The notes under the pieces are model-generated. The model worked only from the letters and a program-made list of their open reading frames with translations, was not told where the DNA came from and did no database searches. This document shows, one piece after another, positions 1-58,830 of a DNA stretch of 58,830 bases; the first letter of the stretch is position 1; each line of letters starts with the position of its first letter. The DNA is from Candidatus Doudnabacteria bacterium. GTDB taxonomy: Bacteria > Patescibacteriota > Doudnabacteria > UBA920 > O2-02-FULL-48-8. The stretch covers positions 1 to 58,830 of the forward strand of contig JBDTSL010000005.1 in NCBI GenBank assembly GCA_039931165.1. Reading direction: 5' to 3'. A program made the translations under genes and the position numbers.

Positions 1-166
1 TCGCTTGGGCTTCAACCGGGCCGCAGGCATCGTTGACATTGATGGTAAGATTATAGAAAGTGTCCGCCTGGGTTAACGCGACAAATGATACTGACAGCAC
101 GGCAATCAATGCCAGGCCAACAGTTTTAGCAATTGCTGAATTACTGAGGTTTATTCCGTACTTCAT
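1..166 (-). CDS. Secreted protein, N-terminal fragment (runs off the window start)
   Basis: ATG at 166 preceded by gaaaggaa; translates to MKYGINLSNSAIAKTVGLALIAVLSVSFVALTQADTFYNLTINVNDACGPVEAQA, a signal-peptide-like start with no stop before position 1. Confidence 0.7.
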   Translation of the reverse strand, partial: MKYGINLSNSAIAKTVGLALIAVLSVSFVALTQADTFYNLTINVNDACGPVEAQA

Positions 167-215
167 AAAGTTCCTTTCGATAAATCGATTTAATCTGTTC
201 GTTTACTAACTTAGT

Positions 216-244
216 AGCTTAGCAGTACTTGCGGATTTTGTCAA
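216..244 (-). promoter_or_regulatory. Sigma70 promoter for the leftward secreted-protein gene
   Basis: TTGACA-17 nt-TAAGCT on the minus strand. Confidence 0.55.
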
Positions 245-325
245 TAGGCATCCGTTTATGGCAGGCCAAAAGGGCATCTAAATAAGCCAAAAATAGCCTA
301 TTATAGGGCCTATTATGCTCAACTA

Positions 326-354
326 TTGACAAAATCGTCGATTAAGAGTATAAT
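326..354 (+). promoter_or_regulatory. Perfect-consensus sigma70 promoter
   Basis: TTGACA (326-331)-17 nt-TATAAT (349-354), upstream of CDS 468. Confidence 0.8.
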
Positions 355-467
355 GACTAGTTCTGCTCTGCCTCAGCTGAGTTCAGGGTTAGGAACATCG
401 CAACACCGCACATAATACAGCTGGCCTAACGAAGTCTTAGTCCGGCGCCCCAAGGAGGGGTTTCAAA

Positions 468-1724
468 ATGCGTAAATTAGTATTGTCGGTCGTATTCATG
501 TTGACGTCGGTCGGCATCGCTTCGGCGCAAACGCCCGTTGACAGTTGGAAGACTGCGGCGGAATGCGTAGCGGCGCCCGAGGCGCCCTTCTACAGGCCCT
601 CGGTCGTAACTCCCCGCAGGCTCGGCAAAAACGAGATCATCCGCGGGCACCCGACGGGCGGGTGCTTCGAGATGAAGCTGCCGGACCGGATGAACAAACG
701 CGGGTTCGTTCGGATTGAACAAGGACGGGAATTCGTCTACAACTTCACGACGCGGAAAATTCTCCGCCTCGCTGAATGCAACAACGATGTTTTTGAATTC
801 TCTCCCTTCCTCACCAAAGAGGTCGCTCCTGCTCCCGCAATAAAGGGAGACAAGGGGGACACTGGCAAGCAGGGAGACAAAGGCGATAAGGGCGACAAGG
901 GCGAACCGGGTGCTCCGGCAATCCCAACCACCGTTAGCGACGAAACGTCTCCCGCTACGACCAAGCCAATCGTAGGGGTTGGCATCGGGTACGTGTTCGG
1001 GTCCGTCAATACGGACTTCACCTACCCTGACCCCAAGCGCGGCGATGTGCCCCAAAAGCACAAGTTCGCCGCTCCCGTTCTCACCGTACGAGTGGATCAG
1101 TCGGCTCACAAGGGAGCATTCGGCTCCGTGACTGCCTCCTTCCTCGGTAATACCTCGGACCAGCTGTACCAGGACCTGCAAGGGAACTGGCTCAGCAAGA
1201 AGCGCGATTCGGATACCAGCCGCGACAAACTGCTCCAGATCCGCGGCGGATATAAGCTCGCTGTCGGAGATGTGCTCAGCATCGGAGTCTCGCTTGACTT
1301 CGACCGGACGTGCTTCTGCGAAACATACTTCGCGCAGAACACGACCACCGTCACCGAAAGGTCTTTCCAGACCTATGGGGTTGGGGTCGAAGCTTCTGGT
1401 TCGACCAAGAGCGACGACCACCGGCTCACTGTTCGAGCTGGCGGAACACTAGGACTCGGTGGCTCACGAGACAAATGGACCACCCAGCACTACAACGGCG
1501 ACACCAAAACGCCGGCAATTGACTTCCCCAAGGTCACAGACGAGCAGGAGCAAGCCAAGCTCAATCGTCTCGGTGCCGACGTGGACGTTCAGGCGATCGG
1601 TCGTGTCCACGTTTTCGCAAACGTGTCGTGGTCGCACTACAAGTCAGTGCGTCCGACCTCCCACACAGCCCATGAATCGACGTCATCGATGGCGACAATC
1701 GTGGGTGTCAAGGTGAGCTTCTAG
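468..1724 (+). CDS. Secreted protein with a collagen-like G-X-Y linker and a C-terminal beta-barrel-like domain
   Basis: RBS aaggagggg; signal peptide ending ASA; GDKGDTGKQGDKGDKGDKGEPGAP; about 10 amphipathic strands; ends VGVKVSF. Confidence 0.8.
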   Translation: MRKLVLSVVFMLTSVGIASAQTPVDSWKTAAECVAAPEAPFYRPSVVTPRRLGKNEIIRGHPTGGCFEMKLPDRMNKRGFVRIEQGREFVYNFTTRKILRLAECNNDVFEFSPFLTKEVAPAPAIKGDKGDTGKQGDKGDKGDKGEPGAPAIPTTVSDETSPATTKPIVGVGIGYVFGSVNTDFTYPDPKRGDVPQKHKFAAPVLTVRVDQSAHKGAFGSVTASFLGNTSDQLYQDLQGNWLSKKRDSDTSRDKLLQIRGGYKLAVGDVLSIGVSLDFDRTCFCETYFAQNTTTVTERSFQTYGVGVEASGSTKSDDHRLTVRAGGTLGLGGSRDKWTTQHYNGDTKTPAIDFPKVTDEQEQAKLNRLGADVDVQAIGRVHVFANVSWSHYKSVRPTSHTAHESTSSMATIVGVKVSF

Positions 1725-1744
1725 CTCACCTACGCATACAACAA

Positions 1745-1780
1745 AGGCGGATTCCACTCAGTGGAATCCGCCTATTTTTT
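1745..1780 (+). terminator. Rho-independent terminator
   Basis: aggcggattccac-tca-gtggaatccgcct followed by a T run. Confidence 0.85.
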
Positions 1781-1805
1781 ATGCTTATTATTACTATTTA
1801 TTTCT

Positions 1806-2930
1806 TTACAGCCCTACCTGCACAGCCGATACAACTATCCGGTTGGTCGATGTGCCGATCGGCCAGCAGGTGGAAAGATTCAGCAGGTTGGTTGAGCCGG
1901 ATACGAACTGGGCCTGGTCATCGGGCTTATAAATATTGTTGCCTGTGACCTGATAGCGGTAATTATAGACTTTGCCGTCCACGCTGTAGACGTCGACAAA
2001 TACATCGTCGCCGGGTTTGAGATAATTGATCTTGGCGAAAATGCTCTGCATCGGATCGCGTTTCCAGATATAATCCGAAGAATGCCCGGAAACATAGATC
2101 GTACCGACTTCTCCTGGCAAAGCGGTTCCCGGGTAATGGATCACGCCCTTCGTCAGATCGGCTTCAAACTCAGCCGGGTCCTGGGACCAGATCAAAGGAA
2201 CGGTCAGGTTCAGCCGTGGAATAGACAGGCGGCCTGGTTTGGTGTAATCAATGTTGCCGGAGTTGGGCGCTATAACCAATCTCGAATTGTCAGGCAGGGC
2301 ATTGTAGCTGATCCGGTTATTGATCGTGTTCATATCCAGTTTCGGGATATTTTGCTTTTGCGCTTCCGACATCGGTCCCGAGCCCCACAAATTCAATCCA
2401 TTGATGACTTTCTCGCCGTCGGTCATGCCGCTTCCGGAAGAATCCGCGACCATGGGGTTCGTGTGCAAAATAAACTCGTCCATATTGGACAGCCCGTCTT
2501 TATCCATGTCATTATTCGGGTCAAGCAGTTTTCGATCGGAAACAGCGTAAAAATATCCGCTGATCCATGTGTTGTACGGCTGGAGCTGATCACCCAAAAT
2601 TTGCTGGTCTTGAGGCTTGGCAAAGAATCCCTGGAGCTGGGCGGACATTGAGGAAAAATTAAGCGCTATATAAAAGAAAACAAAAGCGCCGATGAAAATG
2701 GCCGAATAAATAAGAATACTTTTTAGGCTGAAACCGATCTTTTGGATCAGGCCTGGTTTTGCCATGAAATTATTGGCCATATTGGTTCTGCCAGGAATAG
2801 CGTGAATAACAGGCTTATGCTGATCAATCAAAATAGGCAAGTCTTCAGGGACGCCACTAAAATGCGGCGAATCGGACGGATCGCCCAGTTTCAGCAACCT
2901 ATGAATTTCTGATGTATTATCTATTATCAT
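1806..2930 (-). CDS. Sortase-family protein with an N-terminal TM and a TSP3-like Ca-binding insert
   Basis: GHSS, LSTCWP and downstream R (His/Cys/Arg triad); DMDKDGLSNMDE...D repeat; one TM helix. Confidence 0.85.
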   Translation of the reverse strand: MIIDNTSEIHRLLKLGDPSDSPHFSGVPEDLPILIDQHKPVIHAIPGRTNMANNFMAKPGLIQKIGFSLKSILIYSAIFIGAFVFFYIALNFSSMSAQLQGFFAKPQDQQILGDQLQPYNTWISGYFYAVSDRKLLDPNNDMDKDGLSNMDEFILHTNPMVADSSGSGMTDGEKVINGLNLWGSGPMSEAQKQNIPKLDMNTINNRISYNALPDNSRLVIAPNSGNIDYTKPGRLSIPRLNLTVPLIWSQDPAEFEADLTKGVIHYPGTALPGEVGTIYVSGHSSDYIWKRDPMQSIFAKINYLKPGDDVFVDVYSVDGKVYNYRYQVTGNNIYKPDDQAQFVSGSTNLLNLSTCWPIGTSTNRIVVSAVQVGL

Positions 2931-3029
2931 AACTAGCTATCTTAGCACAAAATGGCGCTATTGTCAAGGCCTTTGCCAAGAAAAAACCAGTAGTTTACAC
3001 TAATATAGTAAGGATGGCCTAAACTCTCC

Positions 3030-4205
3030 ATGAAATTAAACTATTATCTGTTTGCTTCGGAGCAAAATAGCTATAAACCCTGGATTTTGACAACCCCGGC
3101 CTTGGTGCTTTTTTGCTTCGTCATCTGGGCCTTGCGCTTGCTTTTGCCCGGTATTTCAATCGCGGCTCCCGGGATAGATCCGCAGGATCTGATGACGAGG
3201 ATCAATGCCGAGAGGACCCAAAGATTTATTCCCGCGCTTATCACCTACAGTAAATTAATTACGGCCGCGACAGGCAAGGCTCAGGACATGATGGCGCGAA
3301 GTTACTTTGCCCACGTCGATCCGGACGGAAATTACGTATGGCCGCGGATCGAGGCTACCGGTTATAAACCTTATCTGACCTTGGGAGAAAATCTGGCAAT
3401 GGATTTTACTTCGGCGTCCGAAATGATGGCCGCGTGGATGAACAGCCCGGGGCACAGGGCGAATATCGAAAATGAAAAATTTGTAGACCAGGGGGTGTCC
3501 ACCATCTCCGGCACGTTTGAGCCGAACCACAATACGATCATCGCCGTCAGCCTTTTCGGCGCGCTTTATAATCCACCGCCGTCTCCGGTTGCCAAAACTT
3601 ACCCGACTCCGGTATATCAAACTCCCAAAATCATCAAACCTAAGCCAACGCCGGCGCTTCCGCCCGCTCCGGCTCCGCCCGAAAAATCAAGTTTAATTAT
3701 TTTCCCGGATATCAAAGTCAACACGACTGTCGTTTCCGGCAAAATATTGGTCAACTTGGATGTGGTCATCGGCGGAAATCCCTCGCTCGTTACATCCCGC
3801 CTCAAAACTCAATCCATAACCTTGGTTGCCGGCAAGCAGCCGGGAGAATTCGTCGGCTCTTTCACCTTTGACCAAACCGAGATCCTGGGCAGCCAGACGG
3901 TTTCGATCGAAGCCCGAGACAAAACCGGAGCCAAACTCGCGCAAGACTTCCGGATACGGATCGATGTTCCGGCTTTATCAGGAGCCGCGCAAGATTCGCT
4001 GGTTCCTATTCCCGTAACCAATGAAGCTGCGATTATCAAGGTGCTGAGGATCATATTCGGGATATTCGGGGCGATCTATGTCATTTTCCTGGTGATTGAC
4101 GCGGTTATCATCCACCGGGCGAAGATCAAAAGGACGGGAATTCATTCCTGGCCCCATCTTTTGGTTTTGTTGCTGATCGCCGCTATCACCCTGCTCGGCA
4201 GGTGA
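3030..4205 (+). CDS. CAP (SCP) domain protein with a Pro-rich linker and C-terminal TM helices
   Basis: INAER...KAQDM...YFAH...GENLA...WMNSPGHRANI. Confidence 0.9.
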   Translation: MKLNYYLFASEQNSYKPWILTTPALVLFCFVIWALRLLLPGISIAAPGIDPQDLMTRINAERTQRFIPALITYSKLITAATGKAQDMMARSYFAHVDPDGNYVWPRIEATGYKPYLTLGENLAMDFTSASEMMAAWMNSPGHRANIENEKFVDQGVSTISGTFEPNHNTIIAVSLFGALYNPPPSPVAKTYPTPVYQTPKIIKPKPTPALPPAPAPPEKSSLIIFPDIKVNTTVVSGKILVNLDVVIGGNPSLVTSRLKTQSITLVAGKQPGEFVGSFTFDQTEILGSQTVSIEARDKTGAKLAQDFRIRIDVPALSGAAQDSLVPIPVTNEAAIIKVLRIIFGIFGAIYVIFLVIDAVIIHRAKIKRTGIHSWPHLLVLLLIAAITLLGR

Positions 4206-4215
4206 TTTCCCTATA

Positions 4216-4337
4216 AGCGAGGATGCTGTACAAAAAAGAAATTGAGGCCGAAGCGGCTTAACCGCCGCGAGGCCGAAACTTAGGCAGAAATTTGCGTCCA
4301 GCAAATTTCTGCCGTCTTTTTTTGCGGCATCCGAGCG
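4216..4337. repeat. Palindromic element, family D (copy 1)
   Basis: Shares ttgaggccgaag and gccgtctttttttgcggYatccgag with 30661-30747; outer inverted repeat; lies between convergent genes. Confidence 0.75.
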
Positions 4338-4339
4338 AC

Positions 4340-5254
4340 CTATATCACTCGTTGGTTGAAATTATGTGTGGCTAATAAGATCGTGATCAGCAGCGCCATC
4401 ATCGCCAGGTATTCAAACACGACCACGCGCGATAGAGTTTTGTCCAGATGATTATGGAGCAGGCCCCAGAACATATTGTAAACCGCCAGCATCACCAGCC
4501 CGGCGGTAAAATATTCATAGTTCCAGAAACTATAGACCCAGAGCGATACGAGGCCCATGGCCAATGCGATGATCACGATCCAGATGAAAATCGAAAAGTT
4601 CAACAGATTGTGCTGGAACAATGCCTGGTAGATCAAAAGAAAGGTCACGGATGAAGCCGCGGTAAATAAAAAGAAAGCGTCATAGCCGAAATGTATGGTG
4701 ACCCCGACAATTGCGGAATAGATCAGAAATGCGGTAAATAATTTTACCACGGACAAGAGTCTGATCCAGTGGTGCAGGACTTCCATCCGCCGGCTGATCT
4801 GCTCTTTCATGAACCAATAGGCCACGGCTAAAGCAATGGTTGAAGACACAACCATAAACTGTTTTATGGTAATGTTGAATGGATTAAGCAAGATCAGCAC
4901 AACTGTTGACCAGTAGATCAATCCCGGCAAGACAAGATAATTTTGATAGTGCCGCAGATACTCCCATCGCCTGATGTGACTAAAGCGTTCTTTGAAAGCT
5001 TCCCAGACCATCTTGGCTCCTTTAAAGTTGACCGAAGCCTCTGCCAGCACTCCCCGCTTCTTCAAATGCAGATCAAATATGAATGTCAGCCAAAAAATAT
5101 GGAACGCGTAAACATAAAATGACAACAAAACGGCAATTTTAAGCTGATAAATGCCAGTGATATAGCTGACAGCTTCGAAACCCAAAAGCGCTCCAAAAGT
5201 GGCTATCGAAGCTGAAAGATATTTTTGGTGTTGTTCGCCGATCAAAGGTCTCAT
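4340..5254 (-). CDS. Polytopic membrane protein (DUF5656-like C-terminus, tentative)
   Basis: 304 aa with many hydrophobic helices; C-terminal half resembles 11595-12302. Confidence 0.7.
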   Translation of the reverse strand: MRPLIGEQHQKYLSASIATFGALLGFEAVSYITGIYQLKIAVLLSFYVYAFHIFWLTFIFDLHLKKRGVLAEASVNFKGAKMVWEAFKERFSHIRRWEYLRHYQNYLVLPGLIYWSTVVLILLNPFNITIKQFMVVSSTIALAVAYWFMKEQISRRMEVLHHWIRLLSVVKLFTAFLIYSAIVGVTIHFGYDAFFLFTAASSVTFLLIYQALFQHNLLNFSIFIWIVIIALAMGLVSLWVYSFWNYEYFTAGLVMLAVYNMFWGLLHNHLDKTLSRVVVFEYLAMMALLITILLATHNFNQRVI

Positions 5255-5259
5255 GATAT

Positions 5260-5336
5260 CGCATTTGCGAGGAGCGTTAGCGACGAAGCAATCTTAGATA
5301 AGATCGCCACACCTGCTTCGTAGGCTCGCGAATTCG
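5260..5336. repeat. REP-like palindrome, family A (copy 1)
   Basis: cgcatttgcgaggagcgttagcgacgaagcaatct...agatcgccac...gctcgcgaattcg. Confidence 0.85.
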
Positions 5337-5340
5337 TTAA

Positions 5341-6102
5341 TTATTTTTCAAATTTTAGCAAATTCTTTTCATTCCGTTTCCCCAAGGCTTTGCGGGCCCA
5401 AAAAACCCCTGACCTGTAGAGACTTTCAAATGTTCCGGCGTCGGACCAGAATCCTTCAAGCCTAGCCCAGCGCATTTTTCCGTCTTCAATATATAGATTG
5501 TTGACATCCGTTATTTCCAGTTGGCCACGGCCGGATGGTTTGATTTTTTTTATGAGCTTGAAAACTTTGTTGTCAAAGATATAAAGCCCGGTCACGGCCA
5601 GGTTGCTTTTTGGCTTCTTGGGTTTTTCCTCAATACCTAAAATCCTGTTCGGATCGGTCTTATCCAACTTCGCTATGCCGAACCGATGAGGATCTTCCAC
5701 TTCCTTAAGAAACACCAGAGCTCCGTCTTTGAAATTTTGTACTTCTTTGCGGATGTTTGCATCAGTGCAATTATCCCCCAAAATAACCGTGACCGGTCCA
5801 TTATCGGCAAAACTTTCCGTAAGCCTCAGCGCGTCCGCGATACCGGCATCCCCAGAATCCTGATAGGCAAACTCCAGATGTTTGATCCCGAATTCCTTGC
5901 CATTTCTCAAAACCCGGATAAAATCTCCGGCATGCGGACCGCCGACCACGACCATGATGTTCGTGATCCCGGCCCGCAGCAGCGTGCGGATAGGATAATA
6001 AATCATCGGTTTATCGTAAACCGGCAATAAATGCTTGTTTGTGGCATGGGTCAAAGGATATAGCCTTGTTCCCAAGCCGCCCGCTAAAATAATGCCTTTC
6101 AT
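5341..6102 (-). CDS. rfbA: Glucose-1-phosphate thymidylyltransferase (short form)
   Basis: ILAGGLGTRLYPLT...KHLLPVYDKPMI; last gene of the rml cluster. Confidence 0.9.
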   Translation of the reverse strand: MKGIILAGGLGTRLYPLTHATNKHLLPVYDKPMIYYPIRTLLRAGITNIMVVVGGPHAGDFIRVLRNGKEFGIKHLEFAYQDSGDAGIADALRLTESFADNGPVTVILGDNCTDANIRKEVQNFKDGALVFLKEVEDPHRFGIAKLDKTDPNRILGIEEKPKKPKSNLAVTGLYIFDNKVFKLIKKIKPSGRGQLEITDVNNLYIEDGKMRWARLEGFWSDAGTFESLYRSGVFWARKALGKRNEKNLLKFEK

Positions 6103-6106
6103 AATT

Positions 6107-6934
6107 CTACCCTAAGTATTCTTTCAATGCTTCGGTCCAAGGCCTCAGCTGGATGAATTTATTGTTATTTAAAACCCCGTACTGGGGCCTGGCGGCTTTG
6201 CGAGGGAATTTGTCCCGTGATATGGCTGTTAATGTTACTTTCACATTCTTGATCTGAAATATTTCGTTCGCCCACTGATACCAGCTCGTCTGGCCGGCGT
6301 TAGTCAGATGATAAATTCCGAATGGTTTTTTTTCTTCAAGCAATGCTCTTGTGGATTGTGCCAGATCCAGGCAATATGTCGGCTGGGCAAATTCATCTTT
6401 GATCGCTTCGATGGCTTTGCCTTCATCAGCCTTCTTCAGCATCATGGCCACAAAGCTGGTTTTTCCATGACTTCCCGGCTTGCCATAAAGCCACGCCGTC
6501 CGGATGATATAAAACTTGTCGGTTTTCCCCTGAACCTCATTTTCACCTAAGATCTTTGATTTGCCGTATATTGAACGCGCGTTCGGCAGATCATCTTCAT
6601 TATATCCCTCTTGGTTCGTTCCATCAAAAACATAATGCGTGCTGAAATGGACAAAAACCGCGCCCACCTCAGATGCTGCTTTAGCCAAATAACCGGGCGC
6701 ATAGCCATTTACGGATTCGGCAAGCTCCCTTTCCTCTTCAGCCTTATCCACCGCGTTATATGCGGCGCAATTAATAACCAAACCGGGCTTCAATTCGGCA
6801 ATTTTTTTACTGACCACTTCTTCGTCGGTGATGTCAAGATCGAATTTGCCCCAGCCGACGACTTCCTGGTCTTTGTAAAGATCAAGGAAAGCCTCCCCCA
6901 AACTTCCTTTGGCTCCCAAAATCAAAATTTTCAT
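6107..6934 (-). CDS. rfbD: dTDP-4-dehydrorhamnose reductase
   Basis: GAKGSLG, NCAAYNAVDKAE, YGKSK. Confidence 0.93.
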   Translation of the reverse strand: MKILILGAKGSLGEAFLDLYKDQEVVGWGKFDLDITDEEVVSKKIAELKPGLVINCAAYNAVDKAEEERELAESVNGYAPGYLAKAASEVGAVFVHFSTHYVFDGTNQEGYNEDDLPNARSIYGKSKILGENEVQGKTDKFYIIRTAWLYGKPGSHGKTSFVAMMLKKADEGKAIEAIKDEFAQPTYCLDLAQSTRALLEEKKPFGIYHLTNAGQTSWYQWANEIFQIKNVKVTLTAISRDKFPRKAARPQYGVLNNNKFIQLRPWTEALKEYLG

Positions 6935-7488
6935 AAAGGTTTAACATCTTTCAGCATAGGGTGTTTCATGTCATTATCTGAAATGATGGCTTTATCCAAA
7001 GCAATGGGCCACTCAACCGACAGATCCGTATCCGCCAGATTCACGAATTTATATTCCGACAACTTTTCCGCGGACCAAAAATCATTTACCAAATAAGAAT
7101 AATAAGTTCCCTCCTCCAAGGTCTGGAAAGAATTTGCGACACCCCGGGGAACAAACGCGGTTTTGTTCTCGTCAATCGTCATTTCAACTTTTTTGCCGAA
7201 ATTGCCGCCCTTCCGCAGATCCACAAACACGGCAAATATCCGGCCGGTAATTATTCCGATATATTTCTCCCACGGTTCCGCGTGAAATCCGCGGGTAACG
7301 CCGACAGCCCTGTTGAAAGAAACGCTGTGCTGGACCGGCACAAAACCATTTGGAAATCCTGCGGCAACCAATTTTTCCCTCTGGTATTTTTCCTGAAACC
7401 AACCCCTAGAGTCTTCTATCATATTGACATCAATCTCCAAAAGTCCGGGAATTGCGGTATTGTTGATTTTAAATTCAGTGGTTTGCAT
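6931..7488 (-). CDS. rfbC: dTDP-4-dehydrorhamnose 3,5-epimerase
   Basis: DSRGWFQE, TRGFHAEPW, GVANSFQTL. Confidence 0.93.
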   Translation of the reverse strand: MQTTEFKINNTAIPGLLEIDVNMIEDSRGWFQEKYQREKLVAAGFPNGFVPVQHSVSFNRAVGVTRGFHAEPWEKYIGIITGRIFAVFVDLRKGGNFGKKVEMTIDENKTAFVPRGVANSFQTLEEGTYYSYLVNDFWSAEKLSEYKFVNLADTDLSVEWPIALDKAIISDNDMKHPMLKDVKPL

Positions 7489-7493
7489 AGGTT

Positions 7494-7556
7494 AGATTGC
7501 TTCGTCGGCTTCGCCTCCTCGCAAATGCGCATCTGCGAGCGAAGCGAAGCAGTCTA
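7494..7556. repeat. REP-like palindrome, family A (copy 2, two half-units)
   Basis: agattgcttcgtcggcttcgcctcctcgcaaatgcg followed by catctgcgagcgaagcgaagcagtcta, between rfbB and rfbC. Confidence 0.8.
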
Positions 7557-7564
7557 TCTAAGAT

Positions 7565-8542
7565 TTATATTGCGTCTGGTAATAATTTTTTCCACCAGGA
7601 TTCGTTTTTTTGATACCAGTCTATCGTATCTTTGATCCCTTTTTCAAAATCGATCTCCGGTTTCCAGCCAAGGTCTTTCTTGATTTTTGAACAATCGAGC
7701 AAATATCTTTTATCATGCTGGAGCCTGTCTGGAACATAAGTTTTTAAATTTTTATCTTCCCCCAGAATATCCAATATTTTATCGGCAATTTCTTCCACGG
7801 ATTTCTCAACTCCACTGCCAATATTATAGGATTCTCCGACCTTGCCTTTCTGCAAAATCAGATCAATTGCCGCGCAATGATCTTGAACATGCAGCCATTC
7901 ACGTTTATTCTGGCTGGTCTTAAACAAAGGCAAAGATTTGTTCTGGAGTGCATTTGTCGCAAACAGTGGGATTATTTTTTCCGGAAACTGGTAGGGGCCA
8001 TAATTGTTGCTGCAATGACTGATCGTAACAGGTAACTTATATGTATGGAAATAAGCCATTACCTCGTGATTTGCCCCGGCCTTAGAAGCGTTATAAGGGG
8101 TTTTGGGCAAGAACGGATCGGTTTCCTTGAATGCCCTGGTTTCGTCTAATTCCAGATCGCCGAATACCTCACATGTTGAAATATGATGAAAACGCTTAAC
8201 TTTAGCTTGCCTGGCCGCTTCCAAAAGAATCTGTGTCCCCAAAACATTAGTACGGACAAAAATTCCAGGATCCTCAATAGCCCGATCATTATGCGATTCC
8301 GCGGCAAAATTTACTACAACATCAACATCCTTCATTAGGTCTTTGGCCAAATTCAAATCACCTATGTCCCCTTTTATGAATTTATAGCGCGGATTTTGTT
8401 CATACAGTTTTACATTTTCCAGGTTGCCGGCATAGGTCAATTTGTCCAAATTTACAATTTCGCAATCAGGATATTTTTCAAAAAGAAAATGGATAAAATT
8501 GGAGCCAATAAACCCAGCCCCGCCGGTGATAAGATATTTCAT
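7565..8542 (-). CDS. rfbB: dTDP-glucose 4,6-dehydratase
   Basis: TGGAGFIGSNF, LDKLTYAGN, FAAESH, YNASK, REWLHVQDH. Confidence 0.93.
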   Translation of the reverse strand: MKYLITGGAGFIGSNFIHFLFEKYPDCEIVNLDKLTYAGNLENVKLYEQNPRYKFIKGDIGDLNLAKDLMKDVDVVVNFAAESHNDRAIEDPGIFVRTNVLGTQILLEAARQAKVKRFHHISTCEVFGDLELDETRAFKETDPFLPKTPYNASKAGANHEVMAYFHTYKLPVTISHCSNNYGPYQFPEKIIPLFATNALQNKSLPLFKTSQNKREWLHVQDHCAAIDLILQKGKVGESYNIGSGVEKSVEEIADKILDILGEDKNLKTYVPDRLQHDKRYLLDCSKIKKDLGWKPEIDFEKGIKDTIDWYQKNESWWKKLLPDAI

Positions 8543-10164
8543 ATTTTTTGCTTACTAAGATCAAAATTTTCCCATACTACGTACGCTTCTCCTGTGCTTT
8601 GAAATTCGGAATATTCGCCCTCGTCGACAAATGGAATTATTATTTGAACTTTTTTTTGCCCGCTACTGACAATATTAGCCATAACAGCCTTGCCAATATA
8701 GTCATAGTTAGAAATTAAATTTTCTTCTGTATTTACCGTAATATATTTAATGCCTTTCTCTTTCGCTTTCTCACCGAGGTATTGGAATAATTGCTCAGTT
8801 GCGCTTTCCCAATGGATCGTGGCCGGTATTTGAATAGCATCTAAGTGCCAGGCCTTTTCACCGGCATCAGTGTCCGTAATCAACAGATAAATATTGCCGA
8901 TGTGTTTTTGCTTGGATTCAAAAACCTTAACATTATAAACCGGGATTAGAGAATCGGCGAACGGCAATGGTTTCCCTTCGGTGCAATCACCGCTGATTTG
9001 TCCTGGATCCCTATCGAGTTCGGCGTTAGGAGTCGGATCCAAGTAAAACTCCTGTTTATTATCTCGGGTTATAAGAATGCGGAATGAAGCTTGTTCAATC
9101 TCTGATAAATATTTATCAAAGTAAGCCGCTACCACATTATAGGCTGTCAAAAATTGCTTAAGTTCGGAAATAAACAAATTTTCCTTGCGGCTCTGGATAT
9201 CCATTTCTTTTTTTCTTTTACTCAGGGCCTTTTTGTCTTCTATTGTCACAGCTTCACTCATTTGGGTTTCGATGTCTTTTTTTTCCTGAAAATGGGGGAA
9301 TTGCCGGCCTGAAATTTTCCCGGCCAATTCAGATGCTTCATCATAGGTTTTACACACGGAAATTTGTTCTCCCAGATGGACAAATCCTTTCTTAACCAGA
9401 AATAAGCCCAGGAAATGAATTTTCAGTTTTTCTTCATTATCAATTTCATGTTCAAAACAATATTGTAAAAATTCAGGTGTTATATGATTATCATGCTCCT
9501 CCTCAGACCATTCCTGAATAGTAGTTTCTCGGTCCCAATTAGTAAATTCTTTTTTTAAAGCGGCTTTATCAGCATACATGGCCTTGGCTCTTTGAATGTC
9601 TTCAAAAAAACTTTTTGATTCTTCAGGGTCATTTGCTTCTTGAATTTCGGACAGTTTATGCGCCAGCCCATCACTTAAGCCCAAATCTCTTTCCACGTCT
9701 CGTAAGTCACCGTCTCTTTTCAAAAAATGATCAGTCTGGGTATCAAACCAATTATTCCACTCGGTTATCTTTTGTTCGAAGAATTCTTGAGATTTCAGAA
9801 AGTCGTAGAATTCATTCGAAAAAGCTAAAATTGGATTATTTTTTCGCAAATTGCCTAAAAACCTTTCGTTGTTATAATTCTTATCAAGTTTACGCGCAAT
9901 ATCCAATTCGTGCCTTAGTTGGGCTTCAGTGGAATCCAGCTCAAGCTTGATTCGTCCAAAAGGGATATTTTCTTTCTTATTTTCTAAATTCGAACCTTGC
10001 TCAATTCTTTTTTCTAATTCGTCAGCTTTAACTATACTTCCTAGTGGATCGCGGGAATAACCCAGTGTAGCGAGTTCTTCGGAAGGAACATTTTTCAGCC
10101 CATATTTATTTACTAAATCCATAAGAGTTTGGGAGCCTGGATCAAATTTTTCTCGTTCTGCCAT
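8539..10164 (-). CDS. AT-rich hypothetical protein, helical N-terminus and possible GNAT-like C-terminus
   Basis: 541-aa ORF; stop overlaps the rfbB start (ATGA); visibly AT-richer than its neighbours. Confidence 0.75.
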   Translation of the reverse strand: MAEREKFDPGSQTLMDLVNKYGLKNVPSEELATLGYSRDPLGSIVKADELEKRIEQGSNLENKKENIPFGRIKLELDSTEAQLRHELDIARKLDKNYNNERFLGNLRKNNPILAFSNEFYDFLKSQEFFEQKITEWNNWFDTQTDHFLKRDGDLRDVERDLGLSDGLAHKLSEIQEANDPEESKSFFEDIQRAKAMYADKAALKKEFTNWDRETTIQEWSEEEHDNHITPEFLQYCFEHEIDNEEKLKIHFLGLFLVKKGFVHLGEQISVCKTYDEASELAGKISGRQFPHFQEKKDIETQMSEAVTIEDKKALSKRKKEMDIQSRKENLFISELKQFLTAYNVVAAYFDKYLSEIEQASFRILITRDNKQEFYLDPTPNAELDRDPGQISGDCTEGKPLPFADSLIPVYNVKVFESKQKHIGNIYLLITDTDAGEKAWHLDAIQIPATIHWESATEQLFQYLGEKAKEKGIKYITVNTEENLISNYDYIGKAVMANIVSSGQKKVQIIIPFVDEGEYSEFQSTGEAYVVWENFDLSKQKI

Positions 10165-10168
10165 AATT

Positions 10169-10576
10169 TTATAAATTATTTTTTATCAAAACCGCGAGCT
10201 CTGCCCGGGTCTTGGGCTCCGAATCATGATGCTGCCAAGGCTTCAAGCCGTCGTTTTTATATCTGGGGATCAGATGAAAGTGCATGTGGAATATGACTTG
10301 ACCCGCTGCCGCTCCGTGGTTGGTGGTCAAATTTATCCCATCTGCGTCCACCGCATTCATCACGGCGGTCGCAATTATTTTGATTTTTGGGATCAGGTCT
10401 CTGAGCGTTTCATCATCTGTGCTCAATAAATCTTCGGAATGAAGCTTTGGAATCACGAGCACGTGCCCGCGGCTGACGGGACGGATATCCATGAAGGCTA
10501 AAGTACGATCATCTTCATAAATGATATCGGCCGGGATTTCTTTATTTACGATTTTACAAAAAATGCAGTCTGTCAT
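10169..10576 (-). CDS. HIT family nucleotide hydrolase
   Basis: CIFCKI...GHVLVIPK...GQVIFHMHFHLIP (H-x-H-x-H). Confidence 0.95.
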   Translation of the reverse strand: MTDCIFCKIVNKEIPADIIYEDDRTLAFMDIRPVSRGHVLVIPKLHSEDLLSTDDETLRDLIPKIKIIATAVMNAVDADGINLTTNHGAAAGQVIFHMHFHLIPRYKNDGLKPWQHHDSEPKTRAELAVLIKNNL

Positions 10577-11310
10577 TTGGGTTTGGAAAAATAATCGTTC
10601 AAAAATATTTTCAAATTCTCGCTGATTATATTTTGATCCTTATCGAGCGTCATTCCCACTACCCGGCCGGTTAAATTCACGATCGGACCGCCGAAGTAAT
10701 CGGCGGATAAAACGGCATCAGTCGAGACCTGCTTGCTCCCGATTTGATTCGCCAGGCTTTGAGTGACAAAAGCGGCTTGGGCTTTATGCTCAAATTTGAT
10801 ATTACTACGGCCGAGATAAATCACTCTGTGTCCGGCCGAAAGACTGCCGGCATCGTCGAATTGGGCGCTCGATAAATTATTCGCTGAAATGATCAATAGC
10901 GCCAGGTTGGTTTTCGGATCAGCCGATTTTAGGGCGGCCGGAAATTTTTGGCTGTCATCGGTGACGGCTGAAACCGAAATTTGCCCGGAAATAATCGAAT
11001 TAGCCGTCAGAATCAGGCCATCGGATGTAACGACGATGCCGTTGCCCAGAAAATTATTTTTAGGCCCATAAATGCCGACCGTAAAATTGCCCGACTGTTT
11101 GATCAAATCGATAAGATTTACCCCTTCGTTCAGCTGAACTTCTTCCCTGCGGTTTATTACGATCGGAGATGAGGAAGATAATTTATTCAACAACGAAAAC
11201 CCTTTAAATGTCGCGACGTAAGGAATGAGGAAACGGCCAAAGACAATGCTGCCTAAGGCTCCCACAAAAAATGAAATTATGATTATCCAGGCTACAGATC
11301 TTTTAGTCAT
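10573..11310 (-). CDS. Membrane-anchored trypsin-like (HtrA-type) protein lacking the catalytic triad
   Basis: GNGIVVTSDGLILTANSII, TNLALL, DYFGGPIVNLTGRVVGM. Confidence 0.8.
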   Translation of the reverse strand: MTKRSVAWIIIISFFVGALGSIVFGRFLIPYVATFKGFSLLNKLSSSSPIVINRREEVQLNEGVNLIDLIKQSGNFTVGIYGPKNNFLGNGIVVTSDGLILTANSIISGQISVSAVTDDSQKFPAALKSADPKTNLALLIISANNLSSAQFDDAGSLSAGHRVIYLGRSNIKFEHKAQAAFVTQSLANQIGSKQVSTDAVLSADYFGGPIVNLTGRVVGMTLDKDQNIISENLKIFLNDYFSKPK

Positions 11311-11593
11311 GTTTATACCCTTCTTTTTTTAACATCATAATTTTTCTTTTGACTCCTCCAGGGGCGGAGTAGCCGTGCATTGCTCCGTCCGAGCCGATCA
11401 CCCGGTGGCACGGAATGTACGGGGCATCCTGATTTCCGGCCAAAGCATTGCCCACAGCCCTGGCTGCGGAAGGATTTCCTATCTTGCTTGCAAGCTGCCC
11501 ATAAGTCCAGACCTGGCCTTTGGGAATTTTCAAAATCGCCTTATAAACCTTCTGCTGAAATGGAGTATATTTGGACCAGTTAATTTTATGCAT
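11303..11593 (-). CDS. O6-methylguanine-DNA methyltransferase family (MGMT) protein
   Basis: IPKGQVWTYGQLA...ARAVGNAL...IPCHRVI with the acceptor Cys. Confidence 0.92.
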   Translation of the reverse strand: MHKINWSKYTPFQQKVYKAILKIPKGQVWTYGQLASKIGNPSAARAVGNALAGNQDAPYIPCHRVIGSDGAMHGYSAPGGVKRKIMMLKKEGYKHD

Positions 11594-11594
11594 A

Positions 11595-12302
11595 TTATCT
11601 GAGCGGCCGCCAGGCGGCGGTGGATAATGTCAAAAGCAAAACTATCGCTACTAAAGTCAGCTGCCAATAAATTTTTTGCCTGGTCAGTCTGCCGAAAAAA
11701 GCCGAAAAAGAAAACAGCCAAAGCAGGTAGAATATGCAGAACAACACTACACTGTCGACAAAAAAGTACGTCGGCCAAAAGATCAATCCCCAGGCCGCTT
11801 CAGAGATCACCAAGGCGTGCATTAAATAAAAATAACGTTTTGCCGGCAAGGAAAACCCGGCGAAACCCTGGACTGAGAGCAAATAGGTCGCCAAAAAAAC
11901 CAAGGGGACAAACCACCAGGCCTTGAGGTTAAAATAAAACTGCGCTGCGAACAGCCCCAAATACAGTCCGAACGCGGACAGCAAAAACATATTCTGCAGA
12001 AAGTGGCTTTCGTGCCCGAGTTTCATTTCCAGGACATAAAACAGCAGGCAGGCGGCGACCAAGAAAACAATGCGAAAATTCGGATCGGCTATGACCGCAA
12101 ACACGCTTGCCACTCCCAACAGATAAATTGTCGGCAACAATAAATGAGGCCAGGTGAAATTCAGCCTTTTGAAATTGATCGCAAATACGGCTAAAATTAG
12201 AACCACTATTGATGCGGTATAAATATATTGATTCCCTTGGCTTCCGAGAAGCACGAAAAAAAGCAGAAAGGCCAAAGTAATTGATGAGATTCTAGTGAAC
12301 AT
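11595..12302 (-). CDS. Polytopic membrane protein (DUF5656-like, tentative)
   Basis: 235 aa with about 8 TM helices; EAAWGLIFWP motif. Confidence 0.7.
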   Translation of the reverse strand: MFTRISSITLAFLLFFVLLGSQGNQYIYTASIVVLILAVFAINFKRLNFTWPHLLLPTIYLLGVASVFAVIADPNFRIVFLVAACLLFYVLEMKLGHESHFLQNMFLLSAFGLYLGLFAAQFYFNLKAWWFVPLVFLATYLLSVQGFAGFSLPAKRYFYLMHALVISEAAWGLIFWPTYFFVDSVVLFCIFYLLWLFSFSAFFGRLTRQKIYWQLTLVAIVLLLTLSTAAWRPLR

Positions 12303-12350
12303 TGCCCACTAAGAATACCAGCTTTTGGCCATTTTATCAATAAGAAAAAA

Positions 12351-12444
12351 CGCATTTGCGAGGAGCCCCGACTTGTCGGGATGACGAAGCAATCTTGTCA
12401 TTGGATAGACTGCCACGCCTCGCTTCGCGAGGCTCGGAGATGCG
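12351..12444. repeat. REP-like palindrome, family A (copy 3)
   Basis: cgcatttgcgaggagc-ccgacttgtcgg-gatgacgaagcaatct...agactgccacgcctcgcttcgcgaggctcggagatgcg. Confidence 0.85.
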
Positions 12445-12449
12445 GTTTT

Positions 12450-13295
12450 TTATGTGACTTGGCTTTGCTTTGCAAAAATTATTGCCCCTGAAATCAGGAA
12501 CAAAACCGCGGCCACCACCTGGTCGACACGGAAGCCCGAGACAAAGAAACTATCCAAACGGATCGCCTCGATAAAAAATCTGCCCAAAGAATACAGGAGC
12601 AAATACGACCAGCCAATAATGCCGCTTTTCGCTTTCCCGGCCAATCTGCTCAGGATCAAAAAAACAGCAATATCAAGCAAGGCCTCGTAAAGAAAAGCCG
12701 GATGAAAAAAATTACTGGACGAATATTCAACCGGGCGGTACTTCGGAGCAATATACAGTTTCCAGGGCAAATTCGTGGGAATGCCGAATGCTTCCTGATT
12801 TACAAAATTCCCGAATCGTCCAACCGCCTGAGCCAAAGGAAGAGACAAGGCAATAAGATCAAAAAGCTGATAAAAACTAAATGCTTTTTTCCGCGAATAA
12901 AAATAGCCGAACACCAGTCCTGATAGAATCCCTCCGTAAATAGAAAGTCCCCCATGCCAGATCTTATAAATCTCGGAAGGGTTATGGGAAAAATACGAAG
13001 AATAATTAAAAATAACGTAATATACACGGGCGCCAATAATACCCGCGATTACTGCCCAAAAGGCGAAATCATCTATATCGGTTTTGCTGATGCCAAACCT
13101 CCAGGAATTCTTCCGCGTCAAAAAATACGCCGCCAGGATGCTTGATGCCATGATCAAGCCATACCAGCGGATCTGAATCGGCCCAGCGCTCAAAATCGGA
13201 TTTAAAATCAGCCGGCCGGTAAACGCCGGGATGAACAAAAAATAAATCAGCACTACTGCCGCCACAATACCGACCATCCAATAAATCTTTTTCAT
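12450..13295 (-). CDS. lgt: Prolipoprotein diacylglyceryl transferase
   Basis: IRWYG, IGARVYYV, HGGLSIYGG, GRFGNFVNQE, HPAFLYE. Confidence 0.95.
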   Translation of the reverse strand: MKKIYWMVGIVAAVVLIYFLFIPAFTGRLILNPILSAGPIQIRWYGLIMASSILAAYFLTRKNSWRFGISKTDIDDFAFWAVIAGIIGARVYYVIFNYSSYFSHNPSEIYKIWHGGLSIYGGILSGLVFGYFYSRKKAFSFYQLFDLIALSLPLAQAVGRFGNFVNQEAFGIPTNLPWKLYIAPKYRPVEYSSSNFFHPAFLYEALLDIAVFLILSRLAGKAKSGIIGWSYLLLYSLGRFFIEAIRLDSFFVSGFRVDQVVAAVLFLISGAIIFAKQSQVT

Positions 13296-13298
13296 ATC

Positions 13299-13877
13299 TT
13301 AAAACAGGCTTGTTTGCCGCGCCATAGGCTTTCGAACAGACGGCTCAATGAATTTAATCTGGATTTCTCTGGTCTCGAAATAGTCCTTATACAGCAACTT
13401 CCCGTAGTTCTGAACATAATCATGCAGATCTTTCGTGATCCGCACGTCATCCAGGCAATATTTTTTCAGCTCTTCGATCTGCCCAAGTTTGTAAAACTTC
13501 AGCGCCTGTAATCCATCTCCTGATTTGCCTTTGCCCAGGGTCATTTGGGCCAGATTATCCAGCTTGACCCTGTGTCCGATAAGTTTTTCTACTTCTTCCA
13601 AAATATCCAAAGCCGGAATTTCCGACAGTTTAAAATTTAAATACGGCTGCAGAACCTGGAAATCAAAATTTTTGATATTGAAGCCGATGATCTGATCGGC
13701 CTCTGACAGCATTTCTCCCAGGCGGTATAGCTCGTCTTCCAAAAAGGTCAGGTATTTATTTTGCAGATAAGAATAAACGCCGACCACGGAAACCTTCAGC
13801 AGATGATTTTTCCCAAATCCCCCGACTTCTTCGAATGATTTTTGAGTTTCTAGATCCAGAACGAATATATTTAACAT
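13299..13877 (-). CDS. RNase H-like / DEDD exonuclease (YprB-like)
   Basis: VLDLETQ...GFNIKNFD...KLDNLA...YCLDDV. Confidence 0.85.
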   Translation of the reverse strand: MLNIFVLDLETQKSFEEVGGFGKNHLLKVSVVGVYSYLQNKYLTFLEDELYRLGEMLSEADQIIGFNIKNFDFQVLQPYLNFKLSEIPALDILEEVEKLIGHRVKLDNLAQMTLGKGKSGDGLQALKFYKLGQIEELKKYCLDDVRITKDLHDYVQNYGKLLYKDYFETREIQIKFIEPSVRKPMARQTSLF

Positions 13878-13962
13878 TTTCCTTCAATAAATTGTTACGT
13901 AAACTATTATAGCATATCGCAATTGGCCATAAAAAAGACTCGCGATTTATAATCGTAAGTCA

Positions 13963-14421
13963 TTAGATGTCATCATCAAGAATTCCTCCCACTTGCGCCG
14001 ACAAGAGAAACAACTCACTTGCATCGTCTGTTTTCTTCGCTATGAACGCATCCAATGCAGCGAGCTGTTCTTCCTCGTATTTAATTTCCGCATCGAAGGT
14101 TTTTGCCAACGGCCCCAATCTTGAGGTAATTTCGTAGAACCGATTCATCACAGCACAAGTGTACTGAAAGTTTTGAAAATTCGACCGCGCGGTGTTGATC
14201 AGAGTATTGACCGGCGCGCAAAACTCTTGTCTGTCGAACTGAGCTTGGCGCGCGGACCTAAGTGCCGATAACTTTGCCGAGACTTGATCTCTTTTGGCCA
14301 GAAGGACTGCGATCTCTTTCTCGAAACTTCCCGCCAGACCTAAAAGCGCAAGTTTGGCCTTGTCAACCATCGACGCGGACACCGGCGGATAACCAAGCTG
14401 ACCTGGTTTTGCCATACACAC
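13963..14421 (-). CDS. Hypothetical coiled-coil protein
   Basis: 152-aa ORF fills the intergenic gap; RBS ggcaggag upstream; no recognisable motif. Confidence 0.6.
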   Translation of the reverse strand: MCMAKPGQLGYPPVSASMVDKAKLALLGLAGSFEKEIAVLLAKRDQVSAKLSALRSARQAQFDRQEFCAPVNTLINTARSNFQNFQYTCAVMNRFYEITSRLGPLAKTFDAEIKYEEEQLAALDAFIAKKTDDASELFLLSAQVGGILDDDI

Positions 14422-14537
14422 TCCTGCCGGCTATTATATAAACTCTCTTATGAATAGGCAAATAAAAAATTGCTTATTTGGTCAATCAAGCAATTTATGT
14501 TATAATTTGGGTGATAATTTTAATATTTTGATTTGAA

Positions 14538-15944
14538 ATGAAAAGAACCCTAATCAAAGACACGGTCGATCAAGTCGGTAAAAATGTTTTGCTCAAAGGC
14601 TGGGTCAATATTCGCCGCGACCATGGCAAGCTGATCTTTTTGGATCTGAGGGATAAAACCGGAATGATTCAGCTGGTAGTCAACCCAAAAGTTTCGGCGG
14701 AAGCTCACAAGACGGCCAGCGAATTGCGCAATGAATTCGTTACCGAAGTCGAGGGCAAGATAAATCCCAGGCAAGAAAAACAATCCAACCCGGATATGGA
14801 AACCGGCAAGATCGAAATCGAAGTGACGAAACTTACCATTATCAGCCGGGCCAAAGCTTTGCCTTTCGAAATAAACGAAGATACGAAAAAAGTCAACGAA
14901 GAGGCCCGGATGAAGTACCGCTATCTCGATCTGCGGAGTGAGCGCATGGCCAAAAATATGCGTTTGCGCCATAAAGCCGCGACTTTGGTCCGGGAATACC
15001 TGAACCAAGAAGGTTTTGTGGAAATCGAAACCCCGATGCTGACGAAAAGCTCGCCGGAAGGAGCCAGGGATTTTTTGGTGCCCTCGCGGCTGCAGCCGGG
15101 AAATTTTTACGCTTTGCCGCAGGCGCCGCAGCAATATAAACAACTGCTGATGATCGCCGGTTTTGAAAAATATTATCAAATGGCCAGGGCTCTGCGCGAC
15201 GAGGACCTGCGCGGCGACCGCCAGCTTGAACACACCCAGATCGATCTGGAGATGTCTTTTGTGAAAGAACGCGATGTTCTGGACCTGGTCGAAGGCTTGA
15301 TGATACATGTGGCCGAATCCTGCGGCAAAAAGATCTGGAAAAAACCTTTTCCGGTGTTCACGCACGAAGAAGCGGTCAAACAATTCGGCGCGGACAAATT
15401 TGATCTGCGTGGTGAAAATAAAGATCCGAACGTAATGGCATTTGCCTGGGTCATGGACTTCCCGCTTCTGGAATGGGACGAGGATGAAAAAAAATTTACG
15501 TTTGCCCACAACCCTTTCTCAGCGCCCAAACCCGAACATGTGGAAAAACTGATGCGCGGCGAAGACCTGGGCAATTTAAGGGCTCAGCAATACGACTTGG
15601 TCTGCAATGGGTTCGAGCTGGCATCGGGCGGAGTGCGCATTTCCGACCCCGCAGTCCAGCGCAAGGTCTTTGAGATCATGGGCTTGTCTGACGAAGTAAC
15701 CGAAGAGCGTTTTGGCCATTTAATTAATGCGTACGAATATGGCGCTCCGCCTCACGCCGGCATGGCGCCCGGATTCGACCGCCTGGTCATGCTTTTGGCA
15801 AACGAAGAAAATATCCGCGAAGTCATCGCTTTCCCAGTGAATTCCTCAGGACAAACCTCGGTCATGGACGCGCCATCACCGGCAACCGACAAACAGCTGA
15901 AAGAATTGCATATTAAACTGGACATCCAAAAGAGAAAGAAATGA
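14538..15944 (+). CDS. aspS: Aspartate-tRNA ligase (short form, no GAD insert)
   Basis: GWVNIRRDHGKLIFLDLRD, FYALPQAPQQYKQLLM, PPHAGMAPGFDRL. Confidence 0.97.
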   Translation: MKRTLIKDTVDQVGKNVLLKGWVNIRRDHGKLIFLDLRDKTGMIQLVVNPKVSAEAHKTASELRNEFVTEVEGKINPRQEKQSNPDMETGKIEIEVTKLTIISRAKALPFEINEDTKKVNEEARMKYRYLDLRSERMAKNMRLRHKAATLVREYLNQEGFVEIETPMLTKSSPEGARDFLVPSRLQPGNFYALPQAPQQYKQLLMIAGFEKYYQMARALRDEDLRGDRQLEHTQIDLEMSFVKERDVLDLVEGLMIHVAESCGKKIWKKPFPVFTHEEAVKQFGADKFDLRGENKDPNVMAFAWVMDFPLLEWDEDEKKFTFAHNPFSAPKPEHVEKLMRGEDLGNLRAQQYDLVCNGFELASGGVRISDPAVQRKVFEIMGLSDEVTEERFGHLINAYEYGAPPHAGMAPGFDRLVMLLANEENIREVIAFPVNSSGQTSVMDAPSPATDKQLKELHIKLDIQKRKK

Positions 15945-16144
15945 TCACACAAAAACAATACGAGTACAGTAAAAATTTAAGGATTGCGCTTCTTACCGCA
16001 AATGCGCTCTTGATCGTGGTTTTGGGTTTCTTGCTTTTTCAGCAGAAAGATATCAACGCGCAAAATATTCTTAGCCTGATTATTCTGCTGGTGAACACTA
16101 TCTACTTAATTTTCAACAAACCGACTCCCCCGCCAACTATCTAA
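15941..16144 (+). CDS. Small two-TM membrane protein
   Basis: 67 aa with two hydrophobic stretches; start overlaps the aspS stop. Confidence 0.65.
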   Translation: MITQKQYEYSKNLRIALLTANALLIVVLGFLLFQQKDINAQNILSLIILLVNTIYLIFNKPTPPPTI

Positions 16145-16148
16145 ACCA

Positions 16149-16613
16149 ATGGCTATCTCAAAACAATTAGAAAAGCTGCTTAAAATCAATAAAGTCAAAT
16201 ATGAAGTTGCGGAACACCGAAAGGTCTTCACGGCTTTTGATTCAGCAGAAACGCAGGATATCAAGCTTTCCGAAGTGGCCAAAGCCGTACTACTTAAAGG
16301 GAAGAAAAATTTATATCTCGCGGTTTTACCCGCCGGCAACAACTGTGACTTCAAGGCCCTGGGGAAACTGGCCGGTGACAAACTATCGATGGCAAAGGAA
16401 AAGGATATCACTACCAAACTTAAGACAAAGATCGGCTTACTCCCGCCGTTTGGATCTTTGTTTGAACTGCCGATGTTCATCGACAAAAAACTCTTAAAAA
16501 ATAAAGAGATCAACCTTCCGGCGGGTTCTTACACCGAATCTGTAATTATGAAAGTCAAGGATTATTTGGCTCTTGAGAAACCAGTAGAAGGCAATTTCGC
16601 AATAAAAAAATAG
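16149..16613 (+). CDS. YbaK/prolyl-tRNA editing domain protein
   Basis: EHRKVFTA...VAKAVLLK...LAVLPA...LLPPFG. Confidence 0.85.
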   Translation: MAISKQLEKLLKINKVKYEVAEHRKVFTAFDSAETQDIKLSEVAKAVLLKGKKNLYLAVLPAGNNCDFKALGKLAGDKLSMAKEKDITTKLKTKIGLLPPFGSLFELPMFIDKKLLKNKEINLPAGSYTESVIMKVKDYLALEKPVEGNFAIKK

Positions 16614-16614
16614 T

Positions 16615-16744
16615 TGTCTTTGCGAGCGACCGATTCGATAAGGTTTAACCTAAGCGGTCGCGAAGCAATCTCTTTTGATCAAGTATATAGATTGCTTCGT
16701 CGGCCACAAAACGAAACCTTATAATCGGCCTCCTCGCAAAGACA
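16615..16744. repeat. REP-like palindrome, family A (copy 4, expanded)
   Basis: tgtctttgcgag...cgaagcaatct...agattgcttcg...ctcgcaaagaca. Confidence 0.85.
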
Positions 16745-16759
16745 AGTTGTTGTTAAACT

Positions 16760-17458
16760 ATGCAAATAAAAACCGAACAATTCGAAGGGCCGCTTGCCCT
16801 GCTGCTGCAGCTTATCGAAGAACAACAGCTGGACGTGTCAACTCTGGCTTTGGCATCTGTCACCGAACAATTTTTACTTCATGTAAAAAACTTACAAGAA
16901 AAAAATCCCATCAATCTGGCGGATTTTTTGGTCATCGCGGCGAAACTGCTGGTCATCAAGTCTAAATCGCTGCTTCCCGACCTGGATCTCGGGATCGAAG
17001 AGGAAGAAGCTGCGTTTGACCTCACTGCCCAGCTCCTGATCTATAAAAAATATAAAGAGGCCGCAAAATACCTGAAAAAACTGGATCAATACCGGAAGCA
17101 ATTGTGGACCAGAGACGGGGAACTCACCGACCGGGTGACATTTTTACCGGACCCGGACATCAATATTTCGGTGCTTGCCCAAAGCCTGCGGCAACTGGAC
17201 ACGGAGCTGAAAGAGATTATCCGCCTGCCGAAGCAAATAATGAAAGAGGTGGTTTCCATCTCCGATAAAATCGCCCATATCCAAAAGCTGATCTCGGAGC
17301 AATTGGAAACTTCCCTGTCCAGCCTGCTGAAAGGCGCCAAAACCAAAACCGAGGTCATTGTGACATTTTTAGCGGTACTGGAACTGACGAAGCAAAGAAT
17401 TTTGGTAGTGGAACAGAGCGAAATTTTCGGAGATGTGATTATTAGAAAAACCAACTAA
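16760..17458 (+). CDS. scpA: Segregation and condensation protein A
   Basis: FEGPLALLLQLI...LADFLVIAAKLLVIKSKSLLP...FLAVLELTK. Confidence 0.95.
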   Translation: MQIKTEQFEGPLALLLQLIEEQQLDVSTLALASVTEQFLLHVKNLQEKNPINLADFLVIAAKLLVIKSKSLLPDLDLGIEEEEAAFDLTAQLLIYKKYKEAAKYLKKLDQYRKQLWTRDGELTDRVTFLPDPDINISVLAQSLRQLDTELKEIIRLPKQIMKEVVSISDKIAHIQKLISEQLETSLSSLLKGAKTKTEVIVTFLAVLELTKQRILVVEQSEIFGDVIIRKTN

Positions 17459-17475
17459 AAACTCAAACCTAACAA

Positions 17476-18012
17476 ATGGACCTGACCAAACTCAAATCTC
17501 AAATTCTTTCCATCCTCTTTGTCGCCTCCAAACCCGTCAGCCTACGTGAACTCCAAGAAGCGCTGGAAGCCGAAGATGAATCGATCAAACAAGCTATTTC
17601 CGAGCTCGTTTCGGCAAATACTTCATCCGGGGTGATTATTTTGGCCCACGATGACAAACTCCAGCTGGCGTCCAATCCTGACAATTCCGGAATTGTTAAA
17701 AAATTCCTACAGTTGGAACTGCGTGAAAAACTCAGCGACGCGGCGCTGGAAACTTTGGCTATAATCCTTTACCGCCAGCCGGCATCGAAAACCGATATCG
17801 AAAACATCCGGGGCGTTAATTCCCAATATACTTTGCGCCAGCTCCTGATCCGGGGTTTGATCGAAAAAATCCAATCTCCCACGGACCGCCGGATGCAGCT
17901 TTATAAGACCACTCTGGAATTTATGCAGAATTTGGGCATCAAAGATATGAGAGATCTGCCTGATTTTGAAGAATTAACCAGATCAATCGATTTGCCCTCT
18001 GCTACAAGCTAA
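17476..18012 (+). CDS. scpB: Segregation and condensation protein B
   Basis: LSDAALETLAIILYRQP...IENIRGVNS...YKTTLEF. Confidence 0.95.
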   Translation: MDLTKLKSQILSILFVASKPVSLRELQEALEAEDESIKQAISELVSANTSSGVIILAHDDKLQLASNPDNSGIVKKFLQLELREKLSDAALETLAIILYRQPASKTDIENIRGVNSQYTLRQLLIRGLIEKIQSPTDRRMQLYKTTLEFMQNLGIKDMRDLPDFEELTRSIDLPSATS

Positions 18013-18187
18013 ACTGCTGTCTAAGCTTAAAGAGATGGATATTTACCACTCTTTCTATAGCAGCATCATGATAAGTCCTGACAATATCCTTGACCCAGAT
18101 CTCAAAATGCTTGTAAGCCCGTTTGCTTTTGACCTGAGAGGCTTTATAGGCGATTTCGTATACAACCAACACATTTTTAATTGACAT
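18002..18187 (-). CDS. Putative small AT-rich protein
   Basis: 61-aa ORF convergent on scpB; TTGACT upstream at about 18268-18273. Confidence 0.4.
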   Translation of the reverse strand: MSIKNVLVVYEIAYKASQVKSKRAYKHFEIWVKDIVRTYHDAAIERVVNIHLFKLRQQFSL

Positions 18188-18286
18188 AAGTTTATCTTTA
18201 TTTCTTAATAATAAATTATTATTAATTTTCTTGTACTAGTTATACGATATACCAGGTAAATAGTTTCAGTCAAATTAAAAAGGGAG

Positions 18287-18361
18287 AGTATAAAGAATCA
18301 AGTATAAAGGGAAACAAACAGGTTTTTTTGACTTAATACTTTATACTAATCCCTTTATACT
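18287..18361. repeat. Double-arm palindrome, family E (copy 1)
   Basis: agtataaag x2 ... ctttatact x2; matches 38336-38435. Confidence 0.75.
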
Positions 18362-18383
18362 GATTTTTTTGTTCTTATGGGTT

Positions 18384-19379
18384 TTACTGGGCAAATAAAT
18401 CTTTTGCGGCATTCCACATACCCCAATCATTGTTCTTTTTGGCCATCCAGTACCACCATTCAACCCCCCACAAATAATGCCTCGAAAGCTGGGTTGCTTT
18501 GGCATATTGAACATTGTCGGCAAAAACTTTGGGATTCATTAAAGATCTTTGGATATCCAAAGAGGTATTAAACGCCCCACCGGTAAACCACGGCTCCATC
18601 TGAAGCTCCACATCCCAGACATCCGAGGTTTTTCTGAATGTCTGCAGGAATCCGGCTTTGATGCGGTAAAAAACAGCCGGAATAGGATATTTGTAATATC
18701 CGCCGTATTTAGGGTCAAAAGAAACCCGGTAAAGAGTAGCGCCCAAAATATCCGCGCCTATTCCTGCGCTTTTAAGCCAGGAACCGCGTTCACCCGAATC
18801 GGTCACTACGATCGGGCGACTATCTATTTGTTTTACTATGTCGATTTCGTCCAAAAGCTGGTCTTCTGAACTGACGGGGCAATCAGGTCCGAAGTTAAAA
18901 AATGGCTCGTTTTCGACCTGCCACTCTTTGATGACATCAAATGTTTTGAAATGCACGGTACTTGCTCTTACGAAATCAAGGAGAGCCTGGTCCTGCTCCT
19001 GACCCGGAAGTTTTTTAACCCAATCCGGTTCGGAACATTCGGGCCATCTCGGCTGCTTGCGCCCCAAGACCAGTAAAACGCCTATGTTGTTTAGTTTCGC
19101 TTGCTCTAACTGCCAGTCAATATTCGAAAAATCATAGCTGCCTCGCGTCCGCTCAAGATCTTTCCAATACGTCATCAGTCGGAGTTTTTTAGGCTTGAGG
19201 TCCGACAGAACCTCCAAAAAAGTTTGCCTGGGATTAAATCCCAATCCCTGCGCTTCCTGATATGAAAAGGTTATTCCCCATTCGACTTTGGCTGAAGGCA
19301 TGTATCGGAAATAAAAAAACAACAAGACGGCGGCCGATAAAATCAAAAAAAATCCAAAATACTTTAAAAATTTTTTCAT
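18384..19379 (-). CDS. Membrane-anchored clan GH-A glycoside hydrolase-like protein
   Basis: N-terminal TM; GRKQPRWPEC, QVENEP, ELQMEPW, LWGVEWWY. Confidence 0.75.
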   Translation of the reverse strand: MKKFLKYFGFFLILSAAVLLFFYFRYMPSAKVEWGITFSYQEAQGLGFNPRQTFLEVLSDLKPKKLRLMTYWKDLERTRGSYDFSNIDWQLEQAKLNNIGVLLVLGRKQPRWPECSEPDWVKKLPGQEQDQALLDFVRASTVHFKTFDVIKEWQVENEPFFNFGPDCPVSSEDQLLDEIDIVKQIDSRPIVVTDSGERGSWLKSAGIGADILGATLYRVSFDPKYGGYYKYPIPAVFYRIKAGFLQTFRKTSDVWDVELQMEPWFTGGAFNTSLDIQRSLMNPKVFADNVQYAKATQLSRHYLWGVEWWYWMAKKNNDWGMWNAAKDLFAQ

Positions 19380-20269
19380 AAAGTCAGCAGGCCCAGGCCC
19401 ACCGCGATGAGTATGATCGCGATCACTTTCAGTGTGATGATTTCAAACGAAATTTTTTCTTTCAGAATCTTCGGGAAATAAACAGAAAGCAAGCTGGTCA
19501 AAATCAAAAGAAACACAAACTGCACTCCCTGCAGGCTATTGACCACGACCACCGAGCCTAATGAGACCGCGTAATTTTGCAGAAACCCGCCGATGGTCCC
19601 GCTGACCCGTGAAGAATAGTAGAGCACAACGTTCTTGACACCGGCTTGTTTCGGGGCATTGAAAATTACATCGCGGTTTTTCTTAAACAGCAGGATCGGC
19701 AGGGCGGCGACAAAAAATCCCATGCGGGTCCAGACCATGCCGGAAATAAAATTGCTGTGATTGAAAATGTATTTGGTCAGAACCGAGGTCAAAGCAAAAA
19801 AAACTGATGACAGAGCCGCGTAAAATAAAACTTTTGCCGACCAGATTCCGTGTTCTTTCCGAAATGAGATCAAAACGGTGCCGGTGACCAAAAAACCAAA
19901 AGCGACAGTGTGCATAATGCTCAATTTTTCGCCCAAAATCAGATAAGCAAAAACAAATGAAAACACCGGGATCAATCCTCCTTGGATCGGCACGACCCTG
20001 GACACGGAGCTTTTGGCGATAGCCGAATAAGAATAATAAATTCCGGCAATGAAAACTATCCCCGCAATCAGAGAAACGCCAAAATCATAGATACTCAAAA
20101 GCCTGGCCCCGAAAGGCACCAGGATCAAAGACAATGGCCCTGTGATTGCGGTGTAGAAAGCGTATGCGATAGGCTCTCTGACGACCTTGGACACCATAAA
20201 CTTATCGGCAATCCCGGTAAAGGCCAATAGAAAATAACCGCCAAGGGCTATAAATATCCAGCTAACCAT
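19376..20269 (-). CDS. EamA/DMT family transporter
   Basis: About 10 TM helices with a two-fold repeat; LILGEKLS, LKEKIS. Confidence 0.8.
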   Translation of the reverse strand: MVSWIFIALGGYFLLAFTGIADKFMVSKVVREPIAYAFYTAITGPLSLILVPFGARLLSIYDFGVSLIAGIVFIAGIYYSYSAIAKSSVSRVVPIQGGLIPVFSFVFAYLILGEKLSIMHTVAFGFLVTGTVLISFRKEHGIWSAKVLFYAALSSVFFALTSVLTKYIFNHSNFISGMVWTRMGFFVAALPILLFKKNRDVIFNAPKQAGVKNVVLYYSSRVSGTIGGFLQNYAVSLGSVVVVNSLQGVQFVFLLILTSLLSVYFPKILKEKISFEIITLKVIAIILIAVGLGLLTL

Positions 20270-21521
20270 CGATTGTCACCTCCTTTATAACTGCGGCGCT
20301 TTTTCTGACCGTTCTTTTCTGCGTCGCATAGTCAATTTCAATCAGGCCAAACCTGGGCCCAAATCCGTAAGTCCATTCATAATTATCCGTAAGGGACCAG
20401 TAGAAATATCCCCGAACATTGACGCCTTCCAAAATCGCTTTTTGGATCCACCTTAATGATTCCCGGATAAATTTTGCCCGTCGGTTGTCGGCTGCGTCAG
20501 CCAGTCCGTTCTCGGTGATATAGATCGGCAGATTATATTTCTTGAGATCGCCAAGCAAGTGATAAATCCCTTCGGGATATAAAAACCAGCCCATATCGGA
20601 ACGGGTTTCCTGCTCGCCCAGAGCCACCTGTTCGCCGGTAAAATTATTGTTCATTTCACGGTATAAATGTTTGAAATCAAATTTCACGAGGTTAAAAAAA
20701 TAGTAGTTGAGGCCGATAAAATCCATCCGTTTGCGCAATTTTCGCAAGAAATAATGATTACTGATCCAATCCGCGAAAAAAACCACAATCCGGTCAAAAA
20801 AATTATCTTTGCGGAAAGGCGCGTAAAAACTGCTATTCTTGGCAATACCGACTTTCGCGTCGGGATATGCCGATTTGATCGAATCAAAAGCCTTATTATG
20901 GGCTTGGATCAAATTCTGCAGAACTCGCCAGTAAATGAGCTTGCTTTTTTTAAACGGCGGGAACTTTGCGGCTGAATATGCCTGCTGGCAATATACCTCG
21001 GGTTCATTTAGCGTGACCCACAGATCTATTTCTCCACCCAAGTTTTGCGCCACAAACCAAGTGAAGCGGGCGAAAGCTTCGATGCCTTGTTCGGTTTCAA
21101 ATCCCCCTTTATCCGATAGCCAAGCCGGCAGTGTCCAGTGCCAAAGAGTGGCCATACGCGTCATCCCGTTTTCTTTCATCGAAACCAAAACTTTCTTGTA
21201 ATGTTCAACCGCTTCAGTGTCCCATAGGCCTTCTACCGGCTCAATTCTGGCCCATTCAATGGAGATCCTGGCCGCGGTCAGTCCTATTCCGGCCCCAAGC
21301 TTAAAGTCCTCTTCGTAGCGGTTATAATGGTCTGCCGCCTCACCAGATTTTGGCAGCTTTCCCAGCTGTTCCTCCCGCCACCAGTCGGAATTGGTATTAT
21401 TGCCTTCGGTCTGGTGAGCCGATGAAGCCGCGCCCAGCAAAAAACCCTTCGGGAAATTTACCCCCTCACCAACTGCTTTGGTGCGGGGGTGTATTTTTGT
21501 TTCCGATTTGTGGGATTCCAT
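20262..21521 (-). CDS. Glycoside hydrolase family 1 (beta-glucosidase-like)
   Basis: FPKGFLLGAASSAHQTEG, TLNEP (acid/base), ITENG (nucleophile), FGPRFGL. Confidence 0.93.
   Translation of the reverse strand: MESHKSETKIHPRTKAVGEGVNFPKGFLLGAASSAHQTEGNNTNSDWWREEQLGKLPKSGEAADHYNRYEEDFKLGAGIGLTAARISIEWARIEPVEGLWDTEAVEHYKKVLVSMKENGMTRMATLWHWTLPAWLSDKGGFETEQGIEAFARFTWFVAQNLGGEIDLWVTLNEPEVYCQQAYSAAKFPPFKKSKLIYWRVLQNLIQAHNKAFDSIKSAYPDAKVGIAKNSSFYAPFRKDNFFDRIVVFFADWISNHYFLRKLRKRMDFIGLNYYFFNLVKFDFKHLYREMNNNFTGEQVALGEQETRSDMGWFLYPEGIYHLLGDLKKYNLPIYITENGLADAADNRRAKFIRESLRWIQKAILEGVNVRGYFYWSLTDNYEWTYGFGPRFGLIEIDYATQKRTVRKSAAVIKEVTIDG
21460..21490. repeat. Minimal TIR element, family B, in frame in the GH1 N-terminus
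   Basis: accccctcacca-actgctt-tggtgcgggggt; same ends as 39909-40017 and 42251-42346. Confidence 0.75.
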
Positions 21522-21603
21522 GACCCCTTAATTATATCTGTTGACCTTAGTATAATCAAATCTCGGCCCAAAACCAGGACGGATTTTTCGGCAATTCACT
21601 TCG

Positions 21604-22104
21604 CTAGAACCCTTGTTCGTCTGCCGAAGGCCCGTAAACTTGCGGCACAGGGATATCTTTCAGGCGCATAAATACCGTCAGCTGGCCGCGGTGATGGACC
21701 AAATGCCTGACAGATGAGCCTATGTTTTCCAGTTTTGAAGAAGTGAAGAGGACCTGGCCGTTCATTTTAAGATAAAAAGTCTGCGCAAGATCAAGATCGG
21801 AAATGTTTATAAGGGCATTTTTCGCGGCTTTCATATTATCATCGAAAAATCTTGCAAGCTTCTCAGTGGAATCCGGCCTCATATGTTTAAATGCGGCGAA
21901 GTCGATCTCGCTTTCGGTGATCGCGGTCAGGATCCATCTTGGGATTTCAGCCACTATGAAAGCAAGGCTGCCCAAACTCATGGATCTGGGATGCGGTTTC
22001 CAATCCCATAATCGTTCCGGAATTCTTTCCAGGCACTTATGCGTCGCAGACGTCTCCGCTTCCAGTTCGTTTAAAAGTTGTGTGACCAATACTGTGCTGT
22101 CCAT
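21604..22104 (-). CDS. DinB family protein
   Basis: WDWKPHPRSMSLG...HLVHHRGQLTVFMRLKDIPVPQVYGPSADE; start moved to the ATG at 22104 (RBS aaggaaggaa). Confidence 0.9.
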   Translation of the reverse strand: MDSTVLVTQLLNELEAETSATHKCLERIPERLWDWKPHPRSMSLGSLAFIVAEIPRWILTAITESEIDFAAFKHMRPDSTEKLARFFDDNMKAAKNALINISDLDLAQTFYLKMNGQVLFTSSKLENIGSSVRHLVHHRGQLTVFMRLKDIPVPQVYGPSADEQGF

Positions 22105-22192
22105 ATTGTTCCTTCCTTCTCTTTCTATAAGGAATAATAGCAAACAACCGTGACATTTTCCACTCTTTGACGAAATGTGCTAAATTATCGGT

Positions 22193-23266
22193 ATGAAAAC
22201 AAAAATTTTAACGTCAATAATTTTACTATCGGTTCCGGTCTTTGCCAGCGCGGCGACTCACCCTGTTGGCACAAATGTAATTAACAACGGCACTGTTTCA
22301 ATGGTTACGGCTGACAGCCACCTGCGCCCTTACACCTCTGCCGGAGCCTTCCTATCTTATGGCTTTAATAGTTGGGCCAAAGTACCATCCGCCAACCCGG
22401 ATGACCTGGCACTTCCGACTGGTGATTTCATCCCTCCCCGCGACGGCAAGGTGATGTGTTCGGACAGAGGCGCGGACAAAGGAACCTGTTATCTGATCAC
22501 CGAAAGCAAGAGAGCTGGTTTTACAAGCAGCGACATATTCACAGGACTTGGATTTAATTTTAAATACGTCCTTACGGGCGATGTTTCCTTTCTCTCCGCG
22601 ACGCAAAATATAGACAACGCGGCACAAGCGCATCGACCCGGAACCCTGGTCAATGATGATGGAACTATTAAACTTGTAGCATCCGGCGGCAGCGTGGGCA
22701 TTCCTTCCATGGATGTTCTGGATTCCTGGGGGTACTCGCTGACAGATGTTGTAGCTGCAAATCCCGCGGACAAAACGATGACGCAGATTGATATTCTCTC
22801 CAACCGAATAGCGGGCCAGCTCGCTTTCACCCCTTCGTCTCCCTCTCCTTCCTCGCCTACACCAATATCCTATCAAACTCCATCCGGAGGGCCTTATCAG
22901 ACGCCGATACCTACCATCATCATCACAAACCCATTTACGGGTGTTCCGCGTTTATTTTTTGTAAGCACTGATCCGCAGATAGGCAAAACTCAATATGACT
23001 TTGCGATTGATTTATCAATCCCTGAAACTGTAGACGACCAGCAGGCTCAGGTTTATAGTTTCAGGTGCGTTACACCCTTAAATCCGGGCGGCATAAGTTT
23101 CCCGACAACCGGCCTTTACGCTTACGATAATCTTACAATATTAGGAAGCATATTCCCCATAGATCTGGGTCAAGGCCGCTACACATGCGAGTTCAGGTTT
23201 AAGCAAGGGACTTTTATATCAAATTCCATTAACTTTAATTTTGACGGGACAAACCTAAGTTTCTGA
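22193..23266 (+). CDS. Secreted protein with three lineage-type repeats, a Pro/Ser linker and an Ig-like C-terminus
   Basis: Signal peptide; HPVGTNVINNGTV / RDGKVM..DKGTCY / HRPGTLVNDDGTI repeats. Confidence 0.8.
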   Translation: MKTKILTSIILLSVPVFASAATHPVGTNVINNGTVSMVTADSHLRPYTSAGAFLSYGFNSWAKVPSANPDDLALPTGDFIPPRDGKVMCSDRGADKGTCYLITESKRAGFTSSDIFTGLGFNFKYVLTGDVSFLSATQNIDNAAQAHRPGTLVNDDGTIKLVASGGSVGIPSMDVLDSWGYSLTDVVAANPADKTMTQIDILSNRIAGQLAFTPSSPSPSSPTPISYQTPSGGPYQTPIPTIIITNPFTGVPRLFFVSTDPQIGKTQYDFAIDLSIPETVDDQQAQVYSFRCVTPLNPGGISFPTTGLYAYDNLTILGSIFPIDLGQGRYTCEFRFKQGTFISNSINFNFDGTNLSF

Positions 23267-23359
23267 TTGACAAACGGCGCAAAATAGGTAATAGTAAAAT
23301 TGTGAATAAGTGATTTCAGTCCATATTAAGGGCTTTTTAAAGCATTTTGAGGCAAATAT

Positions 23360-25417
23360 ATGAAAAAGACTCTATTTATAGCAATCTCATCAATCCTGAT
23401 TTTCCTCCCTAATGCCCGGTCTTCGGCATCAGGCGTTTTATCTTTGAGCCAAAACAATGTCACATTAAGCCCGGGACAAACCACTACCGTAACCGCATAT
23501 CCGCCAGCCGGGCAAATCGCCAACGTGACCTCCATAACCAATTCCACCGGAGTATCTGCCACTGTTGGCAACAACGTTATCACTATCAACGCCCTAAATT
23601 CTGGCGTTTCCGGCATCTCTCAGATAAGTGTCTGCACCTTTGACAGCACATGCGGCACAATTAACGTCACGGTTGCCAGCGGCTTCAACAATAATTGTTA
23701 TAACTGCAATAATTACAACAATTACGGCCAACTGACTTTTAGCCAAAACAATATCAGTCTTGGCGCTAATCAAACTATGACTGTCAGTGTCTTCAATACA
23801 AACTCCGGTTCCATCTACATTTCCAGCAATTCCAATCCCGGGATAGTCAGTGCTTTTGTTTCCGGCAGTGTGATAAATCTCTCAGGGTTAAGTTATGGAT
23901 CGAGCACGGTCACCGTTTGCGGCTCATTCGGCCAGTGCGGATATTTATACGTAACCGTCAGTTCTTCGTCCGGAGGCTTGCTGAGTATAAGTCCGAGCAG
24001 TCTCAATCTCGCAATCAATCAAACCAGCACGGTTTATGTTTCAGGCACAAACAATGGATCGGTTTACATCTCGAACAATACCAATTCGAATATTGTCACC
24101 GCAAACATAATCGGTTCCGCGATTAACCTGACCGGCATTAATTTCGGCAGCGCCACTCTGACTGTTTGTGCTTCAAATTCTCAATGCGCTTCTCTGTATG
24201 TCTCTGTCAATACTGGCAACAATAATTCCGGCCTGCTCTCATTCAGCCAAAATAACATCAATCTAACGATCAGCCAAACGATGTCAGTTAGTGTTTACAA
24301 CACAAATTTCAGTTCCATCTACATTTCCAGTAATTCCAATTCCGGCGTGGTCACGGCGTACGTTTCCGGCAGCAGTATCAATCTCACAGGTATCAACAAC
24401 GGCTCAAGCACCATTACGGTCTGCAGCTCCAACGCCGCTTGCAACTACTTATATGTTACCGTCGGCGGGTACAATAATAACAACGGCCAGATAAGCCTCA
24501 GCCCGAGCTATGTGAACATGAACATCGGGGATTATTCCAACGTCACGGTCTACAGTACCAACGCGACGAATTTGTATATTTCCAGCAATTCCAATCCCTC
24601 CGCCGTGTCGGCCGTTGTTTCCGGCAACCTGATGAGCCTGCATGCCCTGAATTCCGGCAGCTCGGTTATTTCCGTCTGCTCTTATAATTTCGGACAATGC
24701 GCGAATCTAAGCGTCACAGTCGGCGGTTCGGGCTTCAACAATTTCTCAAATATTACTTTTAGCCAAAATTCCGTTGCTCTCAATACAGGCCAGAGCATGA
24801 CGGTTTCGATTTATTCCGGCAATTCATATACAAACGCAAACTCTTATTACATCTCAAGTAACTCCAATTACTCCGCGGCTTTGGCTACCGTGAACGGCAA
24901 CTCTCTGTTTTTAACCGGACAAAATACCGGAACTTCTACGATTAACGTATGTCAGACCGGTAACGGTTGCGGCACGATTACGGTCACGGTCAATTCAACT
25001 TATCCTAACGGCACCGGCGCGGTTTTGGGCTCAAACGTATATAATAACGGAACGCTGATAAACGACAACGGTACAATTTACATCACTTACAAGAATACCA
25101 AAAGCGCGTTTGCCACCGCGACCGCATTTACCGGGATGGGATTCAGCTTCGGCAACACGATCAATGCTTCAACCGTAAATTTAAATTATTCCGGCTACAC
25201 CATCGGCAGTCCGTTTATCGCCCATCCTTGGGGCAGCTGGCTAAAAAATGGCCAAACAGTTTACTTCGCTGACAGCACCGGTTTGATTCCGATTGCCAGT
25301 ATGAATGATTTCACTGCCAATGGCGGCAGTCTGAACATGGTGGTCAATGCCAATAGCTACGACCTCGCAAGGCCAATTCAACCCGTGATGACACCGAGTG
25401 ATCCAAGGTTAAGATAA
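23360..25417 (+). CDS. Secreted Asn/Ser-rich surface protein with six Ig-like repeats and two C-terminal lineage-type repeats
   Basis: Signal peptide; six ~85-aa units each ending VC-x5/6-C-xxxxV(T/S)V. Confidence 0.85.
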   Translation: MKKTLFIAISSILIFLPNARSSASGVLSLSQNNVTLSPGQTTTVTAYPPAGQIANVTSITNSTGVSATVGNNVITINALNSGVSGISQISVCTFDSTCGTINVTVASGFNNNCYNCNNYNNYGQLTFSQNNISLGANQTMTVSVFNTNSGSIYISSNSNPGIVSAFVSGSVINLSGLSYGSSTVTVCGSFGQCGYLYVTVSSSSGGLLSISPSSLNLAINQTSTVYVSGTNNGSVYISNNTNSNIVTANIIGSAINLTGINFGSATLTVCASNSQCASLYVSVNTGNNNSGLLSFSQNNINLTISQTMSVSVYNTNFSSIYISSNSNSGVVTAYVSGSSINLTGINNGSSTITVCSSNAACNYLYVTVGGYNNNNGQISLSPSYVNMNIGDYSNVTVYSTNATNLYISSNSNPSAVSAVVSGNLMSLHALNSGSSVISVCSYNFGQCANLSVTVGGSGFNNFSNITFSQNSVALNTGQSMTVSIYSGNSYTNANSYYISSNSNYSAALATVNGNSLFLTGQNTGTSTINVCQTGNGCGTITVTVNSTYPNGTGAVLGSNVYNNGTLINDNGTIYITYKNTKSAFATATAFTGMGFSFGNTINASTVNLNYSGYTIGSPFIAHPWGSWLKNGQTVYFADSTGLIPIASMNDFTANGGSLNMVVNANSYDLARPIQPVMTPSDPRLR

Positions 25418-25436
25418 ATATAGATAAGAATTTTTT

Positions 25437-25570
25437 TTGGTGACCCCACCGGGAATCGGTTCGCCGCTTAAGCGGCTCAAACCCGGGGCAGCGACGAATG
25501 CTACGAGCGCTCGCATTCGTCGTCGTTCGGCTACGGCATAGGCCTTGCCTCACTTCTGCCCTTCGATTCC
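25437..25570 (-). mobile_element. tRNA-linked structured mini-element (tRNA-Glu copy)
   Basis: 22-bp direct repeat of the tRNA 3' end (25437-25458 = 25594-25615); inverted T-loop copy at 25562-25570; 103-nt core homologous to 48939-49042. Confidence 0.75.
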
Positions 25571-25594
25571 GCTTAGTATGCAATATGTAATTCT

Positions 25595-25669
25595 TGGTGA
25601 CCCCACCGGGAATCGAACCCGGATTCTAGCGTTGAGAACGCTATGTCCTAACCGTTAGACGATAGGGCC
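25595..25669 (-). tRNA. tRNA-Glu (CTC)
   Basis: Cloverleaf; anticodon loop TT-CTC-AA; GGTTCGATTCC; encoded CCA; TTGAAT-17-TATAAT promoter at 25683-25711. Confidence 0.95.
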
Positions 25670-25790
25670 GCGAACAACCCTTATTATACCGATTTTGTTT
25701 GCTTGATTCAATCGTCTTTTTCATATTAGGCTAAACTCAGTTCCCTAGCCTCGCCCAACCCGGTCCGATCCATCTCGCGGAGCGTTGGCG

Positions 25791-27056
25791 TTATTTATTA
25801 AGCCAATTTTCCGACTGCCTGACCAGCAATTTTGAAGCATTTTCCGGGTCAGCCATGATCTCTTTCACGATCTTTTCCATGCGGGTTGCCTGCGACCCTT
25901 TGACCAAAATCGCGTCGTGCTCCTGCAATTGGTCCTGAATCGAGATTCGGGCCAGGTCAGAGTCGCCAAACCACATTACTTTCCCGCCAAATTTACGTTT
26001 GCCCAATTCGTCTCGGATGATTTTTGCGTCATCACCGATCAGGAACACCAGGTCTATCAGGTTTTCCACAATTTTTGCCGCAACTTCCCTGTGTCCGCTC
26101 TCGGTTTTATTTCCCAGTTCAGTCATGCTGCCCAGCGCCAAAATTTTGCGCCCGGAAGCAACCGATTTTAACGCTTCGAGAGCTGCAAAAGTGGAATCCG
26201 GGGCCGCGTTATATGTATCGTCGATGATCAGAGTTTGTTTGATCCCATCAATCACCCTAAGGCGCCCAGCCGGAGGCGAATAAGATTTCAATGCTTCCGA
26301 AGCCGTGGCCAGATCTATGCCGAACCTGACAGCGCAAGCAGCCGCGGCGGCCGCCGCATATACCGGTGGCCTGCCTAGTACTTCCGGCAAAAAAAACGGC
26401 ACGACATTGCCATTGTGGTGGATCTTGAAATTGACCCCCCACTTTTGGCCTACTTGCAGGATATGATAATCCGAAACCAGTATTTGAGCCTTGGGATTGG
26501 ATCCATAACCGACAACCTCGGCTTTGGTCTGAGATCTGTTCTCGAAAATTTTAGGATTATCAAAATTCAGCACGGCCAAGCCTGTTCGGCCCAGTTTTTT
26601 TATCAACGTCAGCTTTTCTTTCGCCAGTTCGTTTTGATTTGAATAAAACTGCAAGTGACTGATGCCGATATCGGTTAAAACCCCGACTTCGATCTTACCG
26701 ATCAAATCGGCCAGGTATCCGATATCTCCAGGGCGGTCGGCGCCCAATTCCACGACCAGAATTTGCGGATAGTCCGCAACGGTCAATTTCACCAAGGCCT
26801 TGATCACTATCAGAAGCCAAAGCAAAGGATTTTTACCTCCCGATTGTTCGTTAATGATCGCCAACGGAACCCCGATCTCAGTGTTGTAATTCCCAATACT
26901 TTGCCTTACCGAATATTTCGCAGACAAAACTTTGGCGATCGCTTCTTTGGTCGATGTCTTGCCGATACTGCCCGTAATCGCAACAACGCGCGGTTTGTAC
27001 CGCGCCAAAGTCATTTTGGCCAAAATATATAATATATTCTTGGTTAATTTACGCAT
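25791..27056 (-). CDS. murF: UDP-MurNAc-tripeptide D-Ala-D-Ala ligase
   Basis: ITGSIGKTSTKE, NYNTEIGVP, IDDTYNA, LGSMTELG, VKGSQ. Confidence 0.92.
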   Translation of the reverse strand: MRKLTKNILYILAKMTLARYKPRVVAITGSIGKTSTKEAIAKVLSAKYSVRQSIGNYNTEIGVPLAIINEQSGGKNPLLWLLIVIKALVKLTVADYPQILVVELGADRPGDIGYLADLIGKIEVGVLTDIGISHLQFYSNQNELAKEKLTLIKKLGRTGLAVLNFDNPKIFENRSQTKAEVVGYGSNPKAQILVSDYHILQVGQKWGVNFKIHHNGNVVPFFLPEVLGRPPVYAAAAAAACAVRFGIDLATASEALKSYSPPAGRLRVIDGIKQTLIIDDTYNAAPDSTFAALEALKSVASGRKILALGSMTELGNKTESGHREVAAKIVENLIDLVFLIGDDAKIIRDELGKRKFGGKVMWFGDSDLARISIQDQLQEHDAILVKGSQATRMEKIVKEIMADPENASKLLVRQSENWLNK

Positions 27057-27057
27057 A

Positions 27058-28803
27058 TCAGCGAGAGGGAGGAATTTGTAAATAATTTAACATAAAACTT
27101 GCGATGTCTCCAAAAGCGGGAGCTGCGGTTGATTCCGCAAACTTAACATCCTTCGGTCCGTCCACGCGCACCAGTATCACAAACTGAGGGTTATCGACAG
27201 GGCCGAAACCGATAAATGAACCGATATTTTTATCAGGATCATAACCGGATTTATCTTTGAACGGCACCTGGGCCGTTCCGGTTTTGCCGGCAATATAATA
27301 GCCCTTTACCCCGGCTTTCTTGCCATGGCCATTTTCCACCACGTCCACCAGCATAGCAGACAATGTCGAAGCCGTCTTGGAATCGATTACATCTGTTCCC
27401 GGTTGCGGGCCGAAAGTATCCTGACTGCCATCCGGATGGACGATTTTATTGACTATGTACGGCTTGACCATTTTCCCGCCGTTGGCGATGGCCGCGTAGG
27501 CCTGGGCCATCTGCAGAGGTGTAACTGTGATGCCCTGGCCAAAGGAGGCTGTGGCAAAAAATATATCTCCTTTTCTGTCCAAATTGGCGATGTCGCCGGG
27601 TGACTGGCCGGGAAGGTCGAAATCAATGATCTTGCCAAATCCGAATTTCTGGACATATTTCTTAAAAGTATCGTTGCCGATCTGCTGTTCGACAAACATG
27701 GCGCCGGTATTTAATGACTCATCCAGGACTGTAATCATATTTTGCGGGCCCAGGAAAAGGTTTGGATCGGAGTTTTTGATGATTTTGTCATCAACCTGCT
27801 CAGAACCCATGTTGTTAAAGGTTGTATCGGGTGTGACCTTCGCTTCGTTCAGCGAAGCTGCCATGGTTATGGCCTTAAATATCGAGCCGGGCTCATAATC
27901 CGCGGATAGTACTTTATTGCTGTACGTGGAAAGATCCGTAACCTTGCCATAGTTATTCGGGTCAAAGTCCGGAGCCGATGCCATGGCCAGCACAGCGCCC
28001 GTTTTGGGATTAAGAACTATCACACTTCCACCGTCCGCTGTGTGGTTTTGGACAGCGTCTTCCAAAACCTGCTGAGCTTTATGCTGGATTTCCGGGTCCA
28101 ACGTCAGGTAAATGTCATCTCCGTCCTTTGCCTGCACCAAATTCCTGTTTGCAAGAGAGATCCAACTCCCTGAAGGGTTCGAATCCGAACCAATGGTTCC
28201 TTTTTCCCCGGCCAAATTTTTTTCATATTTCCCTTCGATCCCGTACTGACCCACTCTCTGATCGCCTTTGTAGCCCAGGAATCCCAATACTTGGCTGGCT
28301 AAATTCTGCTCCGGATAAAACCTGATATCCTGCGCTTCCAGATAAATTCCGGGAATTTTCAGGGCCTTAACCTTCGCCGAGACGTCGTCTGTCAATTGTT
28401 TTTTCAAAGCCACGTAGCTGGGATTGGCAAACCTTGACTGCAGGTCTTTTGACGACATATCAAGCAGTGGAGCCAGCCTGGTGGCCGCCGACTTTTTATC
28501 AGTAATTTCCCTAGGTATGGCAAAAACCATGTTCTTTGTCAGATTGGTTGCGACCAGCAAGGGCTGGGAATTATGAATTTCCGGTGAAAGATAAATTTCA
28601 CCGCGCTGGGGATTTATGGTCGCTTCTAGTCCGTGCTGGTTTTCGGCCATTTGCTTGTACTGGCCGTGCTTCAGTATCTGGAGGTTAAAAAGCCGGATCC
28701 CGATCAAACCAAAAAATACCGCGATCAAAATCAGTAACAAAAAAATTCTTAGGTTGTAAGAATTTGGTTTCTCTGATTCATTTCTAAGGCTTTGTCGGCT
28801 CAT
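27058..28803 (-). CDS. ftsI: Class B penicillin-binding protein (FtsI-like)
   Basis: EPGSIFK (SxxK), SLN, KTGTAQ; position in the dcw cluster. Confidence 0.9.
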   Translation of the reverse strand: MSRQSLRNESEKPNSYNLRIFLLLILIAVFFGLIGIRLFNLQILKHGQYKQMAENQHGLEATINPQRGEIYLSPEIHNSQPLLVATNLTKNMVFAIPREITDKKSAATRLAPLLDMSSKDLQSRFANPSYVALKKQLTDDVSAKVKALKIPGIYLEAQDIRFYPEQNLASQVLGFLGYKGDQRVGQYGIEGKYEKNLAGEKGTIGSDSNPSGSWISLANRNLVQAKDGDDIYLTLDPEIQHKAQQVLEDAVQNHTADGGSVIVLNPKTGAVLAMASAPDFDPNNYGKVTDLSTYSNKVLSADYEPGSIFKAITMAASLNEAKVTPDTTFNNMGSEQVDDKIIKNSDPNLFLGPQNMITVLDESLNTGAMFVEQQIGNDTFKKYVQKFGFGKIIDFDLPGQSPGDIANLDRKGDIFFATASFGQGITVTPLQMAQAYAAIANGGKMVKPYIVNKIVHPDGSQDTFGPQPGTDVIDSKTASTLSAMLVDVVENGHGKKAGVKGYYIAGKTGTAQVPFKDKSGYDPDKNIGSFIGFGPVDNPQFVILVRVDGPKDVKFAESTAAPAFGDIASFMLNYLQIPPSR

Positions 28804-28842
28804 GTTTTTAGGAACATACGGCTCCTTGATTATTCGTTTATG

Positions 28843-29178
28843 TTATTTTAAAGCAAAATCGGAATCTTTGAGGTAAGTGATATTGGTGGACGGGACAAAG
28901 TTCAGCAATCGGGCCTGGGTTTGGATCCTGTTGATCGATTGCAGATCGGAAGCCCGAATTTGGAGGTTTTTTTGATCTTCCTTCACCTGGCGGACCTGCA
29001 ATTCCAAATTCCGGATCTGATAGCCTTTGGTTCCCAAATAATTGACCTCAAACAAATAAATTATGCCGAAAAATACTATCGCAGCCAGAATAGAAATATT
29101 TAATATTTTAGTCGAATCTAAATTGACTATCCTTTTTTTTATCAAACCTCCAGGTAACGCAAGTGTCAAATTACGCAT
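28843..29178 (-). CDS. ftsL: Cell division protein FtsL-like
   Basis: TM followed by a coiled coil; between rsmH and the PBP. Confidence 0.7.
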   Translation of the reverse strand: MRNLTLALPGGLIKKRIVNLDSTKILNISILAAIVFFGIIYLFEVNYLGTKGYQIRNLELQVRQVKEDQKNLQIRASDLQSINRIQTQARLLNFVPSTNITYLKDSDFALK

Positions 29179-29198
29179 TGGCCGCCTTTTTTTATTTT

Positions 29199-29265
29199 GG
29201 AATTTAGAATATAGAATTTAGAATTTGGATTTAACCATATTCCATATTCGACATCCCACATTCTA
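29199..29265. repeat. Short heptamer-like tandem repeats with an inverted counterpart
   Basis: ggaatt-tagaata-tagaatt-tagaatt-tgg ... atattcc-atattcg-acatccc-acattcta. Confidence 0.6.
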
Positions 29266-30198
29266 TCTTAATTTTTCTGCTGCTCTTAATTTTGCCGGTT
29301 TGCTTCGGGGATTGTTCAAAATTTCCTCTTCGGATGCGGTAACCGGTTTGCGTGTCAGGATCCGCAGTTCAGAGACTTTATCGCATATGCAGGTCGGAAA
29401 CTGGGGAGGGCAGACGCAATCTTTCGCCTGGTCGCGGAAAAATTCTTTTACGATCCGGTCTTCAAGCGACTGAAAGGAGATAATCACCAGCCGGCCGCCC
29501 GGGTTAAGCATGTTCAAGGCTTTGGGCAGGAACTGTTTGAGATTTTCAAGCTCATCGTTGACCTCGATCCTGATGGCTTGAAACACCCTTCTCACGCTGT
29601 CGTCGGCTTTATACCTGACCGGAGCCGGGACTGCCTTCCCAATGGCTTCCGCCAGTTGCCCGCTCGTTTCGATCGGCTTGAGTTTGCGCTCTCTGATTAT
29701 ACTTGCGGCGATCCTGCGATAAAATTTTTCTTCGCCATACTGCCGGATCAGCGTTTCCAGCTCTTTCTGATGGTAGCGTCCGACCACCTCGGCAGCGGTC
29801 AGTTTCGCGTCTCTGTCATAACGCATGTCCAGAGGGCTGTCGGTTTGGAAAGAAAACCCGCGGGATTGATCATCCAACTGAATTGACGAGAACCCCAGAT
29901 CGAGCAAAATGCCGTCAGCTGGTCCGAAACGTAAGTCTGTTACGATTTTATCAATATCCTTGTAATTCCCATGAGCCAGTTTGACCCTTTGGCTCAAGCT
30001 TTTTTGGTCAACTTCAATTTGCAAGTTGGCCATAGAGGCTTGGTCCAAATCGATGCCTAAAATTTCGGCTTTCGGGTTTAAGGAGGCGGCAGCGAAGATG
30101 TGTCCCCCGCTTCCTGCCGTTCCGTCAATAAACTTCAGCCCTTTTTCAAGATTCAAATAATAAAGAGCTTCTTTTACAAGTACAGGAATGTGAGGCAT
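29263..30198 (-). CDS. rsmH: 16S rRNA m4C1402 methyltransferase
   Basis: HIPVL, DGTAGSGGH, DLGFSSIQLD, SFQSLEDR, NPRSKPAKLR. Confidence 0.96.
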   Translation of the reverse strand: MPHIPVLVKEALYYLNLEKGLKFIDGTAGSGGHIFAAASLNPKAEILGIDLDQASMANLQIEVDQKSLSQRVKLAHGNYKDIDKIVTDLRFGPADGILLDLGFSSIQLDDQSRGFSFQTDSPLDMRYDRDAKLTAAEVVGRYHQKELETLIRQYGEEKFYRRIAASIIRERKLKPIETSGQLAEAIGKAVPAPVRYKADDSVRRVFQAIRIEVNDELENLKQFLPKALNMLNPGGRLVIISFQSLEDRIVKEFFRDQAKDCVCPPQFPTCICDKVSELRILTRKPVTASEEEILNNPRSKPAKLRAAEKLR

Positions 30199-30630
30199 CT
30201 AAACCCCTAACTCTCCCAACTCTTCGGCAATTCTCGTGCTCTCGCGCTCGGTATTTGCCTTATAGGCCAGCCAAGAAGATTCATCCCATATCTCAAGGCG
30301 GTCATACAATCCGGCCACTACGATTTTCTTGGTCAAATTGGCAAACTTGCGCAAGTATTCCGGGATCATGATTCTCCCCTGCTTATCGAGCTCTATGTCC
30401 CAGGCGCCGGCCAGCATCAGCCTGGAGAAGGCCCTGGAGTTGGCCTTTGCCAGCGGAAGTGACGCGAGCTTGGCGGCAATCACTTCCCATTCTTTCCGCG
30501 GATACAGAAATAAGCTTTGATCCAGTCCCCTGGTGACCACAGCCGCCGTATTCAGAAGGCTTCGAAACTTTGCCGGTACCGCGATTCGCCCTTTTGCATC
30601 CATGCTGATTGTATACTCACCAATAAACAT
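30199..30630 (-). CDS. mraZ: Division/cell wall cluster regulator MraZ
   Basis: MFIGEY..SMDAKGRIAVP...DKQGRIMIP. Confidence 0.96.
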   Translation of the reverse strand: MFIGEYTISMDAKGRIAVPAKFRSLLNTAAVVTRGLDQSLFLYPRKEWEVIAAKLASLPLAKANSRAFSRLMLAGAWDIELDKQGRIMIPEYLRKFANLTKKIVVAGLYDRLEIWDESSWLAYKANTERESTRIAEELGELGV

Positions 30631-30660
30631 CCTTTTTTTTTCTTTCTTTTTCTATGGTTA

Positions 30661-30747
30661 AATTCATTAGCGGGGATAGTGCACAAAGAATTTTGAGGCC
30701 GAAGTCGCATAGCCGTCTTTTTTTGCGGTATCCGAGTGGAATGAATT
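30661..30747. repeat. Palindromic element, family D (copy 2), in the mraZ leader
   Basis: aattcatt...ttgaggccgaag...gccgtctttttttgcggtatccgag...aatgaatt. Confidence 0.75.
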
Positions 30748-30750
30748 TAG

Positions 30751-30934
30751 CCACTTATCCACATCTCCCCACTTTTATCCACAATTCACCACTTATAAGT
30801 CATTATAGTCCACTAATAACCACAAGTCAATGGAACAAATCCAATTAAAAATCCCCGAAACAGGGATAATTCCGCCAGAATTACTGTGAATGGTCAACCT
30901 GTTACAAATTTATTCCACAACCGGCTTATCCACA
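30751..30934 (-). promoter_or_regulatory. GTGG repeat array (MraZ operator-like) with three perfect DnaA boxes
   Basis: CCAC at 30751, 30759, 30769, 30779, 30789, 30810 and 30820; TTATCCACA at 30755, 30775 and 30926. Confidence 0.7.
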
Positions 30935-30947
30935 AAAAAATGACCAT

Positions 30948-30979
30948 AATAAAACCCGGCACAGGGCCGGGGTTTTATT
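30948..30979 (-). terminator. Rho-independent terminator
   Basis: aataaaacccggc-acagg-gccggggttttatt. Confidence 0.7.
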
Positions 30980-31071
30980 TATATAGTTTCGGTATCGCCT
31001 GCGGGCTCTTCGGGCGATGAATCGTCCGCGGTCTTATCTTCATCTTTGTCCTTGTCCTCATCGTCATCCAT
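30979..31071 (-). CDS. 30-aa acidic peptide
   Basis: MDDDEDKDKDEDKTADDSSPEEPAGDTETI; AT-rich leader; stop abuts the terminator. Confidence 0.55.
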   Translation of the reverse strand: MDDDEDKDKDEDKTADDSSPEEPAGDTETI

Positions 31072-31085
31072 GTATTATTTGTTAA

Positions 31086-31322
31086 TTATTTATTTTGAAG
31101 CAAAAATTTTATGATATTAACAAGGCTTTCCCAAATATTCTTCAGGATCGGGACGGAAGCGGGCAGAAGCACGATCAACAGAATAATATAAATGAAATCC
31201 TTGCGGATGACTTTATATATGCCTATCACAATCAGGACGGCTAATGCCAGCGAAACCACTCCGTGGAGATTGGCCGGGAAATAACTTAAAAACTGATTAT
31301 AAATGGATGTAATTTGCGCCAT
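31086..31322 (-). CDS. Small membrane protein
   Basis: 78 aa with two hydrophobic helices. Confidence 0.7.
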   Translation of the reverse strand: MAQITSIYNQFLSYFPANLHGVVSLALAVLIVIGIYKVIRKDFIYIILLIVLLPASVPILKNIWESLVNIIKFLLQNK

Positions 31323-31351
31323 ATTTGTTTTTTTGTTAATTAAAACTTCAT

Positions 31352-31942
31352 TTAAAATTTATGGGCGATTTTAGAAAGGTTTCTATTTTTCAATTTGTCG
31401 ATGACTATCACCGGATTGTTCTCAAGAATATTTTTTACGAACCTGTCGCTCATGACCTTGCGGTATTCAAATTCATGAACGGTAAAAACCGTGTAACTGA
31501 TCTGCTGCTGGGCGAATTTTCCTGCCTGCTTGAGAAATCCCTGCAATTTTTTGGGACTGACCTTGCCCACGAACAAAACATCGGTTTCAACCCTGGGTTT
31601 GCCCACAAACACACCTGTCAAGATCACAAGCCTGCAATCCCCCATCTTGGACGCGGCTTTGGATAATAAGTCTGCCGGGATCTTTTTAACTTTCCGTAAA
31701 AGGTTCAAAAGCTCCGGGTAAAGCGGAAAGTTTCGGTTCATCTGGTAGTACTTGACGCGATTTTTTTGGGTGATGGACAAAAAATCCATCCTGATAAGTT
31801 CCTTCAAAGTTTCCTTAAGAAGCTTATTCGGGCAATCTGAACTGGCCTTGAGCTCGGTCTCAGAAAAGCTGCGCTGAGGGTGCGCCAAAAGCAAGTTTAT
31901 AAGATTCGTCTTTGGTTTAGAGGAAAGCAACTGTGCAAGCAT
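31352..31942 (-). CDS. Winged-HTH plus nucleotidyltransferase-like domain protein
   Basis: N-terminal wHTH (LLSSKPKTNLINLLL...YYQMNRNFPLYPEL); C-terminal LTGVFVG..ETDVLFVG...ISYTVFT. Confidence 0.75.
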   Translation of the reverse strand: MLAQLLSSKPKTNLINLLLAHPQRSFSETELKASSDCPNKLLKETLKELIRMDFLSITQKNRVKYYQMNRNFPLYPELLNLLRKVKKIPADLLSKAASKMGDCRLVILTGVFVGKPRVETDVLFVGKVSPKKLQGFLKQAGKFAQQQISYTVFTVHEFEYRKVMSDRFVKNILENNPVIVIDKLKNRNLSKIAHKF

Positions 31943-31999
31943 GCGAACATTATAGCATATATCGCCAAGCCAGAGAAAATATGCTACAATAACCGGGTT

Positions 32000-33892
32000 A
32001 TGTCGCGATTAGAAACCCAAATAAACCAAATCTATCTAAGTTCTCCGGATAACAAAAAATCCTCATTGATCCTGTACGAGGAAGCGATCAGCAATTCGGC
32101 CCACCTTTTCGTTTTGGCCGAGATCAGGAGCGTGCTCCGCAAATCGGATGCCGCTGACCTGAAAAAAATCTCGGAAATTATTCTCGAATCTTTCCGGTCA
32201 AACAAAAAACTGGCGGCCGAAACTTTGTTTGAAACTTCCCTGGCCCAGGTCAACCAAAACCTGGCTGACCTGGCGCACGCCGGCCATAAGTCCTGGGTCG
32301 GCAAATTTTCATGCCTGATCGCCCTAAAATCCGGAGAGAATATTTATGTCGCGAACAACGGCCAAACCTCGGCCTGGCTTTTGCGCAAATCGGAGCTGAT
32401 GGAGATCCTGAAACCGGAAAAACAGGGTATGCATCCGCTGAAGACTTTTACGAATTTCACGCAAGGCCGGCTTGTGGCAGGCGACGGGGTGATCATCACC
32501 ACTTCCAACATTTTCAATTTTGTTTCGGTAGAGCTGTTTGAAAGGATCCTTACAAACAAAGCTTTGCCGCAAGCGACTGACGAAATCTCAAAACTCCTGC
32601 TGGATCTGGGCAAAGAAGACCTGGGCTTTTCCACTTTCTTCCTGGAATTCAAAAAAAAGCAGGAAATGGAACCTCAATCTCATGCTAATCCCGTTCCCGT
32701 CTACGCGCCCCTTCCGGAAGAAATGGAAGAACCACAAACAAAAAGTACATGGCACATGCCTATAGTGCCTGGTCTTCCGAAATTCCAAATGCCGAAATTT
32801 AGCATGCCGGAAATGATACCCCGCATTAGCTGGAATTTTTTTCAGAACCTTTCAGCTTCCGGAAAATTTTTCTTTATCAGCTTTTCAATTTTTTTACTTC
32901 TTTTTTTGGGAAACCTTGGGGTTTATGGGATCAAACTGCACGGTAAAAATACGAATGATAAAATCGAAGCCCAAGCCCAGCTTTTGGCAAAAGACTTGTC
33001 GGATGCGCAATCTTCCCTGATTTACAAAAATACAACCGATGGACTGCGATATCTCAACCTAGCTGTGGCTGATTTCGATAGTCTTCAAAAACTCAGCGCT
33101 TCTAAAGCCTCTGAGTACCAAAAACAACTCCAGACCCTGAAAGATCAGATCAATAAGGTCAGCGTGGTTTCCGAGCCCAAGGTTCTGACCGAATTAAAGC
33201 ACCAGCCGATTTTCTTCAACCGCTCAAGTATTGGTTTTTTACTTACGAATCAGGATTCCAACACCTTGACGCTGTATGATTCAAACCTGAACGATTATTT
33301 TTTGCTCAACAGCCTTAAAGACAGTGTTACGGGAATCGGCTTTTATCAGCCCGCGGGCGTGGTGGTCTCTTCCGGCAGCTCCATCTATCATATTGACCAA
33401 ACCTTAAAACAGCTCGAACCGATCGTGACCGTGGCCAACGGAAAACTACAAGGAACGGAAGCTTACTCTTCCAATCTTTATAGTTTGAATCTTGCCGCCG
33501 ACCAAGTCGTCAAAATCGGCTTTTCAAAGAACAAATATTCCACCACTCTCATCAACGCCGGCAGTTTGCAAAATATCCGCGATTTTGGCCTGGACAAAGA
33601 TATTTATCTTCTCTACCCGGACAAATTAGTCAAAATCACGGGCGGCAAACAGATAGCGTTTGGCTATCCTAACCTTTCCGAGCCGATCACGAATGCGACC
33701 AAAATTTTCGTCGGGTCCAACCTATACATTTTGGAGTCCAATAAAAAACGCGTAGTCGTCCTCAATAAAAACGGGCAGCTGCTTAATCAGATTTATTTGC
33801 CGAACACCACCTTATTCGACCTGGTCGTAGATGAGGCTGCTCATAGCCTGTACCTGCTGGGTGATAATAAGCTTTATCAAATTACACTATAA
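32000..33892 (+). CDS. PP2C-like domain, TM and extracellular beta-propeller protein
   Basis: Start moved to the ATG at 32000; IYVANNGQTSAWLLR...GDGVIITTS; single TM at FFFISFSIFLLLFLG; propeller-type blades (LYILESNKKRVVVLNKNG). Confidence 0.75.
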   Translation: MSRLETQINQIYLSSPDNKKSSLILYEEAISNSAHLFVLAEIRSVLRKSDAADLKKISEIILESFRSNKKLAAETLFETSLAQVNQNLADLAHAGHKSWVGKFSCLIALKSGENIYVANNGQTSAWLLRKSELMEILKPEKQGMHPLKTFTNFTQGRLVAGDGVIITTSNIFNFVSVELFERILTNKALPQATDEISKLLLDLGKEDLGFSTFFLEFKKKQEMEPQSHANPVPVYAPLPEEMEEPQTKSTWHMPIVPGLPKFQMPKFSMPEMIPRISWNFFQNLSASGKFFFISFSIFLLLFLGNLGVYGIKLHGKNTNDKIEAQAQLLAKDLSDAQSSLIYKNTTDGLRYLNLAVADFDSLQKLSASKASEYQKQLQTLKDQINKVSVVSEPKVLTELKHQPIFFNRSSIGFLLTNQDSNTLTLYDSNLNDYFLLNSLKDSVTGIGFYQPAGVVVSSGSSIYHIDQTLKQLEPIVTVANGKLQGTEAYSSNLYSLNLAADQVVKIGFSKNKYSTTLINAGSLQNIRDFGLDKDIYLLYPDKLVKITGGKQIAFGYPNLSEPITNATKIFVGSNLYILESNKKRVVVLNKNGQLLNQIYLPNTTLFDLVVDEAAHSLYLLGDNKLYQITL

Positions 33893-33921
33893 ACATTCGC
33901 CGAGCTAGAATGTTACGGAAT

Positions 33922-33953
33922 AAAAAAAATCCTGAATAATTCAGGATTTTTTT
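33922..33953. terminator. Bidirectional terminator between convergent genes
   Basis: aaaaaaaatcctgaa-taa-ttcaggattttttt. Confidence 0.8.
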
Positions 33954-33982
33954 GAATCATGTTTATGAAAATTGCTTTGTAC

Positions 33983-34588
33983 TTAACGGTAATCGTTCTT
34001 GCAGGCCCCCAAATATTTATTTATTTCTCCATTGTATATTGCCAGGCAATATAATTGGCCTGTAAAATTATCTCTCAAAGTCACCCAGGAATTGGTTTGG
34101 TTTACGGGCTCCGCAGACTCAACACCTGCTCCGGCTACCAAGCCGGCAGAGACTTTTACCGGCTCAATGGTTTCGGGCACGATGTTATTTAAAGCCTGCT
34201 CTGTCATAAACTTGCCGGGCAAAGATAAATTTAGATCTATATTTTCTGTAGCCAAAGCTTTCGGTTCCTTACTGAAGATCCGGGCAAATTCCTCATAAGT
34301 TGAATGAAAAACATAGTAAAGCGCCTGGTCCGAGTCCGGCTGGGATATTAATGATATATATGCCTGAGAGGACTGGTCGTAAAAAGCCGTAACTCCTTCA
34401 TAGATCTGGCCGAGCGTGTCAAAATAAGCCGCATCGCCTAAGGTTTGCTGCCAGGCAATGCCGAATTGGTGTTTAATATCATTCTGCAGGGAAGCCACTT
34501 CAGGGTCTTTTGAAGGGCTGATAACAAAAAACGCCGTCATCAAAACGAATATGCTTAAACCATAAAAAATTGACGAAACTTTCTGCAT
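33983..34588 (-). CDS. Membrane-anchored hypothetical protein (GVxxFYxQ paralogue 3)
   Basis: N-terminal TM; QIYEGVTAFYDQSS; C-terminal Cys pair. Confidence 0.75.
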   Translation of the reverse strand: MQKVSSIFYGLSIFVLMTAFFVISPSKDPEVASLQNDIKHQFGIAWQQTLGDAAYFDTLGQIYEGVTAFYDQSSQAYISLISQPDSDQALYYVFHSTYEEFARIFSKEPKALATENIDLNLSLPGKFMTEQALNNIVPETIEPVKVSAGLVAGAGVESAEPVNQTNSWVTLRDNFTGQLYCLAIYNGEINKYLGACKNDYR

Positions 34589-34590
34589 GT

Positions 34591-35046
34591 TTATCTGCTG
34601 TTAGGGGTTCCGGCTGCGGGAAAAAACGGCAAGCTATTGGAAACATCGAAAATCGCGGCCAGCTGGCCGCTGGATTGCTGATAAAAATCATATACGCCAT
34701 TGTAAATATACACGAACTCGGACCCAACTCCGGTCCCGTCGAGGTCCAGAAGCTGCATCATTTGAGTGGTGGCCTCTTGGTAAAACATGTTCACGTCTTG
34801 CGCCGTTTCGATCATCGGCTGGAATGCCAAGCTCATGTTCTGGACAGTTACTGAAATTTCTCCGGACATATCCAAAACTCCGACTGCTTTCTGCCAATCG
34901 GCTCGATTGCTTGAGAGAAACAATGCTCCTTCCAGAATCAACACTGCGGCCAAAACAACCGCAAGCTGAAATGTCGGATATTGTTTTTTTCGAAGCTTGG
35001 AAATTCGGTTGATTTTTTTGTTTTTTGAATTTATTTTTCTTGCCAT
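34591..35046 (-). CDS. Membrane-anchored hypothetical protein (paralogue 2)
   Basis: Basic N-terminus, TM; QDVNMFYQEAT and YIYNGVYDFYQQSS. Confidence 0.75.
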   Translation of the reverse strand: MARKINSKNKKINRISKLRKKQYPTFQLAVVLAAVLILEGALFLSSNRADWQKAVGVLDMSGEISVTVQNMSLAFQPMIETAQDVNMFYQEATTQMMQLLDLDGTGVGSEFVYIYNGVYDFYQQSSGQLAAIFDVSNSLPFFPAAGTPNSR

Positions 35047-35627
35047 AATATTTTTTGGGACCAGGTATTAATTATTGATTGTTTGATCGACTGCCACTCT
35101 GGTGGCGCAAAGCTGTAGGGTATGATAGCTTTCGGCGGACCGGCGGAAGTTTGAGGACATTTCTCCGCAGTCTGGGTAGTCTGCATATAGTCCTCGTCGA
35201 TCATGGCACCCGCGACGATCCCCGCTCTTGCCGATTTTCCCGAGCTTTCGAAGCTATACCTATAAGAATTCCGCTTTTCATAACCATAAACAAATTGGTC
35301 AGAATAATCGGCAAGTCCGTTGTAAGCCAGTTTGATGTATTGACCGGGAGCTTCGAAGACGTCAGCCGGCAATACCGCGATCTCGGTGAAAGCGATGTAA
35401 AACTGATTATAAAACTCTTCTTCGCCAGATAAAATCAGTTGTGCTTCTGCCAATGACTCGCCAACCTGTTGGTGGATATCAAGTACGCTCAAAGATCGAA
35501 TAACATTATTTTGCTGAGAAAAATTCAATCCGGAAAATAAAATGGTTGTGATTAAAAATATTCCAATTGTGATAAAAAATACCGCGGACGATTCAAAAAC
35601 ATTTAAATTTTGAAAATCGGTGTTCAT
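35031..35627 (-). CDS. Membrane-anchored hypothetical protein (paralogue 1)
   Basis: TM; LSGEEEFYNQF and LAYNGLADYSDQF. Confidence 0.75.
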   Translation of the reverse strand: MNTDFQNLNVFESSAVFFITIGIFLITTILFSGLNFSQQNNVIRSLSVLDIHQQVGESLAEAQLILSGEEEFYNQFYIAFTEIAVLPADVFEAPGQYIKLAYNGLADYSDQFVYGYEKRNSYRYSFESSGKSARAGIVAGAMIDEDYMQTTQTAEKCPQTSAGPPKAIIPYSFAPPEWQSIKQSIINTWSQKILWQEK

Positions 35628-35630
35628 ATT

Positions 35631-35873
35631 TTACATCAACAAATTTAAATATTTCGAAAGCTGCCTAAGCCGGCTTTTCGATTCCAGATGTTGCTTATTT
35701 AAATATTCAAAAAGGTCAGCTTTCGTGATAAGCCAATCCCTGCCGATCTTGCGTGCCCTGAGTTTTCCTTTGCGTGCCAACAGATTTAAATAATCGGCGC
35801 TATAAGGAGAGTGCTCGGCAGCTTCCTTTAGTGACAATAATTCAAATTTATCTTTTGTTTCTGTTTGAATCAT
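35631..35873 (-). CDS. Excisionase/MerR-like helix-turn-helix protein (HTH_17 type)
   Basis: LLSLKEAAEHSPYSADYLNLLARKGKLRARKIGRDWLIT; start chosen at ATG 35873 (alternative 35933). Confidence 0.85.
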   Translation of the reverse strand: MIQTETKDKFELLSLKEAAEHSPYSADYLNLLARKGKLRARKIGRDWLITKADLFEYLNKQHLESKSRLRQLSKYLNLLM

Positions 35874-36019
35874 TTTGTTTTCTCGTAAAAACAGATTAGG
35901 CCGCCCAAGAATTTTGTTTAGGCAGCCAAACATATTAAATTGTTTTTTATTTTGATTTCAGCACGATTTTGTATTGATTGGCGGCTATAGATCGGCTAAC
36001 CAATACTATATCTGTAAGT

Positions 36020-36048
36020 ATTATAGCAGAAAAAGACGCGGCTGTCAA
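36020..36048 (-). promoter_or_regulatory. Perfect-consensus sigma70 promoter for the HTH operon
   Basis: TTGACA-17 nt-TATAAT on the minus strand with a TG extension. Confidence 0.8.
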
Positions 36049-36147
36049 TAGAAAAGGTTATAAATAATAGGTTTTAGGTTATAGAAAAAACCCTTGGTTT
36101 TTCTTTCAAGGGTTTCACTCTACAACCTATCACTTACAACCTAAAAA

Positions 36148-36522
36148 CTATTTTAAAGTTACTTTTCCGCCAGCTTCTTCTAGCTTTTTCTTGAGCTCTT
36201 CGGCTTCAGTTTTGGAGATATTCTCCTTGATCGGTTTTGGAGCCGCATCCACCAGATCTTTGGCTTCCTTCAAGCCCTTGCCGGTCACTTCCCGGACAAC
36301 CTTGATGACGTTGATCTTGTTCGGGCCTGCTTCGGAAAGTTCAACTGTGAATTCAGTCTTCTCTTCGGCGGCCGCGCCTGCGGCTGCGGATGGACCGGAT
36401 TGCATCATCATAGGTGCCGCGGCAGAAACGCCAAACTTTTCTTCCAGCATTTTAACCAATTCTGAAAGTTCCAGCGCTGTCAATTTTTCTATTTCCGAAA
36501 CTATGTTATCAAAATTTGCCAT
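36148..36522 (-). CDS. rplL: 50S ribosomal protein L7/L12
   Basis: [10 protein letters not shown]...[24 protein letters not shown]. Confidence 0.98.
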
Positions 36523-36546
36523 ATATATTTCCTTTCGTATCGACCT

Positions 36547-37068
36547 TTAGGATTTCTTTTCCTTAATTGCATTTAATACGTTCAACAGATTTCTCGTATT
36601 TCCGGAAAGCACGGTAACCAATCCCTTGGCAGGACCCTGTAAAACCGAAAGCAACTGTCCCAGCAATTGTTCGCGGGTCGGAAGGTTGGCTAAGCGGGTG
36701 ACGATCGTGGCGTCCACTAAAGCAAAATTGAAAATTCCGCCGTCGAGGACCAGCTGTGGATTCTCCTTGGTCATTCCTTTCAGGATTCTGGCTGGCGCGG
36801 TTTCGTCATCATTCGATACAGCCACCGCCAATGGTCCGAAATATTTCAGAGCGTCGGAATTGATATTGAGCGCTGCCAATGCTTTTTTCAGCAAAGTCAC
36901 TTTCACAACTTGAAATTTCACGTTTGCCTGGCGCAAAGCCTTGCGGACTTTGTCGAGCTGCTTCACGGTCATGCCGCGGTATTCGGTGAAGACCACGCCC
37001 TTGGCGCTTTTCAGATCTTCAGTGAGCGAAGCAAGCGAAGCTTCTTTTTCTTTTCTGGTTACGGCCAT
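36547..37068 (-). CDS. rplJ: 50S ribosomal protein L10
   Basis: VVFTEYRGMTV...VVKVTLLK...LANLPTREQLL. Confidence 0.96.
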   Translation of the reverse strand: MAVTRKEKEASLASLTEDLKSAKGVVFTEYRGMTVKQLDKVRKALRQANVKFQVVKVTLLKKALAALNINSDALKYFGPLAVAVSNDDETAPARILKGMTKENPQLVLDGGIFNFALVDATIVTRLANLPTREQLLGQLLSVLQGPAKGLVTVLSGNTRNLLNVLNAIKEKKS

Positions 37069-37082
37069 ATGATAATTTTGTT

Positions 37083-37192
37083 AATAAAAACCCGCTATCC
37101 AAAGACAACGGTTTGTTTCCAGATTCTAACTTCTAGATTCTAGCTTGTTCCTGCTTAGGCAATTAAGGCGTCTGCCACCTAAGGTCTTTGGC
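37083..37192 (-). promoter_or_regulatory. L10 leader-like cis-regulatory RNA
   Basis: ccaaagaccttaggtg...taattgcctaag, then a downstream gtctttgg inside a hairpin plus U run; resembles the L10 leader attenuator. Confidence 0.6.
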
Positions 37193-37249
37193 TTTATTAA
37201 ATTCCTGATCAGTATATTTGAATTACAGGGACTCGTCAAGGCCTTTTCA

Positions 37250-38329
37250 CTACTTTAAATATTTAGCCCTATTCGCATTATGTTCATCCAGTGTCTTGGC
37301 AAAATAGGCTGTACCGTCCGGAGAATTGAGAAAAAAAAGGTAATCCGTGTTTGCCGGGTAAATAGCCGCTTTTATGGCTCCAAGACCGGGGTTGGAAATA
37401 GGTGTTGGAGGCAAACCTTTGACTTGATAAGTATTATATAGAGACTTGATCTTCGTATCGGCGATACTGACGGACCGATCAGATTTTCCAGTGAAGTAGT
37501 TGACCGTGGCATCAGACTCAAGCGGCATATCCAAAGCTAGCCGGTTATAGAACACACTCGCAACAAGATCTCTTTCGCGTTGCATGGCATTTAGATCGTT
37601 TGAGGTCAGATTTTCTTTATTGCGTCCGACTTCCTTTTCTATGATCGATGACAAAATCATGACTTGTTTTAAATCAGTGTGTTTTTTTTGAATGTCGGCC
37701 AGCATTTGGTCCGTAATTTTGTTTTCAAAATTACTCAGCATTTTTTGGATAAGCTGGCTCGCGGTCCCGTCAGCGGCTAGCTTATAGGTGTCGGGAAAAA
37801 GAAAACCCTGGTAGTCGAATTCTTTTCCTTGGGCATTGAATTTGAAATTATATTTATCTTGCTTCAGCAACCGGTCAAACTCCGCGGAATCAGAAATAAT
37901 TTGCCGGCCGGCCAGATAAGACGCGACTTGTTTATTCGTCCAGCCTTCGATGAAAGTAAAATTGCGGGCAGTGGACAAGACCTTTCCTCCTGTCAGGATG
38001 TCGACTATTTCGGGAATGGCCATGTTTGTATTCAGCGCATATTGGCCGGCTTTGATTTTTCCGGAGGCGGAATGGAGCGTCGTATAAACCAAAAAAATTG
38101 TCGGGCTGCCGATAATTTTTTCCTCAGCCAGTTCTTCTGCCACTTGTCTGGTCGGTATGCCTTTTGCGATCGTAAATGCCACCTCGCGGCTTTCGGAACT
38201 GGCCGGCTTGTTCACTTTTGTCAGATAGTAGATAACCGAAACCAACACTGCCACCAACAAGGCGGCTGCGACCAGCAGTAGAATATTCTTGTGTTGTTTA
38301 CGCGGGTGCGGTATTTCGTATTCGTCCAT
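37250..38329 (-). CDS. mltG: Endolytic transglycosylase MltG
   Basis: TFIEGW, QGFLFPDTY, SSIIEKE, PLESDAT, YNTY..KGLPPTPISNPG. Confidence 0.95.
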   Translation of the reverse strand: MDEYEIPHPRKQHKNILLLVAAALLVAVLVSVIYYLTKVNKPASSESREVAFTIAKGIPTRQVAEELAEEKIIGSPTIFLVYTTLHSASGKIKAGQYALNTNMAIPEIVDILTGGKVLSTARNFTFIEGWTNKQVASYLAGRQIISDSAEFDRLLKQDKYNFKFNAQGKEFDYQGFLFPDTYKLAADGTASQLIQKMLSNFENKITDQMLADIQKKHTDLKQVMILSSIIEKEVGRNKENLTSNDLNAMQRERDLVASVFYNRLALDMPLESDATVNYFTGKSDRSVSIADTKIKSLYNTYQVKGLPPTPISNPGLGAIKAAIYPANTDYLFFLNSPDGTAYFAKTLDEHNANRAKYLK

Positions 38330-38335
38330 GGATAC

Positions 38336-38435
38336 AGTATAAAGGAAAAAGCATAAAGTATAAAGGGATATATAAAAAAACAGAACCGCAGATTCCTCTG
38401 CAGTTCTTTATCCTTTATACTAACCCCTTTATACT
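38336..38435. repeat. Double-arm palindrome, family E (copy 2)
   Basis: agtataaag x2 ... internal hairpin ... ctttatact x2. Confidence 0.75.
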
Positions 38436-38439
38436 TTCT

Positions 38440-38952
38440 CTATTGTCTCAAAGAAACTTTATTTTCCTTACTGCCAAAAAATTGAACGATGATAGTGGTA
38501 TTATTGCGGCTGACCACGGCCAGTCCAGCTTCAGAATAAAAAGGAGAAAGAATGTTTGCTCTGTGAGTCGGGCTGTTCATCCAGGAATTTTCGAGTTCAT
38601 AGGGATCGGAATAACCTTCGGCGAGGTTTTCTCCAGCATAGCTGTAATTGTATCCCAAATTCTTAAACCAGTCCCAGGGCTTGACTCCTCCGGGGCTGAC
38701 ATGGGCGAAATAATTTTTACTGATCATATCTTCGGCTTTGGCGTAAGCCGCAAGGTTCAGAGTAGGGTTCAACGACAAATCAGAAAGGCCGTGTTTTTCA
38801 CGGTCCAGATTAACAAGATTCAGGATTTGTCCGGCTTGCATCGGTACAACCGCAAAACTACCCGACAGAAAAAAGCTTATTACGACCAATAATACGCTAA
38901 AACGCGCTTTGGAGATCATTGTATGGATTTTTATTTTTGTTTCGATAGCCAC
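38440..38952 (-). CDS. CAP domain protein
   Basis: AKAEDM..NYFAH..PWDWF...YAGENLA..WMNSPTHRANIL. Confidence 0.92.
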   Translation of the reverse strand: MAIETKIKIHTMISKARFSVLLVVISFFLSGSFAVVPMQAGQILNLVNLDREKHGLSDLSLNPTLNLAAYAKAEDMISKNYFAHVSPGGVKPWDWFKNLGYNYSYAGENLAEGYSDPYELENSWMNSPTHRANILSPFYSEAGLAVVSRNNTTIIVQFFGSKENKVSLRQ

Positions 38953-38963
38953 TTCAGTTTATT

Positions 38964-39004
38964 CTCCCCCTTTGGGGGAGATGTCACGAAGTGACAGAGA
39001 GGGT
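38964..39004 (+). repeat. REP-like double hairpin
   Basis: ctccccc-ttt-gggggag-a-tgtcac-gaa-gtgaca-gagagggt. Confidence 0.6.
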
Positions 39005-39134
39005 AAACACTTTCTTTTCTCAACTTACATATACAGTATAGCAGATTTCGGAAAAAAAAGCAACCCTGTCCGCCTGGTTGGCAAATGGGTTGCCTTATTT
39101 TTCTAAGTGCTAACACTTAATCGTAAAATATTTC

Positions 39135-39821
39135 TTACGATTTGAGATCTTTTTCGATCCTGTTCAAAACCTTGGTCGCATGGTCGCGTCCTCCAAGGCC
39201 AAACGCTAATCCTCCGGCTATAGCCAACATTGCTATAAAGCCAGTGAATAACGTGCTAACGAAAAGCGCTGCTACTTTCAACTGATCCAAGGTTGCCAAA
39301 ATCGTAAAGATCATGACAGCCCATTGGGTCACGGCTCCGAGCATATCCCCGGATGACAATCCCGCAGCAATGACGCTATGCCGCACCAGCTTCGACAAGA
39401 AACTGGCTAACATGGTGCCAACCAACAGAATCGCGGCCGCTGCCACGACGTTAGGAATATACATCAGCACAGAATTCAGAAACTTGGAAACTTCGGTAAG
39501 GCCCAGAATATCCGATGCTCCCAGGAACAGTACCAGCAGCAAGAACCATTTGAAGAGCCAGGCAACCGCGCCCGACACGCTCAATTTCATTCCGGTCCTG
39601 CTTGATAACTCATCCAAACCAAGCTTGTCGCCGAGTTCATCCAGCTTCAAGGCGTGCAGGGCTTGCTTAATAAGGTTGGCGAGGAACACGACCAAAACCA
39701 AACCTACAACTAAAATAACCACTGCCACCAGGAAACCCGGCAAAAAATTTAGCAACTGATCGTAAAGACTTCGAAAAGTATCTACAAGAGCTGTTGAATA
39801 TGTGTTTGTGTAACTAGGCAT
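39135..39821 (-). CDS. Conserved TM-helix repeat membrane protein (MscS-associated/CmpX-like)
   Basis: FLPGFLVAVVIL...YIPNVVAAAAIL...AIAGGLAFGLGGRD. Confidence 0.85.
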   Translation of the reverse strand: MPSYTNTYSTALVDTFRSLYDQLLNFLPGFLVAVVILVVGLVLVVFLANLIKQALHALKLDELGDKLGLDELSSRTGMKLSVSGAVAWLFKWFLLLVLFLGASDILGLTEVSKFLNSVLMYIPNVVAAAAILLVGTMLASFLSKLVRHSVIAAGLSSGDMLGAVTQWAVMIFTILATLDQLKVAALFVSTLFTGFIAMLAIAGGLAFGLGGRDHATKVLNRIEKDLKS

Positions 39822-39908
39822 TATATATTCACCCCCTTTCAGTCCCCTCCAAAAACTCTCGACCTTTAAAATATTATTCCAAGATTTGGAAACAAAGTGA
39901 AAAAATTC

Positions 39909-40017
39909 ACCCCCGCACCAAACGTATCTGTTTGATGTACTGAATTAATTTGATTAACCAATCCAGATTTATGTTTTTTTTAAAAACATAAATCTAAACT
40001 CGTTATGGTGTGGGGGA
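39909..40017. repeat. TIR element, family B
   Basis: acccccgcacca...internal agatttatgttt/aaacataaatct hairpin...tggtgtggggga. Confidence 0.75.
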
Positions 40018-40455
40018 TTATTCGCCCAACGCGGTCACGACAATCTCCCGTTCCCTGGTACCGTCAAGCTCAACCAAAAAAATACTCTGTTTGGGACCCA
40101 ACTGCATTTGCTTGTCCAGAACCGGAATGGTTTCGGAAGATCCCAGCAAAAAAGTTTTGACATGCGCGTGTCCGTTGCTGCGCTCTCCCGGTTCAACTCC
40201 CAAACGGGTCTCAAACAAATCATGCGAGTAATCAATATCTACCGGCACAAGCCGGTAGATCATTTTAATGATATCCTGCATCAAAAGCGGCTCGTTATGA
40301 TTGATCCGGATGGCGGCTGTGGTGTGCGGCGCAAACACTGAGACAATCCCCGAGCTGACCCCTGATGATTCCAAAACCGCTTTGACCTGGGCCGTCACAT
40401 CGATCATCTCGAATTGTTTTTGGGATTTATATTTTAATCGTTCAGTCTTTATCAT
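40018..40455 (-). CDS. yjbQ: YjbQ/UPF0047 family protein
   Basis: PHTTAAIRINH...NGHAHVK...LGPKQSIFLVELDG. Confidence 0.9.
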   Translation of the reverse strand: MIKTERLKYKSQKQFEMIDVTAQVKAVLESSGVSSGIVSVFAPHTTAAIRINHNEPLLMQDIIKMIYRLVPVDIDYSHDLFETRLGVEPGERSNGHAHVKTFLLGSSETIPVLDKQMQLGPKQSIFLVELDGTREREIVVTALGE

Positions 40456-40672
40456 GAGTTTTGTTTCGTTTAGCCCTCACTTGCCAGCACAAAAAAACCA
40501 AGGCCCTAAACGCGGGATTACTTGGCTTTTGACTGTTTGATTTGTTGTTTAGTTTCCATCAAGAATTTACTATATATATATTATAGCAGATTTATGTGTT
40601 ACCGTCAAGCTACTTTCTACGAACAAAAAAACCCGGCCTGATCAGGACCGGATCTTTATGTATTCCTTAAAA

Positions 40673-40957
40673 TTAGAGAATCGAGTCTTTGGCGGCTTTA
40701 GCAACCCGGAACTTAACTACAGTCTTTGCGGCAATCTTAATCGATTCGCCGGTAGCTGGGTTTCGCCCCATGCGGGCTTCACGGTGCTTTTTTAAAAGCT
40801 TTCCCAAACCCGGGATCGTGAATTCGCCGGATTTCTTCACCTCATCATAAGCTAGGCTTACGACGGCATCGAGTATTTCCCCGGCTTCTTTTCGGGTTTT
40901 ACCGAGCTTTTCCGCTAACGCGTTGAGCGTTTCGGACTTGGTCATTCCTTTGGCCAT
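40673..40957 (-). CDS. hup: HU family DNA-binding protein
   Basis: GLGK...ARMGRNPATGESIKI...VKFRVAK; terminator hairpin at about 40625-40653. Confidence 0.95.
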   Translation of the reverse strand: MAKGMTKSETLNALAEKLGKTRKEAGEILDAVVSLAYDEVKKSGEFTIPGLGKLLKKHREARMGRNPATGESIKIAAKTVVKFRVAKAAKDSIL

Positions 40958-41041
40958 ATGTGCGTTTCCTTATGTTATTAACAATACGTAAACCAGTATA
41001 GCAAATCCCCAATATTTACGCCAATTCTGTCAACTGTCAGC

Positions 41042-41656
41042 TTAAAAGCCCAATATTTCTTTGACGATGATGAGGTGCACCTTTCGGCCCATTCTGGTGT
41101 TCTCGCGCAGGAACAATACCACTTTCGAAAGCATGGTATGCGCATTGTGAACTTTCATCAAACGCGCGTCTTCCAACGGTACGACGTACTCTTCCAGGCG
41201 GCGCATCGCTTCAGTCATCGTTGGGACGATCTTCTGGGCGCCAACCACAAAAATTAAATTCGGCGAAGTAAAAACAATATGCGGCAGCTGACTACCGGTA
41301 TTTGAGGCGACAAGAAATTCCCCTGTTTCGGACAAAGCATGGACTGAGCCGAGGTAATAGTCCGAAAGCGCAGTTTGTTTTCGGAGTACGGCCTGCTTTT
41401 CCTGATCCGGTTCGGCGAGGATCTTGGCGTGCAAGTTATTCCATGGCTGTTCGGTGGATTTGAGGTATTCGATAAATCCGATCTGGTCGAGGGTCACAGA
41501 CCCGCCATTCATCACGGAAACTCCGGCTGGGATCAATTGTTTGATTTTCGATAAAGCGTCAGCTCCCGTATTTACCGCTTCAGCCTCTACACCGTGTTCT
41601 TTTAATGCTGCGATCGTTTTATTGATTGCTTCATCCGTGGCGATTTCATCGTACAT
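41042..41656 (-). CDS. LUD (YkgG/LutC-like) domain protein
   Basis: GGSVTL..IG...DYYLGSVHAL...SNTGSQL...VVGAQKIV. Confidence 0.85.
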   Translation of the reverse strand: MYDEIATDEAINKTIAALKEHGVEAEAVNTGADALSKIKQLIPAGVSVMNGGSVTLDQIGFIEYLKSTEQPWNNLHAKILAEPDQEKQAVLRKQTALSDYYLGSVHALSETGEFLVASNTGSQLPHIVFTSPNLIFVVGAQKIVPTMTEAMRRLEEYVVPLEDARLMKVHNAHTMLSKVVLFLRENTRMGRKVHLIIVKEILGF

Positions 41657-41657
41657 A

Positions 41658-41897
41658 TTATTGATTCTCCTTAATTACTTTTCTGATGCTTTCAAGTTTT
41701 TTGGACAAGTGTTGTTCAAACTTTTCGAAGTGGGAAACTTTAGACAAAGCGACCATATCGGTGCCCATCCCGAAAACCAAAAGCTTGTCTCCTTTTTCCA
41801 GTTTCATTAACTCCCTGACTTCCTGAGGAATGACAAGTTGTCCTTTTTCTCCGACTGTCGTGGTCCCATAAAATGGGCAAGGCTCTTTTGCGCACAT
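41658..41897 (-). CDS. AbrB/MazE/SpoVT-type DNA-binding protein
   Basis: FYGTTTVGEKGQLVIPQEVRELMKLEKGDKLLV; start moved to the ATG at 41897 (RBS aaggag). Confidence 0.88.
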   Translation of the reverse strand: MCAKEPCPFYGTTTVGEKGQLVIPQEVRELMKLEKGDKLLVFGMGTDMVALSKVSHFEKFEQHLSKKLESIRKVIKENQ

Positions 41898-42030
41898 ATA
41901 CCTTTTCTCCTTATTCCTAATAGTAGGAAATGTAGGATTAGTATAAATCCTCTGATCTTTGTTGTCAAGCTTCACTTTTCAAACAAAAAACCCGCCTGCC
42001 GTATGACAGGACGGGTTTAATGTCGAGATT

Positions 42031-42228
42031 TTAAGCTCGCTGGACGTTGACCGCGTTTGGTCCCTTTGGCGAATCTTCCATATCGAAAGTGAGCGCGTCA
42101 CCTTCATGGAGTTCGGCAAAAGTCACGCCGACCAAAGATTTACCGTGGAAAAAGAGGTCCTTTTCCTGGCCTTCAACTGTGATGAAGCCGAAACCTTTGT
42201 CAGTGAGTTTTTTGATTGTGCCGTTCAT
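42031..42228 (-). CDS. Cold-shock protein
   Basis: MNGTIKK...KGFGFI...DLFFH...KGPNAVNV; terminator at about 41984-42018. Confidence 0.95.
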   Translation of the reverse strand: MNGTIKKLTDKGFGFITVEGQEKDLFFHGKSLVGVTFAELHEGDALTFDMEDSPKGPNAVNVQRA

Positions 42229-42250
42229 TGACTTGAAAATTAGTGAGTAA

Positions 42251-42346
42251 ACCCCCACACCGTAATAAATTACTAAGATGCCGGGGAAGTTCTACACCCA
42301 CTCACTGATGCTAAATTATCAATAAAATAGCTTCTGGTGTGGGGGT
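42251..42346. repeat. TIR element, family B, in the csp leader
   Basis: acccccacacc...ggtgtgggggt, a perfect 11-bp TIR. Confidence 0.75.
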
Positions 42347-42456
42347 AAATTTGCAAAGTAAGTAGGTTTGCGAAACTCGACTAAATTTCAAACCTGCATT
42401 TGCAAAATAAGCATAGCAAATTCGCCTATATGAGTCAACTGGAGGCCGGCGCCTAA

Positions 42457-44208
42457 TTACCCGGCAAAGCCCCCGGCCTGGATATTCCAAAGTTTTTGAT
42501 AGGTCCCCTGTTTTACCTTCAGAAGCTCCTCGTGTTTACCCTCTTCCCTGACCTTGCCTTTTTCGATGACTATGATCCGGTCCATTTGCATGATGGTCGA
42601 AAGCCTGTGAGCAATGACGATCGTTGTTTTGCCTTTCATCAGATTTTTCAGAGCGTCTTGGATATAACGCTCCGATTCCGAATCAAGAGAGCTCGTCGCT
42701 TCGTCCAAAACCAAGATCGGCGCGTTTTTCAGGATCGCGCGCGCGATGGCGACTCTTTGCCTTTCGCCTCCGGACAATTTCACCCCGCGCTCCCCCACGA
42801 ATGTTTCGTACTGGTCGGGAAGCTTGGTGATGAACTCATGGCAATGCGCAAGTTTGGCGGCTTCAATAATATCTTCCTTCGATGCATTCTGTTTTCCATA
42901 AGCGATATTGTCATATAGCGAGCGATGAAACAAGATCGGTTCCTGCGGCACCAGTGACAGTTGAGCGCGCAGGCTTTCCTGTGTCACCGCGCTGATGTCC
43001 TGCCCGTCAATCAAAATTTTTCCGGCCTGGAGGTCGAAGAACCGGAACAACATTTTGACTATTGTGGTTTTGCCCCCTCCCGACGGGCCGATCAGGGCCA
43101 CGCGTTCGCCGGGGTTGATTGACAGATCAAAATTCTGAAAGACCCTGCGTCTGCTATTGTAGCCGAACGTTACGTCCAGAAAATCGATCTTTCCTGAGAT
43201 AACTTTGAGCCTTTCAGCGTCGGACTTGTCCGTGATCTCGTGCGGCGTCAGAAGGATTGCGGTCATTTCTTCAGCATCGCCCAGCCGTGAATATATCTGC
43301 TTGACCTGCCGGCCCAGATCCCAAAGCCTGCCGAACATTTGAACCATAAATCCCTGCAGAAGGGCGAAATCGCCGATCGTCAAGTTTCCCTCTTTCCAGA
43401 ATCTCAGAGCCAGAAGCAGCAGGCCAAATTCCAAAATCACGAACAGGCCGCCCTGCACCGCTTCATTCACCGAACTTAGATCCCAAGTCCATTTCCGCAT
43501 CCGAAACTGCCTGTCTGTCAGCTGTTTGAATGATTTGAGCTCACGAAGCGCACCGCCAAACAACTTAAGATTGATATTGTTAGTGATTGTGTCGGCCAGC
43601 CTGCCGCCCACTTCTGTATCAAGCTCGGCATTGGCAACGTCATACTTAAGCTTATATTGGGCAAACGCGATGCTGAAAACAATATAAATTGTGCTCCAAA
43701 CAAATACTACAAGCGCAATCAGCCAATTCACAAAATATAAAACTCCGATTATTATGGCGATTTTAAGCACGGTTTGCCCCAAGCTCCAGTAAAGCTGGTC
43801 GACTATATCTTCATATGCCCGTTCATACCTTCCTACTTTTTTTACCAGGCTGCCGGCAAAATTATTGCTGAAAAAATTAAACGAATGATCCTGCAAATAC
43901 GAAAAACAGGTATTAACCAGGTCGGTCATAACTCTCGGCTGAAAATTGTTATTGACAAAAGTCGCGAGGCGCCAGAACGCCCAGGTAAAGCTTCCGGCAA
44001 CCAATATTTTTACAACTATGCCGAATAACTGTCCAAAAGAAGCGGATTGAGAGGCAAGAACATTAAACAACTGTTTATAGAAATATGGGCCGAATACATC
44101 GGCAATGCTTGCGCCAATCAGGCACAGGCTCAATATAAAAATCGCCCACGGATAACGCCTGGAATGCTGCCAAAATATTCGAAATGTCTGCTTGGTTTTG
44201 AAATCCAT
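42457..44208 (-). CDS. ABC exporter, fused permease and ATPase
   Basis: Six-TM domain; GPSGGGKTT, LSGGERQR, LVLDEATS, IAHRLST. Confidence 0.95.
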   Translation of the reverse strand: MDFKTKQTFRIFWQHSRRYPWAIFILSLCLIGASIADVFGPYFYKQLFNVLASQSASFGQLFGIVVKILVAGSFTWAFWRLATFVNNNFQPRVMTDLVNTCFSYLQDHSFNFFSNNFAGSLVKKVGRYERAYEDIVDQLYWSLGQTVLKIAIIIGVLYFVNWLIALVVFVWSTIYIVFSIAFAQYKLKYDVANAELDTEVGGRLADTITNNINLKLFGGALRELKSFKQLTDRQFRMRKWTWDLSSVNEAVQGGLFVILEFGLLLLALRFWKEGNLTIGDFALLQGFMVQMFGRLWDLGRQVKQIYSRLGDAEEMTAILLTPHEITDKSDAERLKVISGKIDFLDVTFGYNSRRRVFQNFDLSINPGERVALIGPSGGGKTTIVKMLFRFFDLQAGKILIDGQDISAVTQESLRAQLSLVPQEPILFHRSLYDNIAYGKQNASKEDIIEAAKLAHCHEFITKLPDQYETFVGERGVKLSGGERQRVAIARAILKNAPILVLDEATSSLDSESERYIQDALKNLMKGKTTIVIAHRLSTIMQMDRIIVIEKGKVREEGKHEELLKVKQGTYQKLWNIQAGGFAG

Positions 44209-44288
44209 AATAAATTAGGGCAGCTATTTAGCCACCTATTATTAGACGCTTTTCATGTTTGTTTGTTTCGATCAAAAACGACTGCTTA

Positions 44289-44362
44289 TGGCAGGGGCGG
44301 TAGGAATCGAACCCACGCAATTCCTTTTGGAGAGGAATGTACTACCATTATACGACGCCCCC
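44289..44362 (-). tRNA. tRNA-Trp (CCA)
   Basis: Anticodon loop CT-CCA-AA; G73 discriminator; encoded CCA; downstream of rpmG. Confidence 0.93.
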
Positions 44363-44394
44363 ACCAAAAGCAGTCGTTCGGGTAAAGAAAAAAA

Positions 44395-44550
44395 TTATTT
44401 CGTTTCTTTATGTTCGGTGTGCTGTTTGCACCATCGGCAGAACTTTTCCATGGCCAACCTGCTTGGCGTGAGTTTTTTATTTTTTCTGGAATGATAATTT
44501 ACCCGGTGGCAAATCGAACATTCCAGGCTGATCAAATTGTCCTGCGACAT
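44395..44550 (-). CDS. rpmG: 50S ribosomal protein L33 (not in the ORF track)
   Basis: MSQDNLISLECSICHRVNYHSRKNKK...KFCRWCKQHTEHKETK, 51 aa, four-Cys zinc form. Confidence 0.95.
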   Translation of the reverse strand: MSQDNLISLECSICHRVNYHSRKNKKLTPSRLAMEKFCRWCKQHTEHKETK

Positions 44551-44616
44551 AAAATAATCCTTTTCTGCTAATTTCTAGCCAATAAGATTCACTAACCTGG
44601 GAACGTTAGACGTTCC

Positions 44617-44692
44617 TGGAGCCCAGGCGCGGAATTGAACCGCGGACCTACTCCTTACCATGGAGTTGCTCTACCAGCTGAGCTACCTGGGC
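44617..44692 (-). tRNA. tRNA-Thr (GGT)
   Basis: GCCCAGGTAGCTCAGCTGGTAGAGC...AT-GGT-AA loop...GGTTCAATTCC...CCA. Confidence 0.95.
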
Positions 44693-44887
44693 GCTAAGTC
44701 TTGGTACTATAGCAGAATTGAAGGAAAAAATCAACCCGGTATATCAACTTCGATAATGGTTTTTGTGTTCGCTTTTGCCTAAATATAAGCCTGTGCTACT
44801 ATTTACCTTAATCTATGGATTGACGATTGACTACAAAAACCATTAAAGGCAAAAAGCATCGAAGTTGTATTACTGGGTCAACTCCGA

Positions 44888-45631
44888 TTATTTCACGATT
44901 GGTAAGCTAAAGTAGAAGCTCGTACCTTTGCCCTCGGTGGATTTGAACCAAAGCTTGCCTCCGGAAGCCTCGATAAATGCCTTGCAAATATATAAGCCCA
45001 GTCCGGTCCCGGTTGTTTCCATGCTTGCCACATTAGAACCGCGGAAAAATTTGGTGAATATATCTTTTTGCTGGTCTTTCGGAATTCCGATTCCCGTGTC
45101 CGATATTGTCCCTAGCATTATGTCCTCCTGAATCTGAAGGTCAATAGTGATCTTGCCGCCCTCAGGAGTATATGAAATCGCGTTTGAGATCAGGTTTAAC
45201 AACACCTGCTTGATCTTGTTGATCTCGGTTCTGACCTGAGGAAGCGGCTCCTGTTCCGTAGTGAACACTATCTGCAGCTTTTTTTGCTTGATTTGCCTCT
45301 CTTTTTCTTTGATCAATCCTCGGATGACAGGGGCCAGATCCGCCGGCTGTAAATAAAGCTTGGATTGGCCTGCCTCGATCCTTGTCACCTCAAGCAGATC
45401 ATTGACCAAGGCGATCATCCGTTCATTCTCGATTTGGAGTTTTTCGATAAAATCTTTCTGTTTCTTGTTCAAATTCCCGGTGTCCGATTTTTGCAGCAAT
45501 TCCAAAAGCCACTTGCTTCCCGACAGCGGCGTGCGCAGCTGGTGAGAAGTTAGGTTCAGGAATTCCAGCTGAATCGCTTCCTTTTTTTTATGAGTTTTCT
45601 TTATTGCTTCGGGCATAAGTGTTTCGGGCAT
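44888..45631 (-). CDS. Soluble histidine kinase (HisKA + HATPase only)
   Basis: SHQLRTPL, NLISNAISY, DTGIGIP, GTGLGL, GKGTSF. Confidence 0.92.
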   Translation of the reverse strand: MPETLMPEAIKKTHKKKEAIQLEFLNLTSHQLRTPLSGSKWLLELLQKSDTGNLNKKQKDFIEKLQIENERMIALVNDLLEVTRIEAGQSKLYLQPADLAPVIRGLIKEKERQIKQKKLQIVFTTEQEPLPQVRTEINKIKQVLLNLISNAISYTPEGGKITIDLQIQEDIMLGTISDTGIGIPKDQQKDIFTKFFRGSNVASMETTGTGLGLYICKAFIEASGGKLWFKSTEGKGTSFYFSLPIVK

Positions 45632-45635
45632 ATTA

Positions 45636-47411
45636 TTATGCCGGGACCGCTATTCTTTTAACTTCTGTCTGCAGAGAGGCACCAGCCGGTAAAATTGGCA
45701 AAGCGCAATAAAACGTCGACCCTTTCCCCAGTTCGGAAAACACTCCTACGCGCCCAAAGTGCGCTTCGGTTATTCCCTTCGTGATCACAAGCCCCAGACC
45801 TGTGCCTTTTTTTTCGGACAACGCCGACTGCTCAAGCTGGGTGAATTTATTGAACAGTTTGTCGATCTGGTCGCTGGGGATACCCATTCCCGTATCGGTA
45901 ACGGCCAAGACCAGCTGGTCGGTATCGAAGATCTGTTCTTTTATTCCCGGCCAGGACATTCCCAGGGATGCGACTTTATTCACCAGGCTATCCCCTTTTT
46001 TTGCCACGAATCCGGATAAAATAATTTTTCCCTCTTTGGTGAATTTTATTGCATTGGATAAAAAATTATTCAAAACTTGCGCAATCTTATTGTCATCGAT
46101 CTGAACCTGTGGCATCCCGTCGGCCAATTTGCTTTCCAAGGTCAAATGATTTTCGGCCGCCAACGAAGCAAAGGACTGGATGCGCATTTTTACCAGGTCA
46201 GCAATATTGGTTTCGCGGCGCAAGATCTGAAATTTCCCGGCCTCAAGCTTGGCCACGTCCAAAAGATCATTGACCAGATCCAGCATGCTGGCGGAATTGG
46301 ACACGATCAGGTCGATAAATTCAGAGTATTTTTTCTTCTCGTTTTTTATCTTTTCTTCTTTCAGAAGATTGGCGATCGAACGGATTCCGGTTAAAGGACT
46401 TCTCAGTTCGTGGACCATCATCGAAGTGAAATCATCCCGCATTTTTTCAACCGCTTTTTCCCGGGTGATGTCGTGGAATGAAACCACGGCGCCGAGAGCT
46501 TCGTTGTCCGCGTTCTTGACGGCACTGATGAGCACGCGGAGCATTTTGTCGCCCAAAGCCAGCTGTTCGTCGATCAGCTTATCGGTCTTGATACTTTCCT
46601 CGATTTTGGTTCTCAAGTCTATTTTTGACGCAAGGCTGTCCAGGACATCAAAAATAGACGGCTGAGGTTTAGAGATCCCGAGAATGGTCGTGGCAGCTGG
46701 ATTGATGACCAACAGCCGATTTAACTTGTCAACCATGAACACCCCGTCGGACATGGATTCAACCATGGAATAGAGCTTGCCTTTTTCCTGATTTAATATG
46801 GTTTCCAGCTTTGAAACCGCCGAAGAAGCCTGGTTCATGATGGTGTATAGCACGGTCATTTCCTCTTCCTTATACAAGCCGCGTTTTGTGGATGAAACGT
46901 TCAAAAGGCCCATGGCGTTATTATTTATGACCACTGGTACGTTGAAAAAAGACTGTACGCCGAGCCTATTGCTTTCATCCGTGATCGTTCCCGAAACGCT
47001 TTCGTCCACGTCCTCAAGCTTGAACTTCTTGCCGGTTAAAACCGAAAGAGCGGTCGTCATACCGGCCTTGGTATCTTCGATAAATTTTTTATTGACGGTT
47101 TCTTCCACAAAACAATGGAAAATAATACGTCCTTCATCTCCCAGCAACAGATAGGAAACTGTGGAATAATCAACCAATTTGCGCAGAGAGCCGGTGATCA
47201 CATCCACGATCTTTTGCACGTTCAGAGAATAGCCGATACGGTCGCTCAGTTCTTTCAAGATCGAAACCTCATACATCCTTCTTTGCATTTCCTTTTCTTT
47301 CGAATTCAGGGTACTGCGGATCCGGCGGCTATCGATCCAAATAAAAATAAAGACAATCACTATATAGATTGCCAACAACAAAAAAATTTGAGTTGTTTCC
47401 AAATGCAGCAT
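45636..47411 (-). CDS. Sensor histidine kinase (TM, GAF-like, PAS, HisKA, HATPase)
   Basis: VHELRSPL, NFLSNAIKF, DTGMGI, GTGLGL, GSTF. Confidence 0.92.
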   Translation of the reverse strand: MLHLETTQIFLLLAIYIVIVFIFIWIDSRRIRSTLNSKEKEMQRRMYEVSILKELSDRIGYSLNVQKIVDVITGSLRKLVDYSTVSYLLLGDEGRIIFHCFVEETVNKKFIEDTKAGMTTALSVLTGKKFKLEDVDESVSGTITDESNRLGVQSFFNVPVVINNNAMGLLNVSSTKRGLYKEEEMTVLYTIMNQASSAVSKLETILNQEKGKLYSMVESMSDGVFMVDKLNRLLVINPAATTILGISKPQPSIFDVLDSLASKIDLRTKIEESIKTDKLIDEQLALGDKMLRVLISAVKNADNEALGAVVSFHDITREKAVEKMRDDFTSMMVHELRSPLTGIRSIANLLKEEKIKNEKKKYSEFIDLIVSNSASMLDLVNDLLDVAKLEAGKFQILRRETNIADLVKMRIQSFASLAAENHLTLESKLADGMPQVQIDDNKIAQVLNNFLSNAIKFTKEGKIILSGFVAKKGDSLVNKVASLGMSWPGIKEQIFDTDQLVLAVTDTGMGIPSDQIDKLFNKFTQLEQSALSEKKGTGLGLVITKGITEAHFGRVGVFSELGKGSTFYCALPILPAGASLQTEVKRIAVPA

Positions 47412-47432
47412 TGATTTTTATTTTTTGCCGGC

Positions 47433-47738
47433 TTAGGCTCTGGCGGCGGAAGACAGCTTCGAAAACCCTAAGCCCAGAAAAATCAATCCGATGACATTAA
47501 AAATATCTTGGATCAAGGCCAGATTGGTCGTGCTTTGAATGATCGAAAAATTAATCAGCACCCTCTCGATCACGGAGATTGTCACGAATAACACGCCAAA
47601 ACCCAGCAAACGGATAGCGACACCGATGATCCCGCCGTAGACTTTGGTGCTGACCCAAAGATTATAAAACACACCTATGACAATCACGGCGATAAATCCC
47701 TGGATAATCAAGCCCGATTGTGAGTTAAAATCATACAT
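47433..47738 (-). CDS. Small three-TM membrane protein
   Basis: 101 aa with three hydrophobic helices; directly upstream of the kinase. Confidence 0.8.
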   Translation of the reverse strand: MYDFNSQSGLIIQGFIAVIVIGVFYNLWVSTKVYGGIIGVAIRLLGFGVLFVTISVIERVLINFSIIQSTTNLALIQDIFNVIGLIFLGLGFSKLSSAARA

Positions 47739-47755
47739 TGAGGTAATATTAATTG

Positions 47756-48028
47756 CTATTTAGTTGAAATATTTATGTCCGGGTATTTGGCGAATACCGG
47801 GGTCAGAATATTTTTTACGATCTGTCCGGAGAGAGCGATGTATTCATTTATCAGGATCTCCAAGACCTGCTGAGGATCCCCTGTAATGCTCTCGACCTTG
47901 CCGTCATCAGAAACTTTCAGACCGGCGGTGTTCCGGGCTTTCAGCAAAACAATATCCGGACCTAAAATCACGGTCTGTTTGGCAATAATATCGTTGATCA
48001 AGTTTTTATAATCAGCTTCGTTGGCCAT
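47756..48028 (-). CDS. Small cytoplasmic hypothetical protein in the signalling cassette
   Basis: Start at ATG 48028 (MANEADYKNLINDIIAKQTVILGP...), 90 aa. Confidence 0.8.
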   Translation of the reverse strand: MANEADYKNLINDIIAKQTVILGPDIVLLKARNTAGLKVSDDGKVESITGDPQQVLEILINEYIALSGQIVKNILTPVFAKYPDINISTK

Positions 48029-48044
48029 ATAAATTAATTTAAGG

Positions 48045-48470
48045 TTAGACAGCGGGCGGCACCACAGGCGCGCTGAGCACGCCCGATTGCTTGCGCTCAA
48101 GCACTGTTTTGATCTTGTTGACCAGTTCTTCCAGATTGTAATTCGCTTTTACCAAATAATCCATGGCTCCCAACGACAGGGCATCCGAAACCTTGTCGTA
48201 GTCGGAAAGATTGGTCAGGATGACCACTGGAATATCCTGTATCGCGGGATTTGCCTTCATTTGTTTAAGCGCCCCGATGCCGTCCAGCTTAGGCATGACC
48301 AGATCAAGCAGGATCAGGTCGGGTTTTTCTGAAGCGGCCTTTTCCACACCCTCGACCCCGTCTTTGGCGCCTACGACCTCAAATCCTTCCTGGCTTAACT
48401 CCTCGGAAAGCGCTGTAAGCAGTATTTCTTCGTCTTCAACCACCAAAATCTTGGTCTTTTTCTCGTCCAT
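48045..48470 (-). CDS. Single-domain response regulator (CheY-like)
   Basis: ILVVEDE, LILLDLVMPKLDG, LTN, DYLVK; start moved to the ATG at 48470. Confidence 0.93.
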   Translation of the reverse strand: MDEKKTKILVVEDEEILLTALSEELSQEGFEVVGAKDGVEGVEKAASEKPDLILLDLVMPKLDGIGALKQMKANPAIQDIPVVILTNLSDYDKVSDALSLGAMDYLVKANYNLEELVNKIKTVLERKQSGVLSAPVVPPAV

Positions 48471-48587
48471 ATGGCTTTGGTTTCTTGTATAGAATAATTG
48501 CACGTTCATTATATCATAAATAGCAAATAAAAGTAAAATTCCAAAAAGGTTGAAAAATCAGTCCATTTCTGATAAAATTTGCGGTAT

Positions 48588-48661
48588 GCCCCCTTAGTTC
48601 AGTGGTAGAACAACAGTTTTGTAAACTGTAGGCGGTAGTTCGATTCTACCCGGGGGCTCCA
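48588..48661 (+). tRNA. tRNA-Thr (TGT)
   Basis: acagt-TT-TGT-AA-actgt arm; GTTCGATTC; encoded CCA; one acceptor-stem mismatch at 7-66. Confidence 0.88.
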
Positions 48662-48679
48662 GTAAGGTTTCAGTAAGTA

Positions 48680-48790
48680 CAAAATCAAATGCCGCGGAGG
48701 GTTAGGCAAGCATTTGATTTTGAGAGGAGCAACGCAGAAACCGTAGCGGCCTTGAATTGACGAAAGGACGCGAAGGTTTCGCAGTTGCGA
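48680..48790 (+). other. Structured spacer between tRNA-Thr and tRNA-Tyr
   Basis: 13-bp stem caaaatcaaatgc/gcatttgattttg plus an irregular hairpin gcaac..gaaacc..gcg..cctt/aagg..cgc..ggtttc..gttgc. Confidence 0.55.
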
Positions 48791-48795
48791 CGAGA

Positions 48796-48882
48796 GGGCA
48801 GGTAGCGAAGTGGTCAAACGCGGCTGACTGTAAATCAGCTGGCCTTGCGCCTTCATAGGTTCGAATCCTATCCTGCCCACCA
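48796..48882 (+). tRNA. tRNA-Tyr (GTA)
   Basis: gctga-CT-GTA-AA-tcagc arm; long variable arm; GGTTCGAATCC; encoded CCA. Confidence 0.95.
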
Positions 48883-48922
48883 GAAAAAAACTTTTGGCTT
48901 TTTGCCAAAGGTTTTTTTCTTT

Positions 48923-49071
48923 AGGATAGGATTCGAACGGGCAGCAGCGAGACGAGGCATCAGCCGAAGTCGAGCGCCGATGAAAGCGAGCGCTCGCAGC
49001 TTTCAGCGCTGCCCCGTACATGAGCGCATCAGCGCGAATCGAGAATCCTATCCTGCCCACCAGAAAAAAAC
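48923..49071 (+). mobile_element. tRNA-linked structured mini-element (tRNA-Tyr copy)
   Basis: 16-nt inverted copy of the T arm (48923-48938); 104-nt core; 29-bp direct repeat 49043-49071 = 48863-48891; terminator hairpins on both sides. Confidence 0.8.
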
Positions 49072-49114
49072 CTTCATCTTCTGATGAAGGTTTTTTTATT
49101 CCACTTACTATTTT

Positions 49115-49966
49115 CTAAATCTTTAGTTTCATCAACTTCACGCGTGCCGGCTTATTCGTCGGGTCCTTGGCCAGAATCTGTTCAAAAACTTCCTCAGCCC
49201 GGACATTGTTATCCAGTCGGACATACGCGTCGGCCAGGAGTGACAGATAATTGATGTTCAGCTTATCCAACGCAAGGGCTGATGTGATCGCCTTCACTGC
49301 TTTATTAAACTCATCCAGTGCTTCAAAACAAAGCGCCAGGTTGATCCACCTCGTCGCGATCTTGCTGTTTATGTTCAGGGCTCTTTCATAAGAAAGCGCA
49401 GCTTTTTGGTATTCGCCTAGCGAATAATAACTCAGACCGAGATTGCTGAAATAAATATCCCTGCCGGCATCAAGCCTGGTCAGGTATTCGTAAATTTCAG
49501 CGGCATCGGAAAAATTTTTATTCTGAAGATATAGCCGGCCCAAAGCCTCGTAAGACTGCAAGTCAACTGGATTTTTCCGGATTGCCTCCAAATACATGTC
49601 CTCGGGGTTCTGAACGACCGGCTTATTGCCCAGGTCAGCGGCTTCGGGCAGCCACTGAGGCTCGGATGCAGAAGATCTGATCCGGATGCGAAAAACGTTT
49701 TTCGCCTTCTCGACTCCCGTGTAAAGTGTTTTGGTCGCGACTGGCGTCAAATCTTTCGCCTCCAGAATAAACCGCCAAAGCCTGTTTGCCACAAATCCCA
49801 ATTTCTGCCTGAAGTAAGGCCAAAGGGTTTCGTAATAATGCGGATTAACCCCAGCGAGTTTAACCTTGATCGAAGGCCGTTGCTGAACCTGTCCGAGCTT
49901 GACCAAAAACATGCCAGCAAGGACCAAAAATGACAGAATAAAAAGTATTGTCGCGAAAAGAATCAT
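49115..49966 (-). CDS. Membrane-anchored TPR protein
   Basis: N-terminal TM; TPR units (YEALGRLY, FSNLGLSYY, WINLALCF). Confidence 0.88.
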   Translation of the reverse strand: MILFATILFILSFLVLAGMFLVKLGQVQQRPSIKVKLAGVNPHYYETLWPYFRQKLGFVANRLWRFILEAKDLTPVATKTLYTGVEKAKNVFRIRIRSSASEPQWLPEAADLGNKPVVQNPEDMYLEAIRKNPVDLQSYEALGRLYLQNKNFSDAAEIYEYLTRLDAGRDIYFSNLGLSYYSLGEYQKAALSYERALNINSKIATRWINLALCFEALDEFNKAVKAITSALALDKLNINYLSLLADAYVRLDNNVRAEEVFEQILAKDPTNKPARVKLMKLKI

Positions 49967-49977
49967 AAAATAGCCGA

Positions 49978-50565
49978 TTATTCCACACCCAAAACAAACC
50001 GGACGAATCTTCGCACCTGAATGTTCTCGCCGAGCTTATTGACTTTTTCCGCCACCAGATCTTTGATCTTCTTCTCGGGTTCCCGCACATAAGGCTGGTC
50101 TAAGAGCACCGTCTGTTCGTAAAATTTTTCGAGTTTTCCGGATAATATCTGTTCCTTCATCGCATCAGGCTTGTCTTTTATCTGCTCCTGATAAACCTGT
50201 TTTTCGTTATCAATGGCGTTTTCAGGGACATCGGTCCTCGATACATACAAAGGCGACGCGGCAGCGATATGCAGGGCTATTTCGGCAGCAAGTTCCTTGA
50301 ACTCTTCATTGCGGGCCACAAAATCGGTTTCGCAATTGAGCTCAAGTATTACTCCTATCTTTCCACCGGCGTGGATATAGGAAGTGATCAGGCCTTCTTT
50401 CGCGGCGCGGTCGGCTTTTTTTGCCAGTTTGGCATGTCCCTTTTTGCGCAAAAAAACCACGGCATCGTGAAATGTTGCCGATTCTTCCAGAGCTTTTTTT
50501 GCATCCAACATGCCCGCCCCGGTGTCATCCCGTAATTTTTTGATATCCTCTGATGTGATCTTCAT
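49978..50565 (-). CDS. tsf: Elongation factor Ts (short form)
   Basis: LRDDTGAGMLDAKKAL, ELNCETDFVAR, LGENIQVRRFVRF. Confidence 0.97.
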   Translation of the reverse strand: MKITSEDIKKLRDDTGAGMLDAKKALEESATFHDAVVFLRKKGHAKLAKKADRAAKEGLITSYIHAGGKIGVILELNCETDFVARNEEFKELAAEIALHIAAASPLYVSRTDVPENAIDNEKQVYQEQIKDKPDAMKEQILSGKLEKFYEQTVLLDQPYVREPEKKIKDLVAEKVNKLGENIQVRRFVRFVLGVE

Positions 50566-50594
50566 AAATTTTACTTTTACTTTTAACTTTTTAC

Positions 50595-51326
50595 TTACTT
50601 AGCTACCGCTGCTCCTTCGGTCGCGGTCACGATTGCGCTGGCCATATTGGCCCGGCCTTCGCTGACGGCTTCAGCCACTGCCGCCGCCATTAACGAAATA
50701 ACCTTAACCGCATCATCGTTCGACGGGATTATATAATCTATCTTTGTCGGATCGGAATTGGTATCGACCAGGCCGATGATCTTGACTTTTGATTGTCTGG
50801 CTTCTTCGACCGGGATATGGTCATACTTCGTATCAAGCACAAAGATCGCTTCCGGCAATTTTTTCATGTCTTTGATCCCCGAAAAAAATGTTTTCATTTT
50901 TTCCACTTCCCGCGCGATCATCAGCTGTTCTTTCTTGGTATACTTCTTGATGTCGCCGTCCGCGATCATTTTCTCGTACTTCTCCATTTTCTTGATCGTG
51001 CGCTGGATCGTTCGGAAATTCGTGAACGTTCCGCCCAGCCAGCGTGTCACGACATACGGCATATCGCAGGATTCGGCCGCTTTGCGCACTTCATCTTTCG
51101 CTTGCCTCTTCGTGCCCACAAATAAAATAATACCGCCCTTGCTTGCGACTTCTCTGGCAAAGTTCAGAGCCTCGGTAAGCTTGGTCCTGGTTTTTTCCAG
51201 ATTCAAAACATGGATGTTGTTGCGCTGGGTGTAAATATAAGGCGCCATTTTCGGATTCCACAAAGAGGTTTTGTGCCCGAAATGGACCCCAGCCTTCAGC
51301 ATTTCCATCAGACTGATGGTTTTCAT
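50595..51326 (-). CDS. rpsB: 30S ribosomal protein S2
   Basis: MLKAGVHFGH, FVGTKRQA, RWLGGTFTNF, DTNSDP. Confidence 0.98.
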   Translation of the reverse strand: MKTISLMEMLKAGVHFGHKTSLWNPKMAPYIYTQRNNIHVLNLEKTRTKLTEALNFAREVASKGGIILFVGTKRQAKDEVRKAAESCDMPYVVTRWLGGTFTNFRTIQRTIKKMEKYEKMIADGDIKKYTKKEQLMIAREVEKMKTFFSGIKDMKKLPEAIFVLDTKYDHIPVEEARQSKVKIIGLVDTNSDPTKIDYIIPSNDDAVKVISLMAAAVAEAVSEGRANMASAIVTATEGAAVAK

Positions 51327-51451
51327 AAAATATTGTATCCTTTATACTTCTGTTCCCGTCGTCTGCTTTGGGATCTTAAGGATTCATTGTCTTGATTCCT
51401 TAAAACAGGCCCCAAACACATCAGAGAACATGTATGATTAATTACCAAAAG

Positions 51452-51528
51452 ATTCTAACATAATCTTGTGATTCAGGCAAGATTCAAGCAAGCTGCCTCT
51501 TGATTTATCTGTGAATCCATGCTACAAT
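51452..51528. promoter_or_regulatory. Divergent promoters for rpsB and rpmE
   Basis: Minus strand TTGCCT-17-TAGAAT (51452-51480); plus strand TTGATT-17-TACAAT (51500-51528). Confidence 0.65.
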
Positions 51529-51537
51529 TTTTTGGCT

Positions 51538-51786
51538 ATGAAAAAAGATATCCACCCAACTTATTTTACCGATGCCAAGGTCGTCTGCGCCTGCGGCAAT
51601 ACTTTTATCACGGGTTCCACCAAAAAGGAACTCCATGTTGAAATTTGCTCGAATTGCCATCCGTTCTATACCGGCAAACAAAATCTGCTCGATGTGGCAG
51701 GCACTATCGATAAGTTCAAAAAACGCGGAGCGAAATCGGTGGAGCTTAAATCGAAAAAGATCACCAAAAAATTAGCCGCAGCCTAG
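51538..51786 (+). CDS. rpmE: 50S ribosomal protein L31
   Basis: MKKDIHP...CACGN...[14 protein letters not shown]; start moved to the ATG at 51538. Confidence 0.97.
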
Positions 51787-51850
51787 CTACCCAAAAACAC
51801 GCCATAAAGATATAATTATCTTAGGCGTATTTTTGTTTCGAATTAAAACT

Positions 51851-52906
51851 ATGGAACTTCAATATAACCACATAAAAAAAGAATACGACCAGATCCAGGA
51901 TTTACTTTCCAAAACCACTGACCCCAAGAAGTTGGCTACTTTAGGGAAAAAACAATCCGAGCTTTTGCCTATGGTGGAAAAAATCAACCATTTGGGAACG
52001 ACCAAGACCCAGATCGCCGAACACGAAAAAATGATAGCCGATAAATCGGAACTGGCTGACATGGCAGCCGCGGAGTTACCTGCTTTGCAGGCAGAGCGCG
52101 ATAAACTGACAGAGGAACTTCGGGTCGCAATGCTGCCCAGAGATCCATATGACGAAAAAAATATCATCGTCGAGATCAGGGCCGGCGCCGGCGGCGATGA
52201 AGCCGGATTGTTTGCCGCCGAGCTTTTTCGTATGTATTCAAAGTATGCCGAGAAGCTCAAATACAAAGTTGCGGTCCTCAGTTCGAGCAAGACATCAATT
52301 GGCGGATTCAAGGAAATTATTTTCGAGATACTCGGCCGCAAGGCATACTCTAAATTGAAATACGAATCCGGAGTCCATCGCGTGCAGAGAGTTCCGGAAA
52401 CAGAAAAGTCCGGCCGAGTGCATACCTCTACCGCGACCGTGGCCGTCATGCCAGAAATAGAAGAGGCTGATTTTAAGATCGATCCTAAGGATATAAAAAT
52501 GGAAGCGACTACCGCCTCGGGTCATGGCGGGCAGTCGGTCAACACAACTTATTCCGCGGTAAGAATGACCCATCTTCCGACAGGCATCATGGTCGTGATG
52601 CAGGATGAACGCTCTCAGGCCCAGAACCGTGAAAAAGCCATGGATGTCCTGAGAGCCCGGGTTTTGGCCTTGGAAGAAGAACGCAAACGCAAAGAATTAA
52701 GCGACAAGCGGAAATCGCAGATCGGCACCGGCGACAGATCTGAAAAGATCCGGACCTATAACTTTCCTCAGGACCGCATCACCGACCACCGCATTAACCA
52801 AAATTTCAGCCAGATCCAAACGATCATGGACGGCGGCCTCGGCCAGATCACGGACGCTATGATCGCCGAAGATCAGAAGCGCCAGCTTGAAGAAATCGCC
52901 AAATGA
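51851..52906 (+). CDS. prfA: Peptide chain release factor 1
   Basis: [15 protein letters not shown] (PxT), GHGGQSVN (GGQ), [10 protein letters not shown]. Confidence 0.96.
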
Positions 52907-53805
52907 CCATCCGAGAACTATTGAACAAGGCAGAAAAAAAACTGCCAAAAAGCACTTCCCCGAATTTAGACGCGGAAGTGCTTTTGTCGCATGTGCTTGA
53001 TAAGCCCAAAACATATTTGCTTGCCAATCCAAACGATCAAATTTCGCCGAAAACCGAAAAGCAATTTTCGACCCTGGTTGCCCGCAGGCAATCCGGCTGG
53101 CCAGTTCCATATATCACTAACCAAAAAGAATTTTACGGGCGCAAATTCTTTGTGGACAAAAATGTCCTCATTCCCCGCCCGGAAACTGAAGAGCTGGTCG
53201 AATTGGCAATAAAAACTTTAAAGAATAAAAAGAATCTGAAAATTTTGGATATAGGCACCGGCTCGGGGAATATTATTATCTCGCTCGCAAGAAATCTGGA
53301 ATCTAATACCATTGCGAGGAGCGAAGCGACGAAGCAATCTAATCCAAGATCGCCACGCGGCCTCCGGCCGCTCGCGATGGTAAATCTATATTTCGCATCA
53401 GACACTTCAAAAGCCGCACTTAAAGTCGCTAAAAAAAACGCCAAACTCCACAAAACATCTATTCTGTTCAAACAGTCGGACATTTTAAAAGGTTGGAAAG
53501 ATCAGAGCTTCGACGTAATAATTGCCAATCTGCCATATTTGGAAAAAGAAACCGACTCAAGCACAAAATTTGAGCCTAAAACCGCTTTGATCGCAAAGAA
53601 AAAAGGCTTAGCGCTTTACGAAGACCTCTTTACCCAAGTCTCCACCCTCTCCCCTCAACCTTCTACCCTCTTTCTCGAAATCGGCCATGACCAGGGCAAA
53701 CAAATAAAAAAACTGGCAGCAAGATTGCTCCCAGCTTTTGAAACCAAAATTTATAAGGATTTATCCAAATTTGACCGGTACGCCATGCTCAAATCCCAAA
53801 CTTAG
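52903..53805 (+). CDS. prmC: Release factor glutamine methyltransferase with an in-frame palindrome insertion
   Basis: [24 protein letters not shown]; follows prfA. Confidence 0.95.
53308..53381 (+). repeat. REP-like palindrome, family A (copy 5), coding and in frame
   Basis: accattgcgag-gagcgaagcgacgaagcaatct...agatcgccacg...ctcgcgatggt; encodes [25 protein letters not shown]. Confidence 0.9.
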
Positions 53806-53806
53806 G

Positions 53807-54517
53807 CTATTTCTTATCTTCTTTCTTCTCGGCTTTTTCAGGGCCAGCTTTCTTTTCGCCTTCCACAACAGCTCCTTCAGCAGCGGCTTCCGGCTTGATC
53901 ACGCCCTCAACTTTGGTCACGTCTTCCACAACCGCTTCCTGCAATGACTTCATTTCTTCTTCGGTTCTAGGGGGCGCCACGGTGACGATCACCTCGTCTT
54001 TTGGATCCAAGACCGTGACTTTATCGCCGGCACTGAGGTTTGCCACGCGAATCACATCTTCAAAAGTATTCAGAGCGGAAATATCTATTTCAAAATGCTG
54101 CGGGATGTCGCCCGGCAAACATTCGACCTCGATCTCGGAAAGGTTCTTGACCAGAGTTCCGCCCAAGGCTTTCACAGCCGGCGCTTCACCCAAGAAATGG
54201 ATCGGCACACGCACTTTCAATTTTTCCTTCATGTTCACCGCGTAAAAATCCACATGAATGACCTGGTCGTTCAGATAGTGGCGCTGGGCTTCCTGGACCA
54301 GAACCGGGTGGGTTTTCCCCTCAATCAGCAAATTGATCAGCGTGCTCTCGCCTGCCTGTTTGAATGCTTTCTGGAAGTCTTTGTCAGACATCTCGATCTC
54401 CTGGGTCTTTACGTCATGGCCATATAAAACTCCCGGCAGTTTTCCTGCATTCCGTAATCCTTTAACCCGTTTGCCCAAAACTTCACGTTTCGTGGCTTGA
54501 ATTGCGATATCTGACAT
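53807..54517 (-). CDS. rplY: 50S ribosomal protein L25 / Ctc
   Basis: LRNAGKLPGVLYG, HVDFYAV, VPIHFLGE, VECLPGDIP. Confidence 0.95.
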   Translation of the reverse strand: MSDIAIQATKREVLGKRVKGLRNAGKLPGVLYGHDVKTQEIEMSDKDFQKAFKQAGESTLINLLIEGKTHPVLVQEAQRHYLNDQVIHVDFYAVNMKEKLKVRVPIHFLGEAPAVKALGGTLVKNLSEIEVECLPGDIPQHFEIDISALNTFEDVIRVANLSAGDKVTVLDPKDEVIVTVAPPRTEEEMKSLQEAVVEDVTKVEGVIKPEAAAEGAVVEGEKKAGPEKAEKKEDKK

Positions 54518-54627
54518 CTTTAATCTATAATCTTATTTTGCTGACACAGAATAACATTATTTAACCATTGCGTCAACAACAAAAAATGCCAGAATTTGGC
54601 ATTACCTTTTTAAAAAGGTGTCGAAAC

Positions 54628-55014
54628 CTATTTCAAAGCCGTGCGGAAATCCCCGTCAAAACCCCGAAGCGATTCATGAATAGCCAAAACCTCATCCGTC
54701 GTGATCGGCTTGGCGTTTTTAAATTTGGAGGTATCCTGGCTGGTCAGGTCGGTAACCATGCCGATTGAGAAGATCTCAGGCCCGTCGATGGCGATACTAA
54801 ACACCACGGAACTTTTGCACTTGTCGCAGTCGGTATGCACCAGAAGCGAATGGCCGCTGAGCGGCTTTTCGTCCCCGGTATCGATGATCTTCGTCTGTTC
54901 GGGGGTATAGCGATGCCCGCAAACCGGGCATTTCAATATATAAGCCAGCCACTGGACGATCTTGTTAAAATCAAATTTAGGCATCTTTGGTAAATTAAAA
55001 TCTTTCCTATCCAC
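54628..55014 (-). CDS. Zinc-ribbon-type hypothetical protein
   Basis: CPVCG ... HTDCDKCKS; C-terminal DEVLAIH. Confidence 0.75.
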   Translation of the reverse strand: MDRKDFNLPKMPKFDFNKIVQWLAYILKCPVCGHRYTPEQTKIIDTGDEKPLSGHSLLVHTDCDKCKSSVVFSIAIDGPEIFSIGMVTDLTSQDTSKFKNAKPITTDEVLAIHESLRGFDGDFRTALK

Positions 55015-55049
55015 ATCCTAATTCTAACACTCCCAAACCAGCAGTCAAC

Positions 55050-56153
55050 CTAGGCGTCGAATTTGAGGGCTTTTTGGCGCGCCACGACGCTTTGCGCCAA
55101 ACCAAGCGCCGCCATGGTCGTGATCAGCGACGATCCGCCATAACTCAAAAGCGGCAATGGAATGCCCGTGACCGGAAGCAGGCCGATATTCATTCCGACA
55201 TTGATCAGGATCTGCGTCAGCAGCATAAAAAAGATCCCGAGAGTCAGGTACATGCCGAAATTGTCCCTTGCGTACTGCATGGCGCGGATGAGGCGAAACA
55301 GCAAAATGCCGAACATTCCCAGGATAAACAGACTGCCGAACAAACCCAGCTCTTCGGCAGTGGACGCGAAAATAAAATCCGTCTGGCGTTCGGGCAGAAA
55401 TTTCAGCTGGGACTGCAGGCCGCGGCCAACTCCCCTGCCTGTGAAGGAGCCGGAGCCGACGGCAATGATCGATTGCAAAACATTATAACCCCTGCCCTGC
55501 GGATCAAGCCCGGGATCCAAAAAAGTATAGATACGGCTTTTCTGAAAATCCCGCAGCACAAAAAACCAGCCGAATGAAGAAACCAAAACCACGGCCAAAA
55601 GCAGGAACGCCACATGCTTCTTGTTCATTTTTGAAAATAAAAGCATGGCAAGCCATGTAAAAAAAATAACCAAGGCGCTTCCCAGATCAGGCTCGATCAA
55701 AACCAATACCGCAGGAATGACAACATAGATCAGCGATAAAATCACATATCGTATGTCTTTCAATTTTTCACCGCTCTGATCAAGGAATTTGGCGGTGATC
55801 AGGACCATGACCAGCTTGGCGAACTCGGCCGGCTGGATGCGGAAAATCCCGAGATCGATCCAGCGCGAGGAGCCGCGGACATTATGTCCCAAAAACCAGA
55901 CCAGCAGCAGGCTTAAAATAATTAAAATATAAAGCACGCCAGTGGTCTTTTTCAGTTTTCTGTAGTCAAAAAACGCCAGCAGAAACAGGATCGCGAAACC
56001 CAATACGGCATAGATCAACTGCCGGCTCAAAAGATTGGTAGGGCTCGCCAGCGTGGTGGAATAGATCATGAGCAAACCTAAAATCAGCAGCAGGGTGCTG
56101 CTGCCGAAAATATACAGGTCAAAATAACGGAAGTTGGCAAGCCAATTCCTCAT
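55050..56153 (-). CDS. rodA: SEDS peptidoglycan polymerase RodA
   Basis: GSSRWI, QPAEFAK, EPDLG, GYNVLQS.IAVGSG, LPERQTDFIF, GIPLPLLSYGGSS. Confidence 0.93.
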   Translation of the reverse strand: MRNWLANFRYFDLYIFGSSTLLLILGLLMIYSTTLASPTNLLSRQLIYAVLGFAILFLLAFFDYRKLKKTTGVLYILIILSLLLVWFLGHNVRGSSRWIDLGIFRIQPAEFAKLVMVLITAKFLDQSGEKLKDIRYVILSLIYVVIPAVLVLIEPDLGSALVIFFTWLAMLLFSKMNKKHVAFLLLAVVLVSSFGWFFVLRDFQKSRIYTFLDPGLDPQGRGYNVLQSIIAVGSGSFTGRGVGRGLQSQLKFLPERQTDFIFASTAEELGLFGSLFILGMFGILLFRLIRAMQYARDNFGMYLTLGIFFMLLTQILINVGMNIGLLPVTGIPLPLLSYGGSSLITTMAALGLAQSVVARQKALKFDA

Positions 56154-56974
56154 GGCACTGGTTGTGTCGAGCTGTTGAAAGGTGTGGCTCCGGCAGGAGT
56201 AGAAAATATGTTCCGGTCAAAAATATTTATCTGGGGATTGATCTCGGCGCGGACAGCGTCCGGCACGGCTACCGGCCACAGGTACTGAAAAGTCCGGGTC
56301 TCCCCTGACAAAACATCATTGATAGAGGTAAAATTCACTGCCACGATCTCATTTTTGGCATTGAAAACCGTGACCGGCAGGTCAATTTCTTTCACGGTCA
56401 ACGCCATGAGATTTTTTAGCCCTGCGGCAATTACCAGACTATCGGGATTAATTTGTAAATCCGTCCGTTCCAGTTCAAGATTGACCGCAACATCGGGCTT
56501 ATGGATAAAGTGGGTATCGGCCAACGCTACCGCGATCTCATCCGGCTTGGTTTGGGAAGTAAATCTGCTAAAGACGATCAACTTTTCGGACGATGGCAGT
56601 ATAAAAGTCGAGCCGTTGACTTTCGTTATGCTCGTTCCGCCCAAAGTTTTGAACTCAACGGTATATTCCAGGCTGGGCACTCCCCATTCAAGATTGATAT
56701 TTTTTATTCTTACATAGCCTGCATATACATTTGGAGACAAAGTAAAAATTTTCTTATCGATAATCTGCAGCGGCAGTTTTACCGCTGCCGTATAAACGAT
56801 CTGCGGGGCCTGGTATCTGGCGGTAATCAGACTGACGAAACCGAACTTAGCCAAATAATAAAATGGTATCAGAACAACCAGAAAAATACCCAGAGCGTAC
56901 CACCACTTTTTGTTCACAGGCGCTACTTTGTCTCCGATATATATGAACACTTCCTGCAGCCGTTCGTTTTGCAT
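56150..56974 (-). CDS. Membrane-anchored beta-rich hypothetical protein coupled to rodA
   Basis: Start probably ATG 56974; one TM followed by two Ig-like halves; stop overlaps the rodA start. Confidence 0.75.
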   Translation of the reverse strand: MQNERLQEVFIYIGDKVAPVNKKWWYALGIFLVVLIPFYYLAKFGFVSLITARYQAPQIVYTAAVKLPLQIIDKKIFTLSPNVYAGYVRIKNINLEWGVPSLEYTVEFKTLGGTSITKVNGSTFILPSSEKLIVFSRFTSQTKPDEIAVALADTHFIHKPDVAVNLELERTDLQINPDSLVIAAGLKNLMALTVKEIDLPVTVFNAKNEIVAVNFTSINDVLSGETRTFQYLWPVAVPDAVRAEINPQINIFDRNIFSTPAGATPFNSSTQPVP

Positions 56975-57117
56975 AGTAACTTTCCTATTAGTCTCTCCTT
57001 CCAGGAGAGTTGCCCCGACCGCCCACACCTGCATTCAATATAAGGCGGGAGAGGCAGAGAGGTTGGTTTCAAGTGAAGGTTAAAAGTATCTAAATTATAC
57101 CACTTTTCTCAGTAAAA

Positions 57118-57153
57118 TAAAAAAGCCGGAGTCCGCGTGTGCAGACTCCGGCT
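57118..57153 (-). terminator. Rho-independent terminator of the cupin gene
   Basis: agccggagtc...gactccggct with an A/T run. Confidence 0.7.
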
Positions 57154-57544
57154 ACTCACCTTCAGGCAACGACCCATGAAAATCGAGTAGCAATTCGCTA
57201 TCTTCCAATGCTATGAATGTCGTAGGAGTACCCGCATCGACAAAGTACTTCCCCCCAGAACCCAGGACATGTGTCATGTCTCCACGGCTCACCTGGATTT
57301 TCCCGCTCAACACAACGACGAGCTCATTTCTTGTGTGAATCACGTTCTCGCCAGGACAGAAACCGGCTTTTGGTTTAAAAATACGGACTTCGCAAGGACA
57401 CCCATCTAAAGCACTCACTATAACACGATCTGAAATCGTGCCGCCGCCAAAGTCTCGCGTGAAATGTTTTTCTCCCGATTGCTTCACGACCAGCGCCATT
57501 TCATCCTCCTTGAATCCAATAAAACCAAATCTTTGGACACTCAA
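57152..57544 (-). CDS. Cupin-domain protein
   Basis: HTRNELVVVLSGKIQV...LGSGGKYFVDAGTP. Confidence 0.75.
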   Translation of the reverse strand: MSVQRFGFIGFKEDEMALVVKQSGEKHFTRDFGGGTISDRVIVSALDGCPCEVRIFKPKAGFCPGENVIHTRNELVVVLSGKIQVSRGDMTHVLGSGGKYFVDAGTPTTFIALEDSELLLDFHGSLPEGE

Positions 57545-57594
57545 GTTTAACCCAAAATTGCCCCTTCGTCAAGGCTTGGTTATAATGCCAACAT

Positions 57595-58830
57595 ATGTCT
57601 AAATTCACTCATCTCCACGTCCATTCGCACTATTCCCTGCTTGACGGCTTATCAAAAATAAGCGAATTAGTGGCGCGGGCAAAACAGATGGGTATGGAAA
57701 GCCTGGCGCTGACTGACCACGGTGTAATGTACGGCGCGATTGAATTTTACAACTCCTGCCTGGAAGCCGGGATCAAACCGATCATCGGAGTGGAAGCATA
57801 CATAGCGCCCAGAAGCCTTGCTGATAAAAGCGGCAAGGTCGATTCTGATTATTTTCATTTGACTCTGCTTGCGGCCAATGATAAAGGATACAAAAATCTT
57901 CTCAAGCTTACGACCATCGCCCACATCGACGGCTACTATTACAAACCACGCATCGATCTTAATGTTCTGAGACAGCACAGCTCCGGACTGATCGCGCTTT
58001 CCGGCTGCCAGCGCGGCGAGCTGGCGCGCGCGGTCATGAATAAATCCGACGCGGAAATAAAAGAAGTACTGAAAAAATATCTGGATATTTTTGGGGCGGA
58101 AAATTTTTATATAGAGATCCAGCGCAATAGTTTACCCGCCGAAGCCTTGGCGAAGGCGGGCCGAGTCCAAGATGCCGCTGAACAGAAACTTAGCCAAAAA
58201 CTCATCGCCTTAGCTAGAGCAAATAATCTAAAAATCGTGGCCACTGCCGACTGCCATTATATTTATCCCAATGACGCGGAAGCCCAGGATGTTTTGCTCT
58301 GCATCGGCACTGCCCGCATAACTTCCGACAGCAACCGAATGGATATGCGAGGTTACGATTTGTCGCTCAAAACCGGAGACGAAATGCTTGAAAGGTTTCA
58401 AGATATTCCGGAATCGGTCAGCAATACCGCCGAGGTCGCAAGCAGGTGCGATCTGAAGATCCTGACCGGGCAGCGATACTTTCCAAAAGTGGAAGTGCCG
58501 GCCGGGAAAACTATCGCCGAATACCTTCGTGAGCTGACATATGAAAAAGCCCTGCCGCTTTACGGTAAAAACGGCCAGATTCCGCCTGAGATACAAGAAC
58601 GCATTGATTATGAACTGAATATCATCATCAAAACCGGGTTTGATACTTACATCCTGATGGTAGCGGATGTGGTTGAAGGCGCGCACAAGCTCGGAGCTAT
58701 CACCAATACCAGAGGCTCTGCTGCCGGCAGTATAGTCGGACGAATTTTGGGCATCACCAACGTTGATCCTCTTTATTATGAACTGCCTTTTGAAAGATTT
58801 TATTTCAGCAATCAGATTGAAAGGATCAGG
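57595..58830 (+). CDS. dnaE: DNA polymerase III alpha subunit, partial (runs off the window end; not in the ORF track)
   Basis: FTHLHVHSHYSLLDG, ALTDHG, GIKPIIGVEAY, YYKPRID, TRGSAAGS, LPFERF. Confidence 0.96.
   Translation, partial: MSKFTHLHVHSHYSLLDGLSKISELVARAKQMGMESLALTDHGVMYGAIEFYNSCLEAGIKPIIGVEAYIAPRSLADKSGKVDSDYFHLTLLAANDKGYKNLLKLTTIAHIDGYYYKPRIDLNVLRQHSSGLIALSGCQRGELARAVMNKSDAEIKEVLKKYLDIFGAENFYIEIQRNSLPAEALAKAGRVQDAAEQKLSQKLIALARANNLKIVATADCHYIYPNDAEAQDVLLCIGTARITSDSNRMDMRGYDLSLKTGDEMLERFQDIPESVSNTAEVASRCDLKILTGQRYFPKVEVPAGKTIAEYLRELTYEKALPLYGKNGQIPPEIQERIDYELNIIIKTGFDTYILMVADVVEGAHKLGAITNTRGSAAGSIVGRILGITNVDPLYYELPFERFYFSNQIERIR
58135..58160 (+). repeat. 26-nt REP-like palindrome in frame in dnaE
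   Basis: cccgccgaagccttggcgaaggcggg encoding PAEALAKAG. Confidence 0.8.

Follow-up and report, generated by a model that had tools for sequence, protein, structure and literature searches.

The prmC gene of a Candidatus Doudnabacteria bacterium carries a palindromic DNA repeat within its reading frame, and this locus raises the question of whether the repeat is a genuine addition to an intact gene, what kind of element it belongs to, and why it lies where it does in the protein. We investigated these questions in the window, by which we mean the whole stretch of 58,830 nt that was analysed. Two features are central to the question:

52903..53805, plus strand: prmC, the gene for release-factor N5-glutamine methyltransferase, 300 aa (identified by TIGR03534, PF17827, AF2, Foldseek and gene order).
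53308..53382, plus strand: the net in-frame insert, 75 nt or 25 codons (identified by gapless alignment after removal, a split HMMER match, GC content and absence in the closest relatives).

The prmC ORF scored 238.8 bits against the NCBIfam model TIGR03534 (cut-off 199.1), and profile searches assigned its product a PF17827 PrmC_N domain and a class I methyltransferase domain. The start of prmC overlaps the stop of prfA by 4 nt, the L25 gene lies 3' of it on the opposite strand, and the order L31-prfA-prmC-(L25) is common to the window and the orthologue loci. The relatives of the window PrmC are annotated as Candidatus Doudnabacteria, with a top non-self identity of 61-67%. The protein contains GTGSG, NLPY and the acidic FASD and keeps all 17 invariant positions of the family alignment as well as the near-invariant ones. 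NLPY was found in 119 of the 120 PrmC relatives, indicating that it is the usual form in this clade and not a degenerate one. The window prmC is intact: it is open over 300 codons, passes the PrmC cut-off and has a PrmC-like predicted fold. The preliminary description had stated that the frame and the NLPY motif are preserved, which these data bear out, and nothing in them points to a pseudogene.

The palindrome proper comprises 74 nt (53308-53381, ACCATTGCGAG...CTCGCGATGGT), and the net in-frame gain is 75 nt. It is located between helix alphaA (after GTGSG) and strand beta2 (YFASD). When 53308..53382 was deleted, the resulting junction, ARNLESN|NLYFASD, gave a gapless alignment with orthologue L004, a protein that has no insert (AKNLARNNQYFASD); this indicates that the net addition is exactly 25 codons and it confirms the earlier proposal of a full palindromic element that adds about 25 codons in frame between alphaA and YFASD. 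In a phmmer comparison with solved HemK structures, residues 22-130 and 162-273 of the query corresponded to residues 34-141 and 146-260 of the T. maritima HemK chain. The G+C content is 61% in the insert vs 41% in the remaining prmC, and the insert peptide is basic, containing 5 K/R vs 1 D/E. RNA folding of 53308-53381 gave -33 kcal/mol on the plus strand and -41 kcal/mol on the minus strand, with z values of -3.8 and -4.9, respectively, against shuffled sequence. A hairpin of -33 to -41 kcal/mol inside the mRNA could lower prmC expression, neutrality being assumed here.

The sequence AATCTA stands on both sides of the prmC copy (53300-53305 and 53383-53388). We rejected it as a six-base target duplication, because its 83-nt period would break the frame. 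The whole element is palindromic and inverted termini thus exist; no convincing target-site duplication was seen. An Rfam gathering search at the element found no RNA family, TRF found no heptamer array at 53640-53680 in prmC, and the 40 residues around the insert matched only the query itself in a set of 5.8 billion proteins.

The insert belongs to a repeat family with five copies in the window, the features of which are as follows:

53312..53339, plus strand: arm X of the prmC copy, consisting of TTGCGAGGAG (53312-53321), the mini-hairpin GCGAAGC (53321-53327) and GACGAAGCAATC (53328-53339) (exact match to the multi-phylum core).
53348..53381, plus strand: arm Y of the prmC copy, the inverted partner in its 'CACG' form, consisting of GATCGC-CACG, the hairpin GCGGCC-TCC-GGCCGC (53357-53371) and CTCGCGAT-GGT (sequence reading, fold).
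~5265..5331, plus strand: copy A1, intergenic, between ORFs 4340-5254 and 5341-6102 (sequence search).
~7495..7555, minus strand: copy A2, intergenic, arms Y then X, between ORFs 6931-7488 and 7565-8542 (sequence search).
~12356..12445, plus strand: copy A3, intergenic, with the longer side hairpin CCCGACTTGTCGGG, between ORFs 11595-12302 and 12450-13295 (sequence search).
~16618..16743, minus strand: copy A4, intergenic, TGTC-tagged and with long side hairpins, between ORFs 16149-16613 and 16760-17458 (sequence search, fold).

The plan of the family is arm X, TTGCGAGGAG-[variable hairpin]-GACGAAGCAATC, followed by a short spacer and by arm Y, approximately arm X in reverse complement, with the form GATYGC(TTCG or CACG)-[variable hairpin]-CTCGCRA. 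The stem of an arm is 5 bp (ATTGC/GCAAT) around GAGGAG-[variable hairpin]-GACGAA, and a single strand of the head-to-head dimer can pair into two helices, one outer and one inner, together with two hairpins at the sides, an arrangement resembling a four-way junction. All four helices are intact in the prmC copy, which ends TACCA...TGGTA, with ACCA replacing GTCA at both ends; the end tags are GCAT in A1-A3 and TGTC in A4. The 14-mer GCGACGAAGCAATC (up to 2 mismatches) was found five times in the window vs 0.6 expected, and copy A4 folded at -58 kcal/mol (z = -7.3). The other four copies had been described as intergenic, and each indeed fills a gap between ORFs, so that the window holds 4/5 copies between genes and 1/5 in frame within a gene.

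Four of the six frames of the prmC copy are free of stops, and each frame lacks a stop in 39-63% of the canonical dimers among the matches listed. These results suggest that the repeat needs no particular design to be read through, provided that its length is divisible by three.

To our scan for arm X in one genome per species, with all 22 fixed bases matched exactly, at least 120 loci responded. The exact matches listed included the cultured genera Bradyrhizobium, Pedobacter, Chryseobacterium and Mucilaginibacter and MAGs of Chloroflexota, Zixibacteria, Ignavibacteria, Desulfobacterota, Armatimonadota, Omnitrophota, Verrucomicrobiota, Rickettsiales and Patescibacteria; a Rickettsiales MAG (L034) has a canonical copy of the family. 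Judged by these matches, the core is unchanged across many phyla, and the element is hence not CPR-specific. Literature searches for the core strings ATTGCGAGGAG, GACGAAGCAATC and related strings returned chance primer matches only, and a literature search for in-frame palindromes in CPR/Patescibacteria returned nothing specific.

Among the matches listed, the 5' tag was CGTCA in 72 and TGTCA in 33 of the 132 canonical copies, CAG or CAT followed arm X (..GCAATC) in 56/132 copies, and a partner arm lay at most 100 nt away for 102/132 arms. The commonest side hairpin among these matches was GCGAAGC (18/132 copies), the same form as in the prmC copy, and the GATYGCCACG-[hairpin]-CTCGCRATGAC form of arm Y was found in L013, L068 and L120 among others. 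No flank motif shared among the canonical copies was seen. The side hairpins were variable in sequence yet self-complementary in 61 of the 76 distinct variants among the matches listed, where the mean outer stem was 2.8 bp vs 0.54 in shuffles. That they differ yet stay self-complementary points to selection on the single-stranded structure.

A small GIY-YIG gene was found between or beside the arms in 2 of ~120 loci among the matches listed. Locus L077 has a 95-aa GIY-YIG ORF (PF01541, 56.8 bits) between the two arms, and locus L039 has a homologue of this ORF 107 nt from a copy. In the 58,830-nt window neither a GIY-YIG homologue nor another candidate mobilising gene was found. A small GIY-YIG single-strand nuclease may be regarded as the leading candidate for the enzyme that mobilises the repeat, as a lead only.

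We compared the family with known repeat classes. CGTC-tagged REPs have a CGTC/TGTC (or CCTC) tag, an 8-9-bp stem starting AT, a 4-5-nt loop and a CCA tail (PMC3733652) and are mostly head-to-head dimers (Di Nocera, De Gregorio & Rocco 2013, BMC Genomics 14:522, PMC3733652). They occur in frame within genes of several species, where the dimers encode 20-30 residues, and their superfamily, in which CGTC-1 is RPE-6 and CGTC-4 is RPE-4, also holds Neisseria dRS3 (PMC3733652). The present family resembles them in the CGTCA/TGTCA tag that it usually carries (the prmC copy and A1-A3 end otherwise), the AT at the start of the stem and the CCA-like tail (CAG/CAT), and it likewise consists mostly of inverted dimers that are mostly intergenic and sometimes in frame in genes. 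It differs in its stem of 5 bp and its large internal region with a mini-hairpin of its own, whereas the REPs are simple stem-loops. Its peptides are absent from the table of intragenic REP peptides in PMC3733652. Since it usually shares the tag and has the AT start, the tail and the dimeric and intragenic habit but is not a simple stem-loop, it is best described, on its sequence features, as a variant within the CGTC-tagged REP superfamily and outside the four published families.

The preliminary description had likened the prmC insert to the Rickettsia palindromic elements. RPE-1 to RPE-10 are palindromic repeats found in frame in Rickettsia housekeeping enzymes and also between genes, according to the account that PMC10969869 and PMC3733652 give of Ogata et al. 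(2000, Science 290:347) and Ogata et al. (2002). The likeness seen is one of behaviour: an in-frame palindrome in a housekeeping enzyme, a predicted fold that is compatible with it, and further copies between genes. The host is different, CPR being another phylum, as are the size of the prmC element (75 nt vs ~150 nt for RPE-1) and the distribution, the present family being spread over many phyla and not limited to one genus. What holds of the comparison is thus a dispersed palindrome in frame in a loop of an intact CPR enzyme; the notion of a trait special to Rickettsia does not, as REPs also lie in frame in many other species (PMC3733652). The further proposal, that the phenomenon is active in this lineage and generates new protein sequence, stays a conjecture: neither an empty-site allele in the public contigs nor a mobilising gene in the window was seen.

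SRM/NTS are CGTC-tagged hairpin repeats associated with Ssn GIY-YIG single-strand nucleases (Chenal et al. 2025, PMC11893778). The SRM pattern HGTCWYN(0-2)YYVSBRHN(0-5)WNVSBRGN(0-2)RNCYNB (PMC11893778) found no site in the window, where shuffles would give 0.22, and matched 0/132 of the canonical copies listed, and the NTS consensus, included as a control, did match it; membership of the present family in the SRMs was rejected. The two systems are alike in having CGTC-tagged hairpins and, in L077 and L039, a GIY-YIG gene between or near the arms. Intragenic ERIC and other enterobacterial elements were reportedly found by Delihas in 2007 to create in-frame fusions. Coxiella QMITEs are small non-autonomous repeats that give in-frame fusions and new peptide segments (PMC5896051). 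Unlike ERIC/QMITE elements, which have terminal inverted repeats and target-site duplications in the style of transposase-driven MITEs, the prmC element has no evident duplication.

We examined the alphaA-beta2 loop in 120 aligned PrmC relatives. The results showed that most of them (272-282 aa) have no extra residues at this loop and that 21 of the 120 have at least 8. The nearest relatives, P0002, P0003 and P0005 (61-67% identity), lack an insert, and the inserts are patchy on the tree. Six scattered orthologues (P0001, P0004, P0011, P0031, P0042 and P0112) have peptides of the type of the present family (family A) at this loop, and P0023 contains a half-length trace, TIARSVATKQS, with no gain in length. 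Unrelated inserts occupy the same loop in P0012/P0027, P0019/P0049/P0070, P0014, P0063, P0068, P0071, P0069/P0078 and several outgroups, and at least eight distinct repeat-derived insert types were counted there among the 120 Doudnabacteria-type PrmC. Immediately ahead of the LFLEIG strand, after residue 249-251, is a second hot spot with 22 inserts in the 120 PrmC, including CGTC-1-type IPAKAGIQ peptides and family-A peptides. About 43 of the ~67 inserts of at least 8 aa in these proteins are located at only two sites.

At the DNA level, the inserts of all seven inserted loci examined, a number that counts the window, form hairpins, have a length that is a multiple of three and contain no stop. 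Equally long loops devoid of a DNA palindrome, which would have spoken against a repeat origin, were therefore not among these orthologues. Loci L001 and L002 have the same family in the same loop in opposite orientation, with another frame in the 3' half, and L128 has a decayed copy of the same family. The remaining inserts are a GTAG-tagged dimer (L007), a CCCCC/GGGGG multi-hairpin (L006), another strongly hairpin-forming repeat type (L005) and a 111-nt multi-hairpin with z = -8.1 (L129).

Taken as a whole, the data are very probably explained by a tolerated repeat passenger in the alphaA-beta2 loop of PrmC. What presumably landed in this short loop is a dispersed palindromic repeat without genes, built of two CGTC-type arms joined head to head, and its single strand would fold into a four-way-junction-like shape. 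The gene stayed open because the net addition was 75 nt and that frame contained no stop. The insert would be read as 25 hydrophilic, basic, proline-containing residues that form a longer alphaA and then a floppy loop, and it appears to be a tolerated passenger, probably neutral, and not an adaptation. Unrelated hairpin repeats would survive selection at few places in the protein, among them two helix-to-strand loops, which is the likeliest account of why these are occupied repeatedly.

The recurrence could instead reflect insertion-site targeting, if the elements or the enzyme that moves them preferred this prmC DNA as an AT-rich stretch flanked by GC-richer codons or in a transient single-stranded or structured state. 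The occurrence of at least eight repeat-derived types and of two orientations of one family within a window of 2-4 residues, the concentration of inserts at two sites and the AATCTA on both sides of the window copy are consistent with such a preference. However, insertion at the first site took place at points between 11 and 14 residues past GTGSG, up to three codons apart, no motif is common to the flanks of these points, and the 83-nt period of AATCTA is not frame-preserving. The GTAG-tagged, CGTC-type and CCCCC/GGGGG families are unrelated, and a common target for them would be unexpected. A tolerance filter predicts hot spots in helix-to-strand loops, which both of these are. We therefore consider targeting unlikely. 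The variable insertion points and the flanks without a motif favour a structural tolerance filter over site-specific targeting, and on this sequence comparison such a filter would explain the recurrence at the two loops.

It is less likely still that a single ancient insertion in the ancestor of Doudnabacteria was precisely lost or overwritten in most lineages, which would make the window copy old. Palindromes are prone to precise deletion, and the six scattered orthologues with family-A-type peptides and the remnant in P0023 that adds no length would fit such a history. Against it, the nearest sisters have no trace of an insert, and L001 and L002 differ in orientation and, in the 3' half, in frame. 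In addition, arm X of the window copy is identical to the pan-bacterial consensus and its four helices are intact, unlike those of the decayed L128 copy, and unrelated families at one site cannot share a single event.

The structure of the inserted protein was predicted by AF2 with 119 relatives, as the preliminary description had proposed for the loop. The model of the window PrmC had a mean pLDDT of 94.3 and a pTM of 0.88. In 10-residue blocks over 131-160, the insert itself being 136-160, the pLDDT was 78, 67 and 69, and it was above 90 in the remainder. The model contains a helix at 123-146, a prolonged alphaA, followed by coil to residue 161. Its best Foldseek match was 2b3t_A (TMt 0.91), E. 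coli PrmC in complex with RF1. By the standard class I methyltransferase topology, the alphaA-beta2 loop would lie at the N-terminal end of the strand, away from the SAM and substrate sites, and since it would thus be remote from the strand ends that bind cofactor and substrate, the enzyme would be expected to keep working.

Two further readings concern the fate of the insert in the product, and we consider both very improbable. According to one, the insert is absent from the mature protein, its hairpin being removed or cleaved in the RNA, or prmC is a recently disabled pseudogene. The hairpin is indeed very stable, but the ORF is open throughout its 300 codons with the 17 invariant and the near-invariant positions, NLPY, GTGSG and FASD all kept, and insert lengths that are multiples of three and free of stops in all seven loci are a signature of selection on translation. 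We know of no bacterial mechanism that splices such a hairpin from mRNA. According to the other, the insert has been recruited, for instance as an additional contact to RF1/RF2 or to the ribosome, or to control prmC at the RNA level. The basic peptide, the predicted helicity of its first half and the frequency of inserts at this loop in the clade would suit a recruited segment. The inserts at this loop are, however, unrelated in sequence and 10-36 aa in length and are missing from most orthologues, AF2 models the insert with low confidence (67-78), and the peptide is conserved no more than the DNA repeat dictates.

We also examined the support for the junctions in public contigs. The left junction is spanned by a contig of a public run from a rhizosphere study (X2 record 9, 53100-53339) and the right junction by a contig of a second public run (X1 record 3, 53310-53600), both with 0 mismatches; the runs may be the assembly's own source, the two contigs overlap solely in a high-copy 30-mer, and none spans the whole element. 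This 30-mer (53310-53339) has a word depth of 120-150 vs ~6 for the flanks, and such a ~20-fold excess explains why unitigs break there and no single contig crosses the element. No empty-site allele was seen in the public contigs, Logan contigs being ones that drop rare alleles. That an assembler threaded the high-copy repeat wrongly into prmC, as the excess depth and the unitig breaks at the core might suggest, is scarcely credible, given that the left and the right join between prmC and the element appear without mismatch in separate contigs of the two runs, that the reading frame is preserved, and that orthologues from other studies have inserts of the same kind.

In-frame REPs and RPEs have been known since 2000, and broadly since 2013, and the prmC insert is of the same kind in a new lineage, the CPR. 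Two points go further, as far as the compared sequences indicate: many repeat families have used one and the same loop, and the core does not vary across phyla. A bolder interpretation, which we regard as speculative and rather doubtful, would make hairpin repeats a regular source of new loop sequence in CPR proteins and the PrmC loops landing pads with many independent uptakes (CGTC-1/RPE-6-like, GTAG-tagged and the present family); the repeat, with a core invariant from Bradyrhizobium and Pedobacter to Patescibacteria and with side hairpins that covary, would then be a pan-bacterial single-strand DNA element, undescribed and still active, that a minimal GIY-YIG nuclease moves, and insertion preference might act together with tolerance.

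The finding extends the phenomenon of 'selfish DNA inside genes', described in Rickettsia, REP-rich Proteobacteria and Verrucomicrobia, to the Candidate Phyla Radiation, whose genomes are tiny and in which each gene is thought to be under tight economy. Many of the odd low-confidence loops of 20-35 residues in CPR proteins may be translated repeats. Which enzyme recognises the core is a question prompted by its extreme conservation across phyla, and the recurrence of inserts provides a natural tolerance map of which loops of Rossmann-type methyltransferases accept large inserts.

The prmC gene of one orthologue locus (L001; protein P0031) contained two family-A inserts within a single gene, one at each of the two hot spots:
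L001:3720-3780 and L001:3358-3501, family-A inserts, of which one lies in the alphaA-beta2 loop and one at the second hot spot, before strand LFLEIG
The insert before LFLEIG encodes the peptide EATRQSFIRSPRDLRSLAMVK. A further family-A copy, at L001:1740-1800, overlapped the called start of prfA, whose product is 379 aa in L001 versus 351 aa elsewhere. The real prfA start in L001 is probably downstream of the called one, in which case this copy would be a 5' leader rather than coding sequence.

Two other PrmC relatives, P0013 and P0058, carried inserts reading IPAKAGIQ... and TPAKTGIQ.... Both lie at the second hot spot, which follows residue ~249 in the PrmC encoded by the window. VIPAKAGI is the peptide given for an R. 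conorii CGTC-1 REP in the supplement of Di Nocera et al. 2013 (PMC3733652), whose text equates the R. conorii CGTC-1 elements with RPE-6, indicating that Doudnabacteria PrmC also carries RPE-6-type repeats. In the window's own PrmC, the second hot spot was occupied by an 11-residue peptide encoded by CT-rich DNA (window 53640-53680) with a rough 7-nt period (ACCCTCT, CCCCTCA, ACCTTCT, ACCCTCT), and no repeat array was called there by TRF. Similar peptides were found at the first hot spot of relatives (LSTLHPHPSPLF, LSSLAPRRSALF and YNLQPKSYNLF).

The ends of the prmC copy (window 53307-53311 and 53378-53382) read TACCA...TGGTA, versus CGTCA...TGACG in the canonical copies, a difference of three transitions per arm, all complementary to each other. 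A second metagenome locus had the same kind of end (...CTCGCGATGGT, at a loose end). Because of this locus and the complementary changes, the prmC copy looks, from its sequence, like a member of a subfamily in which both ends change together. Alone among the window's five copies, A2 (window 7495-7555, minus strand) had a reversed arm order, Y then X, linked by ATGCGCAT.

Two other repeats were detected in the window:
25475-25561 and 48939-49025, inverted repeat, 87 nt, 76% complementary
48863-48917 and 49043-49097, direct repeat, 55 nt, 80% identical
Both adjoin tRNA genes (window 25598-25669 and 48796-48879), and they could represent a further, tRNA-linked repeat family.

In a Bacillota MAG (L077:258-620), a 95-aa GIY-YIG ORF (PF01541), a candidate mobilising nuclease, was flanked by arm X and arm Y, which lie 332 nt apart. 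A homologue was located 107 nt away from a copy of the element in a Pedobacter MAG (L039). The L077 arrangement is possibly an autonomous form of the element.
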